64,000 nt of DNA from Gemmatimonadota bacterium (GTDB taxonomy: Bacteria > Gemmatimonadota > Gemmatimonadetes > Palauibacterales > Palauibacteraceae). Below are positions 1 to 64,000 of the stretch, piece by piece. A program made the position numbers and the translations under genes. Under the pieces are notes generated by a model, which saw only the letters and a program-made list of their open reading frames with translations, was not told the DNA's origin and did not search any database. The stretch covers positions 1,792,001 to 1,856,000 of the forward strand of contig OY762926.1 in assembly GCA_963666735.1 (NCBI GenBank), given 5' to 3'. Each line of letters opens with the position of its first letter. The stretch's first letter is position 1.

Positions 1-306
1 CGTATAGATCCAGGTTGAGAACTTCCGTGCGGGATCGAACCGGTGGAGGTGCCGGTAGACGCGCACGAAGGTCTCCTGCACGAGATCCTCGGCACGGTCC
101 CGGTCTCCGATGGTGCGGTAGATGAAGTTGAGCAGGCGGTCCTGGTAGCGCTCGGCAATCTCGTTGAACGCGAAGCGCTGCCCCCCGAGGTAATGGGTGA
201 CGAGTTCGGCATCCTCGAGGCGCTTCAACTCCCCGCGCCCGAGTGGTTCCATCTCCTCCGGCGCCGCGTATTGCCTCACGACTTCGAGGTTCGGCTTCGT
301 GTCCAT
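1..306 (-). CDS. ECF (sigma-24/RpoE-like) RNA polymerase sigma factor, N-terminal part (runs off window start)
   Basis: Not in the ORF track. Manual translation from ATG 306 gives MDTKPNLEVV...DAELVTHYLGGQRFAFNEIAERYQDRLLNFIYRTIGDRDRAEDLVQETFVRVYRHLHRFDPARKFSTWIYT, a typical sigma region 2. AAAGGAAG RBS upstream. Confidence 0.92.
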   Translation of the reverse strand, partial: MDTKPNLEVVRQYAAPEEMEPLGRGELKRLEDAELVTHYLGGQRFAFNEIAERYQDRLLNFIYRTIGDRDRAEDLVQETFVRVYRHLHRFDPARKFSTWIYT

Positions 307-336
307 GCCGCTTCCTTTGCAGGCGAGTTCGGCGCG

Positions 337-984
337 TTAAACCCCGTTGCCGCCGATTCGGTCCATCCGGCGGGCAACCCAGCGCGCCGCGAGGGTCAGC
401 GCACAGATGGTCTTGCCATCGCTGATCTCTCCCGCATCGATCATCTCGATGGTACGGCGCAGGGGCAGCCGATGCACATCCATGAACTCGCTCGCCTCGT
501 GACTCGTCTCCCCCGCCTCCAGATCCCACGCCGCGAAGAGGTGGATGACCTCGTCCGTGAAACCCGGCGTCGTGTGTACGGAGGCCAGCCGCTCCAGGCG
601 TCCGGCACGCAGCCCCGCCTCCTCTTCCAGTTCCCGGAGAGCGCACGCCTCGGAGGGCTCGCCGGGCTCCAGGTTGCCGGCCGGCACCTCCCAGATGAAG
701 CCGCCGGCGGCGTACCGGTATTGACGCACCAGCGTGACGACGGGCTCGCGCGGGGGCGCGGCGCCGGCCTCGCCGGAAGGCTCGGGAAGGTCCAGCGCGA
801 CGACGGCGGCGGCGCCGGAGTGGCGGATCAATTCGAGCCGGCCGATGGACCCGTCCGGGAATCGCACGCGATCCACGTCGACGTGGACCCTGCGGCCGGA
901 GTAGACGCGCTCTCCGTCCACGCGGCCCGTCGAGGCGCCGCGCCCGGCGCCTTCGCGCGCGCCGCCGGTCCGGGCGTCGGTCAC
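337..984 (-). CDS. NUDIX hydrolase (ADP-ribose pyrophosphatase-like)
   Basis: C-terminal part of ORF 337..2382. Nudix box GNLEPGEPSEACALRELEEEAG, plus RQYRY and TPGFTDE. GTG start overlaps the upstream TGA (GTGA at 981-984). Confidence 0.9.
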   Translation of the reverse strand: MTDARTGGAREGAGRGASTGRVDGERVYSGRRVHVDVDRVRFPDGSIGRLELIRHSGAAAVVALDLPEPSGEAGAAPPREPVVTLVRQYRYAAGGFIWEVPAGNLEPGEPSEACALRELEEEAGLRAGRLERLASVHTTPGFTDEVIHLFAAWDLEAGETSHEASEFMDVHRLPLRRTIEMIDAGEISDGKTICALTLAARWVARRMDRIGGNGV

Positions 985-2354
985 GGCGTGCTCGAGACGG
1001 ACCGCACGTCCACGGGCTCGAAGCCATCGAGCGTCGGCGCGGCCGTCGCCGCGTCGCCGACCGCGAGGAGCGTGAGGCGGTCGGGATCGAGGTACCTGCG
1101 GCAAGCCTCCCGCACCTCGTCCGCCGTCACGGCCTCGATGCGCGAACGGTACGTCTCCCAGTAATCGTCGGCGAGGCCGAATACGCGCTGGCGGCTCACC
1201 TTGCCGCAAATCTGCACCGCGGTCTCGAACTGGAGCGGGAGGGAGAGCGTCAGTGCGTTGCGGGCCAGCTTCATTTCGTCGGCGGTGACGGGTGTGGTGC
1301 GCATGGTCTCGATCTCGCCCAGGATCTCCTCGAACGCGGGTCCGGTCCGGGCGCACTCGACGGCCGTGCGCGTGACGAAGGGTCCCGCGCCCCGGCGGAA
1401 CCGAAAACTCGATCTCGCCCCGTAGGTCCACCCTTTCTCTTCGCGCAGATTGAGGTTGATCCGGGAGTTGAAGAGGCCGCCGAGGATCGCGTTGGCCACG
1501 ATGATCGCGTAGTGGTCCGCCGTGTTGTAGGGGGCGCCCACGGTCGCGACGCGGATCTCGCTCTGGGCGCTGCCGGGCCGGTCGATGAGGATGAGGTCGT
1601 TCCCCCGCGGGGCCGGCGTTTCCGGGGCCGGGACACGGGCGGTCTCGCCGCTCCAGCCGCCGAAAAGCGTCTCCGCTGCGGACATGAGACGCTCGCGGTC
1701 GAGGTCGCCGCACGCGATGAGGAGGGCGCCTCCGGGGCGATAGCGTGCGGCGTGGAACTCCCGCACCGCTTCCGGGCCGATCTTCGACACGGTGGCAGCG
1801 GTGCCGGCGACCGGGCGGCCGTAGAGGCGGTCGCCGTAGAGTTCGGCGATGGTGGCAAGGCCCGCGACGGTCGCCGGATCGTCTGCCTGGCGTTCGATTT
1901 CGTCGATGCGCTCGCGGCGGATGCGTTCGACTTCGTGCTCGGGGAACTCGGAATCGAGGATGGTGGCGGCGAGGAACTCGAGGGCGTCCTCGAACACCTC
2001 CGAAAGGAAGTGCATGGAGACGGCCCCGACGGCGTAGCCCACCGTCGCGCGGTAGCCGACGCCGAGGCGGTCGAGCCAGCGCGCCATCTCGATGGCGTCC
2101 CGGCCGGGGGCGCCGGCGGTGAGGAGCCGGGCGGTCAGTTCGCCGAGACCGCCGAGTGCCGGCGGTTCGACGCCCGCGCCGCATTCGAGGACGAGGTGGA
2201 GCGATACTTCGGGCAGACCGGGTCGCTCGGCGTGCTCGACCCGCAGGCCGTTGGGGAGCGTGTGCCGCTCGAAGCGCGGCAGCGCGAGCGCGCGCCGTGC
2301 GGCCGGCGCCGGACGCACGGCGCGGTCGGGGGTCGCGGTTCGGGGGTTCGTCAC
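981..2354 (-). CDS. M16 (pitrilysin) family peptidase, non-catalytic subunit
   Basis: TLPNGLRV and LGGLFNSRINLNLREEKGWTYG motifs; no HxxEH; coupled to the upstream M16 gene. Confidence 0.9.
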   Translation of the reverse strand: MTNPRTATPDRAVRPAPAARRALALPRFERHTLPNGLRVEHAERPGLPEVSLHLVLECGAGVEPPALGGLGELTARLLTAGAPGRDAIEMARWLDRLGVGYRATVGYAVGAVSMHFLSEVFEDALEFLAATILDSEFPEHEVERIRRERIDEIERQADDPATVAGLATIAELYGDRLYGRPVAGTAATVSKIGPEAVREFHAARYRPGGALLIACGDLDRERLMSAAETLFGGWSGETARVPAPETPAPRGNDLILIDRPGSAQSEIRVATVGAPYNTADHYAIIVANAILGGLFNSRINLNLREEKGWTYGARSSFRFRRGAGPFVTRTAVECARTGPAFEEILGEIETMRTTPVTADEMKLARNALTLSLPLQFETAVQICGKVSRQRVFGLADDYWETYRSRIEAVTADEVREACRRYLDPDRLTLLAVGDAATAAPTLDGFEPVDVRSVSSTP

Positions 2355-3685
2355 GGCGTCTCCTCCGTCGTGTCCGCCGCATCCGTTGCGTCCCGGCCCT
2401 CCGCGCCCTCTTCGGGCACGACGTGGAGGACCGTGAGGCCGCGCGGGTCGAACACGGTGTGGGCCACGCGCTCCACGTCCGGGCGGGCTACGGCTCCGTA
2501 GCGCGCGAAAGCATCGTTCACGTAGCCGGCGTCCCCGCGCAACACGGCGGCATGCGCGATCGCGTCCGCCCGGTCGCCGAAGCCCGCGCGCCCGTTCAGG
2601 AGCCCGCGCCGGGCGCGGTTGCGCGCCCCCTCCATTTCTTCCTCTTCGACGCCGCCGCGGAGCAGGTCATCGATGACGTCCCTCACCTCCGTCTCGAGGT
2701 CGGCGGCGGCGACGCCGGGGCGGGCGGTCGCGACGACGAAGCACATTCCGGCGCTCTCGGTCGGCCACGTGAAGGAGATCACGTCGGCCGCCATCTGCTT
2801 TTCGTACACGAGCGTCTTCTCGAAGCGGGAACTGTTCCCGTCGGCGAGCAGGTAGTTGAGGGTGACGACGGCCTCGAAGTCGGGGTCCGCGTAGCGCGGC
2901 GAATGATACATGAGGTACACGCGGGGCATCTGAACGCGGTCCCGAAGGAGCGCGCGCCGCTCTCCACCTCGCTCCGGCACGGGGACGTCCGGGCGCGGCG
3001 CCACGGGTCGCGGGGGAATCTCGCCGAACCAGGTCTCGACGCGCTTCAGGGCTTCGCGCGGATCGAAGTCGCCGGCGAGCACGAGGGTCGCGTTGTTGGG
3101 CCCGTAGTGAAGGTCGAAGAACTCGTGGACGTCCTCGAGCCGGGCCGCATCGATGTCGGACATGTAGCCGATGGTCGGATGACGGTAGGGGTGTCCCTCG
3201 TCGTAGGCGCGCTCGAGCAGGGTCTCGAACGCGAGGCCGTAGGGGCGGTTCTCGTACGACTGCCGCCGCTCGTTCTTCACGACCTCGCGCTGGTTGTCGA
3301 GCTTCTCCTGGGTGATCCCGGGCTTGAAGAACCCCATGCGGTCGGACTCCAGCCACAGGCCGAGATCGAGTTCGTTCGCGGGCAGGGTCTCGAAGTAGTT
3401 CGTGCGGTCGAACCACGTCGTCCCGTTGAGCGTGCCGCCGGCATCCTGGACGAGCTTGAAGTGCTGCTCCTTCGCCACGTGCTCGGATCCCTGGAAGAGG
3501 AGATGCTCGAAGAGGTGCGCGAAGCCGGTTCGGCCGGCGCGCTCGTTCTTCGATCCCACATGGTACATGACGTGAACGGCGACGAGGGGAGCGGACGCAT
3601 CGGGCTGCAGGACCACCCGCAACCCGTTGTCGAGCGTGTGCTCGCGGAGTTCGAGCCTCATCGTCGCGCGAGACGCTGGAACCAA
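2351..3685 (-). CDS. M16 family zinc protease, catalytic subunit
   Basis: TGFAHLFEHLLFQGS (inverted HxxEH), NGTTWFDRTNYFE, EVVKNERR; GGAAGGAG RBS before the TTG start. Confidence 0.93.
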   Translation of the reverse strand: MVPASRATMRLELREHTLDNGLRVVLQPDASAPLVAVHVMYHVGSKNERAGRTGFAHLFEHLLFQGSEHVAKEQHFKLVQDAGGTLNGTTWFDRTNYFETLPANELDLGLWLESDRMGFFKPGITQEKLDNQREVVKNERRQSYENRPYGLAFETLLERAYDEGHPYRHPTIGYMSDIDAARLEDVHEFFDLHYGPNNATLVLAGDFDPREALKRVETWFGEIPPRPVAPRPDVPVPERGGERRALLRDRVQMPRVYLMYHSPRYADPDFEAVVTLNYLLADGNSSRFEKTLVYEKQMAADVISFTWPTESAGMCFVVATARPGVAAADLETEVRDVIDDLLRGGVEEEEMEGARNRARRGLLNGRAGFGDRADAIAHAAVLRGDAGYVNDAFARYGAVARPDVERVAHTVFDPRGLTVLHVVPEEGAEGRDATDAADTTEETP

Positions 3686-3705
3686 GTGACTCCTTCCTTT
3701 CCGTA

Positions 3706-3736
3706 GTGCTGCTCCCGGTGCTGCTCCCGGTGCTGC
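3706..3736. repeat. 12-bp tandem repeat GTGCTGCTCCCG x2.6
   Basis: Read directly between the rnpB 3' end and the M16 RBS. Confidence 0.85.
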
Positions 3737-3746
3737 AATGAAGTGA

Positions 3747-4139
3747 GGCGGAGGGAGATAAGCCGGGTTCTGTCACCGGCGGGCCAGGCCCGCGGCGAGG
3801 TCATCTATCTGGGACCTGCGGTTACCCGAGGCCTCCTGCGGCCTACCCGGAACTCTAACGCGACGGGCCGCCGCTCGTTCCTGCTTGGCCTTGCTCCCGG
3901 CGGGGTTTGCCGTGCCGCCCCTGTCTCCAGGAGACGCGGTGGGCTCTTACCCCACCCTTTCACCCTTGCCTGTGCGCCTGAACCCTTGCGGGTCGCAAGC
4001 CGCCATCGGCGGTCTGCTCTCTGTGGCACTTTCCGTCGCCTTGCGACGCCCGGGCGTTACCCGGCGCCGTGCCCTGCGGAGCCCGGACTTTCCTCGAACG
4101 GCGTGCATGCACCCGTCCGCGACCTCTTCTCCCTCCGCC
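3747..4139 (-). ncRNA. rnpB: RNase P RNA (bacterial type A)
   Basis: Minus strand has GAGGAAAGTCCGGGCTCC, AGTGCCACAGA, GGTGAAAGGGTGGGGTAAGAGCCCACCG and terminal ACAGAACCCGGCTTAT. P1 helix GGCGGAGGGAGA/TCTCCCTCCGCC closes the ends. Confidence 0.96.
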
Positions 4140-4273
4140 GCCGACAACCTAACCGATTGGCAACCCCTTGAGGAATTGTCTACTCTAAGGGTAGGAGGTG
4201 GAGTGTTCGGCGGAGGCGTTTGCCGGACCCGGAGTTCTTCCCGGAGAAGGAGTCGCGAACGCGCGTAAATCGT

Positions 4274-5407
4274 ATGCTACCCGAGTCTACAACACCCCGC
4301 TTGGCGATCGCCCTGTGGGCGCTGGGAATGACGGTCGCGGCGGTTCTTCCCGCGGCCTCCCAGGAAAACAGCCCCGACGGCCTGTCGTCGTATTACGTCT
4401 ACGTGGCGGCGGAATCGGAGGATCGCGTCGATCTCGTCCGGTTCGATGGCGCCGGTGCGTCGGTGCTGGATTCCGTCTTCGTGGGCCGCTTCCCGACGGA
4501 AATCGACGGGCCGCACGGCCTGACGGTCGATCCGAGCGGGGAACGGTGGTACGTGACGCTCGCCCACGGGAATCCCTTCGGCACGGTCGTCGCCTACTCC
4601 ACGGAGACGAACCGCCCGCTCGGGAGCGCCGAACTGGGGCTCTTCCCCGCCACCATGCAGGTGACGCCGGCAGGCCTCCTCTTCGCGGCGAACTTCAACC
4701 TGCACGGCGAACACGAGCCGGGTTCGGTGTCCGTCGTCGACGTCGGCGCGATGATCGAGGTGGCGCAGATTTCGACCTGCACGATGCCGCACGGGTCGCG
4801 GCTCACGGCGGACGGGTCGCGGCACTACTCGGTGTGCATGATGGATGAGATGCTCGTGGAGGTCGACGCGCACCGGCTCGAGGTCGCGCGGCGCTTTCTC
4901 CTCGCCCCGGGTCTGGAACAGGCGTGGCCGCACGACTGGCTCCCGACGCGGCCCGTGGGGGCGCCCGGGTGCAGCCCGACATGGGCACACCCGGCCGTGG
5001 ACGGACGCCATGTGTACGTCGCGTGCAACCGGAACGCGGAGGTGCTGGAAATCGATGCGGAGGCGTGGCGCGTGACACGGCGATTCGAGACGGGCGAGGG
5101 TCCGTACAATCTCGATGTGTCCCCGGACGGCGCCCACCTCGTCGTCACGTACAAGAGCGGGCAGGCGACCGGCATCTGGGATCTGGCCAGCGGGACGGAA
5201 ACGGCGCGGGTTCCGAACACGCGGACGCTGCCGCACGGAATCGCGATATCTCCGGATTCGCGCTACGCCTTCGTGAGCGTGGAGGGCGTGGGCGGAGAGC
5301 CGGGAACAGTGGACGTGATCGACCTCCGGGCCGGCGTCCGGGCGGCCAGCGTGGACGTCGGTAAGCAGGCGGGCGGCATCGCCTTCTGGAAGGTGGAGTC
5401 GCGGTGA
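4274..5407 (+). CDS. Secreted YncE/YVTN-type beta-propeller protein
   Basis: Signal peptide; repeated propeller blades (PHGLTVDPSG, PHGSRLTADG, PYNLDVSPDG, PHGIAISPDS). Start chosen at ATG 4274. Confidence 0.8.
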   Translation: MLPESTTPRLAIALWALGMTVAAVLPAASQENSPDGLSSYYVYVAAESEDRVDLVRFDGAGASVLDSVFVGRFPTEIDGPHGLTVDPSGERWYVTLAHGNPFGTVVAYSTETNRPLGSAELGLFPATMQVTPAGLLFAANFNLHGEHEPGSVSVVDVGAMIEVAQISTCTMPHGSRLTADGSRHYSVCMMDEMLVEVDAHRLEVARRFLLAPGLEQAWPHDWLPTRPVGAPGCSPTWAHPAVDGRHVYVACNRNAEVLEIDAEAWRVTRRFETGEGPYNLDVSPDGAHLVVTYKSGQATGIWDLASGTETARVPNTRTLPHGIAISPDSRYAFVSVEGVGGEPGTVDVIDLRAGVRAASVDVGKQAGGIAFWKVESR

Positions 5408-8322
5408 GGCGCGGCGCTCGGACCGTACTCGCGGGGATGCTCGCGGGAGTGCTCGCCGTCGCGTGCGGGGACGCGGGAAGCACGGAGGTCGGCTCTCCGC
5501 CGACGACGCTGGTGCCCGTTTCCGCCGCCGTGGACACGATCGTGACGGGCGAGGCCACGGACCCCCCGATCGCGGTTCGGGTCGAGGATGCGCTCGGAAA
5601 CGCGGTCGAAGGGGCGCCGGTCCGCTTCGTCATCGTGAGGGGCGAGGGCGAGCTTTCGCCGGGGGTCGCCGTCGCGGGGCGGGACGGCGTCGCGGAATCG
5701 GTCTACCGCGCGGGCCCCACGCCGGGCCAGGCGGAGATCCAGGCGGACATCCCGAGCGCGGCGAACGTCCCACCGCTCCGCTTTCTCGTTCTCGCGGAGG
5801 CCGCGGACACGGTGCTTCTCAGCATCGTGGAGGGAGACGGCCAGCAAGCGGAGGCGGGAAGCCAGCTGCCGCTTCCGTTCTCCATCCGGGCGGAGACGAT
5901 GAGCGGAGCCCCGGCCGGCGGCGTCCGCATCGCCTTCGAATGGACGACGCCGGAAGCAACCCCGGACGTGCCGGAAGCTGAGGAAACGCCGGGACTGCTG
6001 GAGGCGGGGGACACGGCGGCGGTGGCGGAAGCGCAGGAACCGCCCGCACCGGAGGAGTCGCCGGAGAGCGGGGGTGCCCTCACGCACGACGTCGTGATGA
6101 CGGACGCGGACGGACGGGGCGGCGCCGTCTTCACGCTGGGCTCGCGGCCGGGCGACTACCGGATCCACGTCTTCGCCACGGGCGGCGTGTACTCGGACAC
6201 GCTCTCCTTCTCGGCCAAGGCGCTCGCATCGCCGGGCGGGGCCGTCCAACTCGATTCGGTCGGGAACGGAAGACTCGCCGCAGGCACGCGGGCGCTCCTC
6301 CACGGCAGCGGCTTCCGGCCGGTGCCGGCCGACAACCAGGTCTGGATCGAAGGCACGGCGGCCACGGTGGCGAGTGCCACGGAGACGGAACTCACGGTTG
6401 AAGTGCCCGCTTTCGCCCGCACGTGCCTGCCCGAGCGCGAGGTCGGCGTGCGGGTGCTCGTGGGTTCCGACGCGAGCAACGGTCTTCTGCTTCCGATCGA
6501 ACCGGCCAACCAGCGCGTGGGCCTGGAGGTCGGCGAATCGCTTACCCTGCGCGGGCCGGTCGAGGTCGAATGCGTTCAGTTCCCGCCGGGAGCGCCGCTG
6601 GCAGCGGGAGAAACAGGAGACGCGGGCGAAACGGGAGGGGCGGGCGAGCCCGGGGCGCCGGAAGTCATCGGGGCCGCGACGCGAGAGTATCGGATCGTCA
6701 TCGGCAACACGGGGCGCAGCGCCTCCAGCGGGCTCCCGCTCCGGCTCACGCTGCGGACGCCCGGCGACATGTCGGGGGATGGCCCGGCGACCGCGGTGGG
6801 CCGCCGGGTGATCGACGCCGGGATCGCGGAGGCCGCGCTGGCCGGCACGCGCAGGGACATCGGGATACGCGCACGCACGCTTACGCAGCTTGTTCAGGCC
6901 CGCATCTCGCCCCTGCGGCCCGATGGATCGAGGGCGGTCTCGGCGCCGGCACCCGGAGACACGCTCGAGTACTTCTTCGCCGTCGGTGCGGAGTTGGCGG
7001 CCACCTGCGTCGACCCCGCGAGCACGGTACGGGGAACGGTGCGGGCCGTGGGCGAAGGCGTGGTCCTGGTGGAGGATGTCGCCGCGCCTGCCGGAGGTCC
7101 TACGGAGGAAGAGTGGCTCGCGCTCGCCCGGGCACTGGACGGGACGGTTCTCCCGGCGGTGACCTCCTATTTCGGCCCCCCGGAGGACATCGACCGGAAC
7201 GGGCGCGTCGTCGTCCTGTTCACGCCCGATGTGAACCGGCTCGGCGACGGCGAGGCGGGCGTCGGAGGGTTCTCCCTCCCTCAGGATCTTGCCGCTTCCG
7301 GACGGGGCGACGGCGAGTCATCGGACCCGGACGGCGGGATCTGCCCGGCGAGCAACGAGGCGGAGATCATCTACAGCGTGAGCGCGGACCCGGATGCGAC
7401 GCTCGGCCGCGCCATCTCGACGGAGGACCTGCTGCGCGAGACGCCCGCCCTCGTCGCGCATGAGGTGCAGCACATCGTCAGCGCGGGGCGCCGCGTGCCC
7501 GCTTCTTCAACAGGTTTCGGGGCAGCCGAGGAAGTATGGCTGGATGAGGCGCTTTCGGGTCTGGCCGAGGAAGTGGCGGGACTCGCCGCACTCGGGCTCC
7601 CCGTCGGCGATCGCCTCACCTTCGACCGCGTATCCGAGACGCCCGAGGCGCTCGACACATTCAATGCCTACATGCTGGGCAACTTCCGCAACCTCGGCCT
7701 GTACATGCTCGGACTCCCCGGGGCTCCCACGGTCTCGACGGACGACCTCGACGGCGTCGGCGGGCTGCAGATGCGAGGCTTCGGCTGGTTCCTCCTGCGA
7801 CGGCTCGCGGACCAGGCGGGCGGGGACGAACGGGCCTTCTTCCGGTCCGTCGTCGGGGGCGGAGAGAACCACGGGCGCGGGGTCGCGAACCTGGAGCGGG
7901 TCACCGGCCGGGAGTGGGCGAACATTCTGGCGGACATGTCGGTTTCGCTGGCGCTGGGCGCGCGGACGCTGGACGAGGGAATGGAGCGACCGTCGGGAGA
8001 GGACCCCGAAGCTGGGGGGGTGGGGCCGGAGGCGGGGCCGCCGCTCGCCGCGGCAACGTGGAACGCCACAGATGTGTTCCGATCCTTGAACGAGGATACG
8101 GACGCCCGGTCGGGTCTTCCGGCCGCGATCGCGCTCCGGGCCGAACCGCTGGGGTTTGAAACCCGAGTGCTGAGCCTCGACGTAGGGCCGTCGAGCGTAC
8201 AGTACTTCTCACTCGCCTCGGTTCCGGGCGCACCGGGCCTCTCGCTGTCGCTGGAAACGGCGGGAGGAACCCCGGCGGGTGAGACCGCGGAACCGCTAAT
8301 CACGATCGTGAGGACCAAATGA
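5404..8322 (+). CDS. Large lipoprotein with Ig-like and IPT/TIG domains and a C-terminal HExxH zinc-metallopeptidase-like domain
   Basis: Lipobox LAVAC; Ig-like motifs (VEDALGNAVEGAPVRF, EGDGQQAEAGSQLP); TIG-like GSGFRPVPADNQVWIEG; AHEVQH followed by WLDEALS. Confidence 0.75.
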   Translation: MRRGARTVLAGMLAGVLAVACGDAGSTEVGSPPTTLVPVSAAVDTIVTGEATDPPIAVRVEDALGNAVEGAPVRFVIVRGEGELSPGVAVAGRDGVAESVYRAGPTPGQAEIQADIPSAANVPPLRFLVLAEAADTVLLSIVEGDGQQAEAGSQLPLPFSIRAETMSGAPAGGVRIAFEWTTPEATPDVPEAEETPGLLEAGDTAAVAEAQEPPAPEESPESGGALTHDVVMTDADGRGGAVFTLGSRPGDYRIHVFATGGVYSDTLSFSAKALASPGGAVQLDSVGNGRLAAGTRALLHGSGFRPVPADNQVWIEGTAATVASATETELTVEVPAFARTCLPEREVGVRVLVGSDASNGLLLPIEPANQRVGLEVGESLTLRGPVEVECVQFPPGAPLAAGETGDAGETGGAGEPGAPEVIGAATREYRIVIGNTGRSASSGLPLRLTLRTPGDMSGDGPATAVGRRVIDAGIAEAALAGTRRDIGIRARTLTQLVQARISPLRPDGSRAVSAPAPGDTLEYFFAVGAELAATCVDPASTVRGTVRAVGEGVVLVEDVAAPAGGPTEEEWLALARALDGTVLPAVTSYFGPPEDIDRNGRVVVLFTPDVNRLGDGEAGVGGFSLPQDLAASGRGDGESSDPDGGICPASNEAEIIYSVSADPDATLGRAISTEDLLRETPALVAHEVQHIVSAGRRVPASSTGFGAAEEVWLDEALSGLAEEVAGLAALGLPVGDRLTFDRVSETPEALDTFNAYMLGNFRNLGLYMLGLPGAPTVSTDDLDGVGGLQMRGFGWFLLRRLADQAGGDERAFFRSVVGGGENHGRGVANLERVTGREWANILADMSVSLALGARTLDEGMERPSGEDPEAGGVGPEAGPPLAAATWNATDVFRSLNEDTDARSGLPAAIALRAEPLGFETRVLSLDVGPSSVQYFSLASVPGAPGLSLSLETAGGTPAGETAEPLITIVRTK

Positions 8323-8963
8323 GACGCCTCTCCGGCGTTTTTCTCTTTCTCTGCGGGCTGTCTCTCGGAGCGTCGAAGCTGACAGCTCAGATGACTCCCG
8401 CCGTACCGTTCGGCGAGGATACCGGTCCGGAACTGTTCGGACTCGCCGGCGTCATCCAGCCCCTCAACAACCTCACGGACAATACCGGCGCGTACGGCAC
8501 CGTGATTCCGCCGGACGTGATGATGGGGGGCGAGGTGACCTACTGGGCTTCGCGCGCGGTCGGGATCGGCGTGATGGGGCTCTATTCCCCCGCGACGCTC
8601 GAAGCCGTCGCCGGCGGGCCCGGACGGGGACCCGGAACGCTCGGCGAAATGGAGTACCTGGCGGGCACGGTGAATCTGACGTTCCGACTGCGGTCGTCGG
8701 GCTCGGCGGGCGCGCTCGAACCCTACGTCACGATGGGCGGAGGGCTTCGGCAATTGAAGTTCTACGGTGCCGAAGTGCCGAAGCTCAGCGCGACGGACCC
8801 GATGGCGACGGCCGCGATCGGCGTCCGGGTCCATCTCGTGTCGTCGGTCTGGTTCCGGGGCGAACTGCGGGACATGGCGTCCTACTACATCTCCGCCGCG
8901 ACGGACGCGTCGAAACTCCAGAACGACATCGGCATCACGATCGGCTTCGGCGTCCGCTACTAG
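8319..8963 (+). CDS. Outer-membrane beta-barrel protein (OmpA/OmpW-like fold)
   Basis: Signal peptide, alternating beta strands, EPYVTMGGG, C-terminal aromatic (GFGVRY). Confidence 0.75.
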   Translation: MRRLSGVFLFLCGLSLGASKLTAQMTPAVPFGEDTGPELFGLAGVIQPLNNLTDNTGAYGTVIPPDVMMGGEVTYWASRAVGIGVMGLYSPATLEAVAGGPGRGPGTLGEMEYLAGTVNLTFRLRSSGSAGALEPYVTMGGGLRQLKFYGAEVPKLSATDPMATAAIGVRVHLVSSVWFRGELRDMASYYISAATDASKLQNDIGITIGFGVRY

Positions 8964-8999
8964 TCCGGCAGCCTGCCGCGGAGCCGGTTCCGCGGCGGG

Positions 9000-11900
9000 T
9001 CAGGAGCCTGACGAGCCTCCCTCTCCGGCGGACGTGACGCCCCCGGCGGACGTGACGCGCACTTCGAGGGTTTCGGACGCGATCGAAACGGACGTCTCCT
9101 CGCCATGCGGCCACACGACGTGCAGCGTCGCGGGACGACCGGTCGTGTCGCCGGGCGGGCGGGCCGTGCCGGCCGCGGCGTCGGCCATGCCGAGCGTCTG
9201 CGTCGATTCATGGCGGGCCAGATAGCCCTCTCCCGACCGGACCTCCCGCACCGGACCGAGCGTTCCGTCGGCATATTCGAGCCGGAGGCGGGCGCCGATG
9301 GCCCGCGGGTTCGCGGGTGGCCCCTCCAGCGTGATCCGGAGACCGGGCGTCGCGCCGACGTTGCGGTAGAGCACGGTTTCGCCGCCGTTGACGCCGAAGG
9401 CCACGTCCACGCGACCATCGCGGTCGTGGTCCGCAAGCGCGACCGCCCGGGCGTCCCCGTAGACCGCGATCCCGGACCGGGAGCCCCGAACGGGCTCGAA
9501 GCCCCCCTCGCCATCCCCTCTCAGCCAGAGCCCGCGCCCCGCGTCGTAGCGCGGCGCCCCCGGCCGGCCGGCGTAGAAGTTCTGCGCGAGAACGAGATCT
9601 TCGTGACCGTCCCCGTCGAGGTCGGCGCCGGCGACGCCGAACGCGGGCGCGCGCTGGGCCTCCGCGGGCAGCGGGGCGCTCTCGAAGCCGGAAGGACGGT
9701 TGAGCCACACGGTGTGGCGCAGTTCGTTCGCGTCCAGCCGGCGCTCCGGGTCCATGCCTCCGATGAGGTCGGTCAGGGATGCGGTCGCGAAGCGCTCGTA
9801 CGTCACGCGCAGGAGCGTCGAGAGTCCGCCGGGGACGGCGAGCGCGTCTCTGCCCCGAAGCGGGCGCCACATGCCGGACTCCATCCGGGCCTCGACGAGA
9901 TCGACGATGCCGTCGCGATTCATGTCGCCGTAGATGAGCGAGTAGGCGGACGGTACGTCGAGATTCGCGCCCCAGCCGGTCGCGACGAGGTCGGGCCGGC
10001 CATCCTCATCGAAGTCCGCGGCGGCGAGGCCGTTCCAGCGCCCCGTGAGACGCGTGAGCCCCAGCGCGTCGCTCACATCGGTGAAACGGCCGTCGTCATT
10101 GCGGAAGAGGCGGACGCTGCCCCACTCCAGGGCGAGCGCGAGGTCGGGGTCGCCATCGAGGTCGTAGTCCGTGAAGAGGGCGGCGGAGACGAGCCCGAGA
10201 CGCGCGAAGGGGAGGGAGCGCTCCGCATCGACGCGCAGGGCGCGGCCGTCGTGGACCAGGAGGCGGGAATCCACGGCAACGGGGTAGGCGCCGGGTGCGA
10301 CGCGTCCGCCCGCGAAGAGGTCGAGATCGCCGTCACCGTCGATGTCGGCCTGAGCGAGCGGGCCGGTCGCGGCGGGGGGCTGCCCGGGCGGGGCGCCGGG
10401 GGCTTCGATGAGCGGGGGCGCCGGCGCGGACGCGCCGAGCGGCGCCGCGATGACCGCGGGAACGGCCGCGGCCTCCGCGGGAGTGCCCGCCTCGTACGCG
10501 CTCATGCCGATGAGCAGCGCGACGCGGCCGTCGGCCGTGCGATGCGGCAGCACGGCGGTCGCGTCCCAGGCCAGCGCGGGCACGAGGGCCCGCGGGGCGG
10601 CGAAACCGTCGCCCTCGTTCCGCATCACGACCGGGCTGCCCCCCCGGCCGCTCCCGACCACGAGATCGGCATCGCCATCGTCTTCCACGTCGATCCACGA
10701 TACGCCCGGACCGGGGCGATCGAGCGAATGGGGCAGCAGCGGCTGCCGGAGCCGGTCGTCGAAGGGCGATTCGACGTGCCGGTGCCCGAGCCGATCCGAA
10801 ATGTCGACGAAGTGAGGGCCGGCCTCGGGCGCCGCCGCCGTGACGGGGTCGTCCGGATCGCCCGGCCCGCCGTCGGGCGCGGGCGCGCGGGCGGCCGGGT
10901 TGGGCGTCGCCGGCTCCGCGGTGGCGGCGTCGATCTCGTATTCGCGGTTTGCGACGATGCCTTCCAGCCGCGTGCGGCGACCGTCCGGCCAGTCGACGGT
11001 GAGGACCATCTCCCCGTCCGCCGCCGCGGCGAAGCTGGCCACGGGTTCGGAAGAGGAGAGATAGGCGCCTCCCGCGGTGATCTCGCGCACCTGGGCGGGC
11101 ACCGCCCCCGGGCTGCCCGGCGTCGCAGGGCCGCCGGACCGGCCGGGGCCGCCGGATCCCTCGAGGCGGATCCTGGCTCCGATCCCGCGCGTGTTCGGAC
11201 CCGCCGACCGGAGACGCACGAGAATGCGGGGCGCCGCGGCTTCGTTCCGGTACAGGAGGGGGGGTGCCCCGAGTCGCGTCACGACGACGTCGAGGTCTCC
11301 GTCACGGTCGAGGTCGCCCGCCGCGAGGCCGTGCGAGATGTCCGCGTCGACCCCCCAGCGCCAGCGCTCGCTCACGTCGGCGAAACCATCGTCCCCTCCC
11401 CGGAAGGCGACGTTCGGCTGCGCGAGCGGCGGGAACATGCGCAGGGCCTGATCCGCCGGCAGCCCGGGGATCGCCGCCACGCGGGCATTCGCATCGCCGT
11501 CCAACTGGTCCCACGCGTGTCCCGTCGTGACGAGGATGTCGTTCCAGCCGTCCAGGTCCGCATCCATGATGAGCGCGCCCCACGTCCAGTCGGAGGCGGC
11601 GAGCCCGAGTTCCCACGCCGCCTCGGCGAAGGTTCCGTCCCCCCGGTTGAGTTGGACCGCGTTCCGGTTCACCTGGATTCTCGTGTCCGTGACGCCGGGA
11701 CGTTCCGGGACGGCCTCGTAGCTCGGGGTCTGGACGAGGCGTCCCGCCGGCTCCCGTGCGAGCATGTCGGTGGTGAGGAGATCGAGATCCCCGTCGCGGT
11801 CGAGATCTCCGACATCGACGGCCATCGAGGAGAGGCTCGTCGTGCGGACGGCCTCGCTCGAAGCCGGCGCGAACGTCCCGCCGCCGACGTTGATCCAGAT

Positions 11901-12920
11901 TCCGTCCTCGCTGTTGAAGTCGTTCGCGACGTAGAGATCGGGATCCCCATCCTCGTCCCAGTCGCTGAACCTGGCCGCGAGTCCCCAGTCGCGAGCCGCC
12001 GTCGAGACGTTCCCGCGGGAACGCGAGAGCGGCGCTCCGAGGCCCGCCGGCGCGAAGCGTCCGTCCCCGAGTCCGGTGTAATACTCGTCCGGCTCTCCAA
12101 GCTCGAAGCGGCGCACGAAGCGGCCATCGAACTCCACGCGGTAGTGCTCGTCGTAGAGGTCCCGCAGCTCCGGAGGGGTGACGAGATTTCCGTCCTCGCC
12201 GCGTTGGAGATGGTTGATGTCGAGAACGTCCGGCGGGTAGAGGTCGTCGACCTGGCGCGTCTTGTAGTTGGCGACGTAGAGGTCCAGGTCGCCGTCGCCA
12301 TCGGTGTCGGCGAGCGCGAGGGTCGTGCTCCCCCACTCCCCGGCGAGACCCGTGTCCTCGAGTTCCGTGAAGCCGCCCGCGCCGTCGCCGAGGAAGATCC
12401 GGTTCCGGCCCCCGTGGACCGCAATCGCGAGGTCGAGATCGTCATCTCCATCGACGTCCGCGAGCGCAGCGCCTCTCGCCAGCACGTCAACGAGCGCGAG
12501 GGCGGGGGGCGTGATCTCCTCGAAGCGCCAGCCGCCGAGGTTCCGGTAGAGCGCGCTCGCGCGCCCGAAGCCGGCGAGGAAGAGGTCCGCCAGGCCGTCC
12601 CCGTCGACATCCCCGACCGCGACGCCCTGCCCTTCCGCGAGCACCCGGTTGCGGAGCCGCGCCTCCTCGTCGACGTCGTACAGGAAGGACACGCCCCTTT
12701 CGGAGGCATCGAGCGGCCGGAAACCGCCGGAACCCCGGGGCCTCAACTCGCGCCACCGGTATCCGTCCGCTTCGACCCAGGGCCCGGGCTCGGGAGCCCC
12801 GCAGGCGGACAGCGCGAGGAGTACCGGGGCAAGGAGGGCCGGAGCGCGGAGGGCCGGGGCGAGGCCGATCAGCCCGCGGGCCGGCCGCATCATCGGTCGG
12901 TGGAGCGTGTGTTCAGCCAC
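9000..12920 (-). CDS. FG-GAP/VCBS-repeat (CRTAC1-like) lipoprotein with two ASPIC/UnbV domains
   Basis: Many DxDGDGDLD repeats; NTRGIGARIRL and NPRAIGARLRL with GGAYLS/GEGYLA ASPIC motifs; lipobox LSAC. Exact start uncertain. Confidence 0.88.
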   Translation of the reverse strand: MAEHTLHRPMMRPARGLIGLAPALRAPALLAPVLLALSACGAPEPGPWVEADGYRWRELRPRGSGGFRPLDASERGVSFLYDVDEEARLRNRVLAEGQGVAVGDVDGDGLADLFLAGFGRASALYRNLGGWRFEEITPPALALVDVLARGAALADVDGDDDLDLAIAVHGGRNRIFLGDGAGGFTELEDTGLAGEWGSTTLALADTDGDGDLDLYVANYKTRQVDDLYPPDVLDINHLQRGEDGNLVTPPELRDLYDEHYRVEFDGRFVRRFELGEPDEYYTGLGDGRFAPAGLGAPLSRSRGNVSTAARDWGLAARFSDWDEDGDPDLYVANDFNSEDGIWINVGGGTFAPASSEAVRTTSLSSMAVDVGDLDRDGDLDLLTTDMLAREPAGRLVQTPSYEAVPERPGVTDTRIQVNRNAVQLNRGDGTFAEAAWELGLAASDWTWGALIMDADLDGWNDILVTTGHAWDQLDGDANARVAAIPGLPADQALRMFPPLAQPNVAFRGGDDGFADVSERWRWGVDADISHGLAAGDLDRDGDLDVVVTRLGAPPLLYRNEAAAPRILVRLRSAGPNTRGIGARIRLEGSGGPGRSGGPATPGSPGAVPAQVREITAGGAYLSSSEPVASFAAAADGEMVLTVDWPDGRRTRLEGIVANREYEIDAATAEPATPNPAARAPAPDGGPGDPDDPVTAAAPEAGPHFVDISDRLGHRHVESPFDDRLRQPLLPHSLDRPGPGVSWIDVEDDGDADLVVGSGRGGSPVVMRNEGDGFAAPRALVPALAWDATAVLPHRTADGRVALLIGMSAYEAGTPAEAAAVPAVIAAPLGASAPAPPLIEAPGAPPGQPPAATGPLAQADIDGDGDLDLFAGGRVAPGAYPVAVDSRLLVHDGRALRVDAERSLPFARLGLVSAALFTDYDLDGDPDLALALEWGSVRLFRNDDGRFTDVSDALGLTRLTGRWNGLAAADFDEDGRPDLVATGWGANLDVPSAYSLIYGDMNRDGIVDLVEARMESGMWRPLRGRDALAVPGGLSTLLRVTYERFATASLTDLIGGMDPERRLDANELRHTVWLNRPSGFESAPLPAEAQRAPAFGVAGADLDGDGHEDLVLAQNFYAGRPGAPRYDAGRGLWLRGDGEGGFEPVRGSRSGIAVYGDARAVALADHDRDGRVDVAFGVNGGETVLYRNVGATPGLRITLEGPPANPRAIGARLRLEYADGTLGPVREVRSGEGYLARHESTQTLGMADAAAGTARPPGDTTGRPATLHVVWPHGEETSVSIASETLEVRVTSAGGVTSAGEGGSSGS

Positions 12921-15528
12921 CCTCCCCGTTCGCCGATGCCCCGTGCCCGCCGCCGATCACGCGCTCGAACAACTCGTAGATGCGCCGGTACTCGTCGGTC
13001 CACGACGAGGGCTCCGCGAAACCGTGGTTCTCCACCGGGTACACGGCCATCTCCCAGTTTTCCTTGCCCAGTTCTATGAGACGCTGGGCGAGGCGCACGA
13101 CGTCGGAGAAATGGACGTTCGTGTCGTACATGCCGTGTGCGATGAGGAGGTGTCCCTCGAATCCCTCGGCGAAATAGATGGGGGAGGACTGGCGGTACGC
13201 CTCCTCGTCCTCGTGGGGGAGGTTGAGGATGCGGCTCGTGTACCAGTGGTTGTAGTGCGCCCAGTCGGTCACGGCGCGGAGCGCGCCGCCCGCCGCGAAG
13301 GACTCAGGCGCCGTGAAGAGCGCCATGAGGGTGATGAATCCGCCGTAGGACCCGCCGTAGATCCCCATCCGGTCGGGCTCGACGCCCTCCTCGCGGACGA
13401 GGTAGGCGGCCCCGTCCACCTGGTCGGAGAGGTCCCAGCCGCCCATGTGACGGTAAATCGCCGTGCGCCAGTCGCGCCCGTATCCGGCGGAGCCGCGGTA
13501 GTCGATGTCGAGCACGGTGTAGCCCTGAGCCGCCAGGAAGTGGTGGAACATGTATTCGCGGTAATAGTTCGACCACCAGTTGTGGACGTTGTGCAGATAT
13601 CCGGCCCCGTGTACGAAGATGACGCCGGCCCCGTTGGGCTCGACCCCGAAGTCGGCGGGCCGGTAGATGCGCGCGGGCACGGCCACGCCGTCGCGAGCCT
13701 CGAAGTGCACGATCTCGGGCCGGAGCCAGGGGAATCCGAGCCACGTCCCGGTGGGGGAGGTCGTGACCTGGGTCATCGCGGCCCCGGGCGCGGCGTCGGC
13801 GAAGTAGAGTTCGGGCGGCCGGTTCGCGCGCGAATGGAGGACGGCGAAACGCCCGCCGCCGGGCGAAGGCGTGACGATGAAGGAACCCTCTCCCTCGAGG
13901 AGTTGAACCCGGTCCGAGCCATCGAACGCCATGCGCCACGGATGCTGGTCGAAGGGTGACAGCTCGCTCGTCTGCAGCAGGAACGAGTCCCACCCATCGG
14001 GGATCGTCACGCCGAGGACCTCCCACTCTCCGGCCGTGAGCGCCTCGCGGTTTCCGCCGTCCGCATCGATCGCGTACAGGTGGGAGTAGCCGGTCTCCTC
14101 GCTCACGTACCATGCGCGGGGCATCCCGCCCGCCGCCTCCGCCGGGAGCCAGCCAATGCAGCCCGCCCCCTGGAAGCCGAAGCAGGGGCCGCCGACCCAC
14201 GCTTCGTCGTAGTGAGTATCCAGCATCGTGAGAGAGCCGGTCGCCGCCTCGTAGGCGTAGAGGCGCCACGTCTTGTAGTCGTAGTCCACCGCGAATACGA
14301 GCCCGTGGGAGCCGGAATCGTTCCAGCCCGCGAAGCTCGCCACGGCGAGACGGCCATCGGATTCGGAATCGTCGGATCCGGATTCGTCCGACTCGGACTC
14401 CGCCGCTTCCGGCTCCGTCTCCTCCGGCTCTGGATCCGGGTCGGGATCCGAGTCCGAGCCGTCTCCCGTGAGGTCGAGCCAGGTGGCCTCGCCCGTCCCG
14501 GTGTCGACGATGGCGAGGCGCGAGACGCCCTGCTCGTCCCCGACCTTGGCCCGCATCTCCGTGTTCTCGGTGTAGCCGGACTGCGTGACCCAGCGGGGGA
14601 TGTCCGTGCTCCGGCCTTCGCCGCCGAAGCCGCCGCGCGTGACGGTGACCGCGACACGGCTGCCGGTCGGGTCGGCGACGAACGACTGCGCGCGTTCTCC
14701 CTGCGCGAGGTGAAGCGTCTCGCGTTGCCCGGCCTCCCGCAGTTCCCGCCGCTCTTCGGCACGCTCCTCCCGGATATCCTGCACGCGGATGTGCTCGAAC
14801 AGCTCTCGCTGCTGTTCCTCGAGGAAGGCCTTGTGCCCCTCGGCATCGGGGTCTTCGGGCGTCTCCGGCCCGCCGACGGAGGTGAGCTGCCGGATCTCGC
14901 CGTCGTCGATGTCGAACGCGAAGAGGTTGTTCGCGCGGCGGAAGAAGATGGACGCGCCGTCGCCGGAGAAGACGGGACCCGCCTCGAAGTCCTCCGTGTG
15001 CGTCAGCCTCCGGCTCGTGGAGGCGGCGCGGTCGATGAGATGGAGGTCTCCATCGGAGGACGTCACGCGCCAGCGGCCATCGGGAGAGACGTCGCCCCGG
15101 GCCAGGATGGGGCCGAGGCGAAGTTCTTCTTCGTCGTCGACCCGTTCGGGCGTGCCGCCGGTCGAACGGACGCGGTACAGGGCGCGCGGCTCGTGCCACT
15201 CGGCGCCGCCCGGGAGCCAGCGGAAGTAGATCCACTCGCCGTCGTCGGACCAGCTCACGCCGACGGGCGCCTGCCCGACGTGCTCGGAGCCCCGCATGAT
15301 GGACTCGAGCGTGAGCGCGAAGGCGTTGTCGCGCGCGGGGACGGGCTCGAAGCCGGCCAGGGTCTGCGCCTGGAGGGGCGGAGCGGCGGCGACCCATGTG
15401 GCGGAAATCGCGGCGGACATCGCGGCGGCGACGATCCAGGCGCTTCCGGATCCCGCGGGCCGGGGTCCCGCGGGCCGCAGGGGGGCGCGCCGGAGGGGGG
15501 CGCGTTCGAGTGTCGGGGAAGACTTCAC
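12913..15528 (-). CDS. S9 family (dipeptidyl/prolyl oligopeptidase) serine peptidase
   Basis: GIYGGSYGG nucleophile motif, HGMYDTNVH, ENHGF; N-terminal propeller. GTG start overlaps the upstream TGA at 15525-15528. Confidence 0.9.
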   Translation of the reverse strand: MKSSPTLERAPLRRAPLRPAGPRPAGSGSAWIVAAAMSAAISATWVAAAPPLQAQTLAGFEPVPARDNAFALTLESIMRGSEHVGQAPVGVSWSDDGEWIYFRWLPGGAEWHEPRALYRVRSTGGTPERVDDEEELRLGPILARGDVSPDGRWRVTSSDGDLHLIDRAASTSRRLTHTEDFEAGPVFSGDGASIFFRRANNLFAFDIDDGEIRQLTSVGGPETPEDPDAEGHKAFLEEQQRELFEHIRVQDIREERAEERRELREAGQRETLHLAQGERAQSFVADPTGSRVAVTVTRGGFGGEGRSTDIPRWVTQSGYTENTEMRAKVGDEQGVSRLAIVDTGTGEATWLDLTGDGSDSDPDPDPEPEETEPEAAESESDESGSDDSESDGRLAVASFAGWNDSGSHGLVFAVDYDYKTWRLYAYEAATGSLTMLDTHYDEAWVGGPCFGFQGAGCIGWLPAEAAGGMPRAWYVSEETGYSHLYAIDADGGNREALTAGEWEVLGVTIPDGWDSFLLQTSELSPFDQHPWRMAFDGSDRVQLLEGEGSFIVTPSPGGGRFAVLHSRANRPPELYFADAAPGAAMTQVTTSPTGTWLGFPWLRPEIVHFEARDGVAVPARIYRPADFGVEPNGAGVIFVHGAGYLHNVHNWWSNYYREYMFHHFLAAQGYTVLDIDYRGSAGYGRDWRTAIYRHMGGWDLSDQVDGAAYLVREEGVEPDRMGIYGGSYGGFITLMALFTAPESFAAGGALRAVTDWAHYNHWYTSRILNLPHEDEEAYRQSSPIYFAEGFEGHLLIAHGMYDTNVHFSDVVRLAQRLIELGKENWEMAVYPVENHGFAEPSSWTDEYRRIYELFERVIGGGHGASANGEGG

Positions 15529-16124
15529 GGGGCACCTCCTCCGTTCCCGGAGGGCAGATACTGTCCCGGGATCGGCAGATCGGGCCGCTCGCCGGCCCAG
15601 TAGATCGTGACGACGTACCAGCGGTCGCCGTCGTGCATGAGCTGGATCGAGTTGATGCCGCGGGCGAACGGCTCGGGGTCGTCCGCGTTTCGTTTGGAAT
15701 CGTAGGTGGAGAAGGCGTGCACCACCGGACCGAAGCGCGCCTCGCTGCGGGCGATCTCCCGCTCGAAGAACCCGTTCTGCTCGAGGAAGGCGCCCGCCTG
15801 TTCGGCGTATTCGCCGGGGCTCCACACGTTGTAGCCGTGCTCGCCCCCGGGCCCCCGACCCGTGGGAATGAGGCGGGCTTCCGGGATGAAGAGGGAGCGG
15901 AAGCGGTCCCAGTCGCGCGCCTGTCCGGCCGGGCCCGAGATCACGTCGTAGAGCGCGGCGAGGATGCTGTCGACCGACTCCACGTCGGCGGGAGCGGCGT
16001 CGGGCCAGCTTTCCGCCATGGCCACGTTCGGCCGGCCCTGGGCGAGCGAGGGGGTGGGCATCGCGAGCGCCAGGGGTCCGGCGGCCAGCGCGCCGAGGAA
16101 AACGAGTGTGCGCAGTCGTCGCAT
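15525..16124 (-). CDS. Secreted NTF2-like fold protein
   Basis: Signal peptide from ATG 16124; conserved YDVISGPAG..RDWDRFRSLF, FFEREI, FSTY, RGINSIQL. Confidence 0.75.
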   Translation of the reverse strand: MRRLRTLVFLGALAAGPLALAMPTPSLAQGRPNVAMAESWPDAAPADVESVDSILAALYDVISGPAGQARDWDRFRSLFIPEARLIPTGRGPGGEHGYNVWSPGEYAEQAGAFLEQNGFFEREIARSEARFGPVVHAFSTYDSKRNADDPEPFARGINSIQLMHDGDRWYVVTIYWAGERPDLPIPGQYLPSGNGGGAP

Positions 16125-16194
16125 CGTTCCGCTCCGGTTCTGGTGGAAGACGTCCCCGAATCTAGCCCGGACCGGACGCCGGGTGCGACCCGGC

Positions 16195-16235
16195 GGCGAC
16201 GACGCGTACGACCCGAAGGCGGCGACGCGTACGAC
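16195..16235. repeat. 18-bp direct repeat GGCG(A/G)CGACGCGTACGAC x2, 23-bp period
   Basis: Copies at 16195-16212 and 16218-16235, one mismatch. Confidence 0.8.
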
Positions 16236-16253
16236 GGGAGCGGCGGCGTTCGG

Positions 16254-16282
16254 TTGCATCGGACGCGGGCTGCGTCTACCGT
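16254..16282 (+). promoter_or_regulatory. Putative sigma70 promoter of tRNA-Arg
   Basis: TTGCAT-N17-TACCGT, ending 18 bp upstream of the tRNA. Confidence 0.6.
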
Positions 16283-16300
16283 TTTCGGCTCGTGGCGCCC

Positions 16301-16374
16301 GCGCCCGTAGCTCAATTGGATAGAGCGTCTGACTTCGGATCAGAAGGCTGGGGGTTCGAGTCCTCCCGGGCGCA
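16301..16374 (+). tRNA. tRNA-Arg, anticodon TCG (CCA not encoded)
   Basis: Acceptor stem GCGCCCG/CGGGCGC, D arm GCTC..GAGC, anticodon stem TCTGA/TCAGA with loop CTTCGGA (TCG at 16335-16337), T arm GGGGG-TTCGAGT-CCTCC. Confidence 0.95.
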
Positions 16375-16435
16375 TGATCCCTCGTCCGACAGTAAGAAAC
16401 CCCGAGAACTCCGAGCCCTGACGAACGTCGCCGAC

Positions 16436-16912
16436 ATGAAGCCGAATCCGAACATGCCGCGGGGCCAGGCGGCACCCCATCGGCAGGCGCCCCAGTGCCC
16501 CATCGATCACCAGGCGGCGGAGCGCGCCGCGCGCTCGCTTCCGGGTCCGGTGCGGCGAGCCGTCTTCCTGGGGGTGGGGGGCCTCAGCGTGAGCGCGGGC
16601 ATCATCGGCATCGTCGTGCCGCTGTGGCCCACGACCTGTTTCCTCCTGCTCGCCGCGTGGTGCTTCGCGCGCAGCTCCCCCCGCGCCGAGCGCTGGCTGT
16701 ACGAGAACCGCATGTTCGGCCGCTACCTCGCCGCCTACCGCGAGCGCGGCGTCATCTCCACCCGAGTGCGGCGCGGCGCGACGATCTTCCTGTGGGGCGC
16801 GATCCTCGTCTCGGCCGTGCTCGCCGCCGGACAACTCTGGATCGTGGCCCTCCTCCTGATCGTCGCCGCGCTGGTCACCGCCCACCTCTACTCCCTGCCC
16901 AGCGAAGGCTGA
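16436..16912 (+). CDS. YbaN / DUF454 family membrane protein
   Basis: GIIGIVVPLWPTTCFLLLAAWCFARSSPR..WL..N..FG motif. Start uncertain (16436 or 16454). Confidence 0.88.
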   Translation: MKPNPNMPRGQAAPHRQAPQCPIDHQAAERAARSLPGPVRRAVFLGVGGLSVSAGIIGIVVPLWPTTCFLLLAAWCFARSSPRAERWLYENRMFGRYLAAYRERGVISTRVRRGATIFLWGAILVSAVLAAGQLWIVALLLIVAALVTAHLYSLPSEG

Positions 16913-17817
16913 CGGCGGGCTCTATCGCAAGCCCAGAGCTTCGCGCTCGTGTCGTATGTCACAACGCCCTTCCGCTTCAGGTATTGCTGCGCGTTCCTCA
17001 CCCCGTGCTTCCACCGCTTCCCGTAGCGCTCGCCGTTGATGACGAGTTCCTCGGAGTCGTCGCAGAGATCCGGTAACAGCCGACCAACCTCCTCGTGGAT
17101 CGCAGTTGTGGGTTGCGGTCCGTGCGCGAGCACAAAGCGAATCGCCTCGCCGAAGACCGAGTTCGCGCTTCTGCGCCCCACCTGTGCCCGGACGAACCGA
17201 GGTCTGGCGCTGCGCATGATCTTCCCGAACCTCGCTCGCGGCTCAAGCTCCGCAGCGTCGTCGGCTTTCTTTCTGGCTTGGCGGAGGTCGGTCTCAAGGG
17301 ACGCGAGTTCGCCGAGCGCACGTCGACTGACCTGATTCCCCAAGCGGGCGAACGAGTCCATGTCGTCGCGAATCGCGCGCACCAGCGACGGTTCGCGGAG
17401 CATCACGCCGTATTCGAGGTTTGTGTCGAGGCCTGCGCGGGTGAGGTTGCCCGATGTCACGACCGCCACCTTATCGTCGGCTATGAAGACCTTCGCATGC
17501 AGGTTGGGAAGCGCGAACACCCGCGCCTTGTCGGACTGTTCCGCGAAATGGACCAGGCCCGTGACATCAAGCGCGGACGAAGCGACCGCCTCGGCTCTGA
17601 TCGTGGTGAGCGTCACCAGTGCAACATCCTCGGCAAGCTGGCGACGGAACCAAACGGCGGCGGCATGGGTGACGAAGGGGACCGCGACCACCATGGAGTG
17701 GCGGGCGCTTGTGGCCATATCCGCTAACTCGGCACGCCAGCCCGGTCCCAAGAGTTGCGTCCGTTGGCCGGTCTCCCCCGTCCTCTCCGCCTCGCCCCCC
17801 GAGGTATCGAGCGTCAC
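16888..17817 (-). CDS. Phospholipase D-family nuclease domain fused to a C-terminal winged-helix-like domain (putative restriction-type endonuclease)
   Basis: VAVPF, LHAKVFIADDKVAVVTSGNLT..GL..NLE (single HKD PLD nuclease motif); C-terminal RWKHGVRNAQQYLKRKGVV. GTG start overlaps the upstream TGA (17814-17817). Confidence 0.75.
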   Translation of the reverse strand: MTLDTSGGEAERTGETGQRTQLLGPGWRAELADMATSARHSMVVAVPFVTHAAAVWFRRQLAEDVALVTLTTIRAEAVASSALDVTGLVHFAEQSDKARVFALPNLHAKVFIADDKVAVVTSGNLTRAGLDTNLEYGVMLREPSLVRAIRDDMDSFARLGNQVSRRALGELASLETDLRQARKKADDAAELEPRARFGKIMRSARPRFVRAQVGRRSANSVFGEAIRFVLAHGPQPTTAIHEEVGRLLPDLCDDSEELVINGERYGKRWKHGVRNAQQYLKRKGVVTYDTSAKLWACDRARRQPSLGRE

Positions 17818-18191
17818 GATGATGCCGAGCGTTTCCGGCCCAGCCCCTGCCAGATATCCCAACCGTTCGATGCATCTGAGACGGTCGCCATCACTGCCGC
17901 CACCTCGTCGGCCGTTCGGCCCTCGGCATCATTCCACTTCCCCGCGTCACCGACGTGGGCTTCCAGGAGCAACTCCAGAAGGACGTTGCTGACATACGAG
18001 CGCGTGTCGTTGGCGGCCTCCACGGCACCCACGGCGCACCACCGAACAGCGGCCGGGTCTTCCGGATCACACGTGCACCAATCGGCATCCGCTGCGACGT
18101 CACCTTGAATCCAACCGCGCCGGACGAATGCCGCGGCCTGCCGAAGGATTCGAGAAGCTCTGACGTATTCGTGCCTGTTCCTAGGTTCCAC
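17814..18191 (-). CDS. Small DUF6197-like protein
   Basis: RGWIQG...WCAVGAVEAA...WNDAEGRTADEV pattern, recalled from DUF6197; AAGGAGG RBS before the GTG. Confidence 0.65.
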   Translation of the reverse strand: MEPRNRHEYVRASRILRQAAAFVRRGWIQGDVAADADWCTCDPEDPAAVRWCAVGAVEAANDTRSYVSNVLLELLLEAHVGDAGKWNDAEGRTADEVAAVMATVSDASNGWDIWQGLGRKRSASS

Positions 18192-18236
18192 GGAGCCCCC
18201 TCCTTGTGAAGCAACCTGCCTTGCGGTTGAGAAACA

Positions 18237-18692
18237 TTACTCTACGGGGCGCGTGGCGGCGCGCTCGCGCACCGCATCCGGGGGCGCCGCGGTGATGATC
18301 CGACACGTGGGGCCGGTGGCCCGCGCGAGACGCCGGTCGAGCGTCAGCAGAGGGCACGAAAGCGTCTCGGCGAGGGCCACGTACCATCCGTCGTAGATGC
18401 TGAGGTTGTGGCGCAGTTCCCAGACGCGATCCGCGAGGGGTTCGAAGGGGAAGAGTTCGATCTCGAGCGCGAGTAGGTTTCGTTGGGCGAGACCGGCTTC
18501 CGAACTCTCGATCCGTTCGGCGAGCTCCAGGCGGCGAAGGACGTTGCTGGCCTCGGCGAGGGCGATCTGCGGACCGGCCAATGCACGGCCCTCGCGAGCT
18601 GCTTCCGCGATGACGGCTTCGGACCAGGCACCGTCCGGCCCGAGGTGGGCGACCGCCGCCGCAAGGACCGAGGCGTCAACGACAACCGTCAC
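18237..18692 (-). CDS. vapC: Type II TA VapC (PIN domain) toxin
   Basis: VVVDAS, EASNVLRR, HNLSIYDGWYVALAE, LLTLDRRL; GTG start overlaps the antitoxin TGA. Confidence 0.92.
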   Translation of the reverse strand: MTVVVDASVLAAAVAHLGPDGAWSEAVIAEAAREGRALAGPQIALAEASNVLRRLELAERIESSEAGLAQRNLLALEIELFPFEPLADRVWELRHNLSIYDGWYVALAETLSCPLLTLDRRLARATGPTCRIITAAPPDAVRERAATRPVE

Positions 18693-18925
18693 TTCCGGTC
18701 GGCGTCTCGCGCCTGCAGGATGCTCTCGGTGGTCACGCGATTGTTCGACAGCCGCTTGCGGGAGTGAACGTCCGCCAGCCACTCGTGAACGGCGGGTTTC
18801 GCCACCAGCCGCTTGAGTTCGGCGCGCAGATACCGCTGCATCGACTGGCCGCGAGAGGCCGCGCGAACCTTCAGCCGGTCACGCACTTCCTCGGGGATGT
18901 CTCGGATGGTGATTTGAACGCCCAT
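18689..18925 (-). CDS. FitA-like ribbon-helix-helix antitoxin
   Basis: QITIRDIPEEVRDRLKVRAASRGQSMQRYLR RHH signature, directly upstream of the PIN toxin. Confidence 0.9.
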   Translation of the reverse strand: MGVQITIRDIPEEVRDRLKVRAASRGQSMQRYLRAELKRLVAKPAVHEWLADVHSRKRLSNNRVTTESILQARDADRK

Positions 18926-18960
18926 GACATCATTATGACATCAACAGCATCTTCTTGCAA
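18926..18960 (-). promoter_or_regulatory. Promoter/operator of the TA operon (probably leaderless)
   Basis: TTGCAA-N17-CATAAT, then 6 nt, then ATG; GATG(C/T) direct repeats overlap the -10 box. Confidence 0.65.
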
Positions 18961-19005
18961 GCAAACGCGTTCCCGCGGGAACGTCCCTCGGGCTCGCCGG
19001 ACGCC

Positions 19006-20385
19006 TCACGCGCCGAGCGCGGCGATCAGATCGGAGCGGGTGAGGATGCCGAACGTGCCGTCTTCCTCTCGCACGAGCACGGCGGGCTGCTCGCCGCGCA
19101 GTTGGCGCGCGAAGCCGTGGATGGGACTCGAGGCCTCGACCACCGGGAAGGGCGGCCCCATGAGATCCCGCACGAGGCGCCCGCGCGCGTCCGGGTCGCC
19201 CATGAGGGAGCGGAGGATGTCGAGTTCGGTGAGACTGCCGATGACCTCCTCCCCCTCCATCACCGGCACCTGGGAGATGCCGCGCTCCCGCATCGCCGCG
19301 ATCGCGTCGTCCAGCGACATGTCGGCCGGGGCCGAGACGAGCGCCTTACCGGTCGAACGGCGCCTGGCGAGCGCCCCCGCGGTGAGCGTCTCCGCCTCGT
19401 CGAGAAAGCCGTGCTCCTGCATCCAGACGTCGTTGTAGACCTTGCCCAGCGCGCGGTAGCCGCCGTCGGGCATAATCACAACCAGGACGGACTCGTCGTT
19501 GATCGCGTCCCGGTTCGCCTCCATCCACTGGAGGACGCCGGCCATCGCCATGCCGCACGAGCCGCCGAGGAACATCCCCTCCTCGCGCGCGAGACGGCGG
19601 GTCATGAGCATCGATTCCCTGTCCGTGACGCGCACGTAGTCGTCCACGATGTCGAAGTTCATGTTGCCCGCGAGGATGTCCTCCCCCACCCCTTCGGTGA
19701 CGTAGGGATAGATTTCGTCCTCGTCGAACTCCCCGGTGTGGAAATACTTCCAATAGACGGAGCCGTACGGGTCGACGCCGGTGATCCGGACCTCGGGGTT
19801 GCGCTCCTTGAGATAGGCGGCGGAGCCCGAGATCGTGCCGCCCGTGCCGGAGCCGACGAAGAGGTGCGTGATTCTCCCCTCCGTCCCCTCCCACAGCTCC
19901 GGACCCGTCGTCCGCAGGTGGGCGAGCGCGTTGGCCGGATTGTCGTACTGGTTCATGTAGAAGGAGTTGGGCGTCTCCTCCGCCAGCCGCCGCGAGACCT
20001 GGTAGTAGGAGCGCGGATCCTCGGGGGCGACCGCGGTGGGGCAGACAATGACTTCGGCGCCCAGCGCCCGCAGGATGGCGATCTTCTCGGGGCTCTGCTT
20101 GTCCGTCGTCGCGAAGATGCACCGGTAACCGCGCGCGATGGCGGCGAGCGCGAGGCCGACGCCGGTGTTCCCGCTCGTGCCCTCGACGATCGTGCCGCCG
20201 GGCCGGATCTCCCCCCGCGCCTCGGCATCATCGAGCATCGAGATCCCGATCCGGTCCTTGACGGAGCCGCCGGGGTTGAAGAACTCGAGCTTCGCGAGGA
20301 CGGTGCCGGGGAGGTGCGCGGCGAGGCGGTTCACGCGCACCAGGGGCGTGCCGCCGATCGTGCCCAGGATGTTCTCATGCCACAT
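19006..20385 (-). CDS. Cystathionine beta-synthase (PLP enzyme with C-terminal CBS domains)
   Basis: NPGGSVKDRIG, EGTSGNTG, GSGTGGTI, YVTEGVGED, CBS pair (ISQVPVM, GILTRSDLI). Confidence 0.92.
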   Translation of the reverse strand: MWHENILGTIGGTPLVRVNRLAAHLPGTVLAKLEFFNPGGSVKDRIGISMLDDAEARGEIRPGGTIVEGTSGNTGVGLALAAIARGYRCIFATTDKQSPEKIAILRALGAEVIVCPTAVAPEDPRSYYQVSRRLAEETPNSFYMNQYDNPANALAHLRTTGPELWEGTEGRITHLFVGSGTGGTISGSAAYLKERNPEVRITGVDPYGSVYWKYFHTGEFDEDEIYPYVTEGVGEDILAGNMNFDIVDDYVRVTDRESMLMTRRLAREEGMFLGGSCGMAMAGVLQWMEANRDAINDESVLVVIMPDGGYRALGKVYNDVWMQEHGFLDEAETLTAGALARRRSTGKALVSAPADMSLDDAIAAMRERGISQVPVMEGEEVIGSLTELDILRSLMGDPDARGRLVRDLMGPPFPVVEASSPIHGFARQLRGEQPAVLVREEDGTFGILTRSDLIAALGA

Positions 20386-20390
20386 GGTTG

Positions 20391-21518
20391 CTACCCGGTC
20401 AGGTTGAAGAGACGGCTGTACTTGACCACGAGCTGGCGCTGCTTCGGTCCCGCCATGATGCCCGTGCGCTCGAGCGACCCGGTGTGATTGGTGTCGTTCC
20501 ACACGATGTATAACCCCGTGCCGGCCGTATCGAGCCATGCGAGCCGGACGTTGGTCCCGGTGTAGAACCCTCCGAGTGCCCATCCGACGGACAGCGAGAG
20601 GGGGGCGCCGCGATTCGTGTTCGCCCTGAACTCCCAGTCGAGCGTCAGGCTCTGGTTGAGGCCGATCTTGGCGTCGCCCCCGATCTGCCGGCCGAAGGCC
20701 ACGTCCGACGGCGTGACGCCGTAATCCCTGAAGCCGTCCACGAGCGCGTACGGACTGACGGTGACGGTCCGCCGGGCCGGGGCCTCCAGGGTGAGGGTGC
20801 CGGCGAGCGAGATCCGGTACACGTCGAACTGTCTGGGCAGGGGCGCCCACATCGACTGCTCGCTGTTGCGCCGGATTCTCCGCTCGAAGTTCAGGCCCCA
20901 GTCCTGCGCTCCCCCGGCGCCGTAGCGGAGGGTCGAGAAGGGGATCCGCATCTCGGCGAACCAGACGCGCTCGTCCCGGGTCGTGGCGACCTCCCACGAG
21001 CCGTCCCAGTTGAGGTTGAAACCGCCCGCCGAACCGCGCTGCTGGCGGCCGCCGCCCCGGCCGCCGCCCACGCCCTCGCCGGTGACCTGGCCGTCGTATT
21101 CGATCCCCGCGGGCGTGGTGCCGAAGACGAAGGCGTTCTGCCGGTCCAGGTAGGTGTCGAGCACGACGACGAAGGCGTCCGAGTCGTTGAGCGAGGCGTC
21201 GCGCCGCGTCTGGCCCGTGACGATGCCCGAGGGGTCTTCATCGAAGAGCCACGCGCCGATGTACAGGGCGGCGTCGTCGTGGCCGACCCGGACCTCCGTC
21301 GGCTGCGACACCGGCTGCCCCTCCGACGGCTCGCGCTGGGTGAAGCCCTCGAGCGGCTCGAGACCTGACCACGCGTCGTCGTCGAGCCGCCCGTCGATCA
21401 CCGGAGGCGCCGCGACCCGGGCGGCGCGCGCGAGGGGGGATTGCTGAGCGTGGAGCAAGGCGGGCGCCACGAGAACGGCGAGCATGATACGAACGGCGCT
21501 GCCACGAATCGGGCGCAT
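20391..21518 (-). pseudogene. CBM9-like/DUF5916 outer-membrane protein with apparent large in-frame internal deletions (frame still open)
   Basis: Intact N-terminal PVIDGRLDD..W, LDTYLDRQNAFVF, EMRIPFSTLRY, WGLNFERR. After DAKIGLNQSLTLD the sequence jumps to late-barrel segments. About 375 aa, roughly half the usual family length as recalled. Confidence 0.6.
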
Positions 21519-21535
21519 GCGGACCCGTTCCCCTC

Positions 21536-22492
21536 TCAAGTGGCGGACCGCTGAGGAGACACGATCCCCCCGCGGATGGCGGCGATCGCGGGCGGGCCCA
21601 CGCGGCAGCACCCTCCGATGCCATCGGCTCCCGCGGCCCGCCATTCGACCGCGCGCCGCGCCCAGTCCAGGGGGTTCGCACCGCCGGTCCAGCGCTTCGC
21701 CTCCGCGTCCCAGACCTCCCCCGAGTTGGGGTAGACGAGGATCGGCTTCCCGGTCGCGCGGCGCGCCGCCCCGATGAGGGACACGGTGAGGGCCGGATCC
21801 GTGCAATTGACGCCGACCGCCACGACGTGCGGTTCCCCGTCGCACAGGGCGGCGGCGGTCTCCAGCGGCGTCCCGTCGGCGAGGTGCGCGCCGTCACGAC
21901 ACTGGAAGCTGATCCAGGTCGGAAAATGGGACACGGCCGTGAGCCGGCAGTAGGCGCGCGTCTCCTCCGCGGACGGGGTCGTCTCGCAGGCCATGAGGTC
22001 GGCCCCGGCCTCGGCCAGCACTTCCCAGCGCGGGGCGTGGAAGTCGTACAGGTCGGCCGCGGCGAGCCCGTAGTCGCCCCGGTACTCCGACCCGTCGGCG
22101 AGGAAGGCGCCGTAGGGGCCGACGCTCGCGGCGACGAGGGGTCGCGGACGGTCGGGCGGCTCCATGGCGCGGCCGGCCCGAAACTCGTCGCGCGCGGAGA
22201 GGGCGATCCGGACGGCCCGCCCGAGCAGGCGAGCCGTGTCGGCTGCGTCGAGCCCCCGGGCCGCGAAGCCCTCGAAGGTCGCCTGGTAGGTCGCGGTGGC
22301 GATGCAGTCGGCGCCCGCCTCGAGGAAGCGGCGGTGCGCGGTGCGGATCACGTCCGGCGCGTCGATGAGGGCGCGGGCGGACCACAGAGCGTCCTTGAGA
22401 TCGCAGCCGAGCGCCTCGAGTTCCGTCGCCAGGCCGCCATCGAGGACGATGAAGCCCTTCCGCTCGATAAAGTCGCGGACCGGATCGGTCAA
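21536..22492 (-). CDS. mmuM: Homocysteine S-methyltransferase
   Basis: LDGGLATELE, LWSA, ASVGPYGAFLADGSEYRG, GVNC, VYPNSGE, IGGCCRVGP zinc ligands. Confidence 0.93.
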   Translation of the reverse strand: MTDPVRDFIERKGFIVLDGGLATELEALGCDLKDALWSARALIDAPDVIRTAHRRFLEAGADCIATATYQATFEGFAARGLDAADTARLLGRAVRIALSARDEFRAGRAMEPPDRPRPLVAASVGPYGAFLADGSEYRGDYGLAAADLYDFHAPRWEVLAEAGADLMACETTPSAEETRAYCRLTAVSHFPTWISFQCRDGAHLADGTPLETAAALCDGEPHVVAVGVNCTDPALTVSLIGAARRATGKPILVYPNSGEVWDAEAKRWTGGANPLDWARRAVEWRAAGADGIGGCCRVGPPAIAAIRGGIVSPQRSAT

Positions 22493-23451
22493 AGCTGGTC
22501 CGGGTCGAGCATGATCGAGAACCCCTCGAACACGAACTCGACCCCGCCGTCCTGAAGCCGGTTGCCCAGGGCGATGCCCTCGAACATGGCGTCCAGGGCA
22601 TCGGTCAGCTCAAGCAGCCGGGAGGGCTGTGCGACCGGCGTGTTGTGGGCCGTGAACAGCATCGTCAGCTCGGGTACGAGCTCGGCGAGCCGGGCCATCG
22701 AACTCCGGTACGCCACCAGATCGGTCTCGGGCGCGAAGAGCCAGATCGGACCCTCGTAGAATGAATCCCCCGTCCACAGGAAGCCGGCTTCGCGGTCGAG
22801 GAGGGCGATCGCGTCGGGCGTGTGGCCGGGGACGGCGACGACTTCGAGCGTGCGTCCGCCCAGGTCGAGCCGGTGTCCATCGTCGATGAAGGCGGCGACC
22901 TCGAAGGCGGGCGTGTGGTAGTTGTCCTCCGTGATCCCCGCGGGCAGGGCCCGGCAGAGCGCGCTCGCGGCCACCTCTCCCCGCACCTCGCGGTTCGTGC
23001 GGCCGCGGGCGCGCGTGCGGGTGAACTCCGTGTCCATGGCGAGCACTCGTTCGAAGGCCGCGTTGCCACCGACGTGGTCCATGTGCGTGTGCGAGTTGAG
23101 GACGGCCACGGGCAGCGTCGTGAGTGCGTCCACGACGGCGCGGATGCGGCCGATCCCCATCCCCGTGTCGAACAGGACGGCGCCCGCGTCACCCAGGATC
23201 AGGTAGGAGATGACCTCCTGGAACTGGAACGGCTCGTAGATCGCGTACACGCGCGGCGCGGCGCGAAAGACTTCGAACCAGTCGTCCGCGGCCTCGGCGC
23301 GCTCCAGCTCGGCGTACTGCGAGCGGGGCACGTTCGAGCAGAACCCCGCCGTCGCCGCACGCGACTCGGCAGCGGATTCGCCGCCGGGCGCGCAGGCGAA
23401 GGCGCCTCCGGCCAGCGCCGCCGCCGCCAGCCGGAGAATCGCCGCACGCAC
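22489..23451 (-). CDS. Metallo-beta-lactamase-fold hydrolase (lipoprotein)
   Basis: SHTHMDHVGG (HxHxDH), PGHTPD, TGD; N-terminal lipobox AFAC. Confidence 0.9.
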   Translation of the reverse strand: MRAAILRLAAAALAGGAFACAPGGESAAESRAATAGFCSNVPRSQYAELERAEAADDWFEVFRAAPRVYAIYEPFQFQEVISYLILGDAGAVLFDTGMGIGRIRAVVDALTTLPVAVLNSHTHMDHVGGNAAFERVLAMDTEFTRTRARGRTNREVRGEVAASALCRALPAGITEDNYHTPAFEVAAFIDDGHRLDLGGRTLEVVAVPGHTPDAIALLDREAGFLWTGDSFYEGPIWLFAPETDLVAYRSSMARLAELVPELTMLFTAHNTPVAQPSRLLELTDALDAMFEGIALGNRLQDGGVEFVFEGFSIMLDPDQL

Positions 23452-23456
23452 GGTCG

Positions 23457-26400
23457 CTATCCGTCCTGGTCCGTCGTGATGACGCGCCCCACCCTCGCCT
23501 GGAGCATCTGGTTGAACTCCGCGAGTTCGCCGGCGAGGACCGCCTGCAGCCGCACCGCCACCTCGTCGATCCGGTCGCTGAGGATCTGCGCCACCTCGGC
23601 GTGCTGGTCCGTGGGCGGGAAGTCCGCCGTGCCGACCGTGCGCTGGAGGTAGGACAGGCGGCCGCCGATCATCGAGGGCCAGCGCACGCCGTCGGGCCCG
23701 GTGTTCTTCAGCTGCACGAGTTCACCCTCCACCTCGATGAGCGACGCGTCGAGCGCCTCTCCCGCCGCGAGGATATCCTCGGCGTCCCCGGCGTCTTCCA
23801 GCACGGGTCGCAGATCGTAAATCTGGCGGCGCAGCAGTTCGATCTGGTTGACGATGCCGGCGACCCGGTTCCGGTCCTCGACGATGTCGTCGAGCAGCGC
23901 CTTCTGGGCCAGGATGTCCGCCATCGAACCCTCGGCGTTCGGGTCGCGGAGGACCGTCAGCTCCTCGGACCCCACGTCCTCGCCGTCCACTACCAGAGTG
24001 ACCGTGTAGGTTCCCGGCGGCTGCCGAGGCCCGCCGCCGCCGCCGAAGAAGCCGCCCCCGACCTGGCGGGAGACCTCGGGCATCGGCATCCAGTCCGCGA
24101 ACTGCGGCTTCGTCCGGTACTCGACCGGCTTCGCGTCCGGCCCCCGGAAGTTCCACCACACGCGGTTGAACCCGTCGTGGGTCGACCCGTCCAGGGTGGC
24201 GAGCGTCTCGCCCTCCGCGTTCTCGACCCGGACCTTCACTTCGCGCCCCTCCCCGCCGCCGAGCCAGTAGTTGATCGACGCCCCGTTGGGCGGGTTCTCG
24301 CCCACGGACCAGTCCTCGTACATCACCTGGGGTTCGGAGATGTCGTTGAAGCGGTACGCGTCGCGCGGCGCGAACAGGTGCGCGCCGGAGGCCGCGACCT
24401 CCGGCGTGAGCTGCTGCACGGGGCTCAGGTCGTCGAGGATCCAGTAGCCGCGCCCGTACGTCCCCGCCACGAAGTCGTTGAAGTGCTCCTGGATGATGAG
24501 GCCGTAGTACGGCGTCGGCGGGAGGTTCGGCATGAAGAGCTGCCAACTCTCCCCGTCGTCGTAGCTGATGTAGACGTTCGTCTCCGTGCCGAGGTAGAGG
24601 AGACCCGGCCGCACCGGGTCCTCGAGCAGGTAGCGGGTGTAGTCGACCGGATAGTTGTCGACCCCGTTCGTGATCTGCGTCCACGTCTCCCCGAAGTCGT
24701 CCGTCCTGTAGGCGCGCGCGTCGAAGTCGCCGACCTGGTGGTGCTCGATCGTGATGTACGCCTTGGCGACGTCGAAGCGTGAAGCGTCGATGCTCCGCAC
24801 GATCCCGTCGGGCGGCAGGTTCGGGATGTTCCCGGTGACGTTGGTCCATGTCGCGCCGTCATCGCGGCTCACCTGCACGAGGCCGTCGTTCGTGCCGGCC
24901 CAGAAGACGCCCTGCTGGATGGGCGACTCGTCGAAGGCGTAGATCACGCAGCAGAACTCGACGCCGATGTTGTCGGGCGTGAGCCCGCCGGAGATCGTCA
25001 TCTTCGAGCGGTCGTTCGTCGACAGGTCCGGGCTGATGACCTCCCAGCTCTGGCCCCGGTTGCGCGTGCGGTGCACGTGCTGGCTCGTGACGTAGATCGT
25101 CTCGTTGTCGTGCGGCGAAATGAGGAGGGGGAAGGTCCACTGGAAGCGGTAGCGGATCTCCTCCGCGGGATACCCCATCGTGGACTCGGGCCACACTTCC
25201 ACATCGCGGAACTGGCCGCGCTCGCGGTCGTGCCGCACGACGATGCCGCCGACGGCGCCGGCCCCGGAGGCGCTCGACCACACGATGTTCGGGTCCGTCG
25301 GATCGGGGGTCGCGAAGCCGCTCTCGCCGCCGCCCACGGTCGTCCAGTCGCCGCGCGGGATGAGTCCGCGCGCCCAGAAGCCGGTGTAGCGGGTGTTCGA
25401 CGGCCCGTGGTAGGAGGGCCCGTCCTGCCGGTTCCCCATCACGTTATAGGGAATCTCGTTGTCCACCGTGACATGGTACATCTGCGCGATGGGAAGCTGC
25501 ATGCGGGACCAGGACCGCATCCGGTTCTCCGTGATCGCCACGCCGCTGTCGCCGCCGATGAAGACGCGGTCCGCGTTGGTCGGGTCGACCCAGATGTCGT
25601 GCAGATCCCACCCTGGAGCCGCCGGGTCGCCGCCGGGGGGGCCGCCGCCGAGGAAGTTGAACATCTCGTACGTCGCGCCCCCGTCACGGCTCACGCTGAA
25701 GCTCGAGGAGAGGAAGTAGAGCTCGTCGCGGTCATCGGAGGAGACGCCGCAGCGGGTGTAGTAGGCCTGCCGGGAGGCGAGGTTGTGGCTGTAGTTCACG
25801 AGGCGCCACGCGCGGCCGCCGTCGTCGCTGCTCCACAACTCGCCCGTGTCGGTTTCGTAGCCCTCCATCGGCACGCCGTCGCTCGTCTCGATGAGGGCGT
25901 AAACGCGGTCGGAATCCGAGTGGGACATGCAGACGGCGATCTTCCCGAGCGTCCCCGTGGGGAGTCCGTTTCCCTCGAGTTCGGTCCAGGTGTCGCCGCC
26001 GTCCATCGTGAGGTGGAGCCCGCTCCCCGGGCCTCCGCTGTCGCGCTTCCACGTCTTGAGATCGATGTCCCACATCGTGGCGAAGATCTTCCGCGGGTTC
26101 GCCGGGTCCATGACCATGTCGTAGGCACCCGTCCCGCGGTCCGCGAACAGGACCCTCTCCCACGAGGCGCCGCCGTCGGTGGTGCGGTACACGCCGCGCT
26201 CGTCGGACTCCGCGTAGGCGTGCCCGAGCGCCGCGACGTAGACGATGTCCGCGTCGCGGGGGTGGATCAGGATGCGGCCCACCCGGCCGGTGCCCTCGAG
26301 CCCCATGTGGGTCCAGCTCTCGCCGCCATCGGTCGACTTCCAGACTCCGTTGCCGATCGAGACGTTGGAGCGGATCGAGGTCTCGCCCGTCCCCGCCCAC

Positions 26401-26708
26401 ACCACCGCGTGGTCGCTCGGGGCCACGGCGAGGGCGCCGATCGAGTGTACGGGCTGGTCGTCGAACACGGGCCGCCAGTGCAGCCCGGCGTCGTCCGTCT
26501 TCCAGATGCCGCCGGTCGCGGCGCCGGCGAAGTACGTGTTGCGGTCGCCCGGCACGCCGGCCACCGAGGAGACGCGGTTGCCAACCGGTCCGATGTGGCG
26601 CGCCCGCAGCCCCTCGTACTGCTCGGGGACGAGCTGCTGCGCGTCCAGCGGCACGACGGCCGCGAGGGCGAGGGCGAGACTGCTGGAGAAGCGGCGAACG
26701 TTGGACAT
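23457..26708 (-). CDS. Secreted BNR/Asp-box (VPS10/sortilin-like, glycosyl-hydrolase-like) protein
   Basis: Many S/TxDGGxxW Asp-box repeats; signal peptide from ATG 26708; C-terminal PGTYTVTL and helical tail. Confidence 0.88.
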   Translation of the reverse strand: MSNVRRFSSSLALALAAVVPLDAQQLVPEQYEGLRARHIGPVGNRVSSVAGVPGDRNTYFAGAATGGIWKTDDAGLHWRPVFDDQPVHSIGALAVAPSDHAVVWAGTGETSIRSNVSIGNGVWKSTDGGESWTHMGLEGTGRVGRILIHPRDADIVYVAALGHAYAESDERGVYRTTDGGASWERVLFADRGTGAYDMVMDPANPRKIFATMWDIDLKTWKRDSGGPGSGLHLTMDGGDTWTELEGNGLPTGTLGKIAVCMSHSDSDRVYALIETSDGVPMEGYETDTGELWSSDDGGRAWRLVNYSHNLASRQAYYTRCGVSSDDRDELYFLSSSFSVSRDGGATYEMFNFLGGGPPGGDPAAPGWDLHDIWVDPTNADRVFIGGDSGVAITENRMRSWSRMQLPIAQMYHVTVDNEIPYNVMGNRQDGPSYHGPSNTRYTGFWARGLIPRGDWTTVGGGESGFATPDPTDPNIVWSSASGAGAVGGIVVRHDRERGQFRDVEVWPESTMGYPAEEIRYRFQWTFPLLISPHDNETIYVTSQHVHRTRNRGQSWEVISPDLSTNDRSKMTISGGLTPDNIGVEFCCVIYAFDESPIQQGVFWAGTNDGLVQVSRDDGATWTNVTGNIPNLPPDGIVRSIDASRFDVAKAYITIEHHQVGDFDARAYRTDDFGETWTQITNGVDNYPVDYTRYLLEDPVRPGLLYLGTETNVYISYDDGESWQLFMPNLPPTPYYGLIIQEHFNDFVAGTYGRGYWILDDLSPVQQLTPEVAASGAHLFAPRDAYRFNDISEPQVMYEDWSVGENPPNGASINYWLGGGEGREVKVRVENAEGETLATLDGSTHDGFNRVWWNFRGPDAKPVEYRTKPQFADWMPMPEVSRQVGGGFFGGGGGPRQPPGTYTVTLVVDGEDVGSEELTVLRDPNAEGSMADILAQKALLDDIVEDRNRVAGIVNQIELLRRQIYDLRPVLEDAGDAEDILAAGEALDASLIEVEGELVQLKNTGPDGVRWPSMIGGRLSYLQRTVGTADFPPTDQHAEVAQILSDRIDEVAVRLQAVLAGELAEFNQMLQARVGRVITTDQDG

Positions 26709-26811
26709 GGCTCTCTGCCTCGTGAAGCGGGTCATTTGAGCGAGGAAACGTGCGGAGAAGAAGGGGCGCGGACCAGAGCCCGGGTTTCTTGGTTCAGGCT
26801 CGACGCCAACG

Positions 26812-27678
26812 TCAATCAGGGTCGCGGACATCCCCGGATGCTTCGTCAACCGCAGCGTCCCCATCCGGGTTTGTGGCTGTTGAGAGCCCCTTCCAGAAAC
26901 CGGCACGGATCTGGCGTTTGGTGTTCTCGGGAAGTGGGTCTCCTAAACGGTTCGCGGCCTCCTTGATCAGCCATACATCGATTAACCGCGGGATTCGCGG
27001 CCGGTGTGCCAGGATTCCTGCAACCGCTTCCGCGTCGCGCGCACTTCGAATGGCCCAACCACATGCTTCGCCAAAACTGGTCGCTGTTGCGTCCGTAGCG
27101 ATGTTCACCGGTATGTGGCGGTGAGCCTCGTCGGCCTTCCCTGCGTGTCGTGAGATGAATCGAGTGCAATCGTTGCGCGATAACGTGATCAGGTCATCGA
27201 CTTCCCGAACGAGCGTCGCTGCCTGATTGGCTCTCCTCGGTAGGGGTTCTATCCCAAGGAGGACCACGGAGACCCCGAACTCTTGCGCCTCGACGACGCC
27301 TTCCCGCACGTCCTCATCTCCGCTCATCAGGTATGCCGTGCGTACAGCTCCGTTCCGGGACAGTACGATGAGGTCCCGCACGATGCGGGAGTCTACCCCT
27401 TTCTGACCGTGTTTCGTCAGGCGACCCAAGCGAAGCTTGACCCCCTGCTGTCCGCCGATGTGCAACTGGTCGTCGGTAGGAACGGCATCCGGTGCGGCAT
27501 CGTACCAGTAGGTTCTGAGATGCACCTGCTTCGCATGGCTATCGCAGCGTGTCCTCAAGAGCACGGTCGCCTTCTCGGGGTGGAGGATCAGGTCAGCTCG
27601 ACGGCTGGTACCGAAACATAGATCCCCGGCAGCTGCAAGAAGATACCCGGCGTCAATGAAGATCGCGTACCGGTCCAT
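26812..27678 (-). CDS. NYN-domain (LabA/DUF88, PIN-like) ribonuclease with C-terminal helical domain
   Basis: IFIDAGYL, RTYWYDA, QKGVDSRIVRDL, LMSGDEDVREGV, LVREVD acidic NYN motifs; AGGAGG RBS at 27688-27693; visibly more AT-rich codons than the flanks. Confidence 0.9.
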   Translation of the reverse strand: MDRYAIFIDAGYLLAAAGDLCFGTSRRADLILHPEKATVLLRTRCDSHAKQVHLRTYWYDAAPDAVPTDDQLHIGGQQGVKLRLGRLTKHGQKGVDSRIVRDLIVLSRNGAVRTAYLMSGDEDVREGVVEAQEFGVSVVLLGIEPLPRRANQAATLVREVDDLITLSRNDCTRFISRHAGKADEAHRHIPVNIATDATATSFGEACGWAIRSARDAEAVAGILAHRPRIPRLIDVWLIKEAANRLGDPLPENTKRQIRAGFWKGLSTATNPDGDAAVDEASGDVRDPD

Positions 27679-27704
27679 CCGATCGATCCCTCCTGCGAAA
27701 AGCG

Positions 27705-27739
27705 AAAAAAAACGGGCCCCCGCCAAAAGGCGGGGACCC
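27705..27739 (-). terminator. Intrinsic terminator immediately upstream of the NYN gene
   Basis: Minus strand GGGTCCCCGCC-TTTT-GGCGGGGGCCC (11-bp stem with one G-U), followed by G and T8. Confidence 0.85.
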
Positions 27740-27781
27740 CAAGATCAGGGCCGCAGAGGCCCCAGTCCAAAACAACTAGTG
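27705..27781 (-). ncRNA. Candidate ~75-nt small RNA / leader (two hairpins) preceding the NYN RNase
   Basis: Bounded by the predicted promoter and the terminator; hairpin GGGCC-TCTGC-GGCCC at 27748-27762. Confidence 0.45.
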
Positions 27782-27787
27782 GTAAGT

Positions 27788-27816
27788 ACGCTAATCGTGC
27801 GGCATGGGTTCCACAA
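27788..27816 (-). promoter_or_regulatory. Putative sigma70 promoter for the NYN leader
   Basis: TTGTGG-N17-TAGCGT; same TTG-N17-TAnnGT pattern as the tRNA and 6S-like promoters in this window. Confidence 0.55.
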
Positions 27817-27864
27817 GATCCCATTTCGGACCCGGGCTTACCTCGTCGCGAAGGCCCCGAAGCG

Positions 27865-29049
27865 TCAGTTGTAGGCCGGGAGGCCGGTCTCGTCGTGTCC
27901 CAGGATGAGGGAGTGAATGTCGTGCGTGCCCTCGTAGGTATAGACCGACTCCAGGTTCGCCATGTGACGCATGGAGGCGTACTCGGCGAGGATCCCGTTC
28001 GCGCCGAGCAGCCGCCGCGACTCGCGGGCGCAATCGCACGCCATGTTCACGTTGTTTCGCTTCGCGAGGGAAACGTGCTGCGGCCGCATCGTGCCTTCGT
28101 CCTTCATCCGCCCGAGCCGGAGGCAGAGGAGCTGCGCCTTCGTGATCTCGGTGAGCATGTCCGCGATCCGGACCTGCTGGATCTGGGTCTGCGCGATCGG
28201 CGTCCCGTCGAACTGCACGCGGTTCTTCGCGTACTCGACCGACTCGCGGTAGCAGCCCATGGCGGCGCCGACCGCCCCCCACGAGATCCCGTACCGCGCC
28301 TGCGTGAGACACTTCAGCGGGCTCTTGAGTCCCCCGCTGCCCGGGAGGAGGTTCGTGCGCGGCACCCGCACGTCCTGCAGCACGAGTTCGGAGGTGTCGG
28401 ACGCCAGGAGCGACAGTTTCCCCTTCTGGTCGCTGGCGGAGAAGCCGTCGCGCCCGGTCTCGACGAGAAAGCCGCGGATCGACCCGACGTCATCCAGGTC
28501 TCCGGTCTTGGCCCAGATCACCGCGATGTCGGCCATCGATCCGTTCGTAATCCACATCTTGGCGCCGTTCAGGACCCACTCGTCCCCGTCCTCGACGGCC
28601 CGCGTGATCATGCCGCCGGGGTTGGAGCCGAAGTCGGGCTCGGTGAGGCCGAAGCACCCGATGGACTCGCCGCTCGCCAGCCGCGGCAGCCACGCGCGCT
28701 TCTGTTCCTCCGATCCGAAGGCGAAGATCGGGTACATGACGAGGGCGCCCTGTACCGAGACGAAGGAGCGGAGTCCCGAGTCCGCCCGCTCGAGTTCCTG
28801 CATGATGAGGCCGTAGGCCACGTTGTTGAGACCCGCGCAGCCGTACTCCTCGGGGAGGTTCGCCCCGAAGAATCCGAGTTCGCCCATCTGGGGGATGAGT
28901 TCCCGCGGGAACGTGCGTTCGATGTAGTGGTGGCCGATGATGGGCAGGACTTCCCGGTCCACCCACTCGCGCACCAGATCCCGGATGGCCGTCTCCTCTT
29001 CGTGGAGGAGCGCATCGAGATTGAAGTAATCGACACCCTCGAAACTCAT
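27865..29049 (-). CDS. gcdH: Acyl-CoA dehydrogenase, glutaryl-CoA dehydrogenase-like
   Basis: ELERADSGLRSFVSVQ, GCFGLTEPDFGSNP, KMWITNG, ARYGISWG, YTYEGTHDIH. Confidence 0.85.
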   Translation of the reverse strand: MSFEGVDYFNLDALLHEEETAIRDLVREWVDREVLPIIGHHYIERTFPRELIPQMGELGFFGANLPEEYGCAGLNNVAYGLIMQELERADSGLRSFVSVQGALVMYPIFAFGSEEQKRAWLPRLASGESIGCFGLTEPDFGSNPGGMITRAVEDGDEWVLNGAKMWITNGSMADIAVIWAKTGDLDDVGSIRGFLVETGRDGFSASDQKGKLSLLASDTSELVLQDVRVPRTNLLPGSGGLKSPLKCLTQARYGISWGAVGAAMGCYRESVEYAKNRVQFDGTPIAQTQIQQVRIADMLTEITKAQLLCLRLGRMKDEGTMRPQHVSLAKRNNVNMACDCARESRRLLGANGILAEYASMRHMANLESVYTYEGTHDIHSLILGHDETGLPAYN

Positions 29050-29321
29050 TCGCGAATTTCTCCGGACTCGGGGCAGCCCGTGGCTGCCGGTTGAGAGGCG
29101 GCGGACGAATCCGCGCGGAAACAGCGGAAACAATGGACGCCGAGCGCGACGCCGGCGACGGCGAGGAGGATGCCGGCGGCGACTCCCGGCCAGCCGTACA
29201 CGTGCGCATTGATGACGAGGACGATCCCGACCATGGTGGCGAGCGCCGCGGCCGGAAGTCCCAGCACGGTCCGGATGCCGGCGCGCGGGCCGGGCCGGGA
29301 GCCTATCGGCCGAGACGCCAT
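29046..29321 (-). CDS. Small two-TM hypothetical membrane protein
   Basis: Two hydrophobic helices; stop overlaps the gcdH ATG (ATGA). Confidence 0.55.
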   Translation of the reverse strand: MASRPIGSRPGPRAGIRTVLGLPAAALATMVGIVLVINAHVYGWPGVAAGILLAVAGVALGVHCFRCFRADSSAASQPAATGCPESGEIRE

Positions 29322-29644
29322 CGGGTGTAGCCCTTCACGACCTCGCGGCCGATGCGGAAACCGAGATAGTACGCGGCCACGAGCGGCAGCCCCCACGCGT
29401 AGGCGGGCAGGAAGCCGAGATCGGGGGAGGTGCGGAGCCAGATCGCAACCCAGACGGCGAAGGGCAGCGTGATGCACGCGGCGACGACGTGGCGCCAAAG
29501 CCGCATGCGCCGCTGCATGCGCGGGCCGCAGGCCTCGCACCAGTCGTCGGCGTCCAACCGTCCCTTGGGAAACATCTGGCCGCAGGCGCCGCACATCACG
29601 CCCTTGAAATGAAGCTCGTCCGTCATTCCGCGCCGGTCATTCAC
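29303..29644 (-). CDS. Small membrane protein with N-terminal CxxC...CxxC zinc-ribbon-like motif
   Basis: CGAC...CEAC followed by two TM helices; sits inside the operon. Confidence 0.65.
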   Translation of the reverse strand: MNDRRGMTDELHFKGVMCGACGQMFPKGRLDADDWCEACGPRMQRRMRLWRHVVAACITLPFAVWVAIWLRTSPDLGFLPAYAWGLPLVAAYYLGFRIGREVVKGYTRWRLGR

Positions 29645-30671
29645 CGGCGGCGTCCAGTCGTTCGATCACCGCGTCGGCGAACTCCGCCGTGCCGGCGGAA
29701 CCGCCGATGTCCGGGGTATGGCCGACATCCTCGTGCAGGGTCCGGTGCAGCGCGGCGCGGATGCGCGCGGCGACCTCGGGTTCATCGAGGTGGTCGAGCA
29801 GGAGGCAGCCTGCGAGCAGGAGGGAGGTGGGGTTCGCGATCCCCTGCCCCGCGATGTCCGGCGCCGACCCATGCACCGCCTCGAAGATCGCGGCCCGCTC
29901 GCCGAGGTTCGCGCCCGGCGCGAAGCCGAGCCCGCCGATGAGTCCCGCGACCTGATCCGAGAGGATGTCGCCGAACATGTTCTCGGTCACGATCACGTCG
30001 AAGCGGTACGGATCCAGTGCGAGTTGCATCGCCGTGGCGTCCACGATCTTGTCGTCGAATTCCACCCTTCCCTCGTACTCGGCCGCGACGTTGCGCCCGA
30101 CCTCGAGGAAGAGACCCTGCGTATACTTGAGGATATTCGCCTTATGGACGAGGGTCACGAGACGACGGTTGTGGGCGAGGGCGTACTCGAACGCGAAGCG
30201 CACGATGCGACGCGACCCGTAGCGCGTAATGAGCATGACGGACTCGGCGACGGCGCGCGGGTCGTTCTCCATCCCGATGAAGTGCTCGATCCCGGCGTAG
30301 AGGCCCTCGGTGTTCTCGCGCACGATGACGAGGTCCACATCCGGATAGCGGGCGGCCGGAAGGAGGGTTACGGCGGGACGGACGTTCGCGTAGAGGTCGA
30401 AATGCTTGCGGAGCGCGACGTTCACCGACCGGAAACCCGAGCCGATGGGAGTGGTGAGCGGCCCCTTGAGCGCGACGCCGGTCGCCTCGATCGATTCGAG
30501 AGTCGCCTGCGGAAGCGGCTCTCCGGCGGCCTCCATGGCGGTCACGCCGCCGAGGCGTTCGCGCCAGCGGATGGGCGCGCCCGCGGCCTCCAGGATCGCA
30601 ACGGTGGCTTCGGATATCTCCGGGCCAATGCCGTCGCCCGGAATCAACACGACGTCGTGTATCGGTTTCAT
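29637..30671 (-). CDS. Isocitrate/isopropylmalate dehydrogenase family, probably NAD-dependent isocitrate dehydrogenase
   Basis: PGDGIGPEI, FRSVNVALRK (ICDH-type Ser/Asn), RENTEG, VHKANILK, NMFGDILSD, HGSAPDIAG (Asp typical of NAD use). Confidence 0.88.
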   Translation of the reverse strand: MKPIHDVVLIPGDGIGPEISEATVAILEAAGAPIRWRERLGGVTAMEAAGEPLPQATLESIEATGVALKGPLTTPIGSGFRSVNVALRKHFDLYANVRPAVTLLPAARYPDVDLVIVRENTEGLYAGIEHFIGMENDPRAVAESVMLITRYGSRRIVRFAFEYALAHNRRLVTLVHKANILKYTQGLFLEVGRNVAAEYEGRVEFDDKIVDATAMQLALDPYRFDVIVTENMFGDILSDQVAGLIGGLGFAPGANLGERAAIFEAVHGSAPDIAGQGIANPTSLLLAGCLLLDHLDEPEVAARIRAALHRTLHEDVGHTPDIGGSAGTAEFADAVIERLDAAGE

Positions 30672-30673
30672 CG

Positions 30674-31306
30674 TCACGAAGGTGCGAGTCGATCGGCCAG
30701 GCGCAGCGCGAGCGTGGTGAGGGCGAATGGGGATGCGGCCTCCGCGGCCGCCCCCGCGACCGCGCCGTGCCAGAGGACGGCGCTGCGCCGCACGTCGATG
30801 AGAGCGAGTTGCAGGACGGCCCGGCTCTCCCGATACGATACCGCGAGCGGCAGAACGACGAGGCGGGCTCCGAAGAGGGCGGCCACCCGGCGAAGCTGCG
30901 AGTGGAGCGGTTCGTAGAGTTGCGACTCGGGACCCGGCGCGGTGAGCAGGCCCCGGTAGGCGAGCCGCCCCGGGTCGACGCCGATCATCGGGTCGCGCGA
31001 GAGGCGGGCCTCCACGGCAAGCGGAAGAGCCCAATGCGCGGCCCCCTCTTCCTCCCCGAACGCAAACTCGATCTCGGCGTTCAGGAGGTCGATCGTGCGC
31101 TGCGCGCTCCCCGTCCCCCCGACCCACGTCCCCTCGAGGTCCGGGACGGCCGACTGTACGGGGAGGATGATCACGGGCGTGCCCCCCGCAACGCCCCGCG
31201 GAAGGATCTCCTGCGCCACCGCGGCGTCGGCGAGGCAGCCGAGCCCCGCCAATCCTGCCAGCCCCGTCAGTCCAGCCAGCGCCGCAGCTGCGAAGCGGTT
31301 TCTCAT
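30674..31306 (-). CDS. Secreted hypothetical protein
   Basis: Signal peptide MRNRFAAAALAGL...AVAQ; ATG overlaps the upstream TGA. Confidence 0.7.
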   Translation of the reverse strand: MRNRFAAAALAGLTGLAGLAGLGCLADAAVAQEILPRGVAGGTPVIILPVQSAVPDLEGTWVGGTGSAQRTIDLLNAEIEFAFGEEEGAAHWALPLAVEARLSRDPMIGVDPGRLAYRGLLTAPGPESQLYEPLHSQLRRVAALFGARLVVLPLAVSYRESRAVLQLALIDVRRSAVLWHGAVAGAAAEAASPFALTTLALRLADRLAPS

Positions 31307-32550
31307 ACGGGGGCCCGCTCCCCCCGGACGCGCCCGATCTCGGCTTCGATTTCCTCGTGCGAGAGCGTGTGATCGCACTTCTTGGCGAGTCGGAACAGCG
31401 CCTCGCACAGCATCTCGTCCTCCGGGTCGTATCCGTTGCGGACCAGCCAGTACCGGACGTTGCTCAGCCCGGAGACCGGCGAGATCTCGATGGTCTGCGT
31501 CCGCCCCACGATCGAGGCGGGGACGCCGCTGTAGACGCAGTCTTCGAGCCAGCGGTCGCCCTTGGCCATCGCCTTGATGATCGCGGCCGCGTGAACGCCG
31601 GTGCCCGTCCGGAAGGCGTCGTCTCCAATCACGGGATAGTTGTGGGGCACCTCGACGCCGCACATCTCCGCCGTCACGCGGCAGTACTCCGGGAGCCGGT
31701 TGATCGGGTGGTCGTGGGTCCCGAGCAGATGGAGGTTCACGAGCAGGAGGTCCATCTCGACGTTGCCGATCCGCTCGCCGATGCCGAGCGCCGTCGCGTG
31801 GACGCGATCCACTCCTTCCTCGATCGCCGCCAGCGCGTTCGCCAGCCCGAAGCCCCGGTCCCGGTGGCCGTGCCAGTCGACCTTCACGGGTTCGCCGGTG
31901 GCGGCGACAAAGTCCTTCGCGAAGCGGACGAGCCGGCGCACACCGGCGGGCGTCGCGTGTCCGACGGTGTCGGCGAGGCAGATCCGCCTCGCTCCCGCTT
32001 CGATCGCGGCCGAGAAGAGCCTGCCCAGCGTCCTGGGCCGCGACCGCGTCGTGTCCTCCGTCACATACATCACGTCGAGGCCCTCGCCGACCGCGAACTC
32101 GATGGCGTCCCGCGTGGCGGCCAGGATGCGCTCGACATCCCAGTCCTCGGCGTATTGGCGAATCGGCGAACTCCCGATGAAGGCGCCGACCTCGAGCGGA
32201 AGGCCCGTCGCCTGCTGGATGCGGGCGATGGGTTCGATATCCGCGCGGACGGTGCGCGCCGCGCAGTTCGCCTCGATCGGCAGGCGATGGTCCACGATCT
32301 CGCGGGCGAGCGCCAGCACGGCGCCGTAGGCCCTCGGTCCCGCGCCCGGAAGCCCGATGTCGGCGGCGTGGATGCCGAGGTCCACCATGAGGTGGAGGAG
32401 TTCGATCTTCTTCTCGATGGGCGGGTCCTTGACGGACGGATTCTGCAGGCCGTCGCGGAGCGTCTCATCGTCCAGTTCGACCCGGGCCGCCGCGTAGTCG
32501 TGGCTCCCCGGAAGCGCGTTCCAGTCGTATATGAGTTCGTCCTGGCTCAC
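31303..32550 (-). CDS. LeuA-family DRE-TIM acyltransferase (isopropylmalate/homocitrate/citramalate synthase-like) lacking the C-terminal regulatory domain
   Basis: DETLRDGLQ, EDTTR, LADTVG, WHGHRDRG, GIGERIGN, GTGVHAAAI; GTG overlaps the upstream TGA. Confidence 0.85.
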   Translation of the reverse strand: MSQDELIYDWNALPGSHDYAAARVELDDETLRDGLQNPSVKDPPIEKKIELLHLMVDLGIHAADIGLPGAGPRAYGAVLALAREIVDHRLPIEANCAARTVRADIEPIARIQQATGLPLEVGAFIGSSPIRQYAEDWDVERILAATRDAIEFAVGEGLDVMYVTEDTTRSRPRTLGRLFSAAIEAGARRICLADTVGHATPAGVRRLVRFAKDFVAATGEPVKVDWHGHRDRGFGLANALAAIEEGVDRVHATALGIGERIGNVEMDLLLVNLHLLGTHDHPINRLPEYCRVTAEMCGVEVPHNYPVIGDDAFRTGTGVHAAAIIKAMAKGDRWLEDCVYSGVPASIVGRTQTIEISPVSGLSNVRYWLVRNGYDPEDEMLCEALFRLAKKCDHTLSHEEIEAEIGRVRGERAPV

Positions 32551-33539
32551 GTCCACTCGCCTTCGACGACGCCGTCGTCTCCCACACTCACCCTTCCGCG
32601 TACGCCTCGAAGCGTCACACGGTCCCCGACCAGTGAATCTACGAGATCGCAGTCTTCGATGACGCTGTCCGCGCCGACGATCGTGTGGCGGAGGCGCGAA
32701 CCCAGGATCCGGCTTCCGGATGCCACGCTCACGTTGGGGCCGAGCGCGGAAGATTCGACGATGGCGTCCGCGGCGACCGCAATGGCGCCTTCGACGGCGA
32801 CGGAATCCGGAAGGTCGGGCTCCCCTCCGTGCCCGCGTTCCAGCATCACGCGGTTCGTCTCGAGCAGCGTTTCGGGCTTCCCGCAATCAAACCAGCCGCC
32901 GACTTCCGCCGTATGGATACGGGCGCCACGGTCGATCATGTACTGGAACGCGTCCGTTAGAAAGTACTCCCCGAGCTTGGGATCCAGGTCCATCACATGC
33001 CGAACCCCGTCGAACATCAGTTCATGATCCTTCACGTAGTAGACGCCGATGTTCGCGAGCTTCGATACGGGTTCCGACGGCTTCTCGATGATCCGCCGCA
33101 TGGTTCCGGCCTCATCGGTGACGATGACGCCGTACCGCTGGTAGTCCTCGACCTCCTTGGCCCAGATGATGCCGGACGCGGACGCGTGGCGGTGCAGCAC
33201 GCTGAAGTCGGCATCGAAGAGCGTGTCCACGAAAACGATGAGGACCGGCCCGGTCACCCAGGGTTCCGCCAGCGAAATCGCGTCGGCCGTCCCCCGCTGG
33301 CTGGCCTGCTCCACGTAGGTGACCGGGAGGCCTGGAAACTCCTCGGCCATGAAAGCCCGGATCCGGCCGGAAAGGTGCCCGGTGATGCAGATGAACTCGT
33401 CGACGCCCTCGGCCTTGAGCTGCTCGACGACGTAGGAAAGGACGGGCCGATTGGCCACGCGGAGTAAGGGTTTGGGACGGGTGTGGGTGTGGGGACGGAC
33501 CCTTGTACCCATTCCCGCCAACGGTATTATGGCCTGCAT
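32547..33539 (-). CDS. Sugar-phosphate nucleotidyltransferase (G1P thymidylyltransferase-like, with C-terminal left-handed beta-helix)
   Basis: AIIPLAGMGTRVRPHTHTRPKPL, EKP, GEYFLTDA, WFDCGKPE. Confidence 0.9.
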   Translation of the reverse strand: MQAIIPLAGMGTRVRPHTHTRPKPLLRVANRPVLSYVVEQLKAEGVDEFICITGHLSGRIRAFMAEEFPGLPVTYVEQASQRGTADAISLAEPWVTGPVLIVFVDTLFDADFSVLHRHASASGIIWAKEVEDYQRYGVIVTDEAGTMRRIIEKPSEPVSKLANIGVYYVKDHELMFDGVRHVMDLDPKLGEYFLTDAFQYMIDRGARIHTAEVGGWFDCGKPETLLETNRVMLERGHGGEPDLPDSVAVEGAIAVAADAIVESSALGPNVSVASGSRILGSRLRHTIVGADSVIEDCDLVDSLVGDRVTLRGVRGRVSVGDDGVVEGEWT

Positions 33540-33674
33540 GTTAAACCGTCAGAGTCTCGGGAGAGTGGTCCTGCCGTCTGCGGGGGCCGGGAGCCCGGGC
33601 CAACCGGGCCCCGCGGATCGCCAAGCTATCCGTCCGCGGCAGACGCGGGCAACCGAAGAAAGAGGGCTTCCGGA

Positions 33675-34130
33675 GTGACGGAGGCAGCTCCCGGCGGCGG
33701 GCAGACCAACGGGATCTCCCGCTGGTTTCACGAGAATTCGGCGGACACCCGTGCGCCGGACGGGCCCGAGCCGCGCCTTTACGAGGTGGCCTTCTCCCGG
33801 GTCTGGGACCAACTGGTGAGATACGCCGAGCGGCGCTGGTGGTGGACACTCGCCCACCGTGACGAAGACCTCGGACTCATCTCCGTGAGGTGCGCGGTCC
33901 CCCTCTTGCGTTGGGTCGATGACCTGACGATCTGGGTTGCCCTTGATGCGAACGGGCTCACGCGGGTCGAGGCGTTCTCGCGCGCGCGGCGGCGAAACTT
34001 CGATCTCGGCACGAACCGGCGACGGATCCGGCGCATGCTGAAATCGCTCGACCGGGCCCTGGGACCGCGAGCCAGGCTGCCCGACGCCGCTCCCGGCGGG
34101 GACGCGTGGGACGCGCCGGGGGGGACGTGA
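33675..34130 (+). CDS. DUF1499-like protein
   Basis: WVDDLTIWV...VEAFSRAR...DLGTNRRRIRR motif; start uncertain. Confidence 0.7.
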   Translation: MTEAAPGGGQTNGISRWFHENSADTRAPDGPEPRLYEVAFSRVWDQLVRYAERRWWWTLAHRDEDLGLISVRCAVPLLRWVDDLTIWVALDANGLTRVEAFSRARRRNFDLGTNRRRIRRMLKSLDRALGPRARLPDAAPGGDAWDAPGGT

Positions 34131-35038
34131 TCGGGCGACGGACGCCCGGGGCGGCGGGCGCCGCCCTGATCTTCTTCGCCTGCGCCGGGCCTCCCCCGGA
34201 TGGAACGGCGGAAGCTCGCGGGGAAATCGCAGGTGAGCCGCTCACGCCGGCGGTCGACGCACGCTACTTGACGCACCTGCTCTTCGCCTCCGGCGACGGG
34301 ACATCGTTCATCGGTTCGTTCGATCAGACGGCCGAGGGCGAGGACCTGCGCCTCGACTACGACGTGCGCCTCGCGGACGGGGGCGCCTGGCGGTCCCTCG
34401 TACGGACGCGGGACACGGTGTCCGTGGCCCGCGCGGCGTGGCGCCTGCTGCCTACGCCGACGATGGCGATGCGGGTCGGCGATGCCGGCCAAGTCGTGAG
34501 TCTCCTGTTCGGCGAACCCGAGGGCGAGGGCCCGGATCCGGTCCGCCTCGTGGCGGGCGAGGAAGTGTCCGTCTGGACGGGACCGACGGGGCAACGGGAG
34601 TCGCTGGGCATGGCGGCGCTGCGGATGGGCGACAGGGCCGTGCCGGGCATCCTCTTTTTTCGGCGCGCCGCCCGGGCGCTGAGCATCCCCGTCGCGTCGA
34701 CGGATGGCCGGACGTTTGTGTTCGCCGACTCGCTCGGCAACGGTCTCGTCGTCCACGCGGGCACCATCGGCCAGCCGGCGGTTGCCAACACCTGGCTGCA
34801 CGGGGTCGAAGCGGCCTGGGGTGAGGTGACGCTCGAAGCGCCGGATCCGGGGCGGGCGGGCGGTTCGGCGGCGGCCTGGCGGTTCGAGATCTCCGGTACG
34901 ACGGTCCGCGGGAGTTTTCGGCCGCTGATGAGCGAAGACCCCGGCGACGGAACCGTCATCCGCATGGAAGCCACCGTCTACGTCGGTACGGAGGTTCTCT
35001 ACTTCAACGGGTTCGCGGCCACGCTGCCCTCTCCCTGA
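34127..35038 (+). CDS. Hypothetical lipoprotein
   Basis: Lipobox FFAC; coupled at both ends (GTGA, TGATG). Confidence 0.65.
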   Translation: MIGRRTPGAAGAALIFFACAGPPPDGTAEARGEIAGEPLTPAVDARYLTHLLFASGDGTSFIGSFDQTAEGEDLRLDYDVRLADGGAWRSLVRTRDTVSVARAAWRLLPTPTMAMRVGDAGQVVSLLFGEPEGEGPDPVRLVAGEEVSVWTGPTGQRESLGMAALRMGDRAVPGILFFRRAARALSIPVASTDGRTFVFADSLGNGLVVHAGTIGQPAVANTWLHGVEAAWGEVTLEAPDPGRAGGSAAAWRFEISGTTVRGSFRPLMSEDPGDGTVIRMEATVYVGTEVLYFNGFAATLPSP

Positions 35039-36627
35039 TGGAATTCGACTGGCTGCGCGCCCTCGTCACGGTGGCCTTCGGCGCCCTGGCGGGCGGGATT
35101 ACGAACCGGATCGCCGTGTGGATGATCTTCCATCCCTACCGTCCGCCGAAGATTCTGGGCCGGCCCGTGCGGTGGCTGCAGGGAGCGGTACCGAAGAATC
35201 AGAAACGGTTGGCCGATTCGGTCGGTGGCGTCGTCGGCGGAGCGCTCCTCACGCCAGAAGACATCACTTCCGAGCTGCGCCAACTCGAGTCCGCCTTTCG
35301 GGAGCGGCTGCGGGAACTCGCGGTCGAACTCGGCGAGGGCGAGCAACCCGCGCTGGCCGACCTCCTCCCCGAGGCCGCGCTCGTCGAGGTCCGGGAACTC
35401 CTCACGCGGATTCTTGGACAGGGCCGGGAGTTCCTGGCCGGGACGCTGGATTCGCCGGAGTTCGGGGATGAATCCGGGCGCCTCCTCGAGTCGATCCGGG
35501 AGTCGCTGAGCGACGAATCCCTCGCTCAGACGCTGGAACCGGAGCGGGTCGCGGCCGTGCGCGACACGATCGACGGCTGGCTCGAACGGCTCGTCGATTC
35601 ATCGGCCTTCGAGGCAACGGTACGCCGCCACCTGGACGAGGCCGCGCGGCAACTGCTCAGACCGCACCGGACGTTCGAGCAACTGATCCCCGCGGGGCTC
35701 GTTGCCGCGCTGGAGCACGCGATCAAGGACTATCTTCCGGTCGCGATCGAGCGCTTGAGCCGACTGCTCGACGACCCGGACGCGAGGGAGCGGATCGAGC
35801 ACGTGCTCGGGGAACTGTTCGACCGCTTCATGCAGGATCTACGCTTCCACCAGCGCGTCGTGGCCCGCTTCATCGTCACCGAGGAAACCGTGACGCAGGC
35901 GCTCGATACCCTGCGCGAGCAAGGGGCCGACCGCCTCGGCGGCGTGCTGCGCGAACCGGAGGTGCAGACGGCGATCGCGCGGCACGTCAACGACGGCGTC
36001 GTAGAGTTCCTCCGGCACCCTCCTTCGGAGGTCATCGGCGGCGCGGGCGATCCCCAGGTCGAGAGCGCGCTCGATGCGTCGGCGGAGTGGATCGTGAAGG
36101 CGGCGCGGGATCCGGGCTCGCGCGCCTTCCTGCTCGACCGACTCGAGGGACTGCTCGAGCGCTTCGGCGAGAGGAGCTGGGCGGACGTGCTGGACGCCGT
36201 CCCGGCCGACCGCGTGGCGGCCTCGCTTGCCGCGGGATTTCGGTCCGACGCGGGACGCGCCCTCTTCGACTCGATCGCCGAGTCGATGGCTGACCGGCTC
36301 CTTCGTACGCCGATCGGGCGGCTCGGGCGTTTCCTGCGCGAGGACGCCGCGGTACGGCTTGCCGACACGCTGGCCGCGCCCGCGTGGGACTGGATCGTCA
36401 ACCGGGTGCCCGAGGTGGCGGAGCGTATCCGGATCGCCGAGCGTATCTCGACGAAGATCGAGAACTTCTCCATCGAACGGATCGAACACCTTGTTCGCGA
36501 TATCAGCCAGCGTGAATTCGACCTCATTGTGCGGCTCGGATACCTGCTCGGCGCCGGCATCGGCACCGGGCTCGTGATTCTCGATTCCCTCCCGGTACTC
36601 GAGTTCATCCGGGGACTGCTCGGATGA
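35038..36627 (+). CDS. DUF445 family membrane protein
   Basis: GGITNRIAVWMIFHP, QGAVPK, long helical body, C-terminal EFDLIVRLGYLLGAGIG. Confidence 0.85.
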   Translation: MEFDWLRALVTVAFGALAGGITNRIAVWMIFHPYRPPKILGRPVRWLQGAVPKNQKRLADSVGGVVGGALLTPEDITSELRQLESAFRERLRELAVELGEGEQPALADLLPEAALVEVRELLTRILGQGREFLAGTLDSPEFGDESGRLLESIRESLSDESLAQTLEPERVAAVRDTIDGWLERLVDSSAFEATVRRHLDEAARQLLRPHRTFEQLIPAGLVAALEHAIKDYLPVAIERLSRLLDDPDARERIEHVLGELFDRFMQDLRFHQRVVARFIVTEETVTQALDTLREQGADRLGGVLREPEVQTAIARHVNDGVVEFLRHPPSEVIGGAGDPQVESALDASAEWIVKAARDPGSRAFLLDRLEGLLERFGERSWADVLDAVPADRVAASLAAGFRSDAGRALFDSIAESMADRLLRTPIGRLGRFLREDAAVRLADTLAAPAWDWIVNRVPEVAERIRIAERISTKIENFSIERIEHLVRDISQREFDLIVRLGYLLGAGIGTGLVILDSLPVLEFIRGLLG

Positions 36628-37316
36628 CGGCGGCGCGTTTCGCTGCCGCCCGCGCCGTCGCGTGCGGCGTCGGTCTCGCCGTGTCCGCCTGCGCCTCCCC
36701 GGACGCGGCGATCGACCGCACGGAGGGCACGGGGGAACTGCGGGGACTGGCGCTCGAACAACCATTCGAGGTGCCGGAGTTTACCCTCACGGACTCCCGG
36801 GGGCGCCGGTTCGACTTTCGGCCGGAGACCGCGGGGTCGCTCACGCTGCTCTTCTTCGGCTATACGCACTGCCCCGATATCTGTCCGGTGCAGATGGCGG
36901 TGCTCGGGGCCGCCCTCGACGATCTCTCGTACGCGGATCGCCGCGAGATCGAAGTCGTCTTCGTAACGACGGATCCGGCGCGCGACACACCGGACCGGCT
37001 GCGGAGCTGGCTGGACCTCTTCGACGCGTCCTTCGTCGGCCTCAGCGGGGAGATGGAGACGGTGAACGAGGTCCAGGCCGGGTTCCACCTTCCGCCGGCG
37101 CAGATCGAAGAGACCTCGCACCCGCCGGGCGCGGGTGAGCCGTATTTCGTGGGACACGCGACGCCGGTCGTCGCCGTCACGGGCGACGGCGTCGCGCGGG
37201 CGCTGTACCCGAGCGGCGTGCGCCAGACCGACTGGCGCCACGACCTTCCACTGCTCCTGCGCCTCAACCGGTCGGTTTCGAAGCCGGCGGGCGAAGCGGG
37301 CACGAGCGGCGACTGA
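36624..37316 (+). CDS. SCO family copper chaperone (lipoprotein)
   Basis: FFGYTHCPDICP, FVTTDPARDTP, YFVGH. Confidence 0.93.
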   Translation: MTAARFAAARAVACGVGLAVSACASPDAAIDRTEGTGELRGLALEQPFEVPEFTLTDSRGRRFDFRPETAGSLTLLFFGYTHCPDICPVQMAVLGAALDDLSYADRREIEVVFVTTDPARDTPDRLRSWLDLFDASFVGLSGEMETVNEVQAGFHLPPAQIEETSHPPGAGEPYFVGHATPVVAVTGDGVARALYPSGVRQTDWRHDLPLLLRLNRSVSKPAGEAGTSGD

Positions 37317-37325
37317 GGCCGCACG

Positions 37326-38111
37326 ATGCAATGGTGGTGCGCGGCCCAAGGCATCCCGTGGGACTGGTCCTGGCGCCCCTATCCGGGCGTCTGGCTCTTC
37401 ATCGCGTTCCTGTGTCTCGCCTATCGCGTCTTCACCCGGGGCGCCGCGCCTTCGCGGGTCGAGATCGCCCGCTTCGCCGGTGGCGCGCTCACGCTCTGGG
37501 TCGCGCTGGACTGGCCGGTGGGCGCGCTCGGTTCCGGGTACCTGGCGTCCGTGCACATGGTGCAGTTCCTCCTCATCGCGCTGCTCGCCCCGCCTCTCAT
37601 CATCGCGGGACTTCCGCGCGCGGCGCTGGAGCGAGTGCGCCGCGGCCGGGCGACTTCCGTCCTCGGGTTCCTCGCGCGACCGCTCATCGCGCTGCTCTTC
37701 TTCCATACGATCGTCATCGCGACGCACTGGCCGGAGGTCGTGGACGGTCTCATGGCCTCGCAGGCGGGCTCGCTCGCGCTCGACATGGCCTGGCTGGGCG
37801 GCGGACTCGTCTTCTGGTGGCCCGTCGTGAGTCCGATCCCGCACCGGCCGCGTTTTCCGCTCGGCGTCCGGATCTGCTACCTGATCGCGAGCACGGTGTT
37901 GATGACGCTGCCGTACGTCTTCCTGACGTTCGCGGAACTCCCCTTCTACGCGACGTACGAACTCGCGCCTCCGGTAGGCGCGCTTTCGGCGGGCGAGGAC
38001 CAGCGGCTCGCGGGGCTGATCATGCGGATCGGCGGAGGCACGATACTGTGGACGGCGGCGGGTGTCGTCTTCTGGTTCTGGTACCGCTCGGAGAACGACG
38101 CCGCGGACTGA
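37326..38111 (+). CDS. ctaG: Cytochrome c oxidase caa3 assembly factor (CtaG)
   Basis: SVHMVQFLL..LLAPPL, VFWWP, DQRLAGLIM; adjacent to SCO. Confidence 0.85.
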   Translation: MQWWCAAQGIPWDWSWRPYPGVWLFIAFLCLAYRVFTRGAAPSRVEIARFAGGALTLWVALDWPVGALGSGYLASVHMVQFLLIALLAPPLIIAGLPRAALERVRRGRATSVLGFLARPLIALLFFHTIVIATHWPEVVDGLMASQAGSLALDMAWLGGGLVFWWPVVSPIPHRPRFPLGVRICYLIASTVLMTLPYVFLTFAELPFYATYELAPPVGALSAGEDQRLAGLIMRIGGGTILWTAAGVVFWFWYRSENDAAD

Positions 38112-38133
38112 GCCGGACTGAGCCGCGACGGCG

Positions 38134-38454
38134 CTATTCGCTCACCTGTTCGGACACCCAGTCCACGTAGGGCACGGAGCCGGCGGTCACGGGAATGAAG
38201 AGGACCTCCGGGACATCGTAGGGGTGGAGTTCGCGGATGCGTCGCTCGACGGCATCGCTGCGGGCCGCGGTCGTCTTGAGGATGCCGAGGGCTTCCGCCT
38301 CCTCGCAGACCTCGCCCTCCCATCGATAGACGGAGGTCACGCGGTCCGCGACGTTCAGGCAGGCGATGAGCCGCTCTTCGACGAGGGCCCGTCCCAGCCG
38401 CAGGAGTTGTTCGCGGTCAGGCCCCGTGATGAGCCCGGCCACGACGTCGCTCAC
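38134..38454 (-). CDS. cutA: Divalent-cation tolerance protein CutA
   Basis: LVEERLIAC, SVYRWEG, HPYDVPE. Confidence 0.93.
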   Translation of the reverse strand: MSDVVAGLITGPDREQLLRLGRALVEERLIACLNVADRVTSVYRWEGEVCEEAEALGILKTTAARSDAVERRIRELHPYDVPEVLFIPVTAGSVPYVDWVSEQVSE

Positions 38455-40322
38455 GGGCGATCCCGCTCTTTTTCCCGCCCGCTCATGGCGTCCTCGGCCC
38501 GCTCGTAGAGCGCGTCGATCGCGCCGGCGAAACGGGTCTCGATCACGCGGCGCTTGACCTTGAGCGTCGGCGTCAGCTCCCCGCCCTCGACGGTGAACGG
38601 CCCGGGGACGAGGAGCACGTCGCGCGGCCGCTCGTAGTGCGCGAAGTCCCGGCAGCGTTCCCGCACGGCCCGCTCGATCATGCCGCGCGTCCGGGCGTCC
38701 GTGACGAGATCGGCGTCCGCCGCTTCCTCGACTCCGTGCAGTTCCGGACGGACGGCCCCGAATTCGGGCACGACGATAACGATGGGGAACTTTCGTCCGT
38801 CGCCGAGCATCACGGCTTCCCCCACCATCGGGTGCCGCTTGATCTCCGCCTCGATGGGCTGGGGAGCGATGTTCTTCCCGTAGGCGGTGATGATGAGGTC
38901 CTTCTTGCGGTCCGTGATCCGGAGGTATCCGTCCTCGTCGATCTCGCCCACATCGCCCGTGTGGAACCAGCCGTCGTCATCGATGGCTTCGGTCGTCGCC
39001 TCGGGCTTGTTGTAGTAGCCCGCCATGATCTGCGGCCCGCGGACGAGAATCTCTCCGTCCTCGGCGATCCGGATCTCGGTGCCGGGGATCGGCTTCCCGA
39101 CCGTGCCGAGGCGGATGGCGTCGATCGGATTGAAGCTGACGGCGGGCGAGGTCTCCGTGAGCCCGTAGCCTTCGACGATGGGCAGGCGCGCGGCGAAGAA
39201 GAAGCGGGCCACGGCGGGCGCCAGCGGGGCTCCGCCGCTCACGAAGTAGAGGATCCGTCCTCCGGTGCGGGCACGCAGCTTCGAGAACACGAGGCGGTCG
39301 GCGAGCGCGGACTGGAGACCGAGGCCCGGCCCGACCCGGCGTCCCTCGAGTTCCGCCAGCGCGCGGGTTTCGCCGACGCGACGCGCCCAATTGAAGATCT
39401 GCTGCTTCGCGCCGCCCACCTCCCGGGCGCTGGCTTCGGCGCTCTCGAGCACCTTCTCGAAGACCCGCGGGACGGCGGCCATGAAGGTGGGCGAGACTTC
39501 GCCGAGATCGCGGGCCACCGTGGTCGGGGACTCCGCGTACGCGACGGTGACCCCCGCTTGCCACATGATATAGTGGCCGACCGTGCGCTCGAACACGTGC
39601 GCGAGGGGCAGGAGCGCGAGAGCCACGTGGGTGGAGTCGATCGGGAAGGCCCGCAGCGCCATGTCCGCGTTCGAATGGAAGTTGGCGTGCGTGAGCATCA
39701 CGCCCTTCGGGTCGCCGGTCGTGCCCGAGGTGTAGATGAGCGTCGCCAGGTCTTCCGGACGCGTCTTTCGAGCGTGCGTTTCGTAGGTCGACGCGAGCGC
39801 TTCGGGCGCGGACTCGCCGAGGTCGGAGAGGGCGTCCAGCTGCATCGTGGCCAGCGAAGACCCCTCGGGCGCTGTTACGGGCTCGAAGGCGATCGCCAGT
39901 TGCAGTGCGGGCAGTTCGTCTTCGATCTCCGCGATCTTGTCCAGTTGCTCCTGGTCCTCCACGAATACGGCGCGTGCGCCGGAGTCCGCGAGGATGTAGC
40001 AAACCTGATCGGAGGGAAGCACCGGGTAGACGGGGACGGAGGTGAGCCCCGCCATGACGATGCCCCAGTCGGCCAGGGCCCACTCGAGGCGGGTCTGCGA
40101 GAGGATCGCGATGCGGTCGCCCGCTTCGAACCCCTTTGTTCGGAGCCCGAGCGCGATGGCCCGGGCGCGGCGGCCGATGTCATCGGTCGAGGTCGAAATC
40201 CAGACGCCATCGGCTCCCCGCGTCCGCGCCGCGTCCGCGCGGGGCCGGGAGAGCCCGTCGAGGAAGAGTTCCGGCAATGTGCCGGGCCGATAATCTTCCG
40301 GGAGCGGACTCGAGATTTGCAC
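38451..40322 (-). CDS. Long-chain fatty-acid-CoA ligase
   Basis: YTSGTTGDPKG, LPLAHVFER, EGYGLTE, FHTGD, DRKKD, ELTPTLKVKR. Confidence 0.92.
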   Translation of the reverse strand: MQISSPLPEDYRPGTLPELFLDGLSRPRADAARTRGADGVWISTSTDDIGRRARAIALGLRTKGFEAGDRIAILSQTRLEWALADWGIVMAGLTSVPVYPVLPSDQVCYILADSGARAVFVEDQEQLDKIAEIEDELPALQLAIAFEPVTAPEGSSLATMQLDALSDLGESAPEALASTYETHARKTRPEDLATLIYTSGTTGDPKGVMLTHANFHSNADMALRAFPIDSTHVALALLPLAHVFERTVGHYIMWQAGVTVAYAESPTTVARDLGEVSPTFMAAVPRVFEKVLESAEASAREVGGAKQQIFNWARRVGETRALAELEGRRVGPGLGLQSALADRLVFSKLRARTGGRILYFVSGGAPLAPAVARFFFAARLPIVEGYGLTETSPAVSFNPIDAIRLGTVGKPIPGTEIRIAEDGEILVRGPQIMAGYYNKPEATTEAIDDDGWFHTGDVGEIDEDGYLRITDRKKDLIITAYGKNIAPQPIEAEIKRHPMVGEAVMLGDGRKFPIVIVVPEFGAVRPELHGVEEAADADLVTDARTRGMIERAVRERCRDFAHYERPRDVLLVPGPFTVEGGELTPTLKVKRRVIETRFAGAIDALYERAEDAMSGREKERDRP

Positions 40323-40352
40323 GTTGCCGGTGGCGTTGCCGGTGGCGGGCCG

Positions 40353-40790
40353 CTAGCGGGCGGCCGATTCCGCGACCGGCACGCCGAGCCGCTGGAGGGT
40401 GCGCCGGGCATGCTCGAGATGCCTCGGTTCCTCCCGGTCGCCGCGCGCGTAGGCCAGGAACTCCTGAAGATGCCGCGAGGCTTCCCGCTCGGCGCCCTTC
40501 TTCAACAGCAGGAACGCCAGACCATAGTGCGCCGCCGTGCTGCGCGGGCGCTCCTCGAGGGCGGCGCCGTACGCGCGAACCGCATCATCGGTGAGTCCAA
40601 TGTGCGTGTACACCACGGCCATCTGTTCCAGCGTGGCCGGATGCCGCGGGCTGTACTTCAAGGAAAGACGAAATGAAATGAGCGCCTCGTGGTAGAGTTC
40701 CTGCCGAACCAGTTCCACACCTTCCTCGTAGAAGTCCGGCCGCTTCCGTCGGCGCCTTCCGTTACCGTCCCAGATCTTCCTCCACACCAT
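40353..40790 (-). CDS. Tetratricopeptide-repeat protein
   Basis: TPR-like helices (FYEEG..EALISF; AVVYTHIG..DAVRAY; AHYGLAFL). Confidence 0.75.
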   Translation of the reverse strand: MVWRKIWDGNGRRRRKRPDFYEEGVELVRQELYHEALISFRLSLKYSPRHPATLEQMAVVYTHIGLTDDAVRAYGAALEERPRSTAAHYGLAFLLLKKGAEREASRHLQEFLAYARGDREEPRHLEHARRTLQRLGVPVAESAAR

Positions 40791-40831
40791 GCCACCCCCC
40801 CCCAGAGCGAGTCCGGATCGTACATCTCACT

Positions 40832-40868
40832 CACACAACCTCCACACATCTCCCCCAAGTCCCCACAC
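40832..40868 (-). promoter_or_regulatory. Four helically phased GTGTG/TGGGG boxes in the TPR gene leader
   Basis: Plus-strand CACAC at 40832, 40843 and 40864, and CCCCA at 40853; period 10-11 bp. Confidence 0.45.
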
Positions 40869-40886
40869 GTCTGGCGACAGCGGACA

Positions 40887-40914
40887 ATTATAGCGTTTTG
40901 TCAAGCTGTGGCAA
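40887..40914 (-). promoter_or_regulatory. Near-consensus sigma70 promoter for the TPR/acyl-CoA ligase/cutA genes
   Basis: Minus strand TTGCCA-N16-TATAAT; a TTGACA also lies within the spacer. Confidence 0.65.
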
Positions 40915-40922
40915 ATTGCGGA

Positions 40923-41654
40923 CTACGTTTGACGACGTTCACCGACCCAGACGGTGGCGTCGGAGGCGACTTTCGCGAACCCGGACGCGGCGAGCGAGTC
41001 GAGGTCCTCCAGCGTCGGATTCTCGACGACGAGGCGCGCGCCGGGCCGCGCGCAGCGCGTGATCTCGGACAGCGGCAGGGGAATGGGAGCCGCGAGCGCG
41101 ATCCCGTGCAGCACGCCGCAGCGAACCGGCCAGCGGAGCGGCGCGGCGCCCAGGAGAGGGTCGACGCCGGCCGCGAGATCCTCGGTGGCCACGGCGGGCG
41201 GGGGGGAACGGCCGGCGGGATCCGGGAGCCAGACGAGCACCTCGAGACGGTCTCCGAGGCGGGCGATGGGAGGGGCGTGCGCGGCCAGCCTCGGGCCCAG
41301 GAGCACGACCATCCCGGCCCGGTCGCTCACACCCAGCAGGGCCGCGAGGCGCAGTGCCCCCTCCGTTGCCGCCTCCGGAGCGGCCTCGCCGCCGGACCCG
41401 GCCGGATCCGGGATCGCCTCGGGCGCGGTCGCGGGAGGGCGGGCCGTCCCGGCGCCATGCGTGGCGCGGCGCGCGGCGCCGGAAAGGTCGAAGCGCATCG
41501 TCCCCCGACGGATGGGCACCTCGATCTCGCACAGGGGGCACCCCAGCCGTCCCTCGACCACGCGACGCAATTCCGCCCGGTCGACGAAGGCGACGAGCCC
41601 CGCCGACGCCCGGCAATCGGGACAGTCCAGGACCTCAGCCAGTTCGAGAAACAT
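40923..41654 (-). CDS. Hypothetical protein with Trm112-like zinc-binding N-terminus and possible degenerate methyltransferase-like C-terminus
   Basis: LDCPDC...VVEGRLGCPLCEIEVPIRRG is the Trm112-like pattern; C-terminal ARPGARLVV resembles an MTase motif. Confidence 0.6.
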   Translation of the reverse strand: MFLELAEVLDCPDCRASAGLVAFVDRAELRRVVEGRLGCPLCEIEVPIRRGTMRFDLSGAARRATHGAGTARPPATAPEAIPDPAGSGGEAAPEAATEGALRLAALLGVSDRAGMVVLLGPRLAAHAPPIARLGDRLEVLVWLPDPAGRSPPPAVATEDLAAGVDPLLGAAPLRWPVRCGVLHGIALAAPIPLPLSEITRCARPGARLVVENPTLEDLDSLAASGFAKVASDATVWVGERRQT

Positions 41655-41680
41655 GTCGCCGCCTCGCCGACTGCCTGCGC

Positions 41681-42244
41681 CTAGTCGCGCGAGTGTGCCA
41701 GACGGAGGAATTCCTCGCGCGTCCGGTGATCCCGGCGGAACAGGCCGCGCACCGCGCTCGTGATCGTCTTCGAGTTCTGCTTCTCGACACCCCTCATCAT
41801 CATGCAGAGGTGAATGGCCTCCACGACAACCCCGACACCCTGCGGGTTGAGCGCCTCCTCGATCGCCTGCGCGATTTCCTCGGTCAGGCGCTCCTGAAGC
41901 TGAAGCCGGCGGGCGAACACGTCGACGATGCGGGGGAACTTGGAGATCCCGACGATGCGTCCGTCCGGGACGTACGCGATGTGCGCCTTGCCGAAGAAGG
42001 GGAGCATGTGGTGCTCGCACAGCGAATAGACTTCGATGTCCTTGACCATGACCATCGAATCGTGGGGTTCCTCGAAGATCGCCGTCCCGATGACCTCCTC
42101 GACGGTCTGGCCGTAGCCGCGGGTGAGAAACTCCAGGGCGGCGGCCACGCGCGCCGGCGTCCGGACGAGCCCTTCGCGACCGGGGTCCTCGCCGAGCAGT
42201 TCGAGCTGTTCGCGGACGAGACGCGGCAGGCGCTCTTCGCTCAC
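41681..42244 (-). CDS. folE: GTP cyclohydrolase I
   Basis: [45 protein letters not shown]. Confidence 0.97.
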
Positions 42245-42315
42245 GATCTCCTCCAGGAGTGCTCCGGGATCTCCTCCGGCGGATGTGGGGCGCCGTCGCC
42301 CCCTGCCCGGGATGC

Positions 42316-42343
42316 AAAAGGGGCGACCCGTGGGTCACCCCCT
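42316..42343 (-). terminator. Intrinsic terminator between the ncRNA and folE
   Basis: Minus strand GGGGTGACC-CACG-GGTCGCCCC-TTTT. Confidence 0.7.
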
Positions 42344-42348
42344 CTGTA

Positions 42349-42503
42349 GGAATCGGATGCAAGGGGATTTCTTGAAGCCCTCCGCAACACGGTTCGGCCC
42401 CTCCCATCGGTTTCCGCCGTCCCCGCAGGGCATGACGTCCGCCTCCGGATCGGAGACTCTATGGGCAATTGTTGGCTCAAGAAATATGGCCTTGCATCCG
42501 TCC
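42349..42503 (-). ncRNA. ssrS: Probable 6S RNA (rod-like hairpin with central bubble)
   Basis: 5' CGGATGCAAGG pairs with 3' CCTTGCATCCG, and ATTTCTTGAGCC pairs with GGCTTCAAGAAAT; unpaired central region; has its own promoter and terminator. Confidence 0.65.
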
Positions 42504-42509
42504 GCGTGA

Positions 42510-42538
42510 ACGTTAGTGCCGCTTCGGGTCCGCGGCAA
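42510..42538 (-). promoter_or_regulatory. Putative sigma70 promoter of the 6S-like RNA
   Basis: TTGCCG-N17-TAACGT; predicted start at about 42503 coincides with the base of the closing stem. Confidence 0.65.
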
Positions 42539-42641
42539 ACCTTGCTGGCCCGAGGTTGGCGCGCGCGGTACGGGCGACCCCGGTGGCGCGTGGCGACCGC
42601 CGAAGTCATGATGCTTCCGAACTCTTCCCCACGGAGGCGCC

Positions 42642-42926
42642 ATGGCCCGCCGACCCTCTCCGCAGAATTCCTTCACGTCGTCACAGGAGGTGACGGACGA
42701 ACAACTCGACGCGTACATCCGCACGCGCCTCGCGCTCGCGGGCGTCGATCTCTCCGTGCTTCCCGACGACGATGAGGATGCGCCGGCCGATCAGCGCCGC
42801 ATCATGGCGTCCGCGCGCCGCTTCATGAGGTCGACGCCCGGGGCGATCGCCGATTTCGAGTTCGATCCCCTGGGGCCTGCACCCGCCATCTATCCCGCCG
42901 AACTGAGCGCGTGGAACCGTGGGTGA
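42642..42926 (+). CDS. Small acidic hypothetical protein coupled to the amidase (possible small subunit)
   Basis: GGAGG RBS; 94 aa; overlaps the amidase start. Confidence 0.65.
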   Translation: MARRPSPQNSFTSSQEVTDEQLDAYIRTRLALAGVDLSVLPDDDEDAPADQRRIMASARRFMRSTPGAIADFEFDPLGPAPAIYPAELSAWNRG

Positions 42927-44697
42927 GCTGAACCGGCGCCGTTTCCTCGAGCGGATGACGGCGCTGACCGCGACGGCCATTGCGACCCCTTCGACCCTGG
43001 GCGCGATCTCCGACCCGGGATCCGGCGGCGCGACGGGATGCCCCGGAGGGACCGAAGCGGGCAGCGGGACCGCGACCGGACACCTCGGCGAACTGCACCT
43101 TCCGCCGGCGGGCCGTCCGCAACCTGCGGACCTGACCGAACTCACGCTCGCCGAAGCGGCGCGGCTCCTTCGTGACGGCGACGTGGGCGCGGTCGAACTC
43201 GTGGAGGCGTATCTCGCGCGGATCGGCCGGTGGGACCCCCGCTATCAGGCGTTCAACACGGTGGTTTCCCAGGCCGCGCTCGAGGCGGCCCGGACCGCGG
43301 ACCGGACACGCGGACGCGCCCCGCTGACGGGCGTGCCGCTCGCGATCAAGGACAACTATTTCACCGCCGGCGTCCGCACGACGGCCAACTCGTTCATCTT
43401 CGAGGACTTCGTGCCGGATTTCGACGCGACCTCGTGGGCGCGGCTTCGCGACGCGGGCGCGATCCTGCTCGGCAAGACCCAGATGGGACCGCTCGCGACG
43501 ACGGCCGCCTCGACCCCCACGGGGGAGCGCACGACGGTGAACGCATGGGCCCCGCACCACGACAATGTGAGCCCGGGCGGATCCTCGAGCGGGTCGGCGA
43601 CGGCGGTCGCGGCGCGCATGGCCGCGTCGAGCACCGGGACGCAGACGGGCGGCTCGATCACGAACCCATCGAACGCACAGGCGCTGACGGGCATCAAGCC
43701 GACGATGGGCCGGGTCTCGCTGCACGGCATCCTCCCTCTCACCTACACGCGAGATCATCCGGGCCCGCTGGCCAGGGACGCGGTCGACGCGGCGTTGATG
43801 CTGCGGGTCATGGCGGGGCCCGACCCCGCGGACCCCCGGTCCCTCGGCCTCCCGCCGGTCCCGGACTACCTGCGGGCGGTGAGCGGGGACGGCGGCGCCC
43901 TCACGCACCCGGAGCGCGGAGGGGCGGTGCGGATCGGCGTTCTGCCGGGCTTCCTCGACGAACCGGAGCCTCCGGCGGACCCGGGGCCCGAACCGGACCC
44001 CGATGTCGACCGCATCGGAAGCTCGTTCCCGCGGCGGGAGCGGACGCAGGCGGCGTACCGTCGCGAAGTGGCGACGGCGGAGGCGCGGCGGCGCATGCTC
44101 GCGACGCTCGAGGACGTGGGAGCGGAAATCGTCGAACTCGACTTCCCGACCCACTGGGAGACGCTGACGAGCTTCGACTTCAACAACGTGCGGCTCCCGG
44201 AGCGCTCGGAGATCTTCCTCGAACACCTTCGGGACGACGTGAGGAAGTTCGGCGTCTCGCTCGCCCCATGGGTCAACGGGCTGCTCCTTCCCGCGGCCGA
44301 GTACGTGCGCGGCTCGCGGGCCCGGCTCGTCCTTCTGGAGGAGGTCCTCGACGAGGTGTTCGGCCGCTGCGACCTGGTGACGCAGACCGCGCCGTACCCC
44401 TTCGACATGGTGGGGCTGCCGCTCATCGGCTTCCCGATCGGGTTCGAGACCGGGTCGACGGGATACCCGAGACCCATCGGGGGCATGTTCGGCGCGGAAC
44501 CCTACGCGGAACACCACCTGCTCGCCGTCATCGCGGCGTACCAGCGCGCGACGGACTGGCACCTGCGGCGGCCCGCGGACCCCGGCGCGCTCCGGCCCGC
44601 CGAGGGGGACGGGGGCGCCCCCGGCGACGGCTCGGGCGGCCGGAGCCCTTCACCGGGACGCTACGATTTGTTCGACGTGATGGAGCGCGGCGAATAG
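42919..44697 (+). CDS. Amidase-signature family enzyme with Tat signal peptide
   Basis: NRRRFL twin-arginine motif; GVPLAIKDN, SPGGSSSGS, GTQTGGSI (Lys-Ser-Ser triad), GIKPTMGRVS. Confidence 0.9.
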   Translation: MGELNRRRFLERMTALTATAIATPSTLGAISDPGSGGATGCPGGTEAGSGTATGHLGELHLPPAGRPQPADLTELTLAEAARLLRDGDVGAVELVEAYLARIGRWDPRYQAFNTVVSQAALEAARTADRTRGRAPLTGVPLAIKDNYFTAGVRTTANSFIFEDFVPDFDATSWARLRDAGAILLGKTQMGPLATTAASTPTGERTTVNAWAPHHDNVSPGGSSSGSATAVAARMAASSTGTQTGGSITNPSNAQALTGIKPTMGRVSLHGILPLTYTRDHPGPLARDAVDAALMLRVMAGPDPADPRSLGLPPVPDYLRAVSGDGGALTHPERGGAVRIGVLPGFLDEPEPPADPGPEPDPDVDRIGSSFPRRERTQAAYRREVATAEARRRMLATLEDVGAEIVELDFPTHWETLTSFDFNNVRLPERSEIFLEHLRDDVRKFGVSLAPWVNGLLLPAAEYVRGSRARLVLLEEVLDEVFGRCDLVTQTAPYPFDMVGLPLIGFPIGFETGSTGYPRPIGGMFGAEPYAEHHLLAVIAAYQRATDWHLRRPADPGALRPAEGDGGAPGDGSGGRSPSPGRYDLFDVMERGE

Positions 44698-44704
44698 AGA
44701 GCGG

Positions 44705-46609
44705 TCACCATGCGATGCCGTAGTCGTCGCCGTGGTGGCTCGAGCCGCCCCAGAAGGCGTCGTTCTCCCAGTCGAAGAAGATCGCGTTGATCGGCCCCGA
44801 TGTGCGCTCCGCGAAGGTGAGTTCGTAACCCATCGAGTCGAGGGCGGAGCGGATCCAGGGCGGCGTCGCGTCCTGCAGCAGCATCCGTCCCGGGCGCGTC
44901 TCGTGCTGGCCGAATGAACCCCGCATCTGGTAGCTGTTCATGTTCGGCGCCTCGACCGCCTGCTGCACGTTCATGTCCCACTCGACCACGTTGAGGAAGA
45001 ACTGGAGCAGGTTCTGGTCCTGTCCGTCTCCCCCCTGAACGGCGAAGGAGAGGAAGGGACGGCCGTCCTTGAGCGCCATGCCCGGCGTAAGCGTGGCGCG
45101 CGGCCGCTTTCCGGGTTCGATCACGTTGTACGGGTTGTCCGCCTCATCGAGGACGAAGCTCTGGGCCCGCTGGGAGAGCCCGATCCCGGTTTCCCCGGCG
45201 ACGACGGCGGGAATCCAGCCGCCGGAAGGCGTGATGGAGACGACCCAGCCCTCCGCGTCCGCCGCCTGTACGGAGGTCGTGCCGAGATAGAAGTCCTCGT
45301 CGAGTTCCGCGTGATCGCCCAGGGACAGTTCGACTCCCTGTTCCGTCGTGACGGCGGCCCGCGTCCCCCAGCGTTCGAGCAGGTCGGTGAAGGGGTTCTC
45401 CTCCCCCTGGAAGGGATAGGGATCGCCGGGCCCCGCGTTCGGATCGTTCCGGTCCCAGTCGATGGCCTCGAGCCGGGCCCTCGCGTAGTCCTTCGAGAGA
45501 AGTCCCTCGATCGGTTCCGCGGGCGGGAAGTAGGGGTCGCCGTAGTAGAAGTCGCGGTCGGCGAAGGAGAGGTTCATCACCTGATAGAGGGCGTGGAGAT
45601 AGTTCGCGCTGTTGTAGCCCATGCCCTTGAGGTCGAGTTGCTCGGCCATGTTGAGCGCCTGCAGCATCACGGGTCCCTGGACCCAGGTCGTGAGCTTGTA
45701 GACATCGATCCCCTTGTAGTTGGCGGTGACCGGCTCCTCCAGGTAGACCTGCCAGTTCGCCATGTCCTCCATCGTGATGAGCGCGCCGGCCGCCCGGGCG
45801 CCCGCGACGAAGTCCGCCGCGATTTCTCCCCGGTAGAAGGCGTTGTACGCGGCGTAGATCGCCTCCCTGCGGCTCGCGCCTCCGGCGAGCGCCTCGGCCT
45901 CGGCTTCGACGAGCCGCTCCAGCGTCCGCTTCAGTCCCGGCTGCCGAAAGATCTCGCCCTCCCGCGGGCCGGGGTTATCGGCGTCGTCCGGGTGAGTGAA
46001 GTACACGTCCATGGACGACGGCCACTGCCGGATCTCGTCCACCGTATTCCGGATGCGGCGCACCGCATCGGCCTCGATCGGGTATCCGTCCGCCATCTCG
46101 ATCGAGGGCTGAAGCACGTCGGCGAGGCTCAGCCGGCCCCATTCGGCGAGCATCGTCATGAGCCCGCCGGGCGTGCCGGGGGTCACGGCCGACAGCGGGC
46201 CGAACTCGGGGGGGAAGTTGTCGTGGCCCTCCGCGCGGTAGCGGTCGGGGGTCGCGCCGGTCGGCGCCACGCCGAGCGCGTTCACGCCGATGACGCGCTC
46301 TTCTCCCGGATGATAGATGAGCGCCTGTGTCTCGCCTCCCCACGAGAGCACGTCCCACATGGTGGAGGTCGCGGCGAGCATGGCGGCGGCCGCGTCGACC
46401 GCGTTTCCGCCCTGATGGAACATGCGCGCCCCGGCGGTGGCGCCGAGCGGCTTGCCGGTGATCGCCATCCAGTGGCGCCCGTGCAGCACCGGCTTGGCGG
46501 TGCGCTGGGCTTCGACGACCGGAGGCAGAGCCAGGAGCAGCAGAGCCGCGAGGGCGACGCGGGGCGTCACGAAGTTGCGGACGGAGCAAGAGCCGAGAGC
46601 GACGGACAT
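44705..46609 (-). CDS. Gamma-glutamyltransferase family protein (secreted)
   Basis: GGNAVDAA, SAVTPG, FADRDFYYGDP, nucleophile GTTSVQAAD, PGKRPRATLTP, GGDGQDQ. Confidence 0.9.
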   Translation of the reverse strand: MSVALGSCSVRNFVTPRVALAALLLLALPPVVEAQRTAKPVLHGRHWMAITGKPLGATAGARMFHQGGNAVDAAAAMLAATSTMWDVLSWGGETQALIYHPGEERVIGVNALGVAPTGATPDRYRAEGHDNFPPEFGPLSAVTPGTPGGLMTMLAEWGRLSLADVLQPSIEMADGYPIEADAVRRIRNTVDEIRQWPSSMDVYFTHPDDADNPGPREGEIFRQPGLKRTLERLVEAEAEALAGGASRREAIYAAYNAFYRGEIAADFVAGARAAGALITMEDMANWQVYLEEPVTANYKGIDVYKLTTWVQGPVMLQALNMAEQLDLKGMGYNSANYLHALYQVMNLSFADRDFYYGDPYFPPAEPIEGLLSKDYARARLEAIDWDRNDPNAGPGDPYPFQGEENPFTDLLERWGTRAAVTTEQGVELSLGDHAELDEDFYLGTTSVQAADAEGWVVSITPSGGWIPAVVAGETGIGLSQRAQSFVLDEADNPYNVIEPGKRPRATLTPGMALKDGRPFLSFAVQGGDGQDQNLLQFFLNVVEWDMNVQQAVEAPNMNSYQMRGSFGQHETRPGRMLLQDATPPWIRSALDSMGYELTFAERTSGPINAIFFDWENDAFWGGSSHHGDDYGIAW

Positions 46610-46693
46610 GATGGAATCCTCCGGGGAAGAACCGCGCGAACCGACAGCCGAAATATGGCCCCCTCCCGGCCCGGGGCGAAAGCCGGGCCGGAG

Positions 46694-47914
<1,221 letters not shown>

Positions 47915-47928
47915 GGACGTAGAGTCTC

Positions 47929-49797
47929 TTGGATATGATGACCGGACTTCGTTTCACCATGGAATCGGACAGACGCCGGGGCCGCGCCCGGCGAAGCGTG
48001 CGCCGCCACGGTGGGGCGCGGGAGGTCGCTTCGCAAGGCGGAGGGAGGCCCGCCGGGCGGACGCTCCGCCTCTCCGCTCTCGTCGTGAGCTTCCTTTCGG
48101 GCCTGTCGGCTGGCTGTCGTCCGGCCCCGGAGGGACCGCGTCCGCCCCGGATTCCGGCGGAGGGGGCGACGCTCGACGCGGCCTCGGTGGCCCCCGAACC
48201 GGGCCTGGAGTTGCGCCGCGCGACGGCCCGCGCCGGTTTCGATATCGCGCACTATCGGATCGAACTCGACCTCTCCCGTCCCGCCTCGGGAGAATTCGCG
48301 GCCGTCGCGACGCTGCGGGGCGACCTCGCCGCCGGTGCGGATCGCGTGGACCTCGACTTCATCGGGCTGGAGGTCGCGTCCGTGACGATGGACGGCCGGG
48401 CCGTCGAGTACGGGCGTGGCGGCTCGGTGCTCACGGTCGGCCCGTTCGAGGCGACAGCCGCCGCCGTGGAGCGCGAGATCCGCGTCGAATACGGAGGTTC
48501 CCCGCAGAACGGCCTCTTCTTCGGCGAGGATCGCAACGGCGAGCCGGCCGTGTTCGCGGACAACTGGCCGAACCGCGCCCGGTGGTGGTTTCCCTCCAAC
48601 GATCACCCCCTGGACAAGGCCACCGCCCGCTTCGAGGTCCTGGCCCCGGCGGGGTTCGAGGTCATCGCCAACGGGCGCCTCGTGGAGACGCGTCCGGGAA
48701 CCGAGGGTGGAGCGGTGTGGGTCTGGGAGACGGATTCCGGTGCGCCGATCCCCTCCTATACGATGGTCGTGGGGATGGCCCGCTTCGAGCGTCGTCCCCT
48801 CGGCGCGGCGGGCTGCGGACTCTCCCCGGCGGCGCCTCGTTCCGGAGGAGAAGGGGAGGCCTGCGCGGCCGTTTCGGTGTGGGCGCTGGCGGGCGATGGC
48901 GACTACGGGGCCGAACGCTTCTCGCGCGCGCCGGACATGCTCGACTTCTACAGCGAGCTGATCGGGCCGTATCCGTACGAGAAACTCGCCCACGTGGAGT
49001 CGTCGACCCGATTCGGGGGCATGGAGAACTCGAGCGCGATCTTCTACGGGCGCGGAGCCTGGGAGGAGCGGCGCATGGGCGAGGGGGTCATCGCGCACGA
49101 GACCGCGCACCAGTGGTTCGGCGACGCGGTGAGCCCGGCGTCCTGGAACCACCTGTGGGTCAGCGAGGGATTCGCGAGCTACTTCGGCCCGCTCTATTTC
49201 GAGGCCCGGGACGGGACGGAGGCGTTTCAGGCGCTCATGAGCGGGAGCCGCGAGGTCGCGGTGGGATCGGACGTCGTTGGGCAGGCGATCGTCGACTCCA
49301 GCTCCAACCAGCTCTTCGACCTCCTGAACCGGAACAACTACCAGAAGGGCGCCTGGGTCCTCCACATGCTGCGCCGTCACATGGGGGACGAAGCGTTCTT
49401 CCGCGGGATCCGGGACTACTACGCCGGTCATCTCCACGGCGCCGCCCTGACCCGCGACGTGCGGGAGGCGTTCGAGCGCGCCTCGGGCCGCGAGCTGGGC
49501 TGGTTCTTCGACCAGTGGGTCCACGGCCCCGGACACCCGCGACTCGAGGTGGAATGGGGCCCGGAGGCGGAGGATCTCGTGCTCTCGATCCGCCAGGCGC
49601 AGCCGGCGGAGTGGCCGGTGTTCACGCTCGATCTCGAGTTCGAGGTCGAGGGGGGCGCCGCCGATGGCCGTCGCGCGAGCGTGCGCGTCGACTCGCGGGA
49701 AGCGATGCTGCGCATCCCGGGCGCCGCGGGGGCCGACGGCGTGCGCTTCGACCCCGACGTCAGCGTGCTCGCGACGGCGGAACTGCGGCGGCGCTGA
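47929..49797 (+). CDS. M1 family aminopeptidase (probable lipoprotein)
   Basis: GGMEN, HETAHQWFG, WVSEGFA, YQKG; lipobox LSAGC; start uncertain. Confidence 0.92.
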   Translation: MDMMTGLRFTMESDRRRGRARRSVRRHGGAREVASQGGGRPAGRTLRLSALVVSFLSGLSAGCRPAPEGPRPPRIPAEGATLDAASVAPEPGLELRRATARAGFDIAHYRIELDLSRPASGEFAAVATLRGDLAAGADRVDLDFIGLEVASVTMDGRAVEYGRGGSVLTVGPFEATAAAVEREIRVEYGGSPQNGLFFGEDRNGEPAVFADNWPNRARWWFPSNDHPLDKATARFEVLAPAGFEVIANGRLVETRPGTEGGAVWVWETDSGAPIPSYTMVVGMARFERRPLGAAGCGLSPAAPRSGGEGEACAAVSVWALAGDGDYGAERFSRAPDMLDFYSELIGPYPYEKLAHVESSTRFGGMENSSAIFYGRGAWEERRMGEGVIAHETAHQWFGDAVSPASWNHLWVSEGFASYFGPLYFEARDGTEAFQALMSGSREVAVGSDVVGQAIVDSSSNQLFDLLNRNNYQKGAWVLHMLRRHMGDEAFFRGIRDYYAGHLHGAALTRDVREAFERASGRELGWFFDQWVHGPGHPRLEVEWGPEAEDLVLSIRQAQPAEWPVFTLDLEFEVEGGAADGRRASVRVDSREAMLRIPGAAGADGVRFDPDVSVLATAELRRR

Positions 49798-51124
49798 ACG
49801 GGCGGGCGATCCGGGCCGCTTGCGGGCTGCCGAGCGCCAGGTCGCACGCCAGCAGGTCGTCGTCCGTTTCGCGGCGGATCACCTCCCGCGCCGCGCCGTC
49901 CCGCACGAAGATGACGGCGGGGCGTCCGACCCCGTTGTAACGGCTCGACATCGCGAACACGTAGGCGCCCGTGCCCGGGATGGCGAGCACGTCGCCCACC
50001 TCGGTGTCGGCGGGCAGCGTCGCCGACGGCACGACCACGTCGCCCGACTCGCAGTGCCTCCCCACGACGCGAAACGTCCGCCCGGTCTCGCCGAGCGCGC
50101 GCGAAGCGTTGAGCACCTCGTAGCTCGCCCCGTACAGCGAGGGGCGCGGGTTGTCGGAGAGCCCGCCGTCCACGGCCAGTGCCTCCGCGGCCCCATCGAG
50201 ACGCTTGCGCGCGTGAATCGTGTAGAGGGTGAGCCCGGCGTTCGCGATCACGGACCGGCCCGGTTCGATGATGAGCCGGTACGCGCCCAGCCGCGCCGCC
50301 GCGTTGGACCGGCGCAGGCCGGCCTGCAGCGCCGCGGCATACCGCCGCGGTGAGGGCACCTCTTCCCCGGCGCGGTAGGGCGCCGCGAGCCCGCCCCCGA
50401 GATCCAGGTCGACCGTCTCGGGAAAACAGAGCCGCAGCGGCGCAACGAAATCCACTGCCGCCTCCGCGACCCGGGAGAAGAGCGCGGCATCCCGAATCTG
50501 GCTGCCCGCGTGGATGTGGACGCCCGTCAGGCGCCACTCTCCCGCGCCCGCGATCCGGCGCGCGACGGACTCCGCGACGGCCGGCGACATCCCGAAATGC
50601 GTGCCCGGCCCCACCGTCCGCACCTTCTCGTGGGTCTCCGGGGCCAGATCCACGTTCAGTCGCAGGAGCAGATCCGGACGATGGTCGGACTCTGCCGCGG
50701 CCGCCGCTCTCCGGAGGTCATCGACCTCGTCCGGATGGTCGATGACGACCCGGCCCACCCCGTACCCGATGGCCCGTTCCAACTCGGCGGCCGACTTGGC
50801 GTTCCCATGGAGGATGACGTCGCGCATCGGGAAGCCCGCTCGCCGCACGAGTTCGAGTTCCCCGCCGGAGACGACGTCCACCAGCCAGCCCTCCCGGGCC
50901 AGAAGCCGCACCAGGGCCCCGCACAGGAAGGCCTTGCCGGCGTATGTCAGTCCGGCGTCCGGTCCGAAGGCGGCACGAAAACGGGCGAGACGGTCCTCGA
51001 GATGGCTCTCGTCGACGACGACCAGCGGCGTCCCGAATCGGACGGCGAGTTCCGTCAGCCCTACCCCGCCGACGCGCCCTCGCCCGCCGGTCTCGGTCCA
51101 TGAGACGGGCAGGACGTGCTTCAC
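49760..51124 (-). CDS. lysA: Diaminopimelate decarboxylase
   Basis: FGTPL, YAGKAF (PLP Lys), DVVSGGE, HGNAKS, HAGSQ, EPGRS, SDNPRPSLYG, HCESGD, TGAY..MSSRYN; GTG overlaps the upstream TGA. Confidence 0.9.
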   Translation of the reverse strand: MKHVLPVSWTETGGRGRVGGVGLTELAVRFGTPLVVVDESHLEDRLARFRAAFGPDAGLTYAGKAFLCGALVRLLAREGWLVDVVSGGELELVRRAGFPMRDVILHGNAKSAAELERAIGYGVGRVVIDHPDEVDDLRRAAAAAESDHRPDLLLRLNVDLAPETHEKVRTVGPGTHFGMSPAVAESVARRIAGAGEWRLTGVHIHAGSQIRDAALFSRVAEAAVDFVAPLRLCFPETVDLDLGGGLAAPYRAGEEVPSPRRYAAALQAGLRRSNAAARLGAYRLIIEPGRSVIANAGLTLYTIHARKRLDGAAEALAVDGGLSDNPRPSLYGASYEVLNASRALGETGRTFRVVGRHCESGDVVVPSATLPADTEVGDVLAIPGTGAYVFAMSSRYNGVGRPAVIFVRDGAAREVIRRETDDDLLACDLALGSPQAARIARPFSAAAVPPSRAR

Positions 51125-52557
51125 ATCAGGGCTCCGACGACGGCGAAGCCCGCGGTCGCGATGCCTCCCGCGACGAGCGCATACGGAATCTGCGTGCGGA
51201 CGTGCTCGATGTGATCGGTGGCCGAGGCGAGCGAGGCGATGATCGTCGTATCGCTGATCGGGCTGCAGTGGTCGCCGAAGATGCCACCCGACAGCACCGC
51301 GGCCACGAACGGCGCAGGCGGCAGGCCGAGGGCGTTCGCGAGCGGGACGGCCACCGCGAGCATGATCGCGAACGTCCCCCAACTGCTTCCGGTGGCGAAG
51401 GCGATCACGCCCGTGACGACGAACACGAGCGGCAGCAGCACCATGAGCGGGAAGGTGTCTCCGACGACGCCCGCCGCATAGAGACCCGTCCCCAGCGACC
51501 TCGTCACATCGCCGAGCGACAGCGCGAGCCAGAGCACGACGGCCATTCCGGTGAGCGCCCCCGCCCCCTTCAATCCCACGCGACTCAGCGCTTCGATGTC
51601 GAGGGAGCGCTGGCCGAGGGCGAGGAGCCAGGCCAGGGCCAGCCCCGCGAGCACCGCCCACAGCACGCTCGTGGTACCGGACCCGTCCGCAATCGACCCG
51701 CCCCCCGTCACCCACATGAACAGCGGCATGGAGACGACCATGGCCGCGATGGGGATCAGCATGTTGCGAGGCTTGAGCGCGACGCCCTCGGCCGGCGGCG
51801 GCGCGATCTCCTCCGGATCCGCGAGCGCCACGGCGTGGTCCCAGTGGAGACGCCCTTCCCCCGTGCGCGCCTCGGCTTTCTTCATCGGACCCCAGTTCCA
51901 GCCCCGGAAGGCGGTCAGGCCCGCCAGGACGAGGGCCGCGATGGCATAGAGGTTGAGCGGAATCGCGACGAGAAAGACGCCGAGCGGGTTGGCCACGCCC
52001 TGCTCGGTCAGGATCCCCAGAACCAGCGCGCCCCACGCGTTGAAGGGGATGAGGATGCAGACGGGCGCCGAGGTCGAGTCCACGATGTAGGCCAGTTTCT
52101 CTCGCGAGATCCTGAAGCGGTCGAAGAGGGGCCGCGACACGGAGCCCGCGACGAGGATCGTAAGATTCGATTCGATGAAGACGACGATCCCGATCAGCCA
52201 GGCCATGATCTGGGCGCGCCGGGCGTTCGTCACCCAGCGGGCTTCCTCGACCCAGCGCACGAAGCCCCGCATGCCGCCATTCGCCTCCACCGTGGCGATG
52301 AGGGCGCCGATGAGGAACGTGAAAACGATGACCCGCGCGTTGCCCGCGTCGCCGAGCACGCCGATCGCGCCATCGATCGCGCCCGCGGCGCCCGCGGCCG
52401 GGTTCCAGCCGGAGAGAATCGTGTGTCCGAGCCAGATGCCGGCCGCCAGGGAGAGGAAGACCTGCCGCGTGTAGATCGCGAGCCCAATCGCCAGCAGCGG
52501 GGGGAGAAGCGAGGCGAAGCCGTACGTACCGACCTCCTGCAGAGCGATTTCGGCCAT
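51121..52557 (-). CDS. Na+/H+ antiporter NhaC family transporter
   Basis: SREKLAYIVDSTSAP, FATGSSWGTF, GGIFGDHCSPISDTT, HVRTQIPY. Confidence 0.9.
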   Translation of the reverse strand: MAEIALQEVGTYGFASLLPPLLAIGLAIYTRQVFLSLAAGIWLGHTILSGWNPAAGAAGAIDGAIGVLGDAGNARVIVFTFLIGALIATVEANGGMRGFVRWVEEARWVTNARRAQIMAWLIGIVVFIESNLTILVAGSVSRPLFDRFRISREKLAYIVDSTSAPVCILIPFNAWGALVLGILTEQGVANPLGVFLVAIPLNLYAIAALVLAGLTAFRGWNWGPMKKAEARTGEGRLHWDHAVALADPEEIAPPPAEGVALKPRNMLIPIAAMVVSMPLFMWVTGGGSIADGSGTTSVLWAVLAGLALAWLLALGQRSLDIEALSRVGLKGAGALTGMAVVLWLALSLGDVTRSLGTGLYAAGVVGDTFPLMVLLPLVFVVTGVIAFATGSSWGTFAIMLAVAVPLANALGLPPAPFVAAVLSGGIFGDHCSPISDTTIIASLASATDHIEHVRTQIPYALVAGGIATAGFAVVGALM

Positions 52558-52595
52558 TCACGTCCTCCCGGGGTTCAGCCGCCCGCGGGGGCGAC

Positions 52596-53201
52596 TCAGC
52601 GCTTCGAGACCCAGCGGCTCCGTCGATCGTAAAACCTGAGGGGTTGGTCCGCCGCGCGCGAGATCCCGATCCGCGTCGTGACCCGCACGACCGCCTCCGG
52701 GACGGTTTCTCCCCAATGCACGGAGAGCGGGGGATGGTCGAGTCGATGCCCCTGCATGTCGGGACCCACCGCGAGCGCCTGGGCGAGCCGGGCCGGGCCG
52801 TTGGTGAGTTCCGCTCGGCCGCGGCGGCGGCGCATGACATCGAGACCCTCGGTTGGCTCGACGGCCCGCAGGAGGACGCCGGCCGGGAAGCCCTCCGGTC
52901 CCGTGACCACGTTCAGGAGCCAGTGGATGCCATAGTTGCGGTGGATGTACGCGGTGCCCGGAGGTCCGAACAGCGGCGCGTTCCGCGCCGTGCGGCCGAT
53001 CCGCTCGGCCGCGTGGCAGGCGTCGTCCTCGGGCCCCGTGTAGGCTTCCGTCTCGACGATCCGGCCGGCGGTCCGCTCACCGGCGCAGTCGGAGCGCACC
53101 GTGCAGCCGAGCAGTGCCCGGGCCACTTCGACGGCGGGGCGAGAGAGAAAATCGGCGTCGATCGGTCCGGACCGGGGGCCCGGACCGGCCGAGTCGTTCA
53201 G
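52596..53201 (-). CDS. DNA-3-methyladenine glycosylase (MPG/AAG family)
   Basis: GRIVETEAY, DDACHA, YGIHWLLN, GVLLRA, TNGPARL, RIGI. Homology extends 5' of GTG 53126, so a CTG start at 53201 is proposed. Confidence 0.9.
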   Translation of the reverse strand: MNDSAGPGPRSGPIDADFLSRPAVEVARALLGCTVRSDCAGERTAGRIVETEAYTGPEDDACHAAERIGRTARNAPLFGPPGTAYIHRNYGIHWLLNVVTGPEGFPAGVLLRAVEPTEGLDVMRRRRGRAELTNGPARLAQALAVGPDMQGHRLDHPPLSVHWGETVPEAVVRVTTRIGISRAADQPLRFYDRRSRWVSKR

Positions 53202-55450
53202 CTTTCCCGCTCTGCTCGCCGGGCTGCGCGGACCACTTTCGCCCGGCCTTCCGAGAGCACTTCGGTCAGGCGCGCCGGCTCGGAGTCGATGACCTCGAAC
53301 ACTCGGTCGCCGAAGTGGTCGAAGAGCACCTCCGCGGTCCGCTTCCCGACGCCCGCATAGTTGCGGACCATGTGCCCGATGGGTCCCCCGGCGGGCTTCG
53401 CGGCCGGCTTGGCGGCCGGCTTGGCGGTGCCGCCGGCCGACTTCCCGGCCCCTCCGGCCTTGCGTACCGCGGGCCGGCTGCGAGTCGGAGCGTCCGCGCG
53501 CTTCGCTTCCTTCTTCGCCTTGCCCGTGGCCGGTTCCTCATCGGCGACCGGGCCGATGCGAGGCGCGCCTGCCTTCTTCGCCGCACTCGGCCCAGCGGTC
53601 CGCCCGCGGGATCCCGACCTGTAACGCCCCAGCGTGCGCCGGGAAGGCGTCTTCTCCCGGGCGCTCGGCTGGCTTTCTCGGGCTTCCGGCTCGCGCTGCG
53701 GCGTCGGCGCCGCGGGCTCCTTCTTCGGCGCCGCCTGCTCACGATCCGACCTCGGGGCCCGCTGTTCCCGCGCCTTCGGCTGGCCGCGGCGCGCAGCAGG
53801 CCCGCCATCTCGCTGATCCGCCCGACCCTGATCCGCCCGGCCCTTCGCGGCCGTCCCTGCGTCCTGCGCGCCAGCCGGGTCCTTCCCGGCGCGTTCGGCT
53901 CGAGGCGGCTCCGACTTCCGCTGCTGAGCCGGCGTTGTCCGCCGACTCGGCGTGTCCGCCCTGGCCGCCGGAGACGATGGCGCACGCTGCGGCGCCGGCT
54001 TGCTGCGGGGCGCCGGCTTGCTCGCAGGCGCGGCCCTGCTCCCGGGTGCCGGCTTGCTCTCGGGCGCCGGCTCGCTCCTGGGCGCCGGTCCGATCCCGAA
54101 GCGGCCGAGCGTCTTGCGTGCGGCCCTCGCCGCAGCGGACAGCGCGGACCGCCCGCCCCCATCGTCCTCGCTTGCGGGCGCCGTCGGCTTCGCCCCGCTC
54201 GCCGGCGCGGCTGGCGCAGCCGCCACGGTCAGATAGTGATTGCCGTCCTCGTGCCGCGACATCGCGACGACGCCCGCGTCGTGCGCTGCCCTCAGGAACA
54301 GGCTGAACTTGCTGAAGCCGAAGGTGCCCTCATCGAACGTGGCGTCGTACTGCAGGAGCTTGCGCTTGACCATCGAGTCGCGGACCGGGGCTCCGTTCCG
54401 CGAGAGCTCGGCCACCGCGCGCTTCAGCGCCTCGTAGGCACCTTCGACGGCCGGAGCAGCCGAAGAACCCGTCACCTTCGCCGTCGTCTTCGCCGACGGT
54501 TTCCCGGCTTTTGCGGGCGCTCGATCGATCGAGGCTTTCGGGGCGGACGCACGGCCGCGGCCGGAGCCTCCGCGGCGTCCACGCCGACCGCGGCTCCTCG
54601 CCATCGGGGTCTCCGCCCGGGAGGACGCCGCCTCGCCGCCCGACGCCGACGCTGATGCCGACGCTGACGCTGACGCTGACGCCGCGCCGGAAGGCAGGCC
54701 GACATCGTACTGGCCGTTTTCCCGCTTCTGCAGCACGATCCGCCCGCGTTTGGCCGCTTCACTCAGGAATCGGTTGAATCGGGAGAAGCCGGTCGTCTTC
54801 TCGTCGAAGCCCGGATCCATCTCCAGCATCACCTGCTTCAGACGGTCCGATCGCATGACATCGCCGCGCTCGACCATGCGCGCGACGGCTCGGCTCGTCA
54901 ACTCCCACGGATCGTGCTTCTCGGTCTGCGTTTCGTCGGCCGACTGGAGTCCCGACACCCGGTTGTAGCTGTAGTACTCGTCGCAGTTCTGGACGAGGAT
55001 GTCGGATGCGGACTCCTGGAGTCCCACGCCGATCACGTACTTCCCGTACTCCTTCAGCTTCAGGACGAGACTCGAGAAGTCGGAATCCCCCGAGAAGAGA
55101 ATGAAGGTCGCGATCTCGGGGCGCGTAAACACCAGTTCGAGCGCGTCGATCGCGAGTCGGATATCGGTGGCGTTCTTCTTCGACGACCCGTAGGCGGGCG
55201 CGAAGATGAGATCGATGGAGGCCTCGGAGAGCGGCACGATGTACTGGGGATAGCGTCGCCAGTCCGCGTACGCCCGCTGTACGGCCACCTTGCCCCGGAT
55301 GATGTCCGAGTCGAGGAAGTTTCGGAGTTCCTGGCCCAGGTTGGACCGGATCCCCATGGTCACGTTGTCGAAATCGATGAGAAGCGCCGCGGCGGCTGCC
55401 ATATCGGCGGAGGAGCGCCGATGGGGCGCCCGCATGTACATGTCGTTCAT
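53198..55450 (-). CDS. NYN-domain RNase with two OST-HTH/LOTUS domains, long low-complexity region and C-terminal helix-hairpin-helix
   Basis: LIDFDN, RAYADW, KNATDIRLAIDA, SGDSDF, NCDEY; LOTUS-like DPGFDEKTTGFSRFNRFL and DATFDEGTFGFSKFSLFL; C-terminal YAGVGKRTAEVLFDHFG. Confidence 0.88.
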   Translation of the reverse strand: MNDMYMRAPHRRSSADMAAAAALLIDFDNVTMGIRSNLGQELRNFLDSDIIRGKVAVQRAYADWRRYPQYIVPLSEASIDLIFAPAYGSSKKNATDIRLAIDALELVFTRPEIATFILFSGDSDFSSLVLKLKEYGKYVIGVGLQESASDILVQNCDEYYSYNRVSGLQSADETQTEKHDPWELTSRAVARMVERGDVMRSDRLKQVMLEMDPGFDEKTTGFSRFNRFLSEAAKRGRIVLQKRENGQYDVGLPSGAASASASASASASASGGEAASSRAETPMARSRGRRGRRGGSGRGRASAPKASIDRAPAKAGKPSAKTTAKVTGSSAAPAVEGAYEALKRAVAELSRNGAPVRDSMVKRKLLQYDATFDEGTFGFSKFSLFLRAAHDAGVVAMSRHEDGNHYLTVAAAPAAPASGAKPTAPASEDDGGGRSALSAAARAARKTLGRFGIGPAPRSEPAPESKPAPGSRAAPASKPAPRSKPAPQRAPSSPAARADTPSRRTTPAQQRKSEPPRAERAGKDPAGAQDAGTAAKGRADQGRADQRDGGPAARRGQPKAREQRAPRSDREQAAPKKEPAAPTPQREPEARESQPSAREKTPSRRTLGRYRSGSRGRTAGPSAAKKAGAPRIGPVADEEPATGKAKKEAKRADAPTRSRPAVRKAGGAGKSAGGTAKPAAKPAAKPAGGPIGHMVRNYAGVGKRTAEVLFDHFGDRVFEVIDSEPARLTEVLSEGRAKVVRAARRAERES

Positions 55451-55631
55451 GTCCTCTTGTTCCGTTCGTTGTCGCGAACGGTCCGGCGAGGCCCCTCTGC
55501 CTCGCCCCCGGTGGCGGGGGGGATGGTGAGAGGGGTCTACGGACCACGGTTCGCGTTTTCGCCGGTCCGGCCGCGGGCCGCTTTGCCCGTCGACCGCCGC
55601 GGCGATCTGGTTTCCGGCAGCCCGTGGCTGC

Positions 55632-57239
55632 CTAGTCGGCCTCCGCGCGTATGACGCGGGCCAGACTCACGCGGCGCGCTTGTACGCTGGAGGCCTCCGG
55701 AAGCTCATCCAGAAAGTGAATGAGATCCGGCACTCTGTGCTCTGCCAGAGACTCGTGGCAGAAATCGCGGATTTCATCGGCCGTGATCAGGGCCCCTTCG
55801 GCAGTGATCACGCAGGCGCAGATGAGTTCACCCAGCACGTCGTTGGGGATCCCGAGAACCACCGCTTCTTCCACCGCGGGGTGGGACCGGAGCTGCGCTT
55901 CGATTTCGGCAGGGTGTACGCTGTTACCCCCGCGAAGAATGACGTCGCTCAGGCGACCGACGATATGCAGGTAACCCTCGGGGTCGACCATCGCAAGGTC
56001 CCCCGTCTTCAGGAAGCCGTCTTCCGTCAGCGTTTTTCGGGTCTGGCCGGGCTGACGGAAGTACCCGTGCATCACGTTGAAACCACGCACGGCGAGTTCA
56101 CCAACGGACTCGTTGGGGAGTTCTCCGCCGGCCTCATCGAGCACCCTGAGCTCGACCCCTGCGAGCGGGCGGCCCACCGTGTGGGCTCGCTTCGACTCGG
56201 GATCCGACCGGGTCGTGATCGAGACCGTGGGGGAGGTCTCGGTGAGACCGTAGGCGCTCTCGAGATCGGGGACCAGGCGACGGCGCAGGTCGCGCACCAG
56301 GACATCGCCGACCGGAGCGCCCGCGATGAGCCCGGTGCGCAGGGAGTCGGGCCGGGCCCCGCCGCTTTCCAGCGCCCGCAGCAGCATCACGAACATGGTC
56401 GGGACACCGTGTACGACCGTGGCCTCGTGCTCCCGCGCAAGCGCGAGCGCGCCCGCCGCGTCGAAGGTCTCCTGCAATACCAGCGCTCCCCCGGTGCCGA
56501 GCGTCGTGAGCAGGGCGGTGAGCCCGAAGATGTTCGGCAGCGGGACGATACACAGCGTTCGGTCGTCGCCGTCCAACCCCAGCCGCGCCGCCGTTGCGAG
56601 GGCGGTCCGCACCAGGTTGTCGTGCGTGAGGACGACTCCCTTCGGAGCCCCCGTCGTCCCGGGCGTGTACAGAATCGCGCAGGGATCCCGGTGCACGTCC
56701 ACATCCGCCGGCGGGACTTCCCGGCCGCGGCCGCTCGCGATGAGATCCTCGAACTGGAAGATCCGGTCGTCATACCAGAGATCCTCCTCTCCGACCGTCA
56801 CCACGTACTGCAGGTCCGGCAGCCCGCTGAGGAGGTGCTCGAACCGCTGGAGATAGTCCACACCATCCCAGTCCTCGGCCGAGATCGCGACGGCGGCTTC
56901 GGAATTCCGCAGCGCGAAACGCAGTTCGCGCGCCGAGCAGTTCGGGCCGATGGGCACGAGGATGGCGCCCGCTTCCGCGACCGCGAGGGCGGAGATCACG
57001 AATTCGGGCCAGTTGGGCAACTGGACCGCGACCCGGTCCCCGGGCTCGACCCCTAGGTTGTGAAGCCCCACCGCCAGGGCGCGCGCGTGCGCCGCGACGC
57101 GGGAATAGCTCCACGACCCGCCCCGCGCGAGTATGCAGGGCGCGTGCGGGCTCAACTCCGCGTGTCGGGCGAAGAGATCGGCGATGCTGAGCGCAGAGGT
57201 CGGTGACGGTTCGGCCGGGATCACGTCCGACAATCTCAA
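55632..57239 (-). CDS. Class I adenylate-forming enzyme (acyl-CoA ligase-like) with atypical motifs
   Basis: YTPGTTGAPKG, AYGLTET, GELAVRG, TGDL, GRLSD, PAEIE; start uncertain (TTG 57239 or GTG 57224). Confidence 0.85.
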   Translation of the reverse strand: MRLSDVIPAEPSPTSALSIADLFARHAELSPHAPCILARGGSWSYSRVAAHARALAVGLHNLGVEPGDRVAVQLPNWPEFVISALAVAEAGAILVPIGPNCSARELRFALRNSEAAVAISAEDWDGVDYLQRFEHLLSGLPDLQYVVTVGEEDLWYDDRIFQFEDLIASGRGREVPPADVDVHRDPCAILYTPGTTGAPKGVVLTHDNLVRTALATAARLGLDGDDRTLCIVPLPNIFGLTALLTTLGTGGALVLQETFDAAGALALAREHEATVVHGVPTMFVMLLRALESGGARPDSLRTGLIAGAPVGDVLVRDLRRRLVPDLESAYGLTETSPTVSITTRSDPESKRAHTVGRPLAGVELRVLDEAGGELPNESVGELAVRGFNVMHGYFRQPGQTRKTLTEDGFLKTGDLAMVDPEGYLHIVGRLSDVILRGGNSVHPAEIEAQLRSHPAVEEAVVLGIPNDVLGELICACVITAEGALITADEIRDFCHESLAEHRVPDLIHFLDELPEASSVQARRVSLARVIRAEAD

Positions 57240-58363
57240 GCTCGCCGGGCTGGGCGTAAAGCCGTCGCGAGCGGTTCTCCGAGATCTTCCTCGCCGAGAG
57301 CGAAGCTGTGTCGTCCATCCGCGTCGGTAGCCACCTCGCCGAGTCGCGAAAGGAATACGCAGCGGATCCGGTCCAGGCGAGCCTTCTTGTCCTTCGACAT
57401 CGCATCCTGAATCTCGGTTGGCTCGCGGTCGGTCTCCCAATCGCCGCCGAGCCCGCACGCCTCCAGCAGTGCGGCGAGCTGTTCGGATGTGCCGCGCTCC
57501 GTAATCCCGAGCAGTTCTCCGAGGCGCGACTCGGCGCGCATACCCGCGGCGACGGCCTCGCCATGGAGGAGCTTGTAGCCTTCGAGCGTCTCCAGGGCGT
57601 GGCCGACCGTGTGTCCGAAGTTCAGGATCTCCCGCCGGCCCCGCTCCAGCGGGTCATCGCCGACCACCGCCGCCTTGTGCCGCACCACGCGCTCGATGAG
57701 TTCCGAGGCGGCCTCCGGGTCGCCGCTCGACAGCGCCGCGGACCCGCTCACCATCCAGTCCCAGAGTTCCGCATCGAGAATCGCCGCCGTCTTCACGGCC
57801 TCCGCCAGCCCGGCGCAGCGCTGGCGCCGCGGCAGCGTCTCCAGGACGGCGGGATCGATGAGCACGGCCGATGGGTGATGGAAGGCCCCGATCAGATTCT
57901 TGCCCGCTTCGGTATCGACGCCCGTCTTGCCCCCCACGGAACTGTCCAGCATGGCCAGCAGCGTCGTGGGAATCTGAACGACGGGAACGCCGCGCATGTA
58001 CGTGGCCGCGACGAAACCGGCCAGATCGCCCGCGACCCCGCCTCCGAGCGCGACGACGGCCGAGTCGCGACCGAACCGCGCCTGAAGCATGCGATCGCTC
58101 AGCGCGGCCCACTGCTCGCGACTCTTGTTCCACTCGCCCGCCGGGAACGAGAACAGATCGGCGGCGAGACCCGCCTCCTCCAGGCGGGAGACGATCCCGG
58201 CGCCATAGAGCCGCGCGACCTGCGAGTCCGCGATCACGGCGTATCGGTGCGCCGGCGCATGCCGCCGGCAGACCGATGCGGCTTCGGCGAGCAGCCCCGG
58301 TTCGATGTGAATCGGGTAGCTCCCGCCTTCAGCGACCTGAACTTCCAGCGTCCCGCGGCTCAT
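57236..58363 (-). CDS. aroB: 3-dehydroquinate synthase
   Basis: GEWNKS, ALGGGVAGDLAGF, YMRG, PTTLLAMLDSSVGGKTG, LNFGHTVGH, HGEAV, DKK. Confidence 0.96.
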   Translation of the reverse strand: MSRGTLEVQVAEGGSYPIHIEPGLLAEAASVCRRHAPAHRYAVIADSQVARLYGAGIVSRLEEAGLAADLFSFPAGEWNKSREQWAALSDRMLQARFGRDSAVVALGGGVAGDLAGFVAATYMRGVPVVQIPTTLLAMLDSSVGGKTGVDTEAGKNLIGAFHHPSAVLIDPAVLETLPRRQRCAGLAEAVKTAAILDAELWDWMVSGSAALSSGDPEAASELIERVVRHKAAVVGDDPLERGRREILNFGHTVGHALETLEGYKLLHGEAVAAGMRAESRLGELLGITERGTSEQLAALLEACGLGGDWETDREPTEIQDAMSKDKKARLDRIRCVFLSRLGEVATDADGRHSFALGEEDLGEPLATALRPARRA

Positions 58364-58917
58364 GAACCTCCATCGGAAGCGCCCGCCAGGCGCAGCTCCG
58401 TGAGGGTGACGCCCGCCGGGTCGAGAGCGGTCGCCAACTCGGCGATCGAGCGCCCGAGCGCGGGATGCCGCCAGGCGCCGGCAACCTCCGCCAGCGGCAG
58501 GAGAACGAAGGCCCGCTCCGCCAGCGCGGCGTGTGGAATTGCGAGGTGCGGCGTCTCGACAACTTCGTCCGCGTAGAGAAGGATGTCGAGATCGAGCGGG
58601 CGGGAGGAGAATCTCGGCGCGTCCGGGTCGCGCCCCGCGTCCGATTCGAGATCCTTGAGCGAGACGAGCAGGGCGTCGGGCTCGAGACGAGTCCAGCCGA
58701 CGCAGCAGGCGTTCAGGTAGGCGGGCTGGTCCAGGCCGTAGGCGGGCGCGGTCTCGTAGACCCTGGAGAACCGGGGCTCGACCAGCGCCTTCTTCGCCAG
58801 ACACCGTGCGGCGGCGCGCAGATGGTCGATGCGAGAACCCAGATTCGATCCCATCCCGACGGCCACTGCCCGCAGCGAGGCGTCGGCACCGGAGGATGGC
58901 AGGCCGGACCCCGTCAA
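58360..58917 (-). CDS. folK: 2-amino-4-hydroxy-6-hydroxymethyldihydropteridine diphosphokinase
   Basis: GMGSNLG, SRVYETAP, QPAYLN, RPLDLDILLY, IPH, ERAFVLLPL; start uncertain. Confidence 0.93.
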   Translation of the reverse strand: MTGSGLPSSGADASLRAVAVGMGSNLGSRIDHLRAAARCLAKKALVEPRFSRVYETAPAYGLDQPAYLNACCVGWTRLEPDALLVSLKDLESDAGRDPDAPRFSSRPLDLDILLYADEVVETPHLAIPHAALAERAFVLLPLAEVAGAWRHPALGRSIAELATALDPAGVTLTELRLAGASDGGS

Positions 58918-58939
58918 GCCGCGCTGGGCGCCCGAATCG

Positions 58940-59140
58940 CTAGCGACTCTCCGGGAGTATCGGGACGATGCTGTTCCCCGGATTCGTGTCGCCCGGCTCA
59001 TCGAGCGCGGTGTCTTCCGTCGAATCAACGGACGGAACCGTGGGCCCGACGGTGAGGTCCAGACAGCCGGTCGTGGACGCGCCGGCCAACCCGATCAGGA
59101 CTGCGCATGCCGCCAGGAAGTGCGTGGCTCTCGGTCTCAT
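58940..59140 (-). CDS. Small putative lipoprotein (66 aa)
   Basis: AGAGG RBS; signal peptide ending STTGC; acidic mature part. Confidence 0.55.
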   Translation of the reverse strand: MRPRATHFLAACAVLIGLAGASTTGCLDLTVGPTVPSVDSTEDTALDEPGDTNPGNSIVPILPESR

Positions 59141-59264
59141 ATATGCCTCTGTATGCTTGCTCGGGACCATCTCCGTAGCCGGAAGCTAGTGCGGCGGACG
59201 ACCGCCACACAACGAGGAAACGTCCGAAGTCCCGCTTTTCTGACACGTCCGGCCGCAGACGCGA

Positions 59265-59298
59265 AAGAGGCCACCGGGGACGAACCCGGTGGCCTCTT
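59265..59298 (-). terminator. Inverted repeat / terminator after susD
   Basis: AAGAGGCCACCGGG-N6-CCCGGTGGCCTCTT, 14-bp perfect stem; short T tract on the minus strand. Confidence 0.75.
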
Positions 59299-59326
59299 CC
59301 ATCGGCCGGGTGTACCGCGGAGAGTG

Positions 59327-61060
59327 CTAACGCACGACGAGATCGGCGTTCGCCGCCCGCCGCTCCACGGCCAGGCTCTTCTGGAGACGTTGCAGCGCGA
59401 ATGCCGCCCGCTGCAGCGCGGAATCGAGACTGCCCGGCACCACGGCCGGCGGTATGGGGCTGCCGGCCGAACTCGGTTCACCCCCGCCGAAGGTGTAGAT
59501 GTCCCGCTGCAGAACCTCGAGGTCGGCGGCCGGCATCGGCAACTGCAACGCCGTCCCCGCCGGCAGGATATCGTTGCGCCGTCCGTGCCAGAACTCCAAC
59601 CCGCCAAAGACGTTGAACACGTTCTCGAAGTGCTCCCACCACATCGCGTCGCGCAGGTTGCCGCAACGGCCCTGCACGTCGTACCGCTTCCGCGGCGTGC
59701 ACTCGCCCGCCGCATTGGACGGCACCGCGTCCGTCGGGTTCGACGGCGCGGGAGGCAGGCCCGCCTGGGCGCGCGTCACGTTGATGACGTCGGCGGCGCC
59801 CCCGAAGTTGCCCATGCGGTAGTGCCCCTCGGCGACGTAGTGGTCCATCTCGTTCGACGTCATGGACTCCATCGTGCCGAACTCACACCGGCTGCAACTC
59901 AGAGTGTAGTGCTCGTACCGCGTGTCTCCGTAGTGCGACTGGCGGTACGTACCGCGCTCCGGCCGGAAGATGATCGTCGCGTTGTACCGGGCGACCGGAC
60001 CGGTGGACGCGGCCGTCGGACTCACGCTCTCGCCCAACGTGCCGTTCTCGTTCACCGCCGGGAAGCGCTTGTCGTCGCCGAACGTGAGCCTGCGGGCCGT
60101 ACGCTGTTCCGTCGGTGTCGAGAGCCAATCCTGATACTCTCCGCTCTGATCCGCCATGCCGACCCAGTCCATGTGCATCCGGTGCCAGGTATTGTTCTCC
60201 TGCATGAAAATCTTGATGCCGCTCCACCACGGAGTCCCGGAAGATCGGTCCTCACCGATTACGACGACGTCGCGCATCCCGTTCTGCGCGTCCTGTATGA
60301 CCTTGCTCCAGTTCACGCCGGCGGCCTCGGCGTCGGTTCGGGGCAGGTTCGCCGCGCAACGTGCCTTCCAGCTCACCAGATAGTCGGCGAACTGGTTGTT
60401 GTCCCACGGGTTGCCGTTGATCCACGTGTCCGGAAGCGTGAACGAGGACGCGCGAACCGCAGCTTCCGCCTCGTCCAGCCTGTTCATCGCGTACGCGAAG
60501 ACGGCGTTATAGTCGGCCGTCTCCAGTTCGCCCGCCAGATCCGTCGTCTCGTCGACGATGAACGCCTGGTCGTACCACAACGCCAGCAGACAGGAGAGCA
60601 TCGCCTGACTCGCCATCGCGAACGCGCGCGCGCGCGCGTTGCGCTCGCCTCCGGGGCCGATCTCGAGACCCTCGTCGATGGCCCGGATCCCGTCCGAAGC
60701 CCCCGAGATGCCGGAGTAGGCGTCACCCCAGTTCCCCTCGAATATGTACGAACTGCCGTACGAGGGGGAGTTCGGCAGCGGCTCGCGGGGCTCACGACCG
60801 AGGTCGTTCATCCCCATGTTGCCCCACGTCGCCGTGTGGCGGCTCGACATGTGGTTGAATGCGAAGTTCGCGTTGGTCCAGTAGTGCCCGATTTCCCAGA
60901 CCTTGAGGAAGGAACTCGCGATGAGCGTCTCCACGTCGTCCGGGCCGGCCAAAGCGCGCGCCCGGTCCGGCTCATTCGGGTTGTCGACCTGCAGGTCGCA
61001 GCCCGAAAAGCCGACCGTCAGCGCCAGCGCCAGGGCCGGTAGTGTCAGCTTCTTTTTCAT
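59327..61060 (-). CDS. SusD/RagB-like outer-membrane lipoprotein
   Basis: Lipobox FSGC followed by DLQVDNPN; TPR-like helices; AEG..R..INVTRA..GL; directly downstream of a SusC-like gene. Confidence 0.8.
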   Translation of the reverse strand: MKKKLTLPALALALTVGFSGCDLQVDNPNEPDRARALAGPDDVETLIASSFLKVWEIGHYWTNANFAFNHMSSRHTATWGNMGMNDLGREPREPLPNSPSYGSSYIFEGNWGDAYSGISGASDGIRAIDEGLEIGPGGERNARARAFAMASQAMLSCLLALWYDQAFIVDETTDLAGELETADYNAVFAYAMNRLDEAEAAVRASSFTLPDTWINGNPWDNNQFADYLVSWKARCAANLPRTDAEAAGVNWSKVIQDAQNGMRDVVVIGEDRSSGTPWWSGIKIFMQENNTWHRMHMDWVGMADQSGEYQDWLSTPTEQRTARRLTFGDDKRFPAVNENGTLGESVSPTAASTGPVARYNATIIFRPERGTYRQSHYGDTRYEHYTLSCSRCEFGTMESMTSNEMDHYVAEGHYRMGNFGGAADVINVTRAQAGLPPAPSNPTDAVPSNAAGECTPRKRYDVQGRCGNLRDAMWWEHFENVFNVFGGLEFWHGRRNDILPAGTALQLPMPAADLEVLQRDIYTFGGGEPSSAGSPIPPAVVPGSLDSALQRAAFALQRLQKSLAVERRAANADLVVR

Positions 61061-61114
61061 GACCCCTCCATTACTTCAGTCCAAGTCCGTCCTACCCCCG
61101 TGCATGAAGGGGAC

Positions 61115-64000
61115 TCAAAAAACCAGTTCCGCCGAGAAGGTGAACGTCCGGAAGTTGGGATAGCCGAAGCTGTCCACGCGGTTCACGGCCGCACTGCCAA
61201 GTTGTCCGCCCGCTCTCCCGACCTCGGGGTCGTACCCGCGATACTCGGTGAGCGTAATCAGATTGCGGCCGATGGCATTCAGCGTGATCCGATCGAACAC
61301 ACTGCCGAACAAGGCCTCCATGGCCGTCTCGGGCAACGTGTAGCCGATGGACAGCTCGCGGACCTTGAGCCAGTCGCCGTTCTCGCGGAACCACGAGTTG
61401 TCCGAGCCGACATTGTAGATGACCGACGCGTACCCGGTGGGCTTGTTGAGCTCCAGCGGCTTGCCCGTCTGGTCCACGTCCTCGCCGCGCAACTCGCGAA
61501 GCGCCCACTGGGCCGTGTTGTTGTAGATCGAGTGTCCGACCGAAGCTTCCAGCAGGCTGTTCACGCTGAGGCCCTTGTACCGGAAGTTCATCGCGAACGC
61601 GCCGTTGAAGTCGGGCGTGGTGTTCCCGTACGGCAGGAACTCCGTCAGCCGACACTTCTCCATGTAGTTGGAGGGGTTCTTGGCGACACAGGCGGGGGAA
61701 TAGTCCTGGACGTAGAATGGGTGGCCCCACTGGTACGTGCGAGTGCCGTCTTCGGAGTTAACGTCGACCGTCGTGCCCCACAGCTTGCTGCTGAACCCCT
61801 CGGTGTATTGGGCGCCGCCCGTCGCGACGAGCAACCCGTCATCGTTCACCTGGAAGTTCGCGGCGCATTCCGAAGCCGACACGCCGACCGGCGCCAGATC
61901 CGCGCAGCTCGTGGCCAGCACCTCGCCCCACAACTCGCCCAGCGGACGACCCTCGGAGACGAAGAAGGTCCCCTGCGTGAAGTCGGGCACGTCCAGGCGC
62001 GTGATCTCCTGCTTCGTCCTGTCGAGGTTCAGCCGGAACTGCAGCCCCAGGTCCTGCTCGTCGATCGCCGCGTAGCGGAGCGACGCCTCGTACGTCTGCG
62101 CCGCGATCTCGCCCGCGTTCTGCCACTGGCTCGAGAAACCCACGAACGCCGGCTGCGGAACCCGAAGAAGCTGGTCATCGGTATTCTGCCACGCGTACGT
62201 GAGGTCGAGGCCCAGGTTCTCGAAGAACACGAAGTTGATCCCCGCCTCGCGCTCCGTCGTGTACTCCGGCCTCAGAGCTCGGTTCCCGAGATTGATCGGG
62301 AAGATCGCGCCCGCCGAGACACCGAACGTCTCGTACTGGGCGGCGAAGTTCGGCCGGCCGCCGGCCGTGCCCAACGAGAAGCGCAACTTCAGTTCATCGA
62401 TCGCGTCGATGCTCCAGAAATCTTCCTGTGTGATACGCCATGCAACCGAGCCGCGGTAGTAGGTCTGCCACCGCTCATCGGGCCCGAACAGCGAGGAGCC
62501 GTCGCGCCGAACGAGGCCGTCGACGATGTAGCGGCCGAGGTAGTCGGCGCTCGCGATTCCGAACAGCCCTTCCGCCTTGATGCTGCGGACGGTGTTGCTT
62601 CCGGTCGTCTCGCCGATGATGGCGCCGAAGTTCGGCACGTCCTGTACGGAGAACCGGCTCCCGAACACGCCGTTCGATTCGAAGGCCTGATCCTCGATCA
62701 GGTAGCGGACCTTCCCGCGCACCGTGAGGTCGCCGTCCATGAGCGCCCGGCTCGCACCCAGCGTCACCGACGCGTTGATGGCCTCGTCCGTGAAATTGCC
62801 CTCCCGCAGGCGGCCGCCGGTGAACTCACCCGTGCCGCTGGCGCTGGAAGTGCGCTCGTTCTTCGGCCGGATCTCGTAGTCGCTGAAGTCCGTCCGGTCG
62901 AAGGATGCGTTCGCCTCGAGCGTCAGCCAGTCGATGGCCGCGGGCGAGAAGTTGAGGTCCACCGACCCCATCGTCCGCGTGCGTTCGTCGCGGCTGTCGT
63001 TCGTAGCCAGGAGGTAGAGCGGGTTCGCCTCGATCGACTGCGGGTCCGCGTCGATATCGGGATACCCGTCGAGCGGGGAAATGCCCGAGAGGTCGATCGC
63101 CGGCGATACGAAGGTCAGCCGCGCAAACGCACTGTTCGTGACCGCCTTGTCGTCCTGGTCGGCGCGCGAGTAGAAGCCGCTCGCCGCGATGTCCAGGTCG
63201 CCGAAGCGCGTGTCGACGTTCAGACGCACGTTCTGGCGCTCGTAGCCATCGTCGTTCGGGGTCCCGACATCGAAGGCCGACAGTCCCTGGGCGACGCGAT
63301 CCGCGTTCAGTGTGGCGAGGTTCTCGACACACGCCGAGCAGCTCACCACGCCGGCTTCGCGGAACTGGTCCACGCTCACCCGGAAGCTCGATTCGCCGAA
63401 CCGTCCCGTCACCGCGCCGTAGATGTCCAACGTCTCGCCCGGATCGAAGAACGTGTCCATGTGGTCGAAGAGCTCGCCCGGGAACGCCTGGTTCGCGAAC
63501 GCCGTCGCCACCGTCCCGGGTTCGCCCGGAGCGATCTGGTTGTACAGCAGCGCCGAGCCGAAACCCCTGCGGTTCAGGTCGCGGAAATCGACCTCGTTCC
63601 CGTCTGTGTCGATGAACTTGGTCCCGGCCGCATTCATCGTGTACGGGTGCGAACGCACCAGACCGATGTCGCCGACGAGCTGGCCGAAACCGTACTCGCC
63701 GCGGCCGAGGATGTTCAGCGAATTCGTCTGCAGGCCCGTACCGCGCTTCGTCGTGATCTCGATCACGCCGTTCTGCGCCCGCGAACCGTACAGCGAGGCC
63801 GCCGCCGCGCCCTTCACGATCTCCACATGGTCGATGTCGAGCGCACCCACGTCGGCGAGCGAAGCGCTCTCGGACTGGATGACCCCGTCGATCACGATCA
63901 GCGGTGACTGACTCCGGCCGGAAGCGTCAATCGATGTCGGGCCGCGCAGCATGATCGACGCCGCCTCACCGGGCTGGCCCGAACCGGAAATCACCGACAC
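61115..64000 (-). CDS. SusC/RagA TonB-dependent receptor (5' end outside the window)
   Basis: Plug motifs PLIVIDGV and IEIVKGAAAASLYGSRAQNGVIEITTKRG; RRDGSSLFG, PEYTTE.EAG, YRGYDPE; C-terminal Phe. Confidence 0.93.
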   Translation of the reverse strand: MSVISGSGQPGEAASIMLRGPTSIDASGRSQSPLIVIDGVIQSESASLADVGALDIDHVEIVKGAAAASLYGSRAQNGVIEITTKRGTGLQTNSLNILGRGEYGFGQLVGDIGLVRSHPYTMNAAGTKFIDTDGNEVDFRDLNRRGFGSALLYNQIAPGEPGTVATAFANQAFPGELFDHMDTFFDPGETLDIYGAVTGRFGESSFRVSVDQFREAGVVSCSACVENLATLNADRVAQGLSAFDVGTPNDDGYERQNVRLNVDTRFGDLDIAASGFYSRADQDDKAVTNSAFARLTFVSPAIDLSGISPLDGYPDIDADPQSIEANPLYLLATNDSRDERTRTMGSVDLNFSPAAIDWLTLEANASFDRTDFSDYEIRPKNERTSSASGTGEFTGGRLREGNFTDEAINASVTLGASRALMDGDLTVRGKVRYLIEDQAFESNGVFGSRFSVQDVPNFGAIIGETTGSNTVRSIKAEGLFGIASADYLGRYIVDGLVRRDGSSLFGPDERWQTYYRGSVAWRITQEDFWSIDAIDELKLRFSLGTAGGRPNFAAQYETFGVSAGAIFPINLGNRALRPEYTTEREAGINFVFFENLGLDLTYAWQNTDDQLLRVPQPAFVGFSSQWQNAGEIAAQTYEASLRYAAIDEQDLGLQFRLNLDRTKQEITRLDVPDFTQGTFFVSEGRPLGELWGEVLATSCADLAPVGVSASECAANFQVNDDGLLVATGGAQYTEGFSSKLWGTTVDVNSEDGTRTYQWGHPFYVQDYSPACVAKNPSNYMEKCRLTEFLPYGNTTPDFNGAFAMNFRYKGLSVNSLLEASVGHSIYNNTAQWALRELRGEDVDQTGKPLELNKPTGYASVIYNVGSDNSWFRENGDWLKVRELSIGYTLPETAMEALFGSVFDRITLNAIGRNLITLTEYRGYDPEVGRAGGQLGSAAVNRVDSFGYPNFRTFTFSAELVF

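Follow-up and report, generated by a model that had tools for sequence, protein, structure and literature searches.

An apparently undescribed RNA motif dedicated to a subfamily of NYN nucleases, and its possible role as a nuclease-inhibiting RNA

The NYN cassette between gcdH and a BNR protein gene

The window, i.e. the whole stretch of 64,000 nucleotides that was analysed (contig OY762926.1 of a Gemmatimonadota bacterium), carries an accessory cassette directly after the gcdH stop codon (26785..27864, minus strand; right end approximate), which was delimited by comparison within the genus. Its coding part is a NYN (PF01936) RNase gene of 288 aa (26812..27678, minus strand), assigned by Pfam, a structure model and homologue alignment. 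Upstream of this gene and on the same strand lie a predicted sigma70-type promoter (27788..27816), with a –35 box TTGTGG at 27816-27811, a –10 box TAGCGT at 27793-27788 and a 17-nt spacer, and a predicted small RNA of about 75-78 nt (27705..27782, minus strand), whose start we infer at 27783-27780 and which consists of a U-rich 5' part, a motif hairpin, a terminator hairpin and a U tract. Hairpin 1 (27747..27763, minus strand), with a GGGGCC stem and a loop of 4-5 nt, is recognized by clade comparison as a non-terminator copy of the motif described below; the second copy is the intrinsic terminator itself (27705..27739, minus strand; 11-bp stem at 27739-27714, T8 at 27712-27705), and since the two hairpins share the motif, they are imperfect repeats. 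The Shine-Dalgarno sequence AGGAGG (27689..27694, minus strand) is placed 3' of the terminator, so that the NYN gene would be made only by read-through, and the ATG follows at 27678, with 26 nt between it and the T tract. An earlier note on this DNA, made from the letters alone, had listed promoter, hairpin, 11-bp stem, T8, AGGAGG and ATG, and all of them were found on the minus strand at the positions claimed, the hairpin at 27762-27748. The same is true of the AT shift that it ascribed to the NYN gene, which has a GC content of 0.60 and a GC3 of 0.66, as compared with a GC3 of 0.91 for gcdH and 0.95 for the BNR gene. Its remark that the RNA is not tandemly repeated stands insofar as Tandem Repeats Finder calls no array (27600-27900), but there are two copies of the motif here, as in many homologues.

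The fold of the 86-nt leader has a computed energy of –41.1 kcal/mol (z=–4.6), with none of 200 shuffles as stable, and two plain hairpins account for the window RNA when nested folds are computed. The terminator pairs have a probability of 0.99 or more, and forcing the 3' arm open costs 22 kcal/mol. An antiterminator switch or a riboswitch leader was considered and rejected, as there is no competing fold and single-hairpin versions of 28-39 nt also exist. The Shine-Dalgarno sequence of the read-through transcript can be paired to the U tract in its minimum-energy fold (27689-27713, minus strand). The window promoter was not called by a stock promoter scan; the pattern TTGnnn-N17-TAnnnT occurs only 178 times on both strands of the genome, and a version of it with a spacing of 16-18 nt precedes 10 of the 26 tRNA/tmRNA genes checked, in keeping with the claim that the pattern is shared with tRNA promoters. 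Both boxes are retained in most of the window's clade, in which the spacer is variable. No Rfam family reaches its gathering score for the window RNA or at 15 homologous loci; sub-threshold matches to rnk_pseudo, suhB and BjrC68 were set aside, as they depend mostly on the terminator.

By comparison within the genus, promoter, hairpin, terminator and NYN gene belong together as a single accessory cassette. A genus-wide DNA search (36 genomes) returned the full cassette in two (G000, G234) and a remnant in one (G017), in which promoter, RNA and terminator are retained and the gene body is deleted; the cassette is missing after gcdH in the other 17 of the 20 genus loci examined, and the NYN protein is present in one of 41 related genomes, namely the window's own. 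The stretch is found intact, with 0-1 differences, in contigs of all four sequencing runs compared, some of which are possibly the source sample, and no joint across the cassette was seen in these contigs. The gcdH-BNR junction (window 27864) is variable in the genus, where it can be empty, hold this cassette or hold other genes of 2-5 kb.

The hairpin lies 125-160 nt past the gcdH stop on the same strand, as would be expected if it ended the upstream gcdH operon and had nothing to do with the NYN gene. This reading is refuted by two observations and retains virtually no probability: the element is absent after gcdH in empty-site relatives, none of the 16 cassette-free junctions inspected having a terminator like the cassette's, and the motif sits before NYN genes in unrelated contexts. 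Since gcdH junctions without the cassette lack the terminator, the hairpin came in with the NYN gene. The test by which the earlier note could have been overturned, a hairpin that merely ends the idh-gcdH operon, thus failed to refute it.

The encoded protein matches PF01936 over residues 4-166 (E=6e–9, 37 bits, cut-off 24.2), and no other Pfam match is found in its 288 aa at E up to 0.1; PADLOC, NCBIfam and a profile search of solved structures give no match to it, the last no significant one. Its AlphaFold model (pLDDT 87.8) consists of a nuclease domain (residues 1-175), whose closest solved structures by model comparison are 2qip and the MARF1 NYN domain, pointing to a PIN-like fold, and a helical C-terminal domain (residues 199-267). 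The latter, modelled as four helices (26878..27084, minus strand), has no family assigned: its best structural Z is 7.3, to generic helical bundles, and no hit at 0.9 or above was returned from the Atlas. D9, D96, D121 and D123 are conserved in 152 of 153 aligned homologues, and dN/dS in the nuclease domain is 0.15-0.23 (three pairs). Metal-dependent RNase activity is presumed from family membership; the NYN classification paper, in its available part, gives the function as unknown (PMC5499597). A profile search of the family yields 970 clusters at 50% identity (E up to 1e–30), not all of which have the RNA, and the named homologues at 80-85% identity are from Ca. Palauibacter and other Gemmatimonadota. 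One homologue (P0030) is predicted to join the NYN domain to a portion of an IS110 transposase, which is probably the result of an insertion.

A leader RNA conserved among homologues

For the comparison across phyla 160 loci were fetched (the best 79 of 273 genome matches and the best 80 of 186 metagenome matches), a set biased to close relatives. With the window they are 161, of which five are without upstream sequence, leaving 156 evaluable loci that were curated by hand, duplicates included. A leader is present at 137 of them, 133 times in sense and four times inverted (three distinct), and missing at 19; at 70% protein identity, 49 of 56 clusters have it and seven do not. The hosts of leader-bearing homologues belong to eight phyla. 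A strict terminator test is passed by 58/77 loci as compared with 8/770 random positions and 35/1540 shuffles, and a promoter-like site lies upstream of 104 of 119 distinct leaders, versus 101 of 1210 control windows. The predicted RNAs measure 28-86 nt, their median being 56, and 81/104 have two hairpins; the median distance from terminator to start codon is 23 nt. In 31 of 79 leaders the first helix begins 5-9 nt past the –10 box, a position that gives modest support to the RNA start site proposed above. No conserved protein neighbour of the NYN gene emerged among 138 scanned, in agreement with the claim that there is no adjacent protein antitoxin.

Carriers of the cassette in culture, all non-pathogens, are Sinorhizobium fredii NGR234, on a plasmid, and two Azospirillum species. 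On pNGR234a homology suggests a NYN start about 200 nt upstream of the annotated one, and at two loci on Sinorhizobium symbiotic plasmids (L178, L179) the cassette abuts an Xre-RES toxin-antitoxin pair.

What recurs in these leaders is a U-rich strand and, after it, a stem that starts with G-R-G-C-Y-C, usually that of the 3' hairpin. The G-R-G-C-Y-C arm, a pattern defined after inspection, is present in 78 of 114 leader terminators, which a sequence-blind finder had located in 157 loci, as compared with 3 of 76 ordinary terminators in the first 1.2 Mb of the host genome. When 18 cores selected for equal length are aligned without gaps, all cells pair and two-sided changes occur at 5/8 pairs, and in a model-fitted alignment of 70 cores they occur at 7/8; the terminator hairpin of the window's clade has three pairs with two-sided changes. 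The five core pairs of hairpin 1, which is not a terminator, are invariant in 10/10 clade sequences, with varying flanks. Among 28 hand-picked two-hairpin RNAs pairwise identity is 0.34 in the arm of the 5' hairpin and 0.83 in the motif arm, the latter value being inflated because the consensus served as anchor for that arm. More than one motif-like hairpin is found in 50 of 120 leaders, about six of which look spurious, versus 6 of 1178 controls; in the shortest leader RNAs (28-39 nt) there is a single hairpin and the motif is the terminator itself. To judge from the comparison with ordinary terminators, the stem sequence is constrained beyond the needs of termination. The earlier note had named a conserved and covarying upstream RNA among homologues as a test of its proposal; conservation and covariation are indeed seen, across phyla, so that this attempt at refutation failed too. 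At two loci (L159:760-870 and L160:2800-2900, minus strand) the terminator hairpin of the inverted units is longer and contains an internal segment common to both; they may represent a second RNA subtype.

The motif also appears specific to its gene. Of the 73 matches that a first model (R1) has in 787 kb of sequence, which in part had served to train it, 72 lie within 190 nt of a NYN start; R1 missed the window's own copy. A second model (R2), in scans in which 133 or 44 candidates per genome were scored, matches the window leader only, both in the window and in the whole genome. Of 28 leader-bearing genomes it matches 24, in 23 of which its best match is at the NYN gene, and it matches 0/10 relatives without a NYN gene; no convincing copy was found elsewhere in 12 genomes with leader-less NYN genes. 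Given that R2 missed 4/28 leaders in this chosen set and both true leaders (2/2 new genomes) in a set of 150 random genomes of one class, and that limited candidates were scored, further copies of the motif can have been missed. A general leader of unrelated genes was rejected as an explanation after scanning 50 chosen and 151 class-wide genomes, the off-targets being weak ordinary terminators or palindromic repeats of a single genome. The latter, an acidobacterial one (G075; L215-L217, L219-L229, L194), has at least 15 scattered, nested palindromic repeats of about 130 nt that are REP-like. In viral contigs the exact motif pattern has 15 matches in apparently one coding gene, none near a NYN gene, and these were treated as chance.

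In a held-out draw of Pseudomonadota, seven of 400 genomes have a NYN gene, and all seven genes have a promoter-hairpin leader as judged by eye, four of the motif type and three with a different stem. The different-stem leaders L266 and L268 have a longer conserved motif in common, and the proteins of these two and of L270 are without R125. A draw of Actinomycetota gave five sporadic NYN copies with leader, in four genomes, one of which was already in the set. In a plasmid collection a leader is present at 4/9 loci opened, all alphaproteobacterial, and absent from 5/9.

It is conceivable that the terminator only limits expression of a mobile RNase gene, as a passive attenuator that is similar among loci by descent and of which the protein recognizes nothing. 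U tracts that look leaky before the ribosome-binding site in most loci and the absence of an antiterminator fold fit such an attenuator, and ordinary terminators sometimes resemble the motif, as in the 150 random genomes, where R2 gave six weak matches at ordinary terminators and none near a NYN gene. We consider it improbable, however, because the neighbouring 5' hairpin has lost its sequence similarity while the motif stem has kept it, the non-terminator copy is invariant in the window's clade, and units occur inverted and duplicated.

Action in trans or control in cis

Whole promoter-RNA-terminator units are duplicated in three lineages, i.e. at 17 loci of an actinobacterial clade, at L046 and L053, and in Azospirillum. 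In two lineages, that of L070 and that of L159 and L160, the unit is inverted and has its own promoter-like site (near-consensus in L070, judged by eye in L160); as an inverted unit points away from the NYN gene, it cannot attenuate it. Moreover, eight broken NYN genes with differing breakpoints retain an intact RNA unit, although, the gene being ten times the length of the RNA, decay of the gene first is expected by chance. Duplicated units, inverted units and broken genes with intact RNA suggest, from the arrangement of the loci, that the RNA may act in trans.

The alternative that weighs most against an antitoxin role is autoregulation in cis, in which the nuclease would bind or cut the motif in its own leader, leading to termination or mRNA decay. 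The enzyme, a regulatory or housekeeping RNase, would so set its own low level, and the terminated RNA would be a by-product. We regard this as rather unlikely, yet several observations agree with it. What is conserved in most loci is the terminator hairpin, which is sometimes the whole RNA; RNAs of 28-39 nt, in which motif and terminator coincide, fit control in cis equally well; 133 of the 137 leaders are sense and directly before the gene; and intact leader-less genes exist in operons and as widespread paralogs. A bacterial NYN protein is described, in the available text, as a sequence-nonspecific enzyme that trims ssRNA in crRNA maturation (10.1101/2024.04.08.588522). Cis control alone would not readily account for inverted units with their own promoter-like sites, nor for upstream duplicates that are each closed by a terminator of their own, and the structured 5' hairpin, often at the predicted +1 (the 31/79 leaders above), suggests a short RNA stabilised as a product.

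The leader-less homologues bear on the same question. The 19 loci without leader fall in about nine lineages, and 18 of them keep all four aspartates; this count of about nine lineages with an apparently intact enzyme and no RNA speaks against a strictly essential antidote. Leader-less loci, paralogs and plasmid loci show that the NYN protein can exist without a linked RNA. Two actinobacterial paralog groups of 9 and 10 loci (L274-L282; L283, L286-L294) are without the RNA leader and are possible domesticated forms. They are found in genomes of 7-10 Mb, have R86 and R125 substituted, and each group has its own conserved upstream sequence; we take their hosts to be Streptomyces-like. In a leader-less Acidimicrobiia clade (L056, L057, L113, L131) the NYN gene stands after infB in L057 and before truB in L056, an arrangement that suggests capture into a translation operon. 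Leader-less homologues depart more at conserved sites (p=0.0013, 49 vs 7 clusters), a deviation that would fit attenuation or domestication and would fit plain distance too. Eight conserved basic residues do not separate RNA-bearing from RNA-less proteins (13/49 vs 4/7, p=0.18); the subset R86/K93/R125, chosen after inspection, does (4/49 vs 4/7, p=0.005). RNA and protein co-vary weakly (Mantel rho 0.13, 16/500 permutations).

A further possibility is that the nuclease needs the RNA, as a cofactor or guide in an activating ribonucleoprotein or as a small RNA that it matures. The tight linkage in either orientation recalls the RNA motifs associated with DUF3800 (PMC5737381, in the part available), and the NYN active site is stated to be exposed, so that specificity may come from other parts (PMC5499597, likewise in part). 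Such a role seems very unlikely, a shade more so than passive attenuation: there is no variable guide-like segment between the conserved parts, the shortest RNAs are one hairpin, the window RNA has matches of 14 nt or less elsewhere in the genome on the strand searched, and the catalytic residues are kept in leader-less genes.

A possible RNA inhibitor and its relation to known systems

The explanation that we prefer, on balance of the analysis and with about an even chance of being right, is a two-part module in which a predicted NYN ribonuclease would be bound and inhibited by the predicted short RNA, as in AbiF and type III systems. Most transcripts would end at the terminator, giving RNA in excess, and the nuclease would come from read-through. 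It would recognize the U-rich strand and the G-R-G-C-Y-C stem, present twice in the window RNA, and the bound RNA might block the active site or serve as a decoy substrate; the same element in the mRNA leader would provide feedback in cis. When transcription stops, because of phage, stress or loss of the element, the RNA would decay and the free nuclease might cut cellular RNA and arrest growth, which is the least-supported step. Of the earlier reading as an RNA antitoxin in an abortive-infection module, an RNA ligand of the RNase thus remains the best reading, given the conserved covarying motif, but abortive infection finds little support. The protein itself has no PADLOC match, PADLOC matches are limited to 3 of 62 selected neighbours (mostly those, among the 138, without a housekeeping Pfam match), and there is a single NYN locus on a viral contig, which has no leader, besides one unverified phage record with leader. 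The links of the cassette to defence islands or phages are therefore weak. HEC-09, of different architecture and the one bacterial NYN gene for which a phage test was found, gave no defence, according to the available text (10.1101/2024.01.29.577857).

The closest parallel is AbiF/Abi_2. In the RCd22-AbiF pair of C. difficile a two-motif terminated RNA neutralises the nuclease in cis as well as in trans by protein binding, and the common features are one promoter, most transcription stopping before the nuclease gene, a short two-motif RNA and no protein antitoxin (PMC12373285, in the part available). However, the nuclease is here NYN/PIN-like and not HEPN, the motif mostly coincides with the terminator stem, viral loci are rare and the system is a prediction from sequence. 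The abiF motif RF03085 is not among matches at E up to 10 (26600-28000), nor does it reach the gathering score at 15 homologous loci. The type III systems ToxIN, CptIN and TenpIN have, as far as the accessible part of PMC3401426 goes, the same order of promoter (here predicted), RNA, terminator and endoribonuclease, and the same sporadic occurrence on chromosomes and plasmids. Their RNAs are pseudoknot repeats (again from partial sources), whereas here there are 1-4 hairpin copies and, by Tandem Repeats Finder, no tandem array, and the protein is NYN by Pfam and structure, not of the Kid/MazF-like ToxN fold. With a different fold, no repeat array and no RF03085 match, the cassette belongs to neither AbiF nor type III.

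The DUF3800-associated motifs are likewise ended by a terminator and tied to one protein family, in either orientation (PMC5737381, in part). They differ in protein family and in motifs, and the RNA is here simple and nearly always directly upstream and sense. NYN/LabA-like nucleases (PF01936) share the NYN fold and the four acidic active-site residues, and a linked non-coding RNA or RNA inhibitor is not mentioned in the available parts of the papers on them (PMC5499597; 10.1101/2024.04.08.588522; 10.1101/2024.01.29.577857); by contrast with these, the present subfamily stands alone and has, in addition, a helical C-terminal domain for which no family was found. A literature search, outside which lay most subscription journals and the supplements of PMC5737381 and 10.64898/2026.09.22.753630, found no description of the motif. 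What has been found is a real and apparently undescribed RNA motif dedicated to a NYN nuclease subfamily.

Taken further, the cassette would represent a fourth lineage of toxin-antitoxin systems made of protein and RNA, based on the PIN/NYN fold. Its antitoxin would be the terminator hairpin itself, an RNA of 30-80 nt both setting expression and inhibiting the enzyme, and the lineage would extend over no fewer than eight phyla and have given rise repeatedly, by domestication, to housekeeping paralogs free of the RNA; we put this somewhat below an even chance. To our knowledge, no natural RNA inhibitor of a NYN nuclease, the fold of MARF1, is known, and this would, if true, be the first. Toxin-binding RNA antitoxins have been described for toxins of the ToxN fold and of the HEPN fold, and the latter case has been linked to the origin of Cas13 (PMC12373285, as above in part). 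If the preferred reading is true, the PIN/NYN case would represent a third origin of the toxin-binding RNA antitoxin design, and a function would be given to a large unstudied group of NYN proteins, that of the 970 clusters. Even if the nuclease does no more than regulate itself in cis, the RNA motif is still uncatalogued, shared between phyla and paired with a specific protein.
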